A stretch of DNA of 64,000 bases, from positions 43,896,001-43,960,000 of the forward strand of contig OX597822.1 in the NCBI GenBank assembly GCA_951406725.2, in the 5' to 3' direction. Position 1 is the first letter of the stretch; every line of letters starts with the position of its first letter. Source of the DNA: Octopus vulgaris (Eukaryota). Both the position numbers and the translations under genes were made by a program. Of the stretch, positions 1 to 64,000 are shown piece after piece. The notes below the pieces were generated by a model. That model saw only the letters and a list, made by a program, of their open reading frames with translations. It was not told the origin of the DNA and did not search any database.

Positions 1-714
1 GTTTGGGAGATGATATCTGGAGAGGTTGTGGGCCCTTTGCTGCGATTACATGGAAAGGTGAATGCAGGAGTTTATAAACAACTTGTAAAAGATCATGTCT
101 TGCCTGTGATGAGAAATTCAACTAAGCGACCACCCATATTCATGCAGGACAATGCCCCATGTCACAAGGCTAAGGTGGTCATGAACTTCCTCAAGGCTGA
201 AAAGGTTATTGTTATGGATTGGCCTGCTCAAAGCACAGACCTCAATCCTATTCAAAATGTGTGGAATATTCTAGGAGAACGTTTGAAAGCCAGAAATCCT
301 AAAACAACCGAGCAATTATGGAATGCCCTTCAGGAAGAATGGAATAAGATCACCCAGCAAGAAATTGAAAATTTAATTTCCCTATGCATTAAAATATGTC
401 AAACTTTGATTGAAGCTAAAGGGCTTCACACTAAATATTAAATAATTCCAGCATTCTCTGCCACTTTTTGATTATTTTGTTATTTTTTCAACCGTTCTGA
501 TCATTTTGGCCACCATGGGTTTTGGAGTAAATCACTATATTATCCATAACTTTTGTATTATCTACTCAAATTACACCTAAATCTCAGACAATACCAATTA
601 ATATTGTATTTATTGTCTGTGAAAATTATAGAATATAAAACAACTTTAATAAAAAAACTTATATCTACTTTTCTGACGAAAACAATGCCGTTCTGAACAT
701 TTCGGTCGCAACTG
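1..714 (+). mobile_element. Tc1-like DNA transposon, 3' part: transposase C-terminus (ORF 10..441) plus right terminal repeat
   Basis: The ORF carries Tc1 DDE motifs FMQDNAPCH, WPAQSTDLNPIQNVW (cf. WPxQSPDLNPIENxW) and the C-terminal AKGLHTKY. The element ends ...GCAACTG followed by TA at 715-716. Confidence 0.9.
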
Positions 715-724
715 TATATATACA

Positions 725-1132
725 CTTTTACTCTATTTTTTACTCTTATACTTTATCAGTCATTTGACTGCAGCCATGCTGGCGCACCGCCTTTAGTCGA
801 GCAAATCGACCCCAGTACATATTCTTTGTAAGCCTAGTACTTATTCTAGCGGTCTCTTATGCCGAACGGCTAGGTTACGGGGATGTAAACACGCAAGCAT
901 CTGTTGTCAAGCAATGTTGGGAGGACAAACACAGACACACAAACATGTACATATATATACATACATATATACGATCGGCGTATTTCAGTTTCCGTCTACC
1001 AAATCCACTCACAAGGATTTGGTCGGCCCGAGGCTATAGTAGAAGACACTTGCCCACGGTGCCACGCATTGGGACTGAACCCGAAACCATGTGATTAGTA
1101 AGCAAGCTACATACCACAGAGTCACTCCCACG

Positions 1133-1134
<2 letters not shown>
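725..1134 (-). mobile_element. SINE family A, full length (tRNA-like head, internal TA/TG microsatellite, CR1-like tail)
   Basis: The minus strand has an A-box-like segment, B box GGTTCAGTCCC and a GGGCAAGTGTCTT core, and ends in a GGCGGTGC..CAGTCAAATGACTG tail. About 10 copies or fragments occur in the window. Confidence 0.85.
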
Positions 1135-1174
<40 letters not shown>

Positions 1175-2200
1175 TATATACGTGTTTGTGTGTGTGTGTG
1201 TATGTGTGTGTGTGTGTGTGAGTGTGTGTGTGTGTGCGTGCGCGTGCATGTATGTATATCAATTTATATACAGAACCGAAAGAGCTACTATTAGTTTCAT
1301 GCTGTTATGATACTTAAATACATGACCATGTATCTGAAAGCGATCTGTCAGACTCCGTTTATACGTCATTCATATTTTAAAACCAAAGACACTGGACAGT
1401 AAGAAGATAAGAAAAAAAGTGAAGACAACACGTGAAGAAGGTTGGTGCAAAAAATGCAACGAGTAAAACGAAACCAAATCAGTCTTCTTTGTGTATATAT
1501 ACTATATATATATCATATAAATGCAAGCTTATGTGGTTATGTATGTATGTTTAACATATGAAAGATCGGAAACGGTGCTTCGTCCGTACGTAATAATCAA
1601 AGCATATCTATGAGAAATTATTCAACTTTTAGGTAGATTACTCTCATACTATCCTTTACCATGAGTCCATCTTTTTCTATTATTTACCTTACTCTTTATC
1701 ACTCACTGTCTCTTCCCCCCTTTCTATCTCTCGTCCTCTCTCTATAAATATATTATCTATCACGCATTGCGTCCATTTTGTTTTAAATTTCGTTTTCTAA
1801 TGTTTAATTTCATTTTTATCACAACTATCACGCACAAATCCTGTTTCCTGATTGGGTAAAAATGACCAAAATTTTTCTGAAATTTGCTTGAATAAATGTA
1901 ACTCAAACTCGGATTCAGTGTGAAAAAAGTAGATCAATCTACCAAATTTGAAACTTTCCACATTATTTTAAAATTTCAAAATCTATGACAACAACAAATA
2001 AGATGACTATCTATTTTATTTCTCGCTTTTCTCATAGTAAACCTTGTCCCTCTCTGTACTTTTTCCATTTCTCTCTCTCTCTCTCCATAAAAGTATATCG
2101 CTCACGCTGTGTGCGTGTCTGTCAGCGAGCGGGTATTCATGTGTGTAGGGGAAAAAAAATAGTGCATTCATGCGTGTGATTGAAAAATGTATGTAAAACT

Positions 2201-3941
2201 CTTTTACTCTTTTACTTGTTTAAGGCATTTGACCACGGCCATGATCGAGCATCGGCTTTTGACGAGCAAATCGACCCTGGGACGTATTCTTTGTAAGCCT
2301 AGTACTTATTCTATCGGTCGCTTTGCCGAACCGCTAAGTGATGGGGACATAAACACACCGCCATCGATTGTCAAGCAATGCTAGGGAGACAAACACAAAC
2401 ACAAACGCACACACACACATATACAGGGTGGGGAAGCAAAATATTTTGAGGCAGGGATTGAAAGACAGTGTATGACCAATTAGTTTATTGAAAGTCATGA
2501 GAATTTATTTGCCACAAGAAAATTTACATAATACAAAATATTTTTATTGTGTGTCCTCCTTCTTTCTCAATAACTGCCTTCACATGCTTCTTGAAACTTG
2601 CACAGGCGTTCCTCAAATATTCAGGACACAACTTCTCCCATTCTTCGTTAATAGTATCTTTAAGAGAGTCGACATTGCTGTGTGATGTTCTATTGGTAGC
2701 ATGTTCTAAAACGCCCCGATTAGCATAAGCCAGAGGATTTAGATCTGGGCTAGGACGCGGCCATAAACATGATTCAAAAAAATTGCTAAAGTTGTATTTG
2801 TAGAAATCTTGTATTTTTCTAGCTGTGTGGGCTGGAGTACCATCCTGTGTTCATACATAATTACCATCAGGGTAGTTTGCTTTAAGCCACGTCAATACCT
2901 GGTATCTCAAGAGTCTTGTAGTAAGTATTAACATTGATCTTTTCATCAGCTTTGTAGAATTTTATAGGCATTCTCTTTCCATCGGAAGCCACAACACCAA
3001 AAGCCATAACTTGAGCAGGATGTTTTGCTTTGAATGTCCCCTTAACCTCAGCTGTTGATTTTGCGATAAATCTGTCATTTCTGCAGTTCAGAACAGCATC
3101 GACAATGAAAATCTTTTCATCTGAAAACATCGTTACGATGGAGGACTTTTTCTTGAACCATGTAATAATTTTCTTGCACCTTTCCAATCTCTTTTCCTTC
3201 ATAGCTGTTGTCAACAAATGTTTTGGTGTTCTTGTGTAAGATTTTAACCTAAAATCATATTTTACGGAATTTTTAATGGTCTTGTTGTCTACCTCAAGTT
3301 CAATTGCCATTTTTCTCTTGAATTTGGTTAGATCCTTTAGGATTTTGGATTTGAGAGCTTTAATAAAAGCTTTTGTACGTTTTTGTTGATTCCTCCACAT
3401 CCAGACTTCCTTATGATAGTGTTGCACATAGTCATTCTATTCTTTACATTATAAACAGTCTTTATGGACACTCTAACTATTGAAATCTCCTTTGGTGAGA
3501 CGAGTGCATTCAGCAAATTACACACACTTTGACATTTGTTTTCCTGATTACTCATATGGGCAAAAGTTTCTGAAAATGTAAGGATAATAGCGTTAGGTAT
3601 GATTATGACATCAATATATGCTAGGTTTCAAAACAATTGACTTAGTGCCTGGTGAGAAAAAACAACTTAACGTTCAATGTAAATTTTGCTTCCTCACCCT
3701 GTATATATATACATATATACGACGGGCTTCTTTAAGTTTCCGTCTACCAAATCCACTCACAAGGCTTTGGTCGGCCCGATGCTATATAAATCCTTAAATC
3801 CTTAAAAATGTTTTAGCCCGATGCTGGGGCACCACCGCTGTCAGTAGAAGATACTTGCCCAACGTGCCACGCAGTGGGACTCAATCCATAACCATGTGGT
3901 TCGGAAGCAAGCTACTTACCACACAGCCATTCCTGCGCCTA
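2201..3941 (-). mobile_element. SINE family A split by a DNA transposon (tail 2201-2421, head 3704-3941)
   Basis: Both halves match the 725..1134 copy. The interruption falls at a TA in the internal microsatellite. Confidence 0.85.
2424..3701 (-). mobile_element. maT/DD37D-type Tc1-mariner transposon, near full length, frameshifted transposase
   Basis: TIRs CAGGGTGGGGAAGCAAAAT / ATTTTGCTTCCTCACCCTG with TA on both sides. ORFs 3337..3555 and 2882..3427 give FSDEKIF and HPAQVMAFGVV, with TQDGTPAHTA and WPRPSPDLNPL downstream in another frame. The subfamily call rests on motifs only. Confidence 0.88.
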
Positions 3942-4047
3942 TAAAAGATAATTTATTTTAATCCTTAGCAGAGGGATTTAGTACTGACACCTTGTGCTGT
4001 TCACTGATATTAAGCCGTTCAGTATCTACATAATTTTAATAAAGGAA

Positions 4048-4263
4048 AGGCGGTGAGCTGGCAGAAACGTTAGCGCGCCTGGCGAAATGCTTAGTGGTAT
4101 TTTGTGTGTGTTTACGTTCTGAGTTCAAATTCAGCCGAGGTCGACTTTGCCTTTTATCCTTTCGGGGTCGATAAATTAAGTACCAATTGCGAAGTGGGAT
4201 CAATCTAATCGACTGGCTCCCTCCCCCAAAATTCCGGGCCTTGTGCCTTAAGTAGAAAAGAAT
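4048..4263 (+). mobile_element. SINE family B (tail type 1)
   Basis: Head GGCGGTGAGCTGGCAGAA...GAGTTCAAATTC and central GCCTTT.ATCCTTTCGGGGTCGATAAATTAAGTACC. About 11 copies in the window. Confidence 0.85.
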
Positions 4264-5505
4264 TTCTCATACAAGGGGTTTTGCCGTGTATTTACAGTTT
4301 CTTTTCAGTGTAGTATATTTGAAAACACGGTGTCTCACAGAGAAAGACATTGCACTGCTCACACAGTGTTTCGATCCGATCAGTACCACTTCCTGTCTAA
4401 CTGGGGTCAATAGCGTACTTTTATCTTTGTAAATATGTTGTTTTTTTATACAAATACACGCACACGCTCACACGGACGGATATGCTCTATGCAGAGTGGG
4501 GTTAAAAATTTAAATTACAATTTTTGTTGTTTTTTTTGCTTGCTGCTTAAATTCCAGCAATGGTCCATCGCATCATTATTCCATAACATATGTTTACAGG
4601 GAGTAAAATATTGAAAACCGTCAACACATATCAGAGAGAGAGAGGGGGGGAGAGAGACAAAGAAACAGGGTAGGCCGTGGGATGTGCGAGAAACAACAGC
4701 TAAATCTCCCTTAAATCACACTCCTTTTTGTATGAAAATTATTTTGAAATTATAACCAGAATGAAATTGCAGATTCGAACTGTCCATATTTTAAAACTAT
4801 GATTAAAATTAAATTCGGAAAGAATGCGAAATTTGGGGATTTATGAAGAGGTGGAATTACTGAAAAATTGTTAAAGATTCCAATATTGTATTTAAATTAC
4901 GTTTCAATTTCTGTTTAAAAATAAAGAAGTGGTGATTATAATGGTGAACTCGGAATTCCAAATTTCATTTCTTTTCTTTCTAAACTTCAAGGCTTCTATC
5001 GTTTTTAAGTGCGTAGTGCAGAAAGAAAGAAATTAAAATTAAATGGCCGAAATCGGTAGTGAGTGGTTGAGCAGGGTGAGAAAATTTGCTAAATTTTCAA
5101 TTTTCTTTTTTTCTTTTTAACTGAAAGACGTCTGTCATTGTTTCTAAATGTGTTATGCAGAAATAAAAAAAAAATGGAGGAAAATGGATAAAATCGGTCA
5201 GGAAGGTGAGATTCATACATTTTCAAATTATTTCTCCCATAACTGCTTCCTTACAGTGAGTTGGTGAAAAAAATTGAAACATGCTCGTCAAAACCGAAAA
5301 TCCAGCTTATGAGAATGTGCAATTCCAAAAGCCCGGTAAGACATTTTATTGTTCAAATTACCCGACAACGACAGAATCTTAGCTATGCACGCGCGTGTGT
5401 ATACATACATAGTATTTTACTCAAGAACACAGTGCACCGTACAGTCAGGGAATCGAACCTACAATCTAGCGATTGATAGTGCAGTAGCTTAGCCAATTGG
5501 CCACG

Positions 5506-5543
<38 letters not shown>

Positions 5544-5571
5544 CACACACATATATATATAAGCACGCAGA

Positions 5572-5606
<35 letters not shown>

Positions 5607-5690
5607 GCACCAAGTCAGTCCGGTATCATCCGCACAGTTCGAAGTAATATGAATAAAATCAAAATAAGTAACAGGATTTCAAGTAGTAAT

Positions 5691-5776
5691 ACAGTACGAC
5701 CGTTTCAAGTGGATTTATTTAATTGAATAATGTAATCATCGCATCAACTTAAAATAATAGCGCTATCTTCAGTTGT
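5691..5776 (-). ncRNA. Degenerate type I hammerhead motif with long stem II (Penelope-type)
   Basis: The minus strand reads acaa-CTGAAGA-TAGCG...(AT-rich loop)...CACTT-GAAA-CGGTCG-TA-ctgt. Stems I and II are imperfect. Confidence 0.45.
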
Positions 5777-6129
5777 GCAAATAAGGATTTTCAACAGATC
5801 AGATATATTAATATAATTGTTCTTAAAAAATTTAACAGAGCAAAAGGATGAAAGAAATTCCTGTTGTCACTATTAACAAGAATAGCCAAGTGAATAACAT
5901 ACGACAAGTTTTAGAGTGGGATGGGACACAGTGGATGTTCTGTTCCAATTTATCTAACTCCTTATCATCAACAAAAATCTAAGACTAGAAGACTGTATTT
6001 TCAGAATAAAGAGCAAAGTGAATCGACAGATCATAGCTGGCTGTTGGCCATACATTTCAGACTGTCTCAGGTACACCTCCACCCAGAAGAAAAAAGAAAT
6101 AAGACTTTAGAAAGATTGAATTAGATAGT

Positions 6130-6471
6130 AGTTGCTGAGACCCCCTTCGGTCATAAATGACCATGGGATTGCACCTAGAAAGTTACCCTCCCAGGTACAA
6201 GTCCGGGCAAGGTTGTTTATGAAAGACCAGCAGTCACCCATGCATACTGGCCTCCCCTCTCCACGCCACCGATGTTTTCCAAGGGAAAGGCAAAGATCGA
6301 TACAGCTTGGTACCTGTGACGTCGCAACTCATTTCTACAGCTGAGTGAACTGGAGCAACGTGAAATAAAGTGTCTTGCTCAAGTACACAACACGTAGCCC
6401 GGTCCGAGATTCGAACTCACTACCTCACGATTCTAAGCTCGATGCTCGAACCACTGAGCCATCCACCTTCA
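6130..6471 (-). mobile_element. SINE family D
   Basis: The minus strand has A box TGGCTCAGTGG, B box GAGTTCGAATC and core TTGAGCAAGACACTTTATTTCACGTTGCTCCAG, shared with 59461..59690. Confidence 0.8.
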
Positions 6472-6740
6472 CTAGATACTAGTAAATGCCTACAAAAGAA
6501 GTAGGGTACTCTTGACATTAATTCATGATGTTGTTACCAGCTAAACGGACAAAATCTACGAAACTTAGGATGCTATAATGAGATCCAGGGAAAACATTAT
6601 GGGCTCAGTGGGAGAACGTTTATAAACAATATTATGTTGCATAAAAATAAAATAAAATAATCTCTTTTTAAATTCTATAAAGGGATTTCATAACCAAGTT
6701 AGCTAAGAGTTATTTATATATATATATCAATATATAACAA

Positions 6741-7520
6741 TTGGCCCTTTTCGTCTATGCAGACGGTCAATTTATCTTAGAGGTCACCTAATCGAACATA
6801 TCAGGGGCTTTTCTTGTAGCTTCTTTCATGGCTTCTTCTTATGATTGAAGCTCAGCTTCTGTCACAGTACTTGCATGCCAAAAGGGTGGCTCAGCACTCT
6901 GCATTTCTGTTGTTTTCCTTTCGCCGCTGACGCTTCTCAACTTATTTGTTTATGTAGCTGCTCTCTAGCGAAGCAGTTCCTTCCTTCACCACAGTCCCCC
7001 ATGCTGTTCTGTCCTCAGCCCTTTCTTCTCAGGTGCTGACATCCACGTCACACTTGAACAAACTAGTTTTGAAAGTGTCCTTATACATCTGTTTTGGTCT
7101 TCCTCTTGGTCTCTTGCCATGGGCCAGTCCGCTATAGAGCAGTTGGTTCGGGATTCGATGGTCATCCATTCTCCTGACATGCCCCAGCCACCTCAGTTTT
7201 CTCATACACAAGATAGCTGTCATACTCTGAAGATTCGCCTGCGCCAGCACTTCAACATTGGTGACCTTGTCGCGCCATGTTAGGGCTAAGATCTTGCGGA
7301 CGCATCAGAGATGGAAAATACCGAGGCATCTTTCCTGTCTGCTGTACAAAGTCCATGTTTCAGATCCACAGAGGAGTGTGCTGAGAACACATGCTTCATA
7401 AATCCTGATCTTGTCTTGATGTCTAATCTCTTGTTCTTCCATACTCGTTTTGTCAACCTTCCAAAAGTTGCTGCCTTCTCTATCCTGACATTAATCTCAT
7501 CATCAAGTGAAGTAGTAGAG
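6741..7520 (-). mobile_element. RTE-clade LINE, 5'-truncated 3' fragment (decayed)
   Basis: Minus-strand peptides LTWRDKVTNVEVL and LRWLGHVRRMDDHRIPNQLLYSGLAHGKRPRGRPKQMYKD are typical of the RTE C-terminus. A 3' hairpin CGTCTGCATAGACG lies near 6750. Confidence 0.88.
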
Positions 7521-7719
7521 GAAATGAAGCTATAAGATATTACTCATGGACTTAACTATAAGACCACCGTGTCTATAGTGGAAACAACTGTAAGCTAATG
7601 AAGTGCTGAAGATAATTGTTTCTTTATCAGCAATTTTCCTTATAAATATATGCTTTTGGTAATGTTGCTGTTATCATGGTTATTCTCATTATTGGTGTTT
7701 TTGGTGTTGTGGTTGTTGC

Positions 7720-8037
7720 TGTTGGTGATGATGTTAAAGGTGACGATAGCGATAAAGAAGATGATGATGAGGAAGATGATGCAGACGACGAAGGGCGACG
7801 ATGATACTGAAAATGATGACAATCACACCGTCGATGATGTTTACGATGACGGTGTGGGGGACAACGATGACAATGATGATGACAACGACAATGATGATGA
7901 TAACAAAGACGATGCCGAGGAAGATAATAACGATGATGACGACGACTACCACGACGATGTTGAAGTTGACGATGGCGAAAAGGACGACAACAGCAATGAT
8001 AATGACGATGGTGATTATGGCAATGATGATGACGATA

Positions 8038-8068
<31 letters not shown>

Positions 8069-8405
8069 CAGCGACGGCAATAGTGATTCAATCGATGACG
8101 GCGACCAAAACGATGACAAATATGTTGACAATTACAACGAAAATAAAAACGAAGGTGGCGACAAGAATGAGGATAATGTGATAGCGACGACAATAATGAT
8201 CTTGACAATGATGACGATAGCGAAGATGATAACGATGTTGACAATGACAACGACAAAGACGATGCTGACGATGTTGATGCTAACGACGACAATGACGATA
8301 ATGATGATGCTAATGAGGCAAATACGTCAATAAAGATGTTGAGGATGAGGAAGACAACGTCGACGACGTCAATGAGGATGATGATGACGACTATGACGAT
8401 GGCAG
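7720..8405. repeat. Degenerate (GAY/AAY)n trinucleotide low-complexity tract
   Basis: About 680 bp of period-3 GAT/GAC/AAT/AAC units. Confidence 0.9.
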
Positions 8406-8554
8406 ATTGAATGGCCGGGAAGTAAAAACAGTGTAAATCTGCAATTATTAGATAAGTAGGACGAGAAACACAAGACGATGGTCGTCGTCGATTCTGGAAC
8501 ACCTGTGTCTGATCAACTTTCACAGCTTCCACAATAAAACAAATATGCACGCAC

Positions 8555-8555
8555 T

Positions 8556-8596
<41 letters not shown>

Positions 8597-9960
8597 TTAC
8601 ATGCATACATACATACATACATACATACATACATACATACATACATACAACCATACATACATACATACATACATACATACATACATGCATACACACACAC
8701 ATACATACATACATACATACATACATACATACAACCATACATACATACATACATACATACATGCATACACACACACATACATACATACATACATACATAC
8801 ATACAACCATACATACAACCATACATACATACATACATACATACATACATACATACAACCATACATACATACATACATACATACATACAACCATACATAC
8901 ATACATACATACATACAACCATACATACATACATACATACATACATACATACATACATACATACATACATACATACGTACACAGTTACAAATACGCACAC
9001 ACACATGCGTGTGCGCACGTATTTACGTACGTACAACTCTGGACACGCGTCTATCCCCATTTCTTCTATTTGGCACGCATGTTAACACGAATTCACATAC
9101 ACGCACACACGCACACACACACACATACACACACACACTCTCTCTCTCTCTCTTGTTCTCACAAACACGCAAACACACATTCATATAGATACACATAAAC
9201 TATCACCTATGCCTTCACATACATACACGTTCACACATACAGGTTTCGACGCACCTGCACACTTAATTTTTCACACATGTACACTTACGTGCACATACAA
9301 CATATCTAAAAACGCGTTTAACATATCTTTGCACACACACACACACACGCATACACACACGTACATTCACGCACACACCCACATACACACATATATACAC
9401 ACACGTACGTTAACACACATTCACATACACACGTTCACATACATAAACATAGTTTTACTCACATTCACACAAACGTACATATGTACACGAGTTAACACAT
9501 GTTTACACACATACACCCTCACATACACACGTATATAACTTATCACATATTCACACACACATACACACTCATGCACACACATAATTTTACACACACATAA
9601 TTTTACACACACACATACGTATGCACAAAATTTAACACGCGTTCAACATACACTCACAAACACACACATGTACATTAATACACGTTCATACACTCACACG
9701 TACCTTAACACACGTTCATACACACACTCACACACTGACACACATACAAACTCACACACTTACACACACACACAGCCACGCACGTTCGCAAGTGTACATA
9801 CTCACGCACATTTTCACACACATTTCCACACACACAAACACACACATACACCTCCACATACATTCGTAAGCATGCATACACACAAAAACACCCTCATACA
9901 CACACACCCGTTGACACACACACCACACACTCACATACAACACACACACTCACACGTACA
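8555..9960. repeat. Compound (CA)n / (CATA)n microsatellite followed by degenerate CA-rich tract
   Basis: Directly visible. The (CATA)n part has recurrent ACAACC interruptions. Confidence 0.95.
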
Positions 9961-10515
9961 AGGAGAAAGAGTGAGAGAAAGTTGTGGAGAAAGAATTCAA
10001 CAGAGTTCGCCCGGTCTGGAAATCGAAACCGCCATCCTATGACCGCGAGTCCGCTACCCTAACCACTCGGTCATTGAGCCTCCACGCACTCGTTCACAAG
10101 CATACTTACTCACGGACAAAAAATACACTCCCACACACACGTTCACACACGCACAAACACACACAGGAAGAAAGAATGAGAAAAAGTTGTGCGCCCGGTC
10201 TGGGTGCGCCCGGTCTGGGAATCGAAACCGCGAGTCCGCTGCCCTAACCACTCGGCCATTGCGCCTCCACGCACACGTTCGCAAGCATACATACGCACAA
10301 AAAAAATACGCTCTCACGTCCACACACGCACTAACACATACACGCACACACATGAAGAAAGAATGAGAAAAAGCTGTGGAGAAGGAGTACAGCAGGGTTC
10401 GGCCGATCTGGGAATCGAAACCACGATCCTACGGATACGAGTAGGCTACGCTAACCACTCGGCCATTGCGCCTCCACGCACACGTTCACAAGCATACTTA
10501 CTTACGCACAAAAAT
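9961..10515 (-). repeat. Three tandem ~190-bp units, each an internally deleted SINE C head plus flank
   Basis: Units start near 9961, 10165 and 10353 and share GGAATCGAAACC...CCACTCGGCCATTGCGCCTCCACGCACACGTTC.CAAGCATAC. Confidence 0.85.
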
Positions 10516-10686
10516 ACACACACACACACACACATACACACACACACACACACACACCATAAAACACATGTACAATGAAATTAATAAAATACCTTAACAG
10601 ACTATAATTAATATTTCACTTTCCCAATTAGTATTATCACAGTTTATGCCATTGTTCTTTCAATGTCACATTTTGTTCTCGCGCGC

Positions 10687-10717
<31 letters not shown>

Positions 10718-11029
10718 GGTGGTGGTGGTGGTGTTGCTGTTGTTGTTGCTATTGATGTTTGTTTAAAACATTTGTTACACTTCAAATTTGCATTCTTTTG
10801 TCATTGTGAACGTCTAAATTGTTGATTTAAAATTCCATTTTTTTGTTTGTTTGTTTGTTTGTACGTGTGTGTGTGTGTGTGCTTGTGTCTTAGCCATCGG
10901 CTTCGTTTTTAATTATCTTTAATGTTGTATTTTGTTGTTATTCTCGCTGTTATTATTACTGATACTGCGGTCGTTATAGCTGTTCTTGTCCCATACATAC
11001 ATACATACATACATACATACATTCATACA

Positions 11030-11410
11030 TCGTGGAAGTCTGTCGGATACGACGACCAGGGTTCCAGTTGATCCGATCAACAGAACAGCCTGCTCGTGAA
11101 ATCAATGTGCAACTGGTTGAGCACTCCACAGACACGTGTGCCCTTAACGTAGTTCTCGGGGAGATTCAGCGTGACAGTGTGACAATTCTGGCCCTTTGAA
11201 ATACAGGTACAACTGAAACAGGGAGAAAGAGAGAGATAGAAAGTTGTGGGGAGAGAGTACAGCAGTGTTCGCCACTACCTGCTCCCAGAGCCTCGTTGAG
11301 CATTAGATGTTTTCGCTCAATAAACACTCACAAAGCCCGGTCTGGGAATCGAAACCGCGATCCTACGACAGCGAGCCCGCTGCTCTAGCCACTGGGTCAG
11401 TGCGCCGCCT
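11030..11410 (-). mobile_element. SINE family C with tail 1
   Basis: tRNA-like head (CAGTGG...GGTTTCGATTCCC) and tail GATCGGATCAACTGGAACCC, shared with 49770..50027 and 59461..59690. Confidence 0.85.
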
Positions 11411-11472
11411 ACGTACATACATGCATACATGCATACATACATGCATGCATACATACATACATACATACATAC

Positions 11473-11590
11473 AAAAAACAAATACTCTGTTTTGATGTTA
11501 AAATTCCAATGAAGGAACCTTGGATCTAGGTTAGAAACCGCTTCTTTCTTTACTGGCAAGAAATCTTGAAATAAACTGAATAATGACATA
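11473..11590 (+). mobile_element. 3' UTR fragment of the RLE LINE at 58622..59388
   Basis: Matches 38412..38522 and 58625..58735. Flanked by (CATA)n on both sides. Confidence 0.75.
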
Positions 11591-11751
11591 CATACATAAA
11601 TATATACATGCATGCATGTATGTGTGTATGTATCACTGGAACTTTCTTTTTTAAAATGGTTGAACGTCCAGTGAAACATGTTAGACAGGCTGTCTAAGCA
11701 TCAGCGCTAAATAGTCTTATACTGTCATGTAAGAGCTCTTCGTTTATCTTT

Positions 11752-11792
11752 AGTAAAATTTTCGTCGCACTCCTGCGAACTGTTCACTGCAG
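11752..11792 (-). ncRNA. Degenerate minimal hammerhead with G3:C8 core
   Basis: The minus strand reads tgca-GTGAACA-G-TTCGCA-ggag-TGCGAC-GAAA-AT-TT-tact. Stem I is damaged. Confidence 0.5.
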
Positions 11793-12077
11793 CAATTCAA
11801 CTGCAGCTGTTAAAAATTAGCTACTAGCGAGAGTTTATAAGCCTTTAGGAGTGTTGTAAAATGTCTTTATCTTGACTTCCTCTTGCTTTTGTCGAGTATT
11901 CGGACTATATTATGTTGCAGTTGTTTGGTCTTTTGATATCGGTTGCCTTATATGTAAGTATACACATGTCTATGCTATTCATGAAGACCTAGAAATACTT
12001 TGTTTTTGTAATTACACACAGCTAGAGGCGATTTGAGATATTCTAAACATCTGAAACAATTGATACCAACTTGAGGC

Positions 12078-12170
<93 letters not shown>

Positions 12171-12238
12171 AAGAAGAAAAAGAAGAAGAAGAAGAAGAAG
12201 AAGAAGAAGAAGAAGAAGAAGAAGAAGAAGAAGAAGAA
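12078..12238. repeat. (AAT)n(AAG)n compound microsatellite
   Basis: Directly visible. Confidence 0.97.
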
Positions 12239-12354
12239 TGGTTTCAAGATTTGATACAAAGACAGCAAGTTCGGGTAAGGAGGAAGTCGATGACATCGAC
12301 CTCAGGGCTTAAATGGTTCTTAAAACATATTCACACACACACATACACACACAC

Positions 12355-12410
<56 letters not shown>

Positions 12411-12439
12411 AAACACACACATATATATATATATATATA

Positions 12440-13058
12440 TACGACTGGCTTCATTCAGTTTCCGTCTACCAACTCCACTCACAAGGCTTTAGTCGGCCCG
12501 ATGTCATAGAAGACACTTGCCCAAGGTACCACGCAGTGAGACTGAACCTAGAACCATGTAGTTGGAAAGCAAGCTTCTTACCACACAGCCACTCCTGTGC
12601 CCATATATATATATATATATTGATATGTGTATGTCTGTATGTTTGTTTTTGTTCCTCGTCGCCGCTTCACAGCCGGTGTTAACTTGTTCACAGCCCTGTG
12701 ACTTAGCGGCTCGACATAATTTATCAATAGAATAAGTTCTAGGCTTAATGAAAAAATAAGTACAAGGGTCGATTTGTTGGACTAAACCCTTGATAGTGGT
12801 GTTCCAGCATGACCACAGTGCAATGACTAAAAGAAGTAAACGATTGATATAAATCATTTCTACTCTAGGAACACGACCCGAAATTTTTGGGGAAGGAGCC
12901 AGTGGATTAGATTGAACCAATATGCAACAGGTACTTAATTTATCGAACCCAAAATGCAAAGTCGACTTCGGCTGAATTTGAACTCAGAACATAAACACAG
13001 ACGAGATACCGCTAAGCATTTTGCCCAGCGTGCTAACGTTCCTACCAGCTCGCTGCCT
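12440..13058. mobile_element. SINE cluster: A head (-, 12440-12602), A tail (+, 12650-12840), B (-, 12853-13058)
   Basis: Similarity to the other in-window copies. Confidence 0.8.
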
Positions 13059-13284
13059 AACGAATAGTATAAATATAACGTCAATAACTGCTTAACAATA
13101 AAATGAACCGCAGATGAAGAAGACAGAAGGCGCTACCGGGAATCGATTTCACAACCTTTACGATCTCGAGTCGGATATCCTTACCACTACAGTCAAAAGC
13201 AACAACAATGGCGACATATAATCGATGATAAATAAATATGAAATTCGGATGAAAAACAAAAATGAATGAAAAAATAATTATGAA

Positions 13285-13720
13285 GTGAGGAACGTGGCTG
13301 ACCCCACAAACCACATTCCAACACCGAATCCTTTGGTTGACTCTTTGATTTCTCGCTCAAACAGGTTCATTTACTCTCAACACTCTTGTTACAGTCGTCC
13401 ATCTTTTCCGAAAAATTCCGTGCGGCAGGCATCTCCTTTTCATCCTTATTTTCCTTTTCGTATGGAAAAGGAAAAAGTTCACCAACCCAAGACTGGGGAT
13501 TAAAGTGCCTGTCATGACCCCTTTCACTCTCGTCGTCCATACTACCTCCTTCGCGATATCTACGACACAGAGGAAACAAGCCTGCTCTTCCCTATTCAGG
13601 GAAGACGGCTGAACAATCTTAATTATAGACTCGATTGACAGTTTTACTCTTCTCAGGTGCGACACCAGTTGATCGACATAAACGAAATACATAAAACCAT
13701 CTTGATTAAAAGTAAAAAGA
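13285..13720 (-). mobile_element. Tx1/L1-type LINE ORF2 C-terminal fragment with 3' UTR
   Basis: ORF 13357..13743 (IAKEVVWTTRVKG...LVNFFLFHTKRKIRMKR...FRKRW) resembles Tx1-clade C-termini. This is motif recall only. Confidence 0.55.
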
Positions 13721-13944
13721 TGGCGGATATTTGGATCTCGCATGACTTTGTAGTAAGAAGTCTAATTCCAAGCCACATGGTTCTGCTTTCAGTCTCACTG
13801 CGTGGCACCATGGGCAAGTTTTTTGTAATGTAGTCTCGAAACTTCCACAGTGATGAAAATATTGATTTCAATTTTTGACACAAGGCCTGCAATTTCAGGG
13901 TAGGTTGTATGTCGATTAAAATCGAAACATGTACATTTATTATT

Positions 13945-14133
13945 TTGTTCCTTTACTTGTTTCAGTCATTTAACTGCGACCATGTTGGAGCACGGCGTTT
14001 AGTCGAGCGAATCGACTTATTGTTTGTATGCCTAGCACTTATTCTATCGGTCACTTTTTGCAGAACAGCTTATGTTACGGGGACGTGAACACACTAGCAT
14101 CGATTGTCGAGCGATTTAGGGGGAAACACACAG

Positions 14134-14165
<32 letters not shown>

Positions 14166-14323
14166 GATGGGCTTCTTTCAGTTTCCATCTACCTAATCCA
14201 CTTACAAGGCTTTGGTCGGCCCAAGGCTATAGTAGAAGACACTTACCCAAGGTGCCACGCAAAAAGACAGGTACCATATGTTTGGTAGGCAAGCTAGTTA
14301 CCACACAGCTACTCCTGGCACCT
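13945..14323 (-). mobile_element. SINE family A, full length
   Basis: Same head, microsatellite and tail layout as 725..1134. Confidence 0.85.
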
Positions 14324-14344
14324 ATAGTTATGTTTTTCAATTCC

Positions 14345-14828
14345 AAACAGATGAAAGGCGAAGTCAACCTCGGCAGAATTTGAACGCAGAACGTGAAGGC
14401 AGACGAAATACCTATTTCTTTACTACCCACAAGGGGCTAAACACAGAGAGGACATCAAGGAAATACAAACGGATTAAGTCTCTTATATCGACCCCAGTGC
14501 ATAACTGGTACTTAATTTATCGACCCCGAAAGGATGAAAGGCAAAGTCGACCTCGGCGGAATTTGAACTCAGAACGTAGCGTCAGACGAAATACCTATTT
14601 TTTATTACCCACAAGGGGCTAAACATAGAGGGGACAAACAAGAACAGACATAGGTATTAAGTCGATTACATCGACTCCAGTGCGTAACTGGTACTCATTT
14701 AATCGACCCCGAAAGGATGAAAGGCAAAGTCGACCTCGGCGGAATTTGAACTCAGAACGTAGCGTCAGACGAAATACCGTTAAGCGTTTTTCCCCGGTGT
14801 GCTGACGACTCTGCCAGCTCGCCACCTT
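14345..14828 (-). mobile_element. SINE family B head-to-tail trimer
   Basis: Three copies of GATGAAAGGC.AAGTC.ACCTCGGC.GAATTTGAAC at ~185-bp spacing. Confidence 0.88.
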
Positions 14829-15495
14829 CAGTGATGACAACGCGGATGATGAGCAGATGACAATGCTGATGTCGATGTTCCTCATGATGGAATCAACAAG
14901 GATAGCATTTTCATTGTTGTCGCCGTTTGTGTCGTTGTTTGTGCATTTATTGTTCGTAATATTAATTACAATTATCAGTAAATGCTATTGCATCTGTTGT
15001 CGTATTTGTTGTTGGCAATAAAATAAAAAAGTCAAGCTTTTCCACAATTCTCTGTTTCTGTTTTTTTCCTTTTAGAAACAAAAACAAAAGAAACTATTAA
15101 AACAACAACAAAAACACAAACACACAGAGAAATAACAAATCAAATAACGCTGCTGTTAATTGTTCGCCTTTGGTTGTCCTGGTTGTTTTTGTTTCTGCTT
15201 TTTAAGTATGTTGCAAAAAAGATGGACATAACAATGGATATTGTTAACAGACAAATGTTGAAGGAGACCAGTGAAACAACAACAATAACAACAACAACTG
15301 CCATTCAACTTTGCAACAATGTCAACAATAATAATTAACGAACGACAGAACGGCTACCTGGTCGTGTGACGTGCTAAACATGGTAGTCAAAATACTCGTT
15401 AAAAACATATTACCGTCTTAAATATATTCCTATCTTAAATAAACCATATGCCATTCATACATACATACATACATACATACATACATACATACATA

Positions 15496-16158
15496 CGGGA
15501 TGGCTGCCCCCTCGTTATCGAGTGTGGCCATTACACGAAGCTCAACTGTTATTGGTGCTGTGATCGAACGTGACTTTATTTGCTTTTTAAGGCTACAGCC
15601 AGCCATTCAGTTGAGACTCACTGCACCATCAACAATCATAAACAATGTTGTTATCGTGCAATGCCTGTGCAAGAAGATTTTTTTTAAAGTGAGGAAAGGC
15701 TGTGCACTGAGTCAATCCCACTCACTAAGCAACAGCAGCCATAATCCGAAAAGAAGAACAAGTCGACATCATCGGTAACCACTGAGCCGCAGGTTTTATG
15801 TCGAAGTTATTCCAGTTACCTGAGTTATCTTCTCCTAGAAGGATATCCTAACAAAGGCTAGGAGTCCTTCGCTCCCAATGGTTTAACCGCGCGATCGGGT
15901 ATTCAGTCCGATTATTTCTATGTCCCCGCGCATGATACAGCCTTAAGAAAAAAAATACACATTTATTGGATGGCCGTTGATTCTCAAGAGTTCCTCCGCC
16001 TTTTGACGGGTTTTGTTTTTCATCCCGCAGAGTGTCCTATAAACACACTCCTCACCAAGCAAGCTTGGTGGGGTTGCCGGTTTAGTCGCCGACGACCCGA
16101 CCATGCAACAGGTTGAACTGGGTTACATGTTACCAGTAACACTCGAAAGTGACCTGAC
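15496..16158 (-). mobile_element. Probable non-autonomous RTE-type retroposon (5'UTR-like start, RTE-like 3' hairpin, (GTAT)n tail)
   Basis: A GC-richer block bounded by (CATA)n on both sides. The minus 3' end CTCGATAACGAGGGGGCAGCC resembles RTE termini and the 5' end has an HDV-like fold. Single copy in the window. Confidence 0.5.
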
Positions 16159-16190
16159 ATAACATACATACATACATACATACATACCAC

Positions 16191-16764
16191 CTTATACTAC
16201 AAGGAGGATAGCAGAACTCGAAGCAGTCCAACAAAGAAAATTGCATCAATGGAACGACTGAGCTACTGGAACAGATTGAAAGAGCTATGCCCTGCAACGA
16301 AGACGGGAGAGGTATGCAGTGATATATAATTATGGAAGATACTGGAAGGACTGATACCAAACTTTGGAATAGAGAACTATACCAGACCACGAACCTGACG
16401 TCACTATGCTGTCCCTACTGTGCTGTCTCCATTGTGCCGACTACTTCATCTCGGGCAAGGACGATGTACGGCAATAGCTTGGGTTTCAAGGACCCACAGC
16501 TGTTTAAATGTCTGCCGAAGCATCTGAAGAGCCTCCATGGAGTGGATGTAGAAGTTTTCAAATGTGAACTTGACCTCTGGCTCGCCGAGATCCCGGATGA
16601 GCCAATATCTAAGCAAGAAACTCAAAAGAGGGCAGTATCATCGAACTCCATCCTTCACCAAAAGCCGCTCCGACAAAGGTGGAAAGTGGAAAGATGATCA
16701 CAATGGCGGTGCTCCAGCATGGCCACAGTCTTTGGACTGAAACATATAAAAGAATAAAAGAATA
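16191..16764 (+). mobile_element. CR1-group LINE 3' fragment (decayed)
   Basis: Peptide NSLGFKDPQLFKCLPKHLKSLHGVDVEVFKCELDLWLAEIPDEP is homologous to ORF 51960..52529. The tail ends in (ATAAAAGA)2. Confidence 0.85.
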
Positions 16765-16819
16765 CATACATACAGAGACAAGCAGAAACAAGGAAAATGC
16801 CCTTTGTATTTGAATTTTT

Positions 16820-17128
16820 TATGCCCCCCCCTTTTCAAGCCTAGCCAGGCTCATGGGCCCGGTTTCCCGGTTTCTATGGCGTATGTATTCCCCCCAGCTG
16901 GACGGGACTCCAGTCCATTGCAGCGTTACTCAAGAAACAGGAAGAAAGAGTGAGAGAAAGTTGTGGCGAAAGAGTACAACAGGGGTCGCCACCATCCCCT
17001 TCCGGAGCCTCGTGGAGCTTTAGGTGTTTTCGCTCAATAAACACACACAACACCCGGTCTGGGAATCGAAACCGCGATCCTCCGACCGCGAGTTCGCTGC
17101 CCTAACCACTGGGCCATTGCGCCTCCAC
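16820..17128 (-). mobile_element. SINE family C with tail 2
   Basis: Head GGAGGCGCAATGGCCCAGTGG...GGTTTCGATTCCC and tail ATGGACTGGAGTCCCGTCCAG...AGAAACCGGGAAACCGG. Confidence 0.85.
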
Positions 17129-17589
17129 TTGTATTTGAATACTATGCAGATATTCTTTTCAAAAAACGTTTCATTTAAAGTTTCCAAAAGTTATATATAT
17201 ATTGTTGTGTCTGGGGACAGTCATTTTCTTTTAGTACCTTATCAGTTAACACACGCACCGGTAAAGTTTCTACTCGTTTACTAATTTTTTCCCTAAAATT
17301 TTCGTTGGGTCTTGCAACATTTTCAATAGTCGTTGACTCTGTTCATTATCCGAGCTGCGTCCTTTTTGATTGTGTGTGCACATGTGTGTGGGTCAGTGTG
17401 TGTGCGCATACGCATGTATGTATGTATGTATGTATGTATGCATGCATGAATGCTTGTAAGTGTGCGTATGTATGCGTGTGTGGGTGGGATTGCATGTGTG
17501 TGCGTACCTGTTTCCTTTGTGTGCATGTCTGAGTGTGTCTGTGTATAAGTTTTTGTGACTATGTAATACATATATGTAATGTATATATG

Positions 17590-17652
<63 letters not shown>

Positions 17653-17721
17653 CACACACACATATATATGTATATATGTATATGTACATATGTATGTATA
17701 TATATATGTATATGTATATAT

Positions 17722-17878
17722 AGGAGTGACTGTGTGGTAACTACCTTGCTTACCAACCACATGGTTCTGGGTTCAGTCCCACTACGTGGCACCTTGGGCA
17801 AGTGTCTTCTACTATAGCCTCAGGTCGACCAAAGCCTTGTTAGTCGATTTGGTAGACGGAAACTGAAAAACAACCGTC

Positions 17879-17880
<2 letters not shown>
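17722..17880 (+). mobile_element. SINE family A head
   Basis: AGGAGTGACTGTGTGG...GGTTCAGTCCC...CCTTGGGCAAGTGTCTT. Confidence 0.85.
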
Positions 17881-17939
<59 letters not shown>

Positions 17940-18021
17940 TTGGCATAATGGATATATATATAAACCACATGGTTGCAGTATCAGTCCCACTGCGTGGCAG
18001 CTGGTGTGAGTGTCTGCTTAA

Positions 18022-18092
18022 TTTCCTTTCTGTTGAAAAGCTTACGCTCGAAACGTAAGATTTTTCTCACCTTCCCAAGCATTAAACTAATA
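18022..18092 (+). mobile_element. Penelope-type repeat with hammerhead motif (CTGTTGA family)
   Basis: ttt-CTGTTGA-AAAGC-ttac-GCTC-GAAA-CG-TA-aga. Homologous to the copies at 21153, 51712 and 62490. Confidence 0.65.
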
Positions 18093-18151
18093 TATATACA
18101 TACATACATGCATGCATACATACATACATACATACATACATGCATGCATAC

Positions 18152-18188
<37 letters not shown>

Positions 18189-18475
18189 CGAACATATAAA
18201 CACATACATTGTCTAATAACGGAAGGGATACCGTATTTTCTTATGCAACTACCAAGTATATTAAAGTATCGAATTATAATTCAATACTCTGCCCTGCCGG
18301 TGTTAGCAGTGCCATTAATCAATTTTTTAAGTTGTTTCTACAGATTTTCAAAAGAAATTTGAGCTAGCACTGATAGTAACGGCGTTTCCAATACATACAT
18401 ACATACATACATACATACATACATACATACATACACACATACATGCATACATACATACATACATGCATACATACA

Positions 18476-18511
<36 letters not shown>

Positions 18512-18968
18512 TATATATAAGCACACGCCAATAAGTATAATATATATAACTGTATATGTAAATTGCTTATATATAGATATATATATATACACACTCACAT
18601 TCACACACCCACACATACACACGCACATATGCACACACGCACACAAACACACACATATGCGCTTGTATACGCACACATGAGCCATATTAATTTCGCGCCA
18701 TGTCAGTTTCCTGACTGTAGTTACGATGAATGTTCCGAGTTGTTGATACCGATCATGTCGCATAGCCGGAGGACCACTTTAGCTTCGAATTATTCATTAT
18801 GAGATGGTCATTATCGGAGGTTCTGGCTGGCAATCTTCATATCCGTCGGCATATGACGCAGCCCACCTAATATGATTTAATTAGTTCGGTATAAGAATAT
18901 CTAGAGTCTTGTTCTTCAATAAATAATTTTCTTCAATATAACCTCATTTCACTTAGAGGGTGTATATA

Positions 18969-19001
<33 letters not shown>

Positions 19002-19059
19002 CTATTTATATACACATGTATGTATATATATACGTGTATATATATGTATATATACTTAT

Positions 19060-19105
<46 letters not shown>

Positions 19106-19144
19106 GTATGTATATATATACGTGTATATATATGTATATATACT

Positions 19145-19184
<40 letters not shown>

Positions 19185-19203
19185 CGTATATATATATACA
19201 TAC

Positions 19204-19245
<42 letters not shown>

Positions 19246-19944
19246 TCAAACATACACACGCACACACACGTATATATATACAACAGTATATAAAAAATAC
19301 ATAATGTAATATATTTTATACATAGCATATATACAATATATTATAATGTAATATTAACACACACACACACTTATATATATATATGCACATATATACATAT
19401 ATGCACCTATATATACATGTTATATATATATATATATATAGATGTGTGTTTTTATATAGATATACACATATTTATATATATGCATACATATGTAAGTATA
19501 TATACATATCTATCTGCTCACACACGCACACATACACATTTATGAAAGTTGCACTGTACTAACATCGGGTATATACGTCGTTGTTCCGCTGGCTAGAAAT
19601 AGCAGCTATCTTCTAGAGGCTTCTGATTTTAGGGTAAATATTTTGCTCTTCCATCATATAATAGTTTCGAATCTTAAACCGGGTAATAGGTGGCTTTGCC
19701 GTTTCAGAGGATTGCTCTCAATATCACAACGTTTCAATTGCGAACCAGGTGGGTAGAGGCTGCGTTGTGTTCTGGGGATAATACTTCATTTCGAGTTCCT
19801 CGGTTCGAGTGAGATGCAAACTAGTAATCCGGCGCCGGATTTGCGTTCCGTTGGGTTTGCGGGAATTTAGCGATATCTGTTAGTGAAACGCTTTGGGTAC
19901 AACTAACCAACCCTATAAGTTGTAGCACTCATGACAGTAATGTC

Positions 19945-20015
19945 CAGCTGATGATAGTGATGATGGTGATGATGATGATGATGAAGAAGAGGATGATGAT
20001 GATAATGATGATGAC

Positions 20016-20066
<51 letters not shown>

Positions 20067-20095
20067 AATGATGAAGGTGATGGTGAGGATGATGG

Positions 20096-20139
<44 letters not shown>

Positions 20140-20435
20140 GTGGTGATGATGATGATGATGATGAGGCGGAGGAGGTGGAGAAACACGGTGTAGGAGGAGG
20201 GGAAGAGAAGGAGTGAAGAATCGGTGGAGGTAGATGGAGAGGAGCTGAAGGAGAGAGGAGGGGAGGAGGGAGGAGTTGGAGGAGTTGGAGGAGGATGATG
20301 ATAATGGTAGTGGTGATGATGATGAGAAGGAGGTGGAGGAGAATAATGGTGAAAATGATGATGATGAGGGGGAGTGGAGGTTGTGGAAGAGGTGGAGGAG
20401 AATGATGAGAAGGATGGTGCTGAATATGATGATGG
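19945..20435. repeat. (GAT)n grading into (GGA)n low-complexity tract
   Basis: Directly visible. Confidence 0.95.
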
Positions 20436-21152
20436 TACGTCCTTGAGCAAAGACACTTCATCCACATTGTTCTGGCGTACTCAACTGCAAACGAGTACCA
20501 ACCGACTACTGATGTAGACATGGGGACGGATGTCATGTACTCGATTCTTCTACAGTCCCAAGACTTGATGGAACCACAAGACCTGGAAACAAATGTTAAT
20601 GGTGCACACATCATAGAAAAGGCCAGATGCAGAAATGAGGAAAACGTTTGAAAAGAATTTGAAATTGAGCACCACGGTTTTCGTTATATAAGCGTATGAT
20701 AGGAAGGCTGTCCCATATATGTATACGTGTGTAACTGTGTGTATGTGTGTATATATACATACATATATACATGCATACATACATAGATACATACATATAT
20801 ATAAGGAATGTTTTAACGAAGTCACGTCTTGTTCCAAACTTCGAACGCGGGGTAGATAAAACAAGGGACAACTAATGAAGGGATTGTTCTGTATGTTGCC
20901 TGTCTCGTTTCTCCATTTGTTTTTTTCCTTGTCCGGAAAAAAGTTCGTTTTCCATGTTTTTGCTTTTTATGTTCTCGTTTTTCATTTTGTTCGCGGATTT
21001 TTGACCCCGTGTAACCATATATGCATGTATACAAACATATATATGTAGGTATGTACATATATGTATGTATATATCCAGATATATATATATATATTATTTG
21101 TATTATATATATATTATATTATATATATATATTATATATATATATATATATA

Positions 21153-21305
21153 TAGTTGAAATTTATAGAAAAACAAAATACGAAGACAGGTGTATGAGCA
21201 AAAAGCAAGTGTATTAGTTTGATGCTCGAGGAAAAGGATAAAGACTTTTATGTTTCGAGCCTACGCTCTCCAACAGAAAGGAATAAAAGGAAATAAACAG
21301 AGAGA
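21153..21305 (-). mobile_element. Penelope-type hammerhead repeat (CTGTTGA family)
   Basis: The minus strand reads cttt-CTGTTGG-A-GAGC-gtag-GCTC-GAAA-CA-TA-aaag. It aligns over ~150 bp with 51712..51865. Confidence 0.7.
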
Positions 21306-21438
21306 ATGATGAAGGGGAATTGTCCTTGTATTGTTTGTCCTGTACTCTGTTTTTTCGTTGTTAAAAAAAAGTCCGTTTCCTTGTTTGATTTTATGTTTTC
21401 GTTTCTCGTTATGTTCTACGTTTATTTGTGGTGTCCTT

Positions 21439-21499
<61 letters not shown>

Positions 21500-21788
21500 G
21501 CATGTATATATACATATAGATGTAAGTATGAACATATATGTATGTATATATGCATATATTTTATTTATTTATTATATTGTTATTATATGACCGAACGCAC
21601 GCGTTGTTTCTCTACTCCAAATAAGTTTATATATATATATATATATATTACGGAGATGTACTCGCATAGCAAGTGATTTGATCTGAGATCGTGTGCTGAA
21701 ACGAAAATAATTTCAGCGTGGAAGGTGTTTGTAAGCCATTTAAGAAACACAAAAAAGCCGTTCGATTCACTTCAACATTTAAGTTTAA

Positions 21789-21838
21789 TTTGTCAAAATA
21801 TTTTCGTCGCTAAAATCCGCGACCTGTTCACTGACAAA
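21789..21838 (-). ncRNA. Minimal type I hammerhead ribozyme with swapped G3:C8 core
   Basis: TTTGTCA-GTGAACA-G-GTCGC-ggatttta-GCGAC-GAAA-ATAT-TT-TGACAAA: perfect 7-bp stem I, 5-bp stem II and palindromic stem III (AATATT). Confidence 0.75.
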
Positions 21839-22051
21839 AGTCCGTGCTGCATCTGATGGTATCCTTACGGATAATAATAGCAGAAACTGAATCAGTACAT
21901 GGATAAGTATTGTATTTCGTATATTTTCACTTGTTTATTGCTTGGGTTTGTGTTGAGTTTGATTTGAGAACATAATCTTTTGTGGAGAATGGCGATTTGA
22001 CGTCTATATCTAGCATGTTGACTGTCCACTTTTCGTGTTCAGTCCTTAATT

Positions 22052-22103
<52 letters not shown>

Positions 22104-22196
22104 CATACATACACACACCTATATATATATATATATGTATGTATATATATATGTATATATATCTTATATTCACTTTCATCCATGTATGCCTACTTG

Positions 22197-22237
<41 letters not shown>

Positions 22238-22479
22238 ATATGTGTATGCGTGCGCGCACGTGTGTGTATGCCTGTGTGTGTGCATCTCAGTGTGCATAAG
22301 TGTATATGTGTACTTGTTCTTATGAATGTAAGGACACATACACACTTTTACCTAAACAGAGAGATAGGCAGCGAGATAGGTAGACCGATATAATGATAAA
22401 TAGATGGACGGACATGTTTACTTATATTTGTGGGGGACCATTTATACATAATTCTCCTTGGTAAACCGAACGTTTTTTC

Positions 22480-23340
22480 TTTTATGCAGGCACCTAATAT
22501 TACAACTGTTTGTGTTACTTGATACTGAGAGAACTAGATCTGATTGACTATATAATGACTGGCTACTGTACGATGCATTTAGAATATCTATTATAAGGTT
22601 CTATGAGTATATTGGGCGAGCATTACTTTATCAGGAGCTTGCTTCTGGTGACGAGAAATGGATAATATTTAGATTGTTCTGTCTTGCGATATCGCTAGCT
22701 ATTTTATGATGTCGAGTATCTCATTATACACATAAGAATCTCTTATTCGAATTTCTCCTTATTCGAATTTAAGGATTTGGGGTGATCAATCCAAATATGC
22801 TTTCCCTGTGTTTTCAGAAAGCTAGGACAAAGTCGTGAATTTAATTTGTTTTTTAACCTGACTGAGTTTGGATGTTGTTCATAACCGTCTTTGAAGGTAC
22901 TTTCTGTAAGTTCCTATAGAAGACGTTCTGCAAGTTTTATATATTTCAACGTTGGCGCGGTATGATTTTCCAAGCTAGAAGATTGAAAGATATCTGACGT
23001 TACAAGTTCATTTGATGGGAGTGAAGTTATCATTGTGTGTTCCTTAAGTTGTCGCATGAGCTTTGGGAAGCAATGATCCAGGTTAGATGGACAAGAAGAG
23101 CTCATCTTAACCTTGTTAATTTGAAGTAATTGTTGCATGCATTCGTAAAGCGGAAATACTGGAAGCGATGATCGAAAGTATTATACCTTTGGCGTTAACA
23201 GAAAAACTTCGTTTTAGGCAATTTCCATTTGACCTTTCTATATACCTATGCAGCCTGCATGGAGCGAGCCTGCATATACATAATAAATGATGCACTATCA
23301 GCACTGAGAGTTCAAAATTTGATACATTTGAAGTAGCTTT
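22480..23340 (-). mobile_element. Old Penelope-like element remnant (GIY-YIG region)
   Basis: Minus peptides LDHCFPK and LTESTFKDGYEQHPNSVRLKNK resemble the PLE consensus YIGLTExTFKxRYxxHxxSFR. Confidence 0.6.
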
Positions 23341-23391
23341 CATTACATTATTTACATTTGACGGATATATGTCCACATCTTCTTTGTTGTT

Positions 23392-23437
23392 AACACAACG
23401 TTTCGGTTGGTATACCCTTCAGACTTCATCAGGCGTC
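23392..23437 (-). ncRNA. Minimal type I hammerhead (canonical core, stem II mutated)
   Basis: GACGC-CTGATGA-A-GTCTG...CAACC-GAAA-CG-TT-GTGTT. The sister copy at 62700..62745 has stem II GGCTG/CAGCT but core CTGATAA. Confidence 0.7.
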
Positions 23438-23500
23438 TTGGGGGCAAATTTCGAACCTGGGTTCTCATTCCTAAGATATTTTTCGATGTTATTATTATCC

Positions 23501-23930
<430 letters not shown>

Positions 23931-24484
23931 GAGTGAGAGAGCAGTTCATGCCATCAAAGTGACACTGGGGTAAAATATATGAAGCCCAATATACCCATCA
24001 TGACTACCCGTCTGATAAGGGTACACCAGGCAAATGCATCACAACCATATGTGCGCGACATGGTGATCTCATATCAAGATAAACAGCACATGACCTTGCA
24101 GGTGGGGCCCAGTTAGAATTTTCTTCAGGTTGAGTAGCCCATCCCACTCAAACGGTACCTGAATAAGGGTTGTTTAAGGATGTTGAAAGAACCACCCATG
24201 TTTCCAGAGGTGAATTATTCAAACCCCAAAGAATCCTTCTCAACACATGGCTATGATGCTCCCCCACTACTTCTGCTCGTGATCAGAGATGCACATATCG
24301 TCAGCCACTAAGGGACATGCTCAACTGGTTAAGGTCAAACAACTGACAAGCAAATCTGTGGTATTGAGCAGAATATTTGCTGTAGCCCATCTTTTATACC
24401 AAGACAAAACAATGTACATGATAACACTTCCAATCAGTTAAGATCAGAAGCCATGAGAGCCACTGCCTGGTACTGCATCAGGTC

Positions 24485-24486
<2 letters not shown>
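23931..24486 (-). mobile_element. Non-coding retroposon segment (probable LINE 3' UTR) embedded in (AAT)n
   Basis: (ATT)n lies on both sides. A shorter copy at 43881..44020 shares the same left boundary, consistent with 5' truncation on the minus strand. Confidence 0.7.
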
Positions 24487-24558
<72 letters not shown>

Positions 24559-25019
24559 TCACTGCCTGGAATCGAACTCGGAATCTTCGGTTTAGTAGCC
24601 CGTGCTCTTAACCAATAGGCCATATACCCGTGGGCATATGCCCGTCAATATCCGTCAAATGTAAATAATGTAAATAATGTACGTAATTCCTCATCTCTTA
24701 AATATAGAACTGCTTTAAAATAGCATTGAGCCAATGTATTTTAAAATCTGTTATTTGTTTTTTCACAGAGCACCTCTATTGCTTGAAGTATACATAGTTA
24801 CATTCTCTCACTCTTCCTGTCTCTCTGTCTCTGTCTGTCTCTATCTCTCTTTCGGTATGGCGTAATTAAACTTACGTATCTTATTAATTGCCCTACGTGC
24901 CGCAAACCCTCACAGGTTTCTGTAAATCTTAGCGTTTTCTTTCCTTTGGTCTTCTTATATCTGGGATGGCAAATTCGACCGATAGTGTATGCAGGCATTA
25001 AATAATACAACATATTCCA

Positions 25020-25239
25020 CAGGGGGTGATGTGGAAAAGTTCCTGTCTTTGCGTAAAAGGAAATACAGGAGGATTAGTGAATTAGGGTTTTATTCAGCAT
25101 ATTACCTCCTCAGATTCACACACGTAGTGAATCGGTCCTTCAGTTTAACTTTGCCCTCTGAAAGAACTCGGAACTTTAGCCTCTAACAAGGCCTTCTACG
25201 TCAGTTTTAAAGGCAGGAACTTTCAGTATTTCCTCGTAT
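25020..25239. mobile_element. Mariner-derived MITE (second, inverted copy at ~38935..39106)
   Basis: Imperfect TIRs AAAGTTCCTGTCTTT / AAAGGCAGGAACTTT. The internal TTTTATTCAGCATATT..CTCAGATTCACAC is mirrored at 39025-39056. Confidence 0.65.
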
Positions 25240-25329
25240 GATCAAATTAATCATGTATATAAGAATATATTCACTCAGTTCTCTGTCGGAACGATTGTAT
25301 TCTTCACATCGGTTCCCAAAAATGATTAC

Positions 25330-25545
25330 TGGCAAGTTCACCACCATCAATTCACCGTAGCGAAAGTTCACCGCCATCAACTTACTGTGAGGAAAGTTCA
25401 TCACGAGGAAAGTTTACTGAGAAAATATACCGATAATATCTCACAATTAGTTGTTAAAAACTATTTTATTGGAAGAAAAAGAACACTGCGAATTGATGGT
25501 GGTGAATTTTCCCTGCTGTGAATTGATGACTGTGAAGATTCCTAT
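25330..25545. repeat. Small foldback element built from ~15-bp subrepeats
   Basis: The left arm repeats (A/G)TTCACC and the right arm repeats GTGAATT, with an AT-rich spacer. Confidence 0.55.
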
Positions 25546-25907
25546 GAATATTGTTGTCGACATCAAAATAGATCTGATTGTATTTATTTGAAAATCCGTT
25601 TGCAACTAACCCTGTACTGAGTATCGTTGAAGAAGACCTGGAATTCTCCGCAAATACTGCATTAATCGCACAACGACCAAGGAGGACTCTGATCCTTACC
25701 AAGACGAATTATTCTTAAAATCTAACTGATGATCTCACACCTATATTCATACATACACACCTGCTCAGAGTGATGTATACACTTGTCCAGAGTGTCGCAC
25801 ACACTTGTACAAAGTACCACACACTGGGATTGTACTTGCAATCACGTCCTCGCAAAGTGACCTTCAAAACAATACAGCCACGCTAAATATATATATATAT
25901 ATATATA

Positions 25908-26858
25908 TATATAGAAAATAGTAAAAAGTGAAAAAACTACAGAAGACTTAAAGGTTAAAAAATATATATATTTGCGTCAATATGTCTGAAGAATATTAAA
26001 ATGTTTTTTTCCTTACGATGACATAATTTAGAAGAAAGACCGGTTTCGCGTTTAGCTTTTCAAATTTCTTACGGCGTTATGCTTATGTTGAATAGAGTTA
26101 TCGTTATGTTTATGTTTAAAAGAGTTCTAAATAAGGGGAGGTAATGAGTGATTTCTTCCGGTGTAAGGGAGATAATCATTTAAATTTTTTTCCTTTCCCT
26201 TGGTGTGAATTTCTCTGTATCAGTATGTTGGCATAAAATGCTCGGGCTGCCACCAAGACTACGTGGGATCCACGGGATTATCACTCAGACGTAGATGCAC
26301 ACTGCATCGACAACAGATTGCATTCCCAGAATACAGAATGATAACTTTTAGTGAACACATTGAGAAATGCGCAAAGCAACTACTACCACAATTTTTAATC
26401 TTTCTATTTTACCAATGTGCTATCGGATCATCAACACAAATTAGACTAAACAAGGAAACATTCTTCATTGAAAAGTACAAGCCCAGACTTAACCATGCCA
26501 ACATACTGATACAGAGAAATTCACACCAAGGGAAAGGAAAAAAATTTTAAGCGATTATCTCCCTTACACCCGAAGAAATCACTCATTACCTCCCCTTATT
26601 TAGAACTCTTTTAAACATAAACATAACGATAACTCTATTCAACATAAACATAACGTCGTAAGAAATTTGAAAAGCTAAACGCGAAACCGGTCTTTCTTCT
26701 AAACTATGTCATTCTAAGGATAAAAAATTTTTAATATTCTTCAGACATATTGACGCAAATATATATATTTTTTAACCTTTAAGCCTTCTGTAGTTTTTTC
26801 ACTTTTTACTATTTTCTATATATTCAACCACGTGCTTTCACAAACCAACTTTCTTATC
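25908..26858 (+). mobile_element. Penelope-like element: GIY-YIG C-terminus flanked by ~325-bp inverted pseudo-LTRs
   Basis: Arms 25908..26234 and 26495..26823 are near-identical reverse complements. The intervening frame reads IKCSGCHQDYVGSTGLSLRRRCTLHRQQI...RLNKETFFIEKYKPRLN. Confidence 0.9.
26660..26698 (+). ncRNA. Hammerhead-like motif with U3:A8 core (inverted twin at 26032..26070)
   Basis: AAGAAA-t-TTGAAAA-GC-taaac-GC-GAAA-CCGG-TC-TTTCTT: 6-bp stem I with one extra nucleotide, 2-bp stem II and palindromic stem III. Confidence 0.55.
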
Positions 26859-27584
26859 TATATATATATATATATATATATATCTGTGTATGTGTGCGTG
26901 GATGCGTGTATGTATGTGTATTCATACATGTACATATGCACACACATAGCCTCAGTACAGTCAAGTGGTTTAAGAGTTCGATCTCATTGGGTGGCACCCT
27001 GTTCAGTTGTGATTTTCTACAGCCTCCTGTGAAACCAGGATTTTCAGTGAAATCAGAGGAACGGAAACTTTACAGAATCCACTCTGATCATTTGAGCCAT
27101 TAGTTCAAAATGTACAAGATTGTCCACATGACTGAGAAGTACTCAGCCACTTCGTTGTTTTCTTAGTGAATAAGATAATTCAAATACCTGAATACTTGTC
27201 GTTGAACGATTCAGAGACGTCCATTCATAGGCGAGCAGAAAACACACATTTGGCGAAGACAACTTCTGAATGGATCAGTAAAATTGCAAGGTTCTCTAAA
27301 GTTCAACGTGAAAACTTGTGGCTGTTATTTTTCTGTTTTTTACTGAAATTCGTGTGATGAAGTTTTGTTATTCTGTTGGAGAAACTTTTTTTCCGTATAG
27401 GAAAAAGATTAAAAAAAAAAGAATTGGCAACGAAAGATAACATACATACGCGCAAACATACATACATACGTATAGAGACATACCCACGCATACACACACA
27501 TATATATATATATATATATAAATATATGCAAGCCGGCATAGATATATGTAAGTATATACATACATATATATATATATATGTACG

Positions 27585-27645
<61 letters not shown>

Positions 27646-28178
27646 ATATCATACACACATTCATACGCACACATACACATAAATACATGCATGTCCTAAT
27701 ACTATATATTTGTTTATATGTCTATATACACGTTTACATATGTATATATATATATATGTATATATAAACATGTATATATATATTTATATATCTATATATA
27801 TAATGAATGTATATATATATTCACCCACCTATCCATCCACCCAAACACTCACACCCACACGCACACGCACGCGCACACACACAAACACACACAGAGGTTC
27901 TGAAGGGAAGTCGTGCCAAAGACGAGGCGGTCAAACTGTATTAGACACAATACGTTTGTTTTCTTTTCTCTTTTGTGATTCTTGCTGAATTCTTTGTTCC
28001 GCTTTTCATACACACTTTGCCAAAAACACCGAAAACAATAACAACAATCCCAAAATAAACATTAAGAAAAATAGCAAAAAGGGAAAAATCAACAGGAGTA
28101 TTTCTAAGAGAAAACAAAGAGAAATTATTTTCATAAAAGTATATGAAACAACAACAAATATACATAGCAACTACATGA

Positions 28179-28252
<74 letters not shown>

Positions 28253-28352
28253 GTGTGTATTATGCGTGTGTCTATATATATATATATATATATACATACA
28301 TATATAGACATATATATATGTATAAATATATACAAACATACATCTACATACA

Positions 28353-28398
<46 letters not shown>

Positions 28399-28415
28399 TA
28401 TGTATGTATATATGC

Positions 28416-28454
<39 letters not shown>

Positions 28455-28546
28455 AATACAGACACATAAATAATTTACATGTATGTGTGTGTGTGTGCGG
28501 GCGTAAATTTAATAATTGTTCATGAATATGTATATCTATCTATGTA

Positions 28547-28708
<162 letters not shown>

Positions 28709-29083
28709 TTCATGTATAATTATTAAATTTACAGACACACACATATATACAAAAATATTACTATTTTTTTTTACAAATGTTATATTTATCAATACATACG
28801 TTAATTCACACGCGCTCACATATGGATAAAGTTAAATGCGCATATATATATACATACATACATTTGTATGTATAGACATACATACGTGCGTACATAGATT
28901 CACATAACTGAAACGTATAAAATAAGCTTAAAGCAACGCATAGTGAAACAATCGGTGAACGGAAAAGGCAAGGCGCTAGTGAACGTCTGTTTCTACAACA
29001 GATTCTGTGGCAACCATTTATACTTCTGGAATAACTTACAAGAATTTGACCAGAATCAATTGTCTTTAGTTACTTGTTTCTTG

Positions 29084-29160
<77 letters not shown>

Positions 29161-29196
29161 GTTATTATTATTATTATTATTAATACTTGTTTCTTG

Positions 29197-29278
<82 letters not shown>

Positions 29279-29279
29279 T

Positions 29280-30075
29280 TTTTCTTCTTCTTTCAAATTT
29301 GCTATCATTTCTTGCCGAGTGTCTTCCCGACTCCTAGGGCAAAGAAACTCATAGTATACATTGGTAGGCCATTAAACCAAACTCAGTAGTTCGTTCATTT
29401 TTTTATTTTTTTAAAGTCAAATTAAAATACATGAGCAGCAACAGTTCTCACATCGACAATGCTCTTCTCAATACGTGTGATGTACCAGTTAAGACAATCT
29501 TTTGCACTTCTTGCAGGGATGGTAAGCCAGGGATCATTCTCATATAATTTTCGGTTCCCTTCTTGATCATTCCTAGTGCTCCTACGATCACTGGTATTGT
29601 AACCGCCTTGAGATGCCACATTTTCTCGATTTCAATGAGTAGGTCTTTATATTTTCTGAGCTTGTCAAACTCTTTCGCTGAGATATTATGATCACAGGGG
29701 ATGCTCATGTCGATCAATAAGCAAACTTTATTGTTTTGGTCTTTCACAACAATATCTGGTTTAATGGCCTTGATGGTTCGGTCTGTATGTACTGGAAAGT
29801 CCCACAGAATGGTTACATTTTCTCCTTCAGTTACAGCCTCAGGGTGGTGATTATACCACTTGTCGGCAGTTTTGATATTGTAATGCCGACTTATTACCAG
29901 TGGAGATATTGGCCAACTCTGTCATGTCTTAATTTGTACTCCACTGGTGCTAAGACTTTACATCCAGAGATTAGGTGGTCCACTGTTTCAATCATGTCGT
30001 TGCAGAATCGGCATTTTTGGGTCTGCTCCATTTTTCATCACATTGGCCTGGTAGTTCCGAGTTAATAGACTTTTA
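29280..30075 (-). mobile_element. R4/Dong-type LINE 3' fragment (CCHC knuckle + restriction-like endonuclease) inserted in (AAT)n
   Basis: Minus peptides CRFCNDMIETVDHLISGC, RHD and KPDIVVKDQNNKVCLLIDMSIP...EFDKLRKYKDL. Long (ATT)n tracts lie on both flanks. Confidence 0.92.
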
Positions 30076-30077
30076 TC

Positions 30078-30139
<62 letters not shown>

Positions 30140-30540
30140 GTTATTATTATTATCATTATTATTATTATTATCATTATCATCATTATTATTATTATTATTA
30201 TTATTATTGTTGTTGTTGTTGTTGTTATTGTTATTACTAATGTAATTATCATTATTATAAGTATTATTGTTATTACTGTTACTATTATTATTATTATCAT
30301 TATTATTATTACTGTTATTGATATTGTCGTAGTTGTTGTTGTTGTTCTTGGTATGGGCATTGGTATTATTATTGTTATTATTTTTGCTTCTTGGTATTTC
30401 TAGGTGTACAGAATTGAGTTATTCTGTCGCTCTTATGCAAACCTATACTTAAGGTAGTATCTTATCAATGTCGCTAACCATCGACGGCTTTATCTGCGCA
30501 TTAGAAATATTATATATATATATGTATGTATGTAGGTAGG

Positions 30541-30614
<74 letters not shown>

Positions 30615-30814
30615 CATATATATATGTATGTATTATATATACATATACCTATATATATATATATATACGTGTGTGTGTATACATATAGTCATATATATAT
30701 ATATATGTATATATATACGTATATATGTATGTATATATACACACATAAAATACTTGCACATACATACATATATCCATACGTAGATACATACATATGTTCT
30801 GACAGATAAACATG

Positions 30815-30862
<48 letters not shown>

Positions 30863-31022
30863 TAATGTAAACACGCTGACGTAGCAATACACAAAATGTG
30901 ATAGAAACAAGGAGGCGATATACGCCTCTCACTTTTGCATCTATTTTGTAAACACAGGCATCTACTTAATAATTATATATATATACTCATATATGTGTGT
31001 GTGTGTGTGTGTATGACTGTGC

Positions 31023-31066
<44 letters not shown>

Positions 31067-31335
31067 GTGTATATATATATATGCATATTTATACATACAT
31101 CTACACACTTATATATACGTATATAGCATATATATATATATATATATATATATACATTATATATATATATATATATAGATGTATGTATGTATGTATAGAT
31201 AGATAGATGTATCGATAAATAGGTAGATATATATACATATATACGTACTTACATAACATACATAAACATATATGCAGACATACATATATACATACACAAA
31301 TACGCACACACCCACCCAAACACACATATATAGGA

Positions 31336-31375
<40 letters not shown>

Positions 31376-32302
31376 GTGTGTGTGTAAGTATATGAAGCAA
31401 GAAGTTAGAAACAAATAGAGAAAGCGAGAGGAAGCAAAACGCAATGGAAATTAGTAAATATAACGTAAACGAAAATAAATATTGAGACGAAAGTAAAATA
31501 AGATATCGATGAGTGGGTGGGTGGGTATTGTCAACAAGTGGGGGTGGGTCTGTTAGTGTCGAATCGATTGGGTTTAGCAATGATGTGGCGAGCGATTGGA
31601 AATGGTATATTGGTAAGTAACAGTTTAGAATAACCATCGCGCCCAACTTGGTAGTGGAGACATTGACATCCGAATATTGCTTAACCATGGTCTCGGCGCT
31701 AATTGATTCAAGCTTAATCTGCTGGGCTTGGTTTGAGATTCGATGTAGGGAAATTCTTTGGATGATTACAGTCGACAATCACAAGGTTTTGACAAGCGTG
31801 GATCACATGAAATTCGTATCCTGACTGATGTGTACCGTACCTGAGCCTTACTTTAACCGAGCGGTCCTCCACCTTTTTTTTGCATATGGACATTTTTTGA
31901 ATCCTAATTTAGTCTACTGACTCCCACTCCCAGCTATTTAGTATTTTCTTTTGGAATTATACAAAGAATTTTTCAAATATTTTGGCTGAAATCAAGCTGG
32001 GAACAATCCGGCTTATGGGGATCGGTGATCCGAGAAAATAAAGCCACAAATATAGAAGACGTTGGCTTAGCAACTTTACGTAAATTAGTCACCTTTCATT
32101 GAGAGTCTATCTCTAATACACGTCTCTCCTGTGTGTGTGCATACCGTACAAATTTATTTTTCATTCGTTTTTCTATCGGTGTGTCTATATATTGTCTGTC
32201 TATTTGTCAATATATATGTAGGTATCTATACATCTTCCTACACACCTATCTATCTAGCTACCTATCCATCCACATAGTTCTATTAACCGGTTTTCTGTCT
32301 GC

Positions 32303-34600
<2,298 letters not shown>

Positions 34601-34942
34601 ATGTGTATTTGTGTGTTTATGTATATATAGTTTATATTTGCTTATATTCCTAGATTTACAAACGTGAGTAAATCTCGTCCGCTGACATACAAAATCGTAT
34701 TCATTTGGTAGAAACTAAAGCTTCACTGCATCGCTAATCTCTTTCCCTATTTCCGGTCCTTGCTACGATATCTAAATATAATAATACAGTCAGATATTCA
34801 TATACAGACGCGTGTGCAACACTCACACACACACACACCACACGCATGTACATACATATATACATACACACATACATACAAAGATATAAATGCATATATA
34901 TATATATCATATATATAAAAAATATATGTTATATATATATAT

Positions 34943-34973
<31 letters not shown>

Positions 34974-35133
34974 CGTATATATATATTTGTGTGTATATAT
35001 GTGTGTGTGTGTTTCCCCGCGCGTATATGAATATTTGATTTCATAGGTACATACGTCTATATGTGTATGTGTATGTATGTGTATATATATGCGTGTATGT
35101 GTGCAGAGTGTGAGAAAAAGACCGAAAGAGACC

Positions 35134-35206
<73 letters not shown>

Positions 35207-35687
35207 GGAGAATGAGAGGGGGAATGAACAGTTTGGATAAATTATCGGAAAACCTAGTTAAACGAAAATTTTGTTATTTAATACGGAATTGATTAAACCT
35301 TTTCATTAATCTTAGATTCAATTTGTCGAGGAATCGAGTGGTACAATGCCCTGAGCAATTCCCGGAAAAGTTTTAAGCCATTCTTTAAATATTAGTGACT
35401 TCAGTTCTATCTGCGAAGATGGAGATGAGCAGCGGTACTTCACTTGCTGCTCCAATATGCACCTTAACCGTTTGGTCATATTGGGATCCTCTGTTTGTGG
35501 GTGTAATTACAGGAGCTCTAAACCGCCTTTGATGTAGTTGTACGAGATTTGAAACACATTAGCCGTGTGAATCGTGGCCTTATCCTCTTGGAAGATTGCG
35601 CTAACATCAGACGATCAGTGTAGAATGTGTGTACATTTGTTTATTCCAAGGGATGATACTAATTAACCAAAATACTCTGATAGTCGT

Positions 35688-35985
35688 GTGGAGGCATATG
35701 TTCTAGTGGTTAGAGCAGCGGACTCGCGGTCGAGGGATTGCAGGTTCGAATCTCAGACCTGGCGATGTGTGTGTTTATGAGCGAAACACCTAAGCCCCAC
35801 GCGGCTCCGGCAGAAGGTAATGGCGGACTTCTGCTGACTCGTTCGCCACAATTTTCTCTCACTCTTTCCTCCTGCATTTTGCAGCTCACCACTGACAAAC
35901 CGGTGTCCTGTCCAAATGGGGAACCTATACACCAAGGAAACCAGGAAACCGGCCCTTATGGGCCAGGCATGGCTCGAGAAGGAAC
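35688..35985 (+). mobile_element. SINE family C variant with tail-2-like end
   Basis: CTAGTGGTTAGAGCAGCGGACTCGCGGTC...GGTTCGAATC, with tail GTCCTGTCC...GAAACCAGGAAACCGGCCC. Confidence 0.8.
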
Positions 35986-36164
35986 AGAGTCTGATAGTTG
36001 TTGGTGATAACATTGGCCTTTCAGAACAACTAAACGGCACAGAAAAGTTTCTGATATCGTTCCCCAAATGTTCACAAACCTGCCTCCATGATTCACTGTA
36101 GGTGCCAAACAGTCAGGGCTGTAGGCTTTGTGGGGGTTGTTTCCAGACATCAATCAGTCTTGAC

Positions 36165-36423
36165 GATTTCATCTGCGACAATTTCATCTCAATCGAAGGA
36201 GAGGGGCTTTCTCCGTCCGGGTTGCGGATCCGTGGAATAAGCTGCCGGATGAGATAGTGAAGATGCCGACGACCGCTTGGTTCAAAGTCTCCCTTGACCG
36301 GAAATGGCCTGAACTCTTTGCATGAACACCATCCTGTACATAACTCCATGTCCCCCTACATGGCCTTGCTCTTTGCTTTTTGAGCCAAAAAATTAACTTA
36401 ACTTAACTTAACTTAACTTAACT
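36165..36423 (+). mobile_element. CR1 LINE extreme 3' end with (TTAAC)n tail
   Basis: Peptide RRRGAFSVRVADPWNKLPDEIVKMPTTAWFKVSLDRKW, then a short UTR and a pentamer tail. Confidence 0.85.
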
Positions 36424-37135
36424 GAAGAGGAAGAAAAGAAATCTGGGAATGCGTATTCTTAAATGAACTTAATTTCTATGGATCCATTGACCACTTCTGA
36501 TAGTTCAGACACTATATTTTTAGCCTTTTAGTTCTGAGTGGAGAATCAGAAGTGGTTACTAGTTGCGACTCTTCTACTTTCATCTTCACTGAGCTCACGA
36601 CGAACGATTTTAGTTGATACAAGGTTGGTAAGAAAGTGGTTTAGCTCTGCGGTCACTCTTTCTGGTATAAGTAAATGGGTTTTTGAGTAAATTTCTCTGT
36701 AAGTTTCTCACAGTAAGTTTTTGAACTTTGCCTTGCATCCACAATTTTACTAACCAAACCCGGCCTTATCTTCTTCTTGGAATAACAACAGGATTTTTAG
36801 AGTCAGTATTTCGCGAAACGTTAAATAACTGGACAGGTGCAGCGACTGAAACACCTACCATTTGCACTTCAGCAACTTGTCGCCCTTGGTGACCATGGAG
36901 GTTGCGTATTTTGACTTAGTTAAATATAGATACTTGCAGAAAAGAAAAAGAGAGGGCCATATCATGAAGTGCAAGGCATATATAATGCATATGAACGCAT
37001 ATTATGAGTCTACAACAGTTATTAATTTGTAATATTGCCAACTGAAAAACTACTTAAATATAAAATTGATGTTTTCATTACTTTGCCCAACACCTATACG
37101 TGTACGTACACACGCGCGCACACACATGTGTATAC

Positions 37136-37177
<42 letters not shown>

Positions 37178-37527
37178 ATATGTATGTGAGAGTGTGTGTG
37201 TCTGTAAACACACACACATATATATATACCTACTTATATATACACACATATATAATATACATATATGCACATACGTATGTATATCGTGTGTGTGTGCGTG
37301 AGTGTGTGTGTATAAACATATGTGTATATATGTATATACACCTACATATATATGCATATTATATGCATATATATCATATGCATATATATGCATATTATAT
37401 AAATATATACAGATACATACATACGTATGTGTCTGCAGATATACATCTACAAACACTCAAATATACACACACACACAGACAGACATACTTATATACATAT
37501 CTATATAAATATGAACATGTATATGTA

Positions 37528-37579
<52 letters not shown>

Positions 37580-37649
37580 GATGTGTGCCTATGTGTTTGT
37601 AGATTCGTATAATTCCAAACTTTGATTTTCAAGATATATAAACATTCGG

Positions 37650-37780
<131 letters not shown>

Positions 37781-37932
37781 ATTTACAGAACCATTAATAA
37801 TTCAAGTTTTCTTTTTCTTAGACGCTAAACGCCCCAGCAATGGGAACTTAATTTAGCTGCCACTAATTTCTAGCAGTTGATCTACATGTGTCTAATTTTC
37901 TGGGGGTCTGTATGTGTGTAGGTTTGTATGTC

Positions 37933-38010
<78 letters not shown>

Positions 38011-38137
38011 TGTGTGTGTGTGTGTTCACATGTGTGTATGTCGCTGTTTCTGAAAGGTGTCTTCAGAACATAGAACAGAGCGCGTCAATTGGTGGGTTTC
38101 TGATAAAATAGCTACAGCTCGGGGACTGAAAGGCAGA

Positions 38138-38170
<33 letters not shown>

Positions 38171-38411
38171 TGTATGTATGTATGTATGTATGTATGTATG
38201 TATGTATGTATAAATCTATGTATGAATGTATGCATGTATGTATGAATTTATGTATGTATGAATGTATGTAGGTATGAATGTATGTATGTATGTATGTATG
38301 TTTGAAAGTATGTATGAATGTATGTATGTATGTATGTATGAATGTATATATGGATGCGTATGTGTATGTAAGTAGGAATGTACGTATGCATGAATTTATG
38401 AATGTATATAA

Positions 38412-38645
38412 ATCATTATTCAGTTTATCTTAAGATTTCTTGCCAATAGAGAAAGAACCGGTTTCTAACCTAGATCTTAGTTTCCTTCATTGGAATTTCA
38501 ACATCAACAGAGTATTTTTGATTGTTTGCATGTATGTATGTATGTATGTATGTATGTATGTACTTATATATTTATGTATGTACGCATGTATGTATATATG
38601 TGCAGATTTCTATGATTTACGTAACATATTCTCATGCATATAGCT
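38412..38645 (-). mobile_element. 3' UTR fragment of the (CATA)n-associated RLE LINE
   Basis: Matches 58625..58830, including ATTCTCATGCAT beyond the internal (TATG)n. Confidence 0.75.
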
Positions 38646-39106
38646 ACATATCTACACATCCTCATATATATTTAGCCATCGAATCAGCTTCTTTGAAATT
38701 TTTCCTCACACATCCTGTAATCATTTCAACCACTCTCTTCCCCCCATATTTCTCCTACCACATTCAGGAATGTGACATACGTTTTCAGACAAAGGACAAT
38801 AAACAAAGAACAATAGACAAAGGACACTTAACTAAAAATAATAATAACTTTCAAGTGATGAACGAATATATATTGCGTGAGTTTATTCGGCCAAAATAAA
38901 AAAAAATGATGATTCCGAAATATAGGAACATATGTATGAGTTAATAGTGAAAGTGTCTGGCATTAACGGTGTCGAGAAAGGCCTGGGTGGAGAACTGATG
39001 AACCGATGACCTATCTAATAATTGTGTGAAACTGAGAGGCGAATATGTTGAATAAAATTCTACTTAACTGACTCTAATGTATTTTCTTTGACCCAAAGCC
39101 AGGAAC

Positions 39107-39167
<61 letters not shown>

Positions 39168-39168
<1 letters not shown>

Positions 39169-39445
39169 ATCACGTGATCACGCGACTGACCAGACCATCA
39201 GATGTTGCTACATCTTTAGCATTGTGTTAGCCTTCGAATAACGCCACACCCGCTGGCTAAGCGAGCAGGCCAACAGAAGAAAGAGTGAGAGGAGGAGTGG
39301 TGAAAGAGTACAGCAGGGATCACCACCCCTGCCGGAGCCTCGTGGAGCTTTTTAGGTGTTTTCACACACAACGCCCGGTTTGGGAATCGAAACCGCGATC
39401 CTACTACTGCGAGTCCGCAGCCCTAACCACTGGGCCATTGCGCCT

Positions 39446-39448
<3 letters not shown>
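39168..39448 (-). mobile_element. SINE family C with tail 3
   Basis: Same head as other C copies. The tail ends ...GTGATCACGTGATA as in 50490..50780. Confidence 0.85.
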
Positions 39449-39497
<49 letters not shown>

Positions 39498-39660
39498 GGA
39501 TATATATATATATAATATAGGATAAAAATTTATTCGAAAAAAAAATTTTATCAATGGCCAGCATATTAAAAAATAACATTAAAGATTAAATTATAAACAA
39601 CTTATAAATAAGGGCAAACGAGTAATTTTTTTCGTTTGCCCTTATCTATCCATCTATCTA

Positions 39661-39701
<41 letters not shown>

Positions 39702-40007
39702 CCCTAACTTCTATATATGGACTATTTGTGATTGAAGTAACGGCGGCTGAAAGGGTGAATTTTTTTCCGAAACAGCTAGAAGTCCGGCAAGGTGTCTTGT
39801 AAACATTTCCTATTAATATTCATTCTTCTATTTTTTTCTGGTTCTTTCTTTCTTTCATTTATTTATTTATTTTATTTTTTGTTTTGTAAATTCTAAATTT
39901 CTTTTTACCAGCTGCTTGTTGCTAATTGACATCAAATAAAAATCTCGCATAGACAAAGTAGGATTTTGCATTTTACCGAGATGCACGTCTCTCCTATATA
40001 AAGCTAC

Positions 40008-40240
40008 AAGGCGGCGAGCTGGTAGAAACGTTAGCACGCCGGGCGAAATTCGTAGCCGTATTTCGTCTGTCGTTACGTTCCGAGTTCAAATTCCGCCGAG
40101 GTCGACTTTGCCTTTCATCCTTTCGGGGTCGATAAATGAAGTACCAGTTACGCACTGGTGTCGATGTAGTCGACTTAATCCCTTTGTCTGTCCTTGTTTG
40201 TCCCCTCTGTGTTTAGCCCCTTGTGGGTAGTAAAGAAATA
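40008..40240 (+). mobile_element. SINE family B (tail type 2), full length
   Basis: Well-preserved copy. TATATAAAGCTACA is duplicated on both flanks, a likely target-site duplication. Confidence 0.9.
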
Positions 40241-40514
40241 TATATAAAGCTACAGGCTATTTCAGCTAGCGAACTACATTTCTGTATAGAAATTTTCCTC
40301 AGTATATTCCGCGGAGAGTAATTATTTCTCTCCGACCTATAAAATAAATAGGTTTACCTGTTTGTTCTTGGTCACTACATATGAAAATACATAGCTGAAT
40401 TAGTATGTATAGCGCTTTTTAGTCCAACAGTAGCTGATGATGTGAGACGTAAATATGAGAATGACTTATCCCGCAAGACAAATTACCGCAGATGTTTCTT
40501 AATTTCTCCTGTGC

Positions 40515-40545
<31 letters not shown>

Positions 40546-40713
40546 TTTATATATATATATACATATATACATATATATATATATGTGTGTGTGTGTGTAT
40601 GTGTGTGTGTTTGCGTACGTGCACTGTGCCTATATGTCTATGGGAGTTTCAGAAATGGGAAGGATGTATATACTTACATTGGTATGTGTGTGTATATATA
40701 TATGTATATGTAT

Positions 40714-40762
<49 letters not shown>

Positions 40763-40794
40763 CTAAATATTATATATATATATATATACTTTTA

Positions 40795-41022
40795 GTCTTT
40801 TACTTGAATGAATTATTTGTCTGGGGTCATGCTGAAGCACCACCGTACGAGGATTTTAGCGGAACAAACCGACCCCAGGGCTTACCTTTTCTGCTTATTT
40901 TATCGGATTCTTTTTCCGGAACCGCTACGTTAGAACGACGCAAATACGCTAGCACTGGTTGTCAGGTGGTGACGGGAGACGTTCACAGATACACAAAGGT
41001 ATATACATGCATGCATGTATAT

Positions 41023-41053
<31 letters not shown>

Positions 41054-41526
41054 TATATGTTTTCTTTTACGCTCTTGGTAGAAGGCCTGGAACTTTGGGG
41101 ACGGGGTCAGTTGATTAGATCAACCTCGGTACGCAACTGGTACTTAATTTATCGACCCGGTAAGGATGGAAAGCAAAGTCAACTTCGGCGGAATTTGATC
41201 TCACAACGTAACTGCAGACGAAATACCTATTTCTTTACTACCCACAAGGGGCTAAGCACAGAGAAGACAAACAAAGACAGACAAACGGATTAAGTCGATT
41301 ATATCGATCCCAGTGCGTAACTGGTACTTATTTAATCGACCTCGAAAGGATGAAAGGCAAAGTCGACCTCGGCGGAATTTGAACTCAAAACGTAGCGGCA
41401 GACGAAAGACCGCTAAGCATTGCGCCCGGTGTGCTACTGTTTCTGCCAGCTCGCCGCCTTACACACACACACACACACACACACACGCATACACACACAC
41501 ACACACGCGCACACACACACACATAC

Positions 41527-41603
<77 letters not shown>

Positions 41604-41905
41604 CAATACAAAATGGTACAAGAACGCAAAACATCCAGACAGTTAGGTGATACAAAAAAGGAACAAAAAGACATCCAGATAGAGAATACAAAGAAAACAC
41701 GGACGGGTCATTCGGAGTTTTCTTACCTCATCGCTTGACAACCGATGGTGGTGTGTTTACGTCCCCGTAACTTAACGGTTCGGTAAGAGAAACCGATAGA
41801 ATAAGTACTGGGCTTTCAAAGACTAAGTCCTGGGTTCGATTTACTCGACTAAAGTCGGTACTCCAGCATGGCCGTAATCAAATGACTGAAACCAAATAAA
41901 AGAAT
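40795..41905. mobile_element. SINE cluster: A tail (-, 40795-40995), B dimer (-, 41075-41460), A tail (+, 41730-41905)
   Basis: Similarity to in-window copies. Confidence 0.8.
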
Positions 41906-41928
41906 ACATACACACACACACACATATG

Positions 41929-41976
<48 letters not shown>

Positions 41977-42229
41977 CTCTCTCTCTCTCTCTCACACACA
42001 CACAACATAGGTCTGCTCCGTCAACCATTGCTCCGGTGTTCTCTCTAAGGGGTAAATTAGTATCATCAAATTAAATCCCCAAACACATCATCTTTAACAT
42101 TTCTTCTGTCAGCCTCGATGCCATTACACCATTATACTAATATTTTTTCGCCAATCAATCTTGGCAGTTTCCCTGCTTGCATCCTGAAATAGTTCTAACA
42201 CTAAATCATGCGTTCCCTCTAATTTCTTG

Positions 42230-43140
42230 TGGAAATCGCTGGACGCATTCTCTACGCTAAATTGCTTCCGATCTCAATCGGTGAAACCCTTCTTCAAAAA
42301 ACAGAGACAGGCCATTTGCAGATAAATATCACCCAATGCCATCAATCAAATCATCACAGTATTTGAAAGAGTGGTACCATCAAGAATAACGAACTTCTTG
42401 GGGAGAATCAATCTCCTGCATCTCATCCTGCATAGCTTTCGATGCGACCACACGTTGTTGAATCGACACAATATTATGGTTGCCAAAACAAGCATTACCG
42501 CACCGGACAAAATGCTTAGCGGCATTTTGTTCGTCTTTACGTTCTGAGTTCTAATTCAGTCAAGACCGTCCCCTAGATTGATGGCCTGGGGCCAAAACTC
42601 AAAACCAATATTCTGGTTGTTAAAACTGCCCAACACTGGAGTCAGTGGGAATCTACTGTACTACATTAGGAATTTTTGGTAAGCATATCCCAAAGTATTG
42701 TAATCAACGGAATCTTTAAAAGCCCAGTAAAATTATTATTGAGGTCTCAAAGGGACCAAGTAGAGTCCATTCATCTTCGAAACGTATATGTAAATGACCT
42801 AAAAAATGTCATCAGGCACAGCTGAATGAAAATATTCGCTTATGGCACGATGTTCCATAAAATTATAAATGAAGAAGGTGACTACATGACTATCCGGTCA
42901 GATCTAAATGTTGTGAAACAATGGCCGGAAAATAAGAAATTTTGCTAATCTACGGAAAATGTGAATTGCTGCACATTGAAATAAAAAAAAAATGATGTGT
43001 TATAACGAGCGTGTTCACTTCCTGAAGCTGAGGCGCTGATAGCAACGAACAATATCAGAAACGTAAGATATAACTGATGACGAAAAACTTAGTTGGAATG
43101 GCCACATCGTTAACAAAATTGGATTCTCAGAACGTTCTGG
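42230..43140 (+). mobile_element. Highly decayed CR1-group reverse transcriptase fragment (SINE B remnant inside at ~42490-42610)
   Basis: YVNDLKNVIRHS*MKIFAYGT...IRSDLNVVKQW corresponds to the YINDL...FADDT...LQxDL motif. Confidence 0.6.
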
Positions 43141-43724
43141 CCCGGGAGCTAGTTGTTTCATACTTTCTTCTTCCATCAAACGGTCGCGGTCGGAATGGTG
43201 TTGTCTTCTGTGACATCTTCATACGAAACAAAACTTTAGGCGCAAGGCCTGAAATTCGCGGTAAGGCGTTGTTTAGTCGATTACATCGACCCCAATGCTC
43301 GGAGTCAACCTCAGTAGCATTTGAACTCAGAACGTAAAGAACCGGGGGAAATGCTGGTAAGTATTTTGTGCGACACGATAGCGATTCGGTCAGTATGAAG
43401 GCGCTTTAGAGCCAACTCCGCCGTGAGGGCTAAACCAATCATCGGTACAACGTGGAAAATATACCAACAACATTACCCAAATGATCTTAACATTAAGTTT
43501 AATAGTCACGTTACTGCACGTAATGACAGTAAACTTCAAGACTCGGGCCCCGACGAAAGTTCACGGATATCTCTACAGTGGCAACGTAAATGGAAGAATC
43601 GGAAATAGGGAATGTGTTCGTGAAAGGAAAGGAGAGGAGAGAGACAGAAATTTGGAGGCTCTATATGGGTTGGTTAATGGAAATTGTATTATCAAGAAAA
43701 TTAAAGCAGTTATGGGACTTGGTG

Positions 43725-43800
43725 TTGTGGGGATATTTCGAAACCTGGGTTCTCATTGCTAAGGTATTTTTCGATGTTGTTGTTGGTGTTGATATTATTA

Positions 43801-43877
<77 letters not shown>

Positions 43878-44017
43878 ATTGAGTGAGAGAGCAGTTCATG
43901 CCATCAAAGTGACACTGGGGTAAAATATACGAAGCCCAATATACTCATCGTGACTACCCGTCTGATAAGGGTACACCAGGCACATGCAGCACAACCATAT
44001 CTGCGCGACATGGTGAT

Positions 44018-44082
<65 letters not shown>

Positions 44083-44117
44083 CATCATCATCATCATTAT
44101 TATTATTATTATTATCA

Positions 44118-44181
<64 letters not shown>

Positions 44182-44298
44182 TACTATTATTATTATTATT
44201 ATTAGTATTATTCTATGTTTGACTTTTGCTTTATGTCTGTACAAGTTGGCTCCAAGATTCTCATTCCTAAGATATTTTCGATGTTATTATTATCCTTA

Positions 44299-44371
<73 letters not shown>

Positions 44372-44520
44372 TATGTTTGACTTTTGCTTTATGTCTGTAC
44401 AAGTTGGCTCCAAGTCTCACCCAGAGACCTCAAGAGACAACAGGTTGGAAGTTCAGGTTGTTGTTATACCCTAGTGTGCCATATATTTGGGTTTTTTTGG
44501 TGTTGTACTAGTGAATGTCA
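43725..44520 (-). mobile_element. Patchwork of hammerhead-element tail pieces, (AAT)n and Dong-type 3' ends
   Basis: 43725-43785 and 44257-44300 match 23435-23505. 43881-44020 matches 23931-24070. 44212-44255 and 44372-44520 match 23600-23746. Confidence 0.8.
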
Positions 44521-44559
44521 TAGTGCTAGTGCATGCATATACAGCTGCGTGCGTGCGCA

Positions 44560-44844
44560 CATACACACGAGTAGTGTGCAAATCTCCAACTAATTACATT
44601 CAATTGGCGTATCAAGTTTCGGGCATTTTGATTGGGTTTTGGATAGAAAATTCACAAAAAAGTCACTTCTATTGATCTTTTAATGGCTTTTCGGGGTGAC
44701 TGAGGAAATGTAAAGATTGCACGACCACCCTTAGACGGTTGTAAATGACCATAGAAAGTGCGAGCCCTCTAACTGAAAAATTGCGGATTTTTATAAAGGA
44801 TGCACACACACAGACAGACATTTTGCCGTTTATATATAGAGAGA
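44560..44844 (-). mobile_element. Non-autonomous Helitron/HINE-like fragment
   Basis: The minus strand starts A|TCTCTCTATATATAAACGGCAAAATGTCTGTCTGTGTG, a typical 5' end. The 3' end could not be fixed. Confidence 0.5.
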
Positions 44845-45425
44845 TTTTAAATATTGAAAAATATTAAAAAAAATTACAGATATATAAATATCTTAAAATG
44901 TAAGAGAATAGACATACATGGGTAGAAAAACTATATTGATGTATAAACATATAGCAGCAACTTAAACGGTATATATTGAAGACATCGTACTACTTACGGA
45001 TTAAGAGCGTTGTTAAGAAGATATTTTGTTAAATATTAAAAAATAATCGTATAAATCCTCGCGAACAGGTGAATAAAGAAATATTTAAGCGTCCACATAT
45101 AAAGTAAAATTTCCTATGATTAAATGAAGGTACTCCAATTTCAAGAATTAAGTGGTGATACTCCAGCGGCCGTTTCAAGGGTATTGTAATCCATACAAAT
45201 AAAAGATATTCATATCTAAGTTTTAGACACTGCCTTCTTCATCGACATTTGTGTGTGTGTGTATACATACATACATATACATATGTATACATACATACAT
45301 ACATTCATACATATATATATATATATATATATATTCCTGAGCGTTATACTAATACATCTGTTTGTTTTGTACACCACGTGTCTTCGTCTTTTGTTTGTTT
45401 CGTAAACTCTCCCTATATATATATA

Positions 45426-46608
45426 TCAGGCTAAGTTAAAAGTAAGCAACGTTTTGAAACATGAAATTCATCACAATATATTTCAACAATGCGGAAATTA
45501 CAATCACCACATTTTTGCCAACGTATTACAAGTTTGTTATTCCGGCAACATAAAATTATGGAGTTCTGGAGCTGGTGAACTCTTTGCACGCACTTTCAGC
45601 ATTGGTTTGATTTTTTAACCTCAAAGTGCTTGAAAGTGTGGCAGCCAAAAGAAGAAAGATCTGGGGAATAAGCTAGGTGGAGAAGAACTTCGTAGCTAAG
45701 TTTCCTCAACTTCTAAGCGCCATTAGTGAAACGTGTGGTCAAGCATTGTCATGAAAGTTGATTGGTCCTCTTCTGTTGACCAGTTTGGAACGGAGGGTAG
45801 CAGTTTTTCGTTCATTTTTGCAAATTCACGGCAATGTTTCTGCAGTAATGTTGTTTTCTAGTTTTCAAGAAGCAGTGCATCACCAGACAGATTTCCGGTG
45901 CTTCATTTGGTCCAACCAGGCGAAGAACGTTTTCCATTATTATACAGAATCCATTTTTCATCGCAAGTTACAGTAGGGTCGAGAAATGGACCGATATGGT
46001 TGCGGAGAAGAAGCGACGAACAAATTCCATATCTGCGCATTTTCTGATTTTCATTTCAATTGTGTGGTACCCATTTGTTGAGCTTTTTTTTTTTTATTTT
46101 TCGATCGCATGCAAATAGTTGCAGGCAGTTTTCTAGCTAACTTAAAGTTCTTTTGTGCCAGTTCTCGAGTGGTTTTGCGCGGTTCTTTCCCAATGATCGT
46201 CGTTTTTTAACCGTCATCGATGACAGATAGGCGTCCAATACGCTCACTATCTTCAAGGCTCAGGTCTCCACTACGAAATCGTTTAAACCATTTTTGAGCT
46301 GACCACTCACTGGTTATTTTCTCTCCAAACGTTTCGTTGATACCGCGTGCAGTTTCAACTGTTTTACGTTCTCTTTTGAAGTTGAATAGCAAACTAGCTC
46401 GAATATCGAGCTTTGACAGTTACGTTTCAGATGATAGTAATAACGGTTAAAAAAATATCAATGTTAATTTATTGATGCATTTGGGGAATTCTATGTCTGT
46501 ATTATTAGACAATTTTTTAAAAAATGGTTAGAAAAATTCAAAGCTCTGCAAAAGTCCGGTGCAAATTCTTCATGGATAAAAACAGTGCTTCGTTTTTACT
46601 CAACCTGA
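45426..46608 (-). mobile_element. Mariner (DD34D-type) transposon, near full length, decayed
   Basis: TIRs TCAGGCTAAGTTAAAAGTAAGCA / TGCTTCGTTTTTACTCAACCTGA. HTH peptide TARGINETFG...AQKWFKRFRSGDLSLEDSERIGR, plus FHDNA*PHVS and AYSPDL. Confidence 0.88.
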
Positions 46609-46950
46609 CACACACACACACACACACACTCACACATGCACACACACACAAACACAAACACACACACACGCACGCAAACAGATGTGTATATATGCACTTA
46701 TTTACATTAATATATATACATATGAGTATCTGCGCAAGTACTTATTTTTGCCTCTCCACTATCACCCCCTCTTCCACTTCCCCTTCAACTCTCCCTTATT
46801 CATCCTTTCCCCCTATTACCCCCCAATGCCATCATTAAACGAGACAAGGTAATTTCTGTTCAAACCTCAACGATCCCTCTCTTTCACCCTGCTTTCTTTC
46901 TCTTCTCTTCCTTTACCCGTCTGTCTGTCTGCCTCTCCATCTATCTATCA

Positions 46951-47036
<86 letters not shown>

Positions 47037-47577
47037 TTTTTCTATCTACCTATCTCCTGTCACAAAAACTCTAGTCCCTGCAATTATACACCCCCTGGGT
47101 CTACTCTTAAATTATATTGTCACTTGCAGTTTGGAATCTTCTCGATGTTTCTATGGCTTTCAACACGCACTGTCTAACATACACATTTTATAGGCACTTG
47201 TTTATTAACCTGTGTATATGTATATATGTGTCCGGACAAGTGTTTCTATCCTCCCCTTCACTTCCTTCTCCTCCTCCTCCTCACCATCATCATCATTACT
47301 GTCGTCGTAATATATATATATATATAGATATATATACATATATATGTATAAATAATAAGTTCATTATTATTATATATACATATATATATACATATATACA
47401 TACATATATATTTATATATGTATATAAAGATGTATCTATACTTGTGTGTATATATATTCATATACCTGTACACACACTCACACACACGCACACGCACTCT
47501 CACACACACACAAACACACACACACACACACTCATATATGTATATATATATATATATACATACAAGTATATGTATAG

Positions 47578-47633
<56 letters not shown>

Positions 47634-48179
47634 ATATAATATATATATATATATACACCAATAAACACACGAACTTATATGGTGTTATGGTGTGTTTGAG
47701 GTGTGCATAACCATAATCAAATTATATCTCTGCGTGTGTGTGTTTGCGTTTGTGTTTGTGCGTATGTGTGTATGTGTGTATGTGTGTATGTGCATCTGTG
47801 CGCGTATCTCTGTGTATATGTACATGAACGTGTGTATTTTTTAGATTTAAAGATATCTCATTGCTATAAGCTTATATCTCGACCTCAATCTATATCATAT
47901 TTTTCAAATCTTTGCTTTCCAATATATTTTACCATTTCTGTTATAATAATCTTAACCATTCACTTATAATTGTTTGCATTCATAGAGTTAATTGTTATCA
48001 TAATACAAAATCGAAACATGGTAATTTTCTGTTTTCGACACTGCTCAATTAATCTCTTTAACGGAGAGTTGAACCAGATGTAATAGCTCAACCAGATGTA
48101 ATGACTCACTATTTTGGACAATGGGGTATTAAATTTTCCAATGGGAGTTGCATGAATTAGGGTTATTGGCCTGTACCTT

Positions 48180-49130
48180 TTATCTTTTACATATTAAAAT
48201 CATTGGATTGCGGCCACGGAGAGGAGAGGCCTTGGAGAATTTTTAGCCGGAAAATTGCACCCGAGTACTTAATTTTTTATACTTTTCTGCTCTAGGCCCG
48301 AAATTTTGGTGGACGGATCCAGTCGATTAGATCGGCCCCAGTACGCAGCAGGTACTTAATTTCTCGACCCCGTAGGGATGAAAGGCAAAGTCGAACTCGG
48401 CGGAATTTGAACTCAGAACATAAAGACAGACGAAATACCGTTAAGCATTTCGCCTAGCGTGCTAACGTTTCTGCCAGCTCGACGCCATGCTTAAATTTTT
48501 TAAAGCCCGGTACTCGATCTATCGGTGTCTTTTGCAAAATCGTTAATCTACTAGGTTGTAAACACACCAACACCAGTTGTCAAGCGTAAGGACCATCAGG
48601 GACCATGAATATTAATTTTGCACCTTCCCGTTGGCTGACCCATAGCTCTCCTGTCAGTCGTAGGGCTAGAATTTCCTAAGTCATATCCTTCATTGCGTCA
48701 TATAAAAAGTAATAGTCATTAAACTTTCTGCTTGGACCTCATGGTTGACCAACAGAGAACTATGGAGCTGGCAGAATCGTTAGCACGCCGGGCGAAATGT
48801 TTAGTGGTATTTTGTCTGTCTTTACGTTCTGGGTTCAAATTCCGCTGAGGCGAGGTCGACTTTGCTTTTCATTCTTTCGGGTTCGATAAATTAAGTACCA
48901 GTTGCTTAATGGGGTCGATCTAATCGACTGGCCTCTTCCCAAACATTTCGGACCTTGTACCTAGAGTAGAAAAGAATCGTTAGTACGTCGGACTTTGCCT
49001 TTCATCCTTTCGGGGTCGATTAAATAAATACCAGTTACAAACTGGGGTCGATCTAATCGACTTAATCCCTTTGTCTGTCCTTCTTTGTCCCCTCTATGTT
49101 TAGCTCTACCTGTGGACAATAACGAAAGTA
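48180..49130. mobile_element. SINE A tail (-, 48180-48590) with nested SINE B (48285-48487), then SINE B dimer (+, 48765-49130)
   Basis: Similarity to in-window copies. Confidence 0.78.
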
Positions 49131-49139
49131 ATTATTCAC

Positions 49140-49545
49140 CCATACCACTTCGTAGTTGGTCTAGCCATAGCTCTATTCTCGGTCGTTAGACTAGAATCTC
49201 CCGTGGCATCTCCTTTATAGTTTCAAATAAGAAGCGGCAGTCATGAAACTTCTCGAGTGGACCATATGTGTGACCTACTAAGACAATGCATATTATCCAC
49301 CATCTCATCTACCCCAAGACCTCCTGCTGGTCAGCTTGGCTTTAAGAATCCGCCTTGCAATTCTTGCCTGTAACGTTCTAATCCCATGTCCATAGCCCTG
49401 TATTGTGATTTCTCAGTTGGGAGAAGTAGCGGTTCGACCTGAAGAGACTCCTTCATCTGCGAGCTATGCAACCAGTACAGTTGCATTACTGCAGAGCCCC
49501 TACGAAGGAATCTCATTTCGGTCGCTTCCGGTTATTATCAAACAC
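49140..49545 (-). mobile_element. Decayed RTE-type LINE C-terminal fragment
   Basis: Minus peptide YGHGIRTLQARIARRILKAKLTSRRSWGR resembles WYGHVxRMxxxRxxRRILxxxxxGxRxRGRP. Confidence 0.55.
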
Positions 49546-49769
49546 TCATGATCGTAAGCAACGCATTAATAATCTAAAGCTGTGGACAGATTGATTGAAA
49601 GAAAAACTGAATGTGAAGAAGAAGAAGAAGAAGAAGAAGAAGAAGAAGAAGAAGAAGGAGGAGGAGGAGGAGGAGGAGGAGGATGGTGAGAAGAAGAGAG
49701 GGAGAGGGAGAGAGGGAGAGAGAGAGCTGGAGAGAGAAACTAATGTTTCTGCTATCAAGTATTATTCAC

Positions 49770-50027
49770 CTATTGAGCGAAAACACCTAAAGCTCCACGA
49801 GGTAAACCCTACAGTACTCTTTCACCACAACTGTTTCTTTTTCTTCTTGTTTCCGTTGTACCTGTATTTCAAAGATGCCAGCCTTCTCACACTCTGTGTC
49901 ACGCTGAATCTCCTCGAAAACTACGTTGTGTCTGTGGAGTGCTCAGCCACTTGCACGTTAACTTCACCAGCAGGCTGTTGATCGGATCAACTGGAACCCT
50001 CGTCGTCGTAACCGACGGAGTGCCACG
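49770..50027 (+). mobile_element. 5'-truncated SINE C with tail 1
   Basis: Matches the reverse complement of 11030..11325. Confidence 0.8.
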
Positions 50028-50453
50028 ATTATTCACCACTTTTGATTCACGGTGTGTTGCGAATAATATGTAGATTTCTTAAGAACTGGTCAGACGTTCA
50101 AAGCACAGAGATGTAAATTAAACTATACACTATTATAATAGTTTAATCATAAAGTCGCAATGTTTATGTCGCAGGTGAATATCCTAAGCTATGAACTATA
50201 GAATGAAAGTGAGTGTCTCCTACAAGAAGCGTTAAACAAATTGTTAAGCTCTTTTAAATACGTTTCTCTCTCACACACAACTTTTTCAGCACTTTTAACG
50301 TATTGAAATATAGTGTTTGCATTCAAAGTTATGAATGTGTGTGTGTGTGTGTGTTTATGTATGTATGTACGTATGTATGTATATATGTATGTATGTATGC
50401 ATGTAAATGTGTATACATATATACATACATACGTACATATATAAATATACACA

Positions 50454-50489
<36 letters not shown>

Positions 50490-50492
<3 letters not shown>

Positions 50493-50780
50493 AGGTTAGG
50501 GCAGCAGACTCGCGGTCGCAGGATCGCGGTTTCGATTCCCAGACTGGGCGTTGTGAGTGTTTATTGAGCGAAAACACCTAAAGGCTCCACGAGGCTCCAG
50601 CAGGGGGTGGTGATTCCTGCTGTACTCTTTCACCACTCTTTCTCCGACTCTTTCTTCTTTTGGCCTGCTCGCATAGCTAGCGGGGTGGCGTCATTCAAAG
50701 GCTAAAACAATGCGAACGCATTGTGACCAGCGATGTGTAACAACATCTGATGGTATGGTCGGTCACGTGATCACGTGATA
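50490..50780 (+). mobile_element. SINE family C with tail 3
   Basis: GGTTAGGGCAGCAGACTCGCGGTC...GGTTTCGATTCCC...CACGTGATCACGTGATA. Confidence 0.85.
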
Positions 50781-50868
50781 TATATATATATATATAACAT
50801 ATACGTATCTATCTATCTATTGATCTATCTGTACTACATAAATACATATATTTATATAAATATACACA

Positions 50869-50919
<51 letters not shown>

Positions 50920-51005
50920 GCACACACACACATATAATATATATATGAATGTAGACGCATAAGCGTGTGTTACATATATATGTATATATATATATCTGAA
51001 TATAC

Positions 51006-51130
<125 letters not shown>

Positions 51131-51711
51131 CTAGATAGATAGATTGATAGATAGAGAAAGAGAAAGAGAGAAAGATAGATGCGTATAAAATTGTTCGCAC
51201 GATGTTCGTTTCGATGTCTCATCTACTTTGTGTCCAGTTATAAAAGATATTCATCATATTCATAACCTAGTAAACGGGAATCTATATCGGATCTCAGCAC
51301 AATGTACGAAAGCCGTTATAAGTTACAACTATTAAGTTCTATAATGGTTAAATTCGACGGGAAATGAGATAGTAGAAATGAAATTGAAAAATATTTTAGT
51401 GTCATACAGATTGCTATATTAAATTAATTGTATTTGCTCTGCTCATTAGTGAGCTAAATTTTATTGCTCATACATATACGTCTGTACATGTGTTTGTAAG
51501 TATGCATACATAAACATATATATTCATGAATATAGAGACATACATATATGTACCTATACGTATATATAAATATATATATCCATTAGTAATCCCGGTGGAA
51601 TGCTGGTATGTAAGTGAGGAGAGGTGTAGGAAGTTCAGGTGGTAGTAAGTCCGATGTGTAGAAGGTTAAAGCAAGATAAAACTGGTGGGAATATTTGAGC
51701 GTACAATATAT

Positions 51712-51862
51712 AGTTGAAATTTACAGAAAAACAAAAGACGAATACAGGTGTATAAACAACAAGCAGGTGTATTACTTTCACGCTCGTCAAGGTGAGAAAG
51801 TCTTTTACGTTTCGAGGCTACGCTCTTCATCAGAAATAACCACGATGAAATAAACAGGGAGA

Positions 51863-51865
<3 letters not shown>
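51712..51865 (-). mobile_element. Penelope-type repeat with canonical minimal hammerhead (51802..51836)
   Basis: The minus strand reads TTT-CTGATGA-A-GAG-cgtagc-CTC-GAAA-CG-TA-AAAG. Confidence 0.75.
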
Positions 51866-51944
<79 letters not shown>

Positions 51945-51951
51945 ATAGATA

Positions 51952-52594
51952 AGGAAACCATGATGGTCCTCTGGCGGACATTCGACCTCAGCCGCCTGGA
52001 TTACTGCTCACAGCTATGGTCACCCACCAGTGTAAAATTAACAGCGGACCTTGAAGCAATCCAGAGAAGATTCACAAAGAAGATCGTCTCTTTGCAACAG
52101 CTCAGCTACTGGGAAAGGTTGCAACAGCTAAGACTCTACTCCCTGGAGAGAAGACGGGAGAGGTATGCAGTAATATATGTCTGGAAGATCCTGGAAGGAA
52201 TTGTGCCAAATTTTGGCATTGTAAGCTACACCAATGCTAGAACGGGACAACACTGCATAGTGCCAAAGATCCCAGCAATGCCCTCACGCTTCAGGACCAG
52301 CTTCTGCAACAACCTGGGTTTCAAGGGCCCACAGCTTTTTAATATTCTCCCAAAGCGTCTGAGGAACTTGCACAAAGTAGATGTAGCGGTTTTTAAATCA
52401 AAGCTGGACATCTTCCTGTCAAGAGTCCCAGATGAACCTACCTCACGGCAAGAGGTGCAAATGAGAGTAGCTATATCAAACTCCATTCTTCACCAAGTGC
52501 CACATATTAGACGAGGTTCGTCGAAATAACAGTGTAGCACAAAACGGCGGTGCATCAGAATGGCCGCAGCTCTGAGCTGAAACTAGAAAAAAAA
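51952..52594 (+). mobile_element. CR1-group LINE 3' fragment with uninterrupted 189-aa ORF2 C-terminus
   Basis: SRLDYCSQLWSP...LEAIQRRFTK...LSYWERLQQLRLYSLERRRERY. The tail is shared with SINE A. Confidence 0.92.
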
Positions 52595-52631
52595 TATATA
52601 TATATGTACACACACATATATATAGAGAGAT

Positions 52632-52727
<96 letters not shown>

Positions 52728-52884
52728 CATTCACGTACACAGACACACCACGCATATATAGTTAGGCTCTCTGTCCCAATATATATTTGGTAAGATGACT
52801 CGGACTATTAAGTCGCTCACGAGTAAGTAGCAGCAGCAACAACAACAACAGCAGCAGCAGCAGTAGCTGCAACAACAACATGCA

Positions 52885-53106
52885 ATAATAATCCTTTCTA
52901 CTATAGGCACAGCGCCTGAAATTTGATGGGAGAGGTTTAGTTGATTTCATCGACCCAGCACGTAACTGATACTTATTTCATCGACCACGAAAGGATGAAA
53001 GGCAAAGTCGACCCCAATAGAATTTGAACTCAGAATGTAGCGAATGGAGAAATACCGCAAAAGCAGTTCGTCCAGTGTGCTAATGATTCTGCCAGCTCAC
53101 TGCCTT
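52885..53106 (-). mobile_element. SINE family B (tail type 1)
   Basis: Similarity to 4048..4263. Confidence 0.82.
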
Positions 53107-53227
53107 TAATAATGATAATAATAAAGAAGAAGAAGAAGAAGAAGAAGAAGAAGAAGAAGAAGAAGAAGAAGAAGAAGAAGAAGAAGAAGAAGAAGAAGAA
53201 GAAGAAGAAGAAGAAGAAGAAGAAGAA

Positions 53228-54186
53228 ACATAGCATGGTATATAAAAATAGCACAGAACCGCTATTATTAGAAGTAAGAAGGTCAAGCTTGTGTAGGATG
53301 AATGATTGCAATGCTAAAGCACTATACAAAAAATTGAAAGCGAATGAAATTGAAAATAAGTGGGTAAAGAAAAGAATGCACGGTCAATTCCATAGGGATG
53401 TTGAAGATAAGACAGACAGAGAAAACAGAGGGCTGTGAATGACTAAGATTGGTTTTAAACCGGAAAAGAAGGATCTAATCCATGCTGCCCAAGACCAAGC
53501 ACTAAGAACAAACTACATAAAATACAGAATAGACAACACATCAGAAAGCGATAAGTGCTGAATCTGTGGACAAGATGGTGAAATCGTATGACATATTACC
53601 AGCCAATGTACGCCACTAGCCCAGAAGGAATATAAGAGACACCACGTCAATATAGCAAGGCTTGTCTATTAGACAGATTGCAAGTATGAACTTGACATAG
53701 CAAAAAATTGGTACGACTACAAAACCGGAAGCATCATTGAAAATGATCCTATGGGATTTTATGATTCAGTGCGACCATGAGATAGGGAATAGGAAGCCAG
53801 ATATAGTCTTAATTGAGAAAGAAAACAAACTATGTTGGATCATAGATATAGCATGCCCAGTTGACAAGGTATGCGATAAGGAAGCAAGAAAAGTTGAGCG
53901 ATATCACAGGTTAGCTTGGGAGGTTAAGCAGTTGTGGTAGATGAAAAAGGTAGCAGTAGTACTAATAATTGTCGTATCCCTGGGAACAGTGAGCAAAAGT
54001 CTCGAGAAGTACGTGGAACAAATAGAGGCTGCAATAAGGTTGGAGCACTTGCAGAAAACAACACCGCCTGGAACCGCTCGAATTCCCAGGAAGGTGCTCG
54101 AAAAATAAGAGGTGTTACCGTAGTTCACTGGTAGTGAACGGCTGACACTGTTGTACATCTCCAGCGTTGGAAGCTGTGCAAAGACA

Positions 54187-54188
<2 letters not shown>
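53228..54188 (+). mobile_element. R4/Dong-type LINE 3' fragment (decayed), followed by (TAA)n
   Basis: MHGQF, AAQDQALRT, C*ICGQDGEIV*HITSQC and ILWDFMIQCDHEIGNRKPDIVLIEKENKLCWIIDIACP. Confidence 0.9.
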
Positions 54189-54217
<29 letters not shown>

Positions 54218-54747
54218 CAATTATGATAATCCTGGTATAATGATACTATTTAAACAATGATATTAATATTGTGGTTAATGTATTAGTCTTATAATAGGAT
54301 AATTAATACTGTTGATCTATTAGTAATGGTTACTAATGGTTCTAATTATCTGTTTGATGTAGGTGTAAGTAAAGATGGAGGCGATTACAATAACGCCAAT
54401 GATGATGATGGGGGATGTCATTAATGTTATGATGGATGGGTAAATGAGATGAAGCAGGTTTTGCTTTGGTAATTGTTATTTGTTTCTCGCCATAGACCTA
54501 AAGTCATGAGATTTGCATCATAGGAATATATATATGTATATATATAAATTATGTTAACGACAGAGGCAGTACTAATACCAAGAGTTATCTTCCTGCTGGG
54601 GATATAAACAAATAAGCGTCTATTTTATATCAAAAGCCTGTATCAGAGGGTGTCTCATGGTAAATGCAGCAGTATAGTTTGTTCTAACAGTACATCCACC
54701 TTTGAGCGGGTTTAAATGCTAACTCTAGGTATATATACATATAGTCA

Positions 54748-54941
54748 CAGGAGCGGCTGTGAGGCAAGAAGCTTACGTCTCAACTTTATGGTTCCGGGTT
54801 CAGTTCCACTGCGTTGGACCTTGCGCAAGTGTCTTCTGCTATAGCCTCGGGCCGATTAAAGCCTTGTGAGTTAATTTGGTAGAGGGAAACTGAAAGAAGT
54901 TCGAATTGTGTGTGTGTGTATGTGTGTGAGTATATATATTA

Positions 54942-54987
<46 letters not shown>

Positions 54988-55221
54988 GTATGTATGCTTA
55001 TATGTATTTGTGTCGCGCTTCTCCCCTTACCATTGCTTGACAACTGATGTTGATGTGTTTACGTCCCCGTAACTTAGCGGTTCGGCAAAAGAGACCGATA
55101 GAATAAGTACTAGGCTAACAAAGAATAAGTCCCGGGGTTGATTTCTTCGACTAAAGGGCGGTGCTCCAGCATGACCGCAGTCAAATGACTGAAACAAGTA
55201 TAAGAACAAAATAATAAAAGA
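54748..55221 (+). mobile_element. SINE family A, full length
   Basis: Head, internal microsatellite and tail in order. Confidence 0.87.
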
Positions 55222-55559
55222 ATTGATCTTTTACCTGCTTCAGTTATTCAGACTGCGGACATATATTCTCGCCTTGATTCTAGTCAATGTTTCTGAATTC
55301 AGATTACACGCACCCATACACACATGCATATGCACACGCACACACGCGTGTGGGCATTTACAGATGGAGTTAAGAGGTCATGTGCCACACTTCAGCGGGT
55401 CTGCTTAGTCGCCTATATTACTAAGAAGAGCAATGATAGGTGTGAAACCAACAAGGACTTCCTGACCAACCATATCCAATCACTACAGGAAGATACTACT
55501 GCTGGAAAAAACCCCTTTGTTTCGGACTTATGAACACCTGACCGATTGCGTGTGTGATT

Positions 55560-55644
<85 letters not shown>

Positions 55645-55949
55645 TGTTTGTCACCTCGGTCACCGATTGACAACTGGAGACAGTATTTCTATGTCCTGTA
55701 CTGTTGAGGTTCGGCAGGAGTGGACGATAAAGTAAATTCCATACATAAGAAAAGAAACATCAGTCCTGGAGTCTACCTGTTCGACAACAACCCTCAGTCC
55801 AATGACTAAAACATGCAACAGAATGCTATATTATCTATAGAAATCACTTGAAGGATGTGCTATTTAATACTGGTAGTGCTGTTATTTCATACTAAGTAAA
55901 GATTTGTCTTCTAATATTATTTATGCTATTGTATGTATAATGCTAGTTT

Positions 55950-56900
55950 ATGTAGTGTGTTTGATATTTATAATAACTCCAGTACGATCTTTGTTTTCTG
56001 AGCAATTCCACACTCCGAGATAATGTGATAGGGTGTTATTGAGCAAGATGAACGAACTATTAATTTCTAAGTTTTGTTTTTGAAATTTCTGTATTCACAA
56101 AAAAGAAGCTGTGTTCCTTCGATGCAAAAATTATGCCTGTGTACTGTTAATTTAGCCAATAATCTATAATGCGGTATCTAATTGTATGTTAACATCTTTT
56201 AAGCACCTCAAGTAGTTTGAAAACGTAGTTGCGTTCATTTTTATTTCGTGTGTTACATGGTACAAACCTTTCGGGTGTAGAGACACTGGCTGTTGTTTAC
56301 CTAAATCCAATATATATCTTATTCAAAGAGTTATTTACCATAGTACACTGGTTGACTACCTTTTTGCCCCCGGCATTTAGAGTTAATAGGACATTATCTT
56401 TTTTATTAAAAACAAAAAGCAGCTTGATTCAGACTTACCATTATCATTCTCAAATCTATTAATCCAAGCTGAATTTGATAAACCTATGTTATCTGGTGTG
56501 TAGTAGGATAAGATAGTTTAAACAGGTTTCTACTAAAAAGTTTTATTGTACTATATTCAATAGAGTGTAGTACTTAGGAGATAGAAGAATATATTAGCTA
56601 CCAAACAGCGTGTTGTGTGATGGATTGTTTCAAGAAAATATGCTTTTCTTACGTATTTTAAAGGTCCTATGTCTATTCCCTATTGTATTATCGGCCTCTT
56701 TCGATATAAGAAATTTTTGTTACATATCCACTACTTTTTATTGTTACATTATTGCAGGGAGCATTCTTATAGAAAATATTCTAGTTTGCTGAAATTCCTA
56801 CAAAGCCTTAAATCAATTTCAAAAATATCCTCTAAATAAAATTAAGTTTCAAGGATTTCTTGGATTTGTTAATTCTGTCAGAAAAAAAACGGGTAATATG
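55950..56900 (-). mobile_element. Old Penelope-like element remnant (linker + GIY-YIG)
   Basis: Minus peptides FSRNLFKLSYPTTP, CPINSKC and VVNQCTMVNNSLNKIYIG match the PLE pattern FNRNxxKxSYS...CPLxxxC...VVYxxT...YIG. Confidence 0.65.
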
Positions 56901-57267
56901 TACCATGTTGGGTACAGACAATAAGGAAATGATCTCTTCTCTTGAAAAAAAGTCACCCTGTCAGGTGTGGACAATATAAAAATAGCCGTTAAATTCAATT
57001 ACTATGAATTGAAGAATCTAGGATCTCAATGGACATCTCAATCCAAGCACTCGCTCTTAGCACTGAAAGACCAAATCAGACTTGTAAGAAATCCCAGAAT
57101 TAAATGAGACAGCCCTATCAAATCGGACATATGTAAAAGCATTATATTGATTAATACTTACTCAGCCCCCTCACAATTAAACCTAGTCATAAATATTTCC
57201 CATAGAATTTTCAAACTGACGTGCACGCGCACATATACACACGCACGTACATACATATGCATACACG

Positions 57268-57302
<35 letters not shown>

Positions 57303-57362
57303 ATATTAATATGCATATATATAAATGTATATGTATATATATGAATGTATGTACATTTATAT

Positions 57363-57418
<56 letters not shown>

Positions 57419-58621
57419 TAGTGTGTGTGTGTGTGTGTATGCATCGCCGAAGACTTTTCTATTATGCAATTCACCAATTGTTTCAGTAAACGAAACCATC
57501 TAATTTTTAATTGTAAACATCAATTACGTAACACATTCTCAAAGTACAAATAATAGCGCCCCCCCCTTATATTCTCTAACTATTCCTCCGCCCCCACTTG
57601 TAACTCTTCTATGTATTTATAACAGACAACGTTTTAACTACCATTATAATTTTTCTCTACCTTGCGATCTCCCTACGTATTCCATTTGCACATTAATATA
57701 TGAGTCCGCTTACGCGAACATGCACACCTATAAGATGCTATAGGCGCACAGAGAAAATACGCTCGTGCACACTAACATGCGTTTGTTTAGTCTTATTTAT
57801 AAGTGATAAACCACCAATTTACCCAGAACTGTTATGTTCCACTACTGAACAGAAACTCTAACTCCCACTTCCCTCTCTTGTCCTAACAAATTCCACCTAA
57901 CTATTGATTCTAAATTTTCTCTTCCTCTTCTGGTATTTTTATCTCTAAACTTCTTTTCTTTTTATTTCCTTTGATTCTGTTAAAACACAGGTGCTGCAAT
58001 ATATCTGTCTAATTATTTACAGTTGAAATAGTAAATGACCCCAGACTATATTCACAAAAACTTTCCTGTAGTTGGCTTCAATCTAACCAAAATTCCTTCC
58101 ACCACCCTCTTTCTCCTCTCATTTTCTTTACTTTTATTCTTTCTCTTAACAGCTTTAGATTTTATCCTCTCTCATATCTTAATTCTTCATACATATGCTT
58201 CTCTTTTTTCTTCTCTCACTCCATCCTTTCCACACATTTTCGATCAAATCTACGGCGACTTAACATACGATGCCTTGACGACATTGTAACCGTCATTTAA
58301 CTAAGGAATATTCGGCCTGATGAGTAGCTAATGGAGAACCCCTTGCTGATTAATTATTACTTCCGAGATTCTGCTAGTTAGGAATCATATGTTGCCTGGA
58401 TTTTATCTGCTCCATTCCTTCAGTTTAGATTTTTATTCTAGTTGCTAACCGTGAACTATGAAATAACTTTTTTCAGCTAATCGAAATTCGATCTAGGAAA
58501 TATTTACAACCCTCTACGTCGATAATCTGCTATTGTTCTTGAAAGTTGTTTTTTATACATTTCATAGACGGCTTGAAGGTTACACCGAGATTTTGCATCA
58601 TACATTTACATATGTATGTAT

Positions 58622-59388
58622 GACATTGTTCAGTATTATTTCAAGATTTCTTGCCAATAGAGAAAGAGACGGTTTCTAACCTAGATTGAAGGCTCCTTCA
58701 ATGGAAATTCAACATCAACAACAAGGCATTTTTGTCTGTATGTATGTATGTATATGTACAGATTTGTATGCTTTGCTGTATGTATGTATTCTCATGCATG
58801 TGGTTGCATATCTCGAATTGTTCATATATATTTAAATGATAAACTTCTGGAAAGTTTTATAGATTTGTACAGTTCCAGATTGAATCTGCAGACTTCGTAT
58901 CACCTTTCTCCTTTGTAGTTTTGAGAAGCTTAATTAATCAAGCTTGGTAGTTAAGCAGTGTGTTACGTATGCCAGGGCCTCCAATAATTACAAGTGTATA
59001 TCTGAACTTGCAATCTAGATAGAGTAACGGTAGATTTATCAGTAATTCATCGTAGGTATTCGATTTTCACTAATCTTCAGGTTTAGGTTAACAACCACTG
59101 GACAGCTAGTCTCCACAAATGAACACAGTTTCTCTTTACTAATCCAAAATCATTATATCAGGTCTGTTCTGCTTACATTTCATTGAGGTCGTCACTGGTA
59201 CATTCCAGCAGTACACACTTTTATTACGAGTGGGTATGGCTTCTGCCATATAGTGGGTTCTTATTTCTTTGTCTTCGGCGTTATCCTGTTGTAGAGTGTC
59301 CTAACTACAACATCATGCCTCATCGGTTGATAATACCGTGATGACATTTTTGGACAACGGCTTATGATGTGGTATGCAATCTTCGTTG
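58622..59388 (-). mobile_element. RLE-type (R4-like) LINE 3' fragment flanked by (CATA)n
   Basis: Minus peptides HIISRCPKMSSRYYQPMRHDVV, WNVPVTTSMKCKQNRPDI and LVIIGGPG. (TATG)n abuts both ends. Confidence 0.82.
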
Positions 59389-59460
59389 TATGTATGTATG
59401 TATGTATGTATGTATGTATGTATGTATGTATGTATGTATGTATGTATGTATGCATGTATG

Positions 59461-59690
59461 TGTGAAGGCGCGAGTCTAAGTGCTTAGGGGCATTCGGCTC
59501 ATGATCGTAAGGTCGTGAGTTCAATTCCTGGCGGCGCGTTGTGTCCTTGAGCAAGACACTTTATTTCATGTTGCTCCAGTCCACTCAGCTGGCAAAAATG
59601 AATTGTACCTGTAATTCAAAGGGGCCAGCCTTGTCACAATTTGTGATCGGATCAACTGGAACCCTCGTCGTCGTAACCAACGGAGTGCTC
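59461..59690 (+). mobile_element. SINE D head joined to the SINE C tail-1 module
   Basis: The core matches 6130..6471. The tail TGTACCTGTA.TTCAAAGGG...GATCGGATCAACTGGAACCCTCGTCGTCGTAACC matches 49857..50022. Confidence 0.82.
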
Positions 59691-59905
59691 CTACCTACTA
59701 TGTATGTATGTATGTATGTATGTATGTATGTATGTATGTATGATTGATATGTATGTATATATGATGTATCTATGTATGTACATACGACCTTCGCCTAGGT
59801 TTGGATTAGAGTTGTAGCATCTCAACACCGATCCAAATCATAGCGCAGATCCATAATCTTTCGAGACTAACGGATGCAAATCATATATACATATATATAT
59901 ATGTG

Positions 59906-59978
<73 letters not shown>

Positions 59979-60365
59979 TTACGTATGTACATGTGTATTT
60001 GGACGAAAATCTATATCTATTATCTATTTCACTTCTACGCTGGTATTCATTGTGTCCATACCAAGTCGAAAGTCTCCTGTATTATGTGTCCTAAGTCTTT
60101 CTCTTTGTTGCAGCCGTCTTTCTGTTCTGTGTTGTGCATATACGTTGTCTCCTAATCTGGCGCTTTTTACAGACGAACGATTCCATGATTCCGAAGGGAA
60201 GAATCTCTTTGAAAATCTTGGAATTGGGTTTATCTACTTACGATTTTTATCCTTTCCGCTAATTGCATATGTGTGTATGTTTGTATGTCTTTTCTGTTTT
60301 TAATCATTTAAATCGTTTATGTATGTATGTATGTATGTATGTATGTATGTATGTATGTATGTATG

Positions 60366-60397
<32 letters not shown>

Positions 60398-60710
60398 TGC
60401 AAGCGTGTGTGTGTGTGTGTTTGTGTGTTTGTATGTATGTCCTCGCGTGCCTCGTTCAAAGAACTATGACACTTTTTTGCTCAGTTATCACGCAAGCTTT
60501 ATATATATTTACATATACACATTTAGCTAGATAAGCATTTATACATTATAAATACCTACATATGTATGCATGTATGTATATATACATATATACATATATA
60601 AGTGTACGTATGTATATGTACCCGCGCGCATATATGTGTATATATGTATATACGTATATAAAAGTACGTATGTATCTGTGTATATATATGTGTGTGTGTA
60701 TGTGTGTGTA

Positions 60711-60750
<40 letters not shown>

Positions 60751-60911
60751 TGTAAACGTTTAACCTTGTACTATTTTGATGATAATATAAAGCGGACAAG
60801 CTTTTTCGCCATAAGTTTTTGATCGAAGTCGATAGTTAAACGTAAGCTGTCAATCGCTCACTGTCAAAATGGTATATATTAAAGTACACTTGACACCCAC
60901 ACGTGCGCTTG

Positions 60912-60958
<47 letters not shown>

Positions 60959-60999
60959 GTGTGTGGTTGTGCGCACGAGTATGTATGTATGTATGTATG

Positions 61000-61050
<51 letters not shown>

Positions 61051-61549
61051 ATGTATGAGAAAAATAGAGAGACAGTGTGGAGAGGATTGTATACGGGCGT
61101 GTAAACCACAAGAAATTTGAATGTGATTACTACATAGAGACTGAAAGATCAATTAGCTCTTTCCACTCCATCATTATTAGCTCTAGCAATATCTCTTCAC
61201 ATATGCGAACGTTACCATAAAATACATTCACATATTTTCTCTGTAAGTTTTGAGTTATATTCTAATATATCCCGTCATTTTAGAAGACTATCACCCAAAT
61301 AGATACAAGCATATGCAAAAACATACGTACATACATACATACAGGCCAGTTGTCTTGCTGATGTGAATAACTCTTGCTGATGTGAAAATGAAGGAGAAAG
61401 TATAACTATGGATAACTTCTTCTAAACCTCCCGCTTCTCTATCCATTTCACAAATTTACATTTATACGAGTAATATTCAGTGCATTCGGTTTCATGAAGA
61501 ACTGCCTAACAGTTAGGATAAGCTTAGATATTCAGAAAGAAAAAAATAA

Positions 61550-61695
61550 TCACATGTTCTCCGGGTTCAGTCCCACTGCACCACTGTGTGACACCTAGGG
61601 CAAGGGTCTTCTGCTCTAGCCTCGGGCCGACCAAAGCCTTGTGAGTGGATTTGCTAGACGGAAACTGAAAGAAGCCCGTCGTATATATATATATA

Positions 61696-61738
<43 letters not shown>

Positions 61739-61996
61739 GTGCGTGCGTGCGTGTGTGTTTCTTATTTCTTTATTGCCCACAAGGGGCTAAACATAGAAGG
61801 AATAAACAAGGACAGACAACGGGTTTAAGTCAATTACATCGACGCCAGGGCCTAACTGGTACTTAATTTATCTACGCCGAAAGGATGAACGGCAAAGTCG
61901 AGCTCGGCGGAATTTGAACTCAGAACGTAACGGCAGACGATATAACGCTATTTCGCCCGGCGCGCTAACGTATCTGCCAGCTAGCCTCATATATAT

Positions 61997-62053
<57 letters not shown>

Positions 62054-62083
62054 GGTGTGTGGGGGTGAGGGTGTGTGGGGGTG

Positions 62084-62118
<35 letters not shown>

Positions 62119-62328
62119 ATGTTTGTGTGACTGTGTTTGTCCTCCCATCGCTTAACAACTGATGCTGGTGTGTTTGCGTCACCGTAACTTAGTGGCTCGG
62201 CCCAAGTGACCGATAGAATAAGTACTAGGCTTACAAAGAATAAGTCCTGTGGTCGATTTGTTCGACTAAAGGCGATGCTCCAGCATGGCCGCAGTCAAAT
62301 GACTGAAATAAATAAAAAAAAAAGAATA
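61550..62328 (+). mobile_element. SINE A with SINE B (-, 61762..61988) inserted in its internal microsatellite
   Basis: Head 61550-61682, tail 62120-62328. Confidence 0.85.
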
Positions 62329-62489
62329 ACAATGTCTTCATTACAAATACAATTTGTAAGTGGATCAGCAAGACTCTGCGAGACTAACCTCAAGTTTAAA
62401 CTCTGACAATGTTTTCGTGATCTACGTTCCAGAAATTAAGCTTTGTATCCTTCCTTGTCAGAAACTAGCTCCTCGGGTATTTTTTTAAA

Positions 62490-62615
62490 TTCTCCTTATT
62501 AATTTTCTCTTATCCTTTCTGTTGAAGAGCGTAGGCTAGAAACGTAAAAGACTTTTTCACTTCCCCGAGCGTGAAACTAACACGCCTGCTTATTGTTCAT
62601 ACACCAGTATTCGTA
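62490..62615 (+). mobile_element. Penelope-type hammerhead repeat (CTGTTGA family)
   Basis: CTTT-CTGTTGA-A-GAGC-gtag-GCTA-GAAA-CG-TA-AAAG at 62515..62550. Confidence 0.7.
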
Positions 62616-62616
62616 A

Positions 62617-62800
62617 TACAGTTCTATATTTAAGAGATGAGGAATTATATATATATTATTTACATTTGACGGATATTTGTCCACATCTTGTTTGTTGTTA
62701 ACACAACGTTTCAGCTGATATACTCTCCAGCCTTTATCAGGTGTCTTGGGGGAAATTTCGAACCTAGGTTCTCATTCGTAAGGTATTTTTCGTCGTCGTT
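62617..62800 (-). mobile_element. Hammerhead-bearing tail (same family as 23343..23490) with complete 3' terminus
   Basis: GACAC-CTGATAA-A-GGCTG...CAGCT-GAAA-CG-TT-GTGTT, with terminus ...CTCATCTCTTAAATATAGAACTG. Confidence 0.75.
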
Positions 62801-62803
62801 GTT

Positions 62804-62844
<41 letters not shown>

Positions 62845-64000
62845 TTAACTTTACTTGAAAAGAAAATTTCTAACAGTACACCGAATCGCTTGTCCAATGG
62901 TTATAAAGGAAACGCGCCTCTTAGGAGGCTGCCAGCCTGATGGCGAAAAATTTTCAAATGGCAGAATATCTTCCCTGAATACGAACCTGGAAGGCCACTT
63001 AAACGGGATTTGTCCCAAATTAAGCCCCCAAAGTTCACCACCACAACGACCAAAAAATCCAAAAAAGTAAAAGAACTAAATGGAACCGGGTAGAATATAA
63101 AGAAGTAATATATGCTTATTACTTTGCATTAAGTAGGCCAACCCAAGAAAAACACACCGCAAACTCCTACAGAATTTGGAGGAGCCGGAATCCAGCTAGC
63201 AGACCAAACCTGGATGAAAACAGATTAGCAAATGTTAGAAGAGATATCTTCAGAAATACCAGACTCACAGATGCAGAATTAACCTTTATTAAAAAAGTGG
63301 TAGAGAATGACCTAAATGCAAGTCAGGAAAGAAATAACGAAGCTGAGGAGAGGAATGTTGGGCCACAAGCATTGACTGAAAGGCGACCATCTGCCGAATC
63401 GACTCAAGATCCTGAAGAAAGAAAATATGACCCTAGAAAAAACAGCCCGGAAAATGATGTTGAAACAGAATTGGAAAATCACATGTTTGTTGAATAACAC
63501 AGAAAATATATCATTGAAATGAAGCAAGAAGTTCTGAATGAGCTTGCAGTTGTAGGGCATACAACTATGAATGATAGGGAACCACTCCATAAACTCTCAA
63601 ATGCACACCAACATAAAACACAAATAAAAATTGGCAACTGCGTCACACAGGAAATCATACAACAACTAAAACCTGATCTTAATAAATTAAATGAAATTAT
63701 TTACTCTGTCGCTAAGGTAATCGAAAGACGCTGTTTAACACCCAAAAAGCCAACAATACCAAATTCGAAAAGAAAATCAAACTGGAGGAGTAGAATTGAA
63801 ACTGAAATTGAATCATTGCGAAGGGAGATATCAATATTAACTGAGCTAATCTCTGGAAATGATGTAAGATCAAGAAAAGGCAGGAAGATTGTGAGAAAAT
63901 ATGGACATTCAACAAGAGAAGAACTAATGTCAGCGAAAGAAACACTTAAACAAAAAGTTCAAGCAAAAGCTCAGAGAATACGCAGATTTGAGAAAAGAAT
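62845..64000 (+). mobile_element. 5' end of an R4/Dong-type LINE directly after (TAA)n, running off the window
   Basis: Peptides KWNRVEYKEVIYAYYFA...RIWRSRNP...LDENRLANVRRDI, NWRSRIETEIESLRR and LKQKVQAKAQRIRRFEKR resemble R4/Dong N-termini. Stops and frameshifts are present. Confidence 0.78.

What the first reader, a model, noticed from the sequence alone, without database searches (positions are those of the whole stretch)
21789..21838. Perfectly folded minimal hammerhead ribozyme with an inverted G3:C8 core pair
Seen: the minus strand reads TTTGTCA-GTGAACA-G-GTCGC-loop-GCGAC-GAAA-ATAT-TT-TGACAAA. Stems I and II pair fully and stem III is the palindrome AATATT. Established: the hammerhead core is CUGANGA/GAAA, C3-G8 is a tertiary Watson-Crick pair that double swaps can rescue, and Penelope-like elements carry minimal type I hammerheads with palindromic stem III thought to act as dimers. 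Inference: the only two core deviations are exactly the compensatory pair, so this looks like a selected natural variant that CUGANGA-based searches would miss.
Basis: partly seen in the sequence, partly recalled or inferred. Interest (0 to 1): 0.85.

Follow-up and report, generated by a model that had tools for sequence, protein, structure and literature searches.

The report
Retrotransposon hammerhead with swapped core pair
A 50-base hammerhead-ribozyme-shaped RNA motif with two paired core letters swapped (G3-C8 instead of C3-G8) is the standard version in about 6,000 copies of one Penelope-type jumping gene in this animal genome; it likely still cuts RNA weakly, but cutting is untested and related jumping genes carry cores that look damaged.

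Summary
It is not a mutant copy: 5,935 genomic matches have G3 against 254 with another base, and 96 of the first 100 have C8. It sits in both terminal repeats of a full-length Penelope-like retrotransposon (RT plus C-terminal GIY-YIG), 23 bases behind a likely capped start. G3-C8 persists in an old subfamily while stem I, loop II and the palindromic stem III changed. Sister families share the fold with the canonical C3-G8 core, but others fixed uncompensated changes (A9C, U3·G8, C3·A8), and genomic copies show no 5′-end peak at the cut site. Best reading: a weak, dimer- or protein-assisted hammerhead; cleavage about 60% likely. I found no published natural G3-C8 (two key papers unreadable); the engineered swap is known to rescue partly. 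This scan noted G3:C8 motifs twice before in other genomes, unresolved.

The parts
21789..21838 (-). Minimal type I hammerhead motif with G3-C8 core
   Evidence: sequence; scan against shuffles; 5,935 G3 matches in G000
21832..21838 (-). Stem I 5' arm TTTGTCA
   Evidence: pairs with 21789-21795
21825..21831 (-). Core G3 U4 G5 A6 A7 C8 A9 (G3 at 21831, C8 at 21826)
   Evidence: no other letter at >=5% at either place in four runs
21824..21824 (-). Extra G between A9 and G10.1
   Evidence: shared by the sister families; PLE consensus has an extra H here (PMC4209133 Fig S3)
21806..21823 (-). Stem II GTCGC/GCGAC with 8-nt loop
   Evidence: pair probability 0.97-0.99; G-C to A-U change in sister families
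21797..21805 (-). G12 A13 A14 A15.1 and palindromic stem III (AATATT, A15.1 to U16.1)
   Evidence: shorter palindrome AATT is the commonest form in the old subfamily
21795..21796 (-). Predicted cleavage site after U17 (between 21796 and 21795)
   Evidence: inferred from hammerhead numbering; no 5'-end peak of genomic copies here
21789..21795 (-). Stem I 3' arm TGACAAA
21649..21854 (-). Solo pseudo-LTR copy (about 205 nt) of the PLE family, ending in a (TA)n run
   Evidence: 97-98% identical copies across G000; the same segment flanks full-length elements L152, L153
21854..21856 (-). Likely transcription start (A at 21854, initiator-like TC-A-GAT context)
   Evidence: 21 of 37 arms start within -2..+3 of it; G precedes it in 21 of 30 free 5' ends and 0 of 19 copies that run on into the 3' UTR; inferred cap signature
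21650..21739 (-). First ~30 codons of the PLE ORF (ATG at 21739), containing the two reverse-transcription start points and the ~58-nt tail
   Evidence: ORF frame in L152, N-terminus alike in sister family L314 by eye; 3' ends at two places
21858..22054 (+). 5'-truncated 3' end of a second repeat family joined head to head, keeping only the 3' half of a canonical hammerhead (21858-21902)
   Evidence: whole motif CTGACGA...GAAA CTGAATCAGT A CATGG in L003, L019, L020; 99% identical

Best explanation
The motif is the hammerhead of the terminal repeat of an endonuclease-bearing Penelope-like retrotransposon, its G3-C8 core is fixed in the whole lineage, and it likely works as a weak self-cleaving RNA that would cut after U17 only when the palindromic stem III pairs with a second copy or the element's protein helps it fold. 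Shown: position in both terminal repeats, family-wide G3-C8, persistence through old subfamilies, canonical cores in homologous families. Inferred: C3-G8 is ancestral; transcription starts 22 nt before G3 with a cap; the two hammerheads of a tandem transcript (4,261 nt apart in L153) pair through AAUAUU; cutting is slow or late, so most templates are copied uncut. Untested: cleavage itself and its role.
For: Element: L153 has the motif at 4720 and 8981 around an RT-EN ORF, L152 likewise; L154 holds an unbroken 1,025-aa frame with a GIY-YIG hit above Pfam's cut-off (E 1.8e-5), RT motifs and a CX3CX2C linker read from the sequence. Head-to-head inverted arms, (TA)n targets and a tail match PLE anatomy (PMC8557442, PMC3846280). 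Fixation: 98 of 100 listed of 1,876; 5,935 against 254. Persistence: 26 old copies picked with position 8 free have C8 in 22 (T 3, A 1); N7, loop II and stem III differ, ATTT after GAAA (palindrome AAUU) is commonest, 12 of 26; 13 of 26 are detectably homologous downstream, median 65%. Covariation over 19 chosen rows: 3:8 pairs G-C 9, C-G 6, U-G 2, unpaired 2; one stem II pair G-C/A-U. Canonical relatives: 1,133 matches with stem II GTCHC/GDGAC, 74 of the first 100 C3-G8 by eye; 4 metagenome PLE relatives with C3-G8 and palindromic stem III just behind the ORF, on the other side of the G3-C8 branch in an EN tree. Biochemistry in print: the C-G to G-C swap was the one strongly rescuing double mutant of the CUGA region (PMC9901934) and partly rescued a PLE hammerhead that needs its protein (PMC11167929).
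Against: Sister families fixed uncompensated cores: A9C in 13 of 13 distinct contexts beside the family with many intact 1,310-aa ORFs, U3·G8 in 16 and C3·A8 in 7 of 29 matches, only 3 C3-G8, so the clade tolerates cores expected to be poor. No footprint of cutting: none of 37 arms starts at the site; of 64 arms classed as truncated near it, 4 start at +1 and 1 at -1, about the mean per position, and two of the four are explained by stem I microhomology. AAUAUU duplex only -0.2 kcal/mol; stem I about 6% in the full segment; G3·U17 wobble competes. Most paired genomic copies are head to head and cannot form a same-strand dimer. The rows were picked by patterns that fix stem II and share descent, so its shuffle counts are not probabilities. 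The tree is midpoint-drawn, 185 columns, with weak inner support; the longer tree did not finish.
Confidence: 0.55

Rival explanations
1. The motif is a catalytically dead hammerhead descendant kept as a structure (for example a binding or folding signal for the element's protein, or part of the internal promoter and leader); the Watson-Crick match at 3:8 is kept for shape or is a leftover.
For: Uncompensated A9C, U3·G8 and C3·A8 consensus cores in sister families; copies start at the likely cap, uncut; hammerhead mutants did not change insertion in vitro (PMC11167929); stem II is the only helix stable in context.
Against: All other core letters stay canonical across old and young subfamilies, and stem III stays palindromic while changing length; U4, G5, A6, A9 and GAAA were however fixed by my search patterns, so their conservation in old copies is partly ascertained.
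Confidence: 0.3
2. It is an efficient ribozyme that releases unit-length or circular RNA from tandem transcripts, as proposed for PLE hammerheads in general.
For: Tandem terminal repeats in L152 and L153; model in PMC4209133; fully paired stems in the isolated motif.
Against: No 5'-end peak at the site; cap-like G at free 5' ends upstream of the site; even canonical minimal PLE hammerheads cut poorly in vitro (PMC4209133).
Confidence: 0.1
3. G3 and C8 are neutral changes in a source element that happened to amplify; nothing about the motif is selected.
For: Copy number reflects a few source elements; if both positions were free, one double change in three would give a Watson-Crick pair (arithmetic).
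Against: G3-C8 holds across subfamilies that differ by about 16% and 35% downstream, with compensatory stem changes and a kept palindrome.
Confidence: 0.05

Closest known systems
Minimal type I hammerheads of Penelope-like elements (Cervera and de la Pena 2014, PMC4209133)
   Same: Type I, in both pseudo-LTRs, no obvious loop-loop contact, extra nucleotide between 9 and 10.1, G10.1-C11.1, palindromic 15.2-16.2 region, mostly solo or opposite-strand copies.
   Different: Core pair G3-C8; none of the 56 representatives in Fig S3 has it (C3-G8 mostly, U3-A8 twice, U3·G8 once). Extra base is G, where the consensus is H (one listed example has G).
Natural U3-A8 core covariants (Perreault 2011, PMC3088659; Schistosoma PLE families in PMC4209133)
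   Same: Watson-Crick covariation of the 3:8 tertiary pair in nature, missed by the standard descriptor.
   Different: Here a purine-pyrimidine inversion (two transversions), not two transitions.
Engineered C3G/G8C double mutants (PAc hammerhead, PMC11167929; pairwise scan, PMC9901934)
   Same: Identical 3:8 pair; partial rescue shown, once in a PLE hammerhead.
   Different: Laboratory constructs; here the pair is a genomic family consensus, with U17 and an extra G.
Neptune/Nematis-type EN+ PLEs (PMC8557442, PMC3846280)
   Same: C-terminal GIY-YIG, CX2-5CxxC linker, microsatellite targets, inverted pLTR with tail.
   Different: Clade placement against reference Neptune and Nematis proteins was not tested.

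Membership tests
Hammerhead ribozyme | Three-way junction with stems I, II, III in hammerhead order | tested here: met
   stem III only as an intermolecular palindrome; stem I unstable in the full segment
Hammerhead ribozyme | Literal core consensus C3 and G8 | tested here: not met
   G3 and C8 in the family consensus
Hammerhead ribozyme | Watson-Crick pair between positions 3 and 8 | tested here: met
   G-C here, C-G in homologous families; sequence complementarity only, the tertiary pair was not observed
Hammerhead ribozyme | U4 G5 A6 A9, G12 A13 A14, A15.1-U16.1, H17 | tested here: met
   no letter change at >=5% at U4-A9 in four runs, G12 change at 5.5-5.8% in two
Hammerhead ribozyme | Site-specific self-cleavage after H17 | not testable with these tools
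   no raw RNA reads offered; genomic 5' ends show no peak at the site
Rfam hammerhead families | Covariance-model match | tested here: not met
   no hammerhead family at E<=10 on 21700-21950
Minimal PLE hammerhead (dimeric type I) | Location in both pseudo-LTRs of a PLE | tested here: met
   L152, L153
Minimal PLE hammerhead (dimeric type I) | Palindromic stem III and extra base after A9 | tested here: met
   AATATT; AATT commonest in old copies; extra G
Minimal PLE hammerhead (dimeric type I) | Cleavage as a dimer | not testable with these tools
   predicted palindrome duplex -0.2 kcal/mol; cofold of two copies did not pair the palindromes
EN+ Penelope-like element | Single ORF with RT and C-terminal GIY-YIG endonuclease | tested here: met
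   1,025-aa frame in L154, Pfam GIY-YIG 915-1005; no Pfam RT hit, RT motifs read by eye and homologues named RT-domain proteins
EN+ Penelope-like element | Pseudo-LTRs, inverted 5'-truncated arm, optional tail | tested here: met
   the tail is about 58 nt, longer than the 30-40 nt in print
Neptune or Nematis clade | CX2-5CxxC linker before the endonuclease, and phylogenetic placement | tested here: inconclusive
   linker CX3CX2C present; no reference proteins in the tree

The most novel reading that the evidence does not exclude
One PLE clade has repeatedly retuned the hammerhead core (G3-C8, A9C, U3·G8, C3·A8) while keeping the junction, because the motif lies in the leader just behind the cap: an attenuated, protein-gated ribozyme is what these elements are selected for. 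G3-C8 would be the first natural inversion of the 3:8 pair, the families form a natural allelic series, and CUGANGA-based censuses miss thousands of hammerheads per genome, perhaps including PLE groups reported to lack them.
Probability: 0.3. Interest if true: 0.78.

Novelty: new variant of a known kind. Interest (0 to 1): 0.58.

Why it matters
The 3:8 pair positions the general acid of the best-studied small ribozyme; in the papers I could read, nature was known to use C-G and U-A, with G-C only as a laboratory rescue. A G3-C8 core fixed in about 6,000 copies and through old subfamilies extends the natural consensus and shows that standard descriptors and Rfam miss whole families. Beside it lie sister families with canonical and with apparently damaged cores, some very young. 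That series makes an open question testable: whether PLE hammerheads need to cut at all.

Tried and rejected
Rfam scans: only microsatellite-driven miRNA matches and chance hits. Single decayed copy: rejected. Opposite strand as the ribozyme: its core would read CUGUUCA, no fit. A leader intron (GT at +84, AG at +158): dropped, because the frame is open from ATG +115 and its N-terminus resembles the sister family's. Hot spot of 5' ends at the cut site: not found (the truncated class includes about eight copies that by eye are only point or indel variants). Expression: no RNA holder listed; the contigs laid cannot show ends, strand or level. No ORF was found within about 1.5-3.8 kb of 20 old-subfamily copies, so that subfamily is missing from the tree; no ORF was found upstream of the second family's copy. 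No solved-structure match for the protein. One search used wrong columns for stem II and is replaced. The longer RT tree did not finish and was not rerun. Searches for a published natural G3-C8 and for cephalopod PLE hammerheads found none; Lunse 2017, Przybilski and Hammann 2007 and Nelson and Uhlenbeck 2008 are not held, figures are not held, and supplement file 1 of PMC4209133 could not be searched, so a prior report is not excluded.

Full report
Observation. The minus strand at 21838..21789 reads TTTGTCA GTGAACA G GTCGC GGATTTTA GCGAC GAAA ATATT T TGACAAA. In hammerhead numbering: stem I of 7 pairs, G3 U4 G5 A6 A7 C8 A9, one extra G, stem II of 5 pairs, G12 A13 A14, the palindrome AAUAUU from A15.1 to U16.1, and U17. 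A structure-aware scan with a free 3:8 pair gave two hits in the window at relaxed settings, this one and a decayed motif at 62740; at this motif's stringency 150 shuffled windows gave one hit, none with a Watson-Crick 3:8 pair. Folding energy alone is unremarkable (z -1.85), and Rfam has no hammerhead match.

It is a family consensus. The window lies in G000, a 2.8-Gb genome, very probably of an octopus: the top protein relative is labelled Octopus vulgaris and matches G000 at 100%. The motif starts a repeat of about 205 nt with copies 97-98% alike. With 3 and 8 left free, 1,876 exact matches were counted and 98 of the first 100 are G3-C8. With the loop free too, 5,935 matches have G3 and 254 another base; 96 of the first 100 G3 matches have C8. 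Contigs of four runs under four organism codes show no other letter at 5% or more at G3 or C8, while loop II varies; these are repeat contigs, not independent tests of function.

The host element. Longer copies run upstream through a microsatellite-rich 3' UTR into an ORF ending in a CX3CX2C linker and a GIY-YIG endonuclease. L153 holds the motif at 4720 and 8981 around the ORF, L152 likewise, and L154 an unbroken 1,025-aa frame; Pfam finds GIY-YIG above its cut-off but no RT family, RT motifs are read from the sequence and relatives are named RT-domain proteins. Head-to-head inverted arms, (TA)n targets and two 3' end points about 58 nt apart fit PLE anatomy (PMC8557442, passages; PMC3846280, passages). 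In an unbiased set of 37 arms, 21 begin within -2..+3 of the A at 21854. A G precedes that A in 21 of 30 free 5' ends and in 0 of 19 copies that continue into the UTR; I infer a copied cap and a start site there. The ORF opens at +115, so the motif lies in the leader, with its predicted cut about 58 nt behind the cap.

History of the core. A second subfamily (median 84% alike downstream, 20 of 21 clearly homologous) and an old one (median 65%, 13 of 26 clearly homologous) keep G3-C8. Among the 26 old copies, found with position 8 free, 22 have C8; position 3 was picked from a G3 list and a non-G3 list, so its 21 of 26 is no population figure. N7 and loop II differ, stem I reads GTGTCA/TGACAC by commonest letters (by eye), and the commonest stem III is the shorter palindrome AAUU (12 of 26). 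Sister PLE families, linked by protein (55% for L314; 40-47% and 33% for fragments) and not by downstream DNA, share the fold and the extra G. Of 1,133 matches with stem II GTCHC/GDGAC, 74 of the first 100 are canonical C3-G8 by eye. Over 19 chosen rows the 3:8 pair is G-C 9, C-G 6, U-G 2, unpaired 2, and one stem II pair swaps G-C for A-U (rows related and picked by pattern). Of 47 metagenome contigs encoding relatives, five showed a motif just behind the ORF: four C3-G8 and one U3-A8 with C9, all with palindromic stem III. In a 185-column endonuclease tree of the 36 of 63 rows with enough cover, the G3-C8 family is one supported branch between canonical-core groups; C3-G8 as ancestor is the parsimonious inference, without a tested root.

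Results against selected catalysis. The sister family with many intact ORFs of about 1,310 aa has C9 for A9 in 13 of 13 distinct contexts and in both repeats of L314, its older relatives having A9. An old family shows U3·G8 in 16, C3·A8 in 7, C3-G8 in 3 and U3-A8 in 3 of 29 matches (two of the 29 belong to other families), a split also seen by eye in copies found by downstream DNA. Genomic copies bear no mark of cutting: none of 37 arms starts at the site, and among the first 100 of 1,327 matches designed to catch truncations nearby, 64 were classed as truncated, 4 at +1 and 1 at -1, the rest spread from -9 to +14. Predicted folding keeps stem II but not stem I in the full segment, allows a G3·U17 wobble, and gives the palindrome duplex only -0.2 kcal/mol.

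Literature. Cervera and de la Pena (PMC4209133; parts 1-2 of 4 and supplement file 2 parts 1-2 of 3) describe minimal PLE hammerheads with an extra base, palindromic stem III, low activity even as dimers, and natural U3-A8; none of their 56 representatives is G3-C8. Perreault (PMC3088659; passages and one section part) names U3-A8 as the natural covariant; its figures were not visible. Frangieh (PMC11167929; parts 1-2 of 4) shows that C3G/G8C partly rescues a PLE hammerhead, that it cuts only with the element's protein, that mutants insert normally in vitro, and that no RNA ends map to the site. Roberts (PMC9901934; passages) found the G-C swap the only strong rescue in the CUGA region. Kalweit and Hammann (PMC3884650; passages) note G3-C8 is less active with C17, which fits U17 here (inference). 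Also seen: PMC8495972 (one passage), PMC6765202 and PMC6155905 (passages), bioRxiv 2026.07.22.740005 (part 1 of 5). Searches found no natural G3-C8; Lunse 2017, Przybilski and Hammann 2007 and Nelson and Uhlenbeck 2008 were seen only as references. Family letters and hammerhead numbering are mine or recalled convention. Two earlier AI notes of this scan report G3:C8 motifs behind PLE RT genes in other genomes, unresolved and unchecked by me.

Verdict. A real, family-wide, long-lived G3-C8 variant of the minimal PLE hammerhead: a new variant of a known kind. I put weak dimer- or protein-assisted cleavage at 0.55, efficient cleavage at 0.10, a non-cleaving structural role at 0.30 and neutrality at 0.05.

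Noticed in passing
window 21649-22054: The G3-C8 copy is joined head to head to the truncated 3' end of a different hammerhead-bearing repeat family, both ends running into (TA)n: an inverted insertion apparently built from two different RNAs. Seen once among the loci held.
   Followed up: partly
L314:1129-1178 and 5717-5766; L157-L186: A very young sister PLE family with many intact ORFs of about 1,310 aa has a hammerhead core with C9 instead of A9; older relatives have A9, and an intermediate has C9 with C17.
   Followed up: partly
L093-L121, L187-L216: Old family with two subfamilies whose cores are mostly U3·G8 and C3·A8, stem I covarying TGTCA/TGACA and AGTCA/TGACT; one copy (L119) lies behind a PLE ORF remnant.
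   Followed up: partly
L267:2497-2540: Metagenome PLE relative with a motif reading U3-A8 and C9 just behind its ORF.
   Followed up: no
window 62740 (minus strand): Minimal hammerhead-like copy with C3·A8; the canonical form of the same motif is in L036. Other canonical minimal motifs occur in L002, L006, L023, L014, L017, L190.
   Followed up: no
family copies, window 21854: Free 5' ends often carry an extra G before the start A (21 of 30 against 0 of 19), a likely copied cap, suggesting solo repeats come from capped transcripts of the internal promoter.
   Followed up: yes
L407: One copy joins the 5' arm of stem I directly to its 3' arm, with the whole core deleted, as if reverse transcription skipped across the base of the fold.
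   Followed up: no
window 10042-10557 and 14350-14778: Tandem repeats of about 185 and 183 nt; by recall they look like short interspersed elements, not examined.
   Followed up: no
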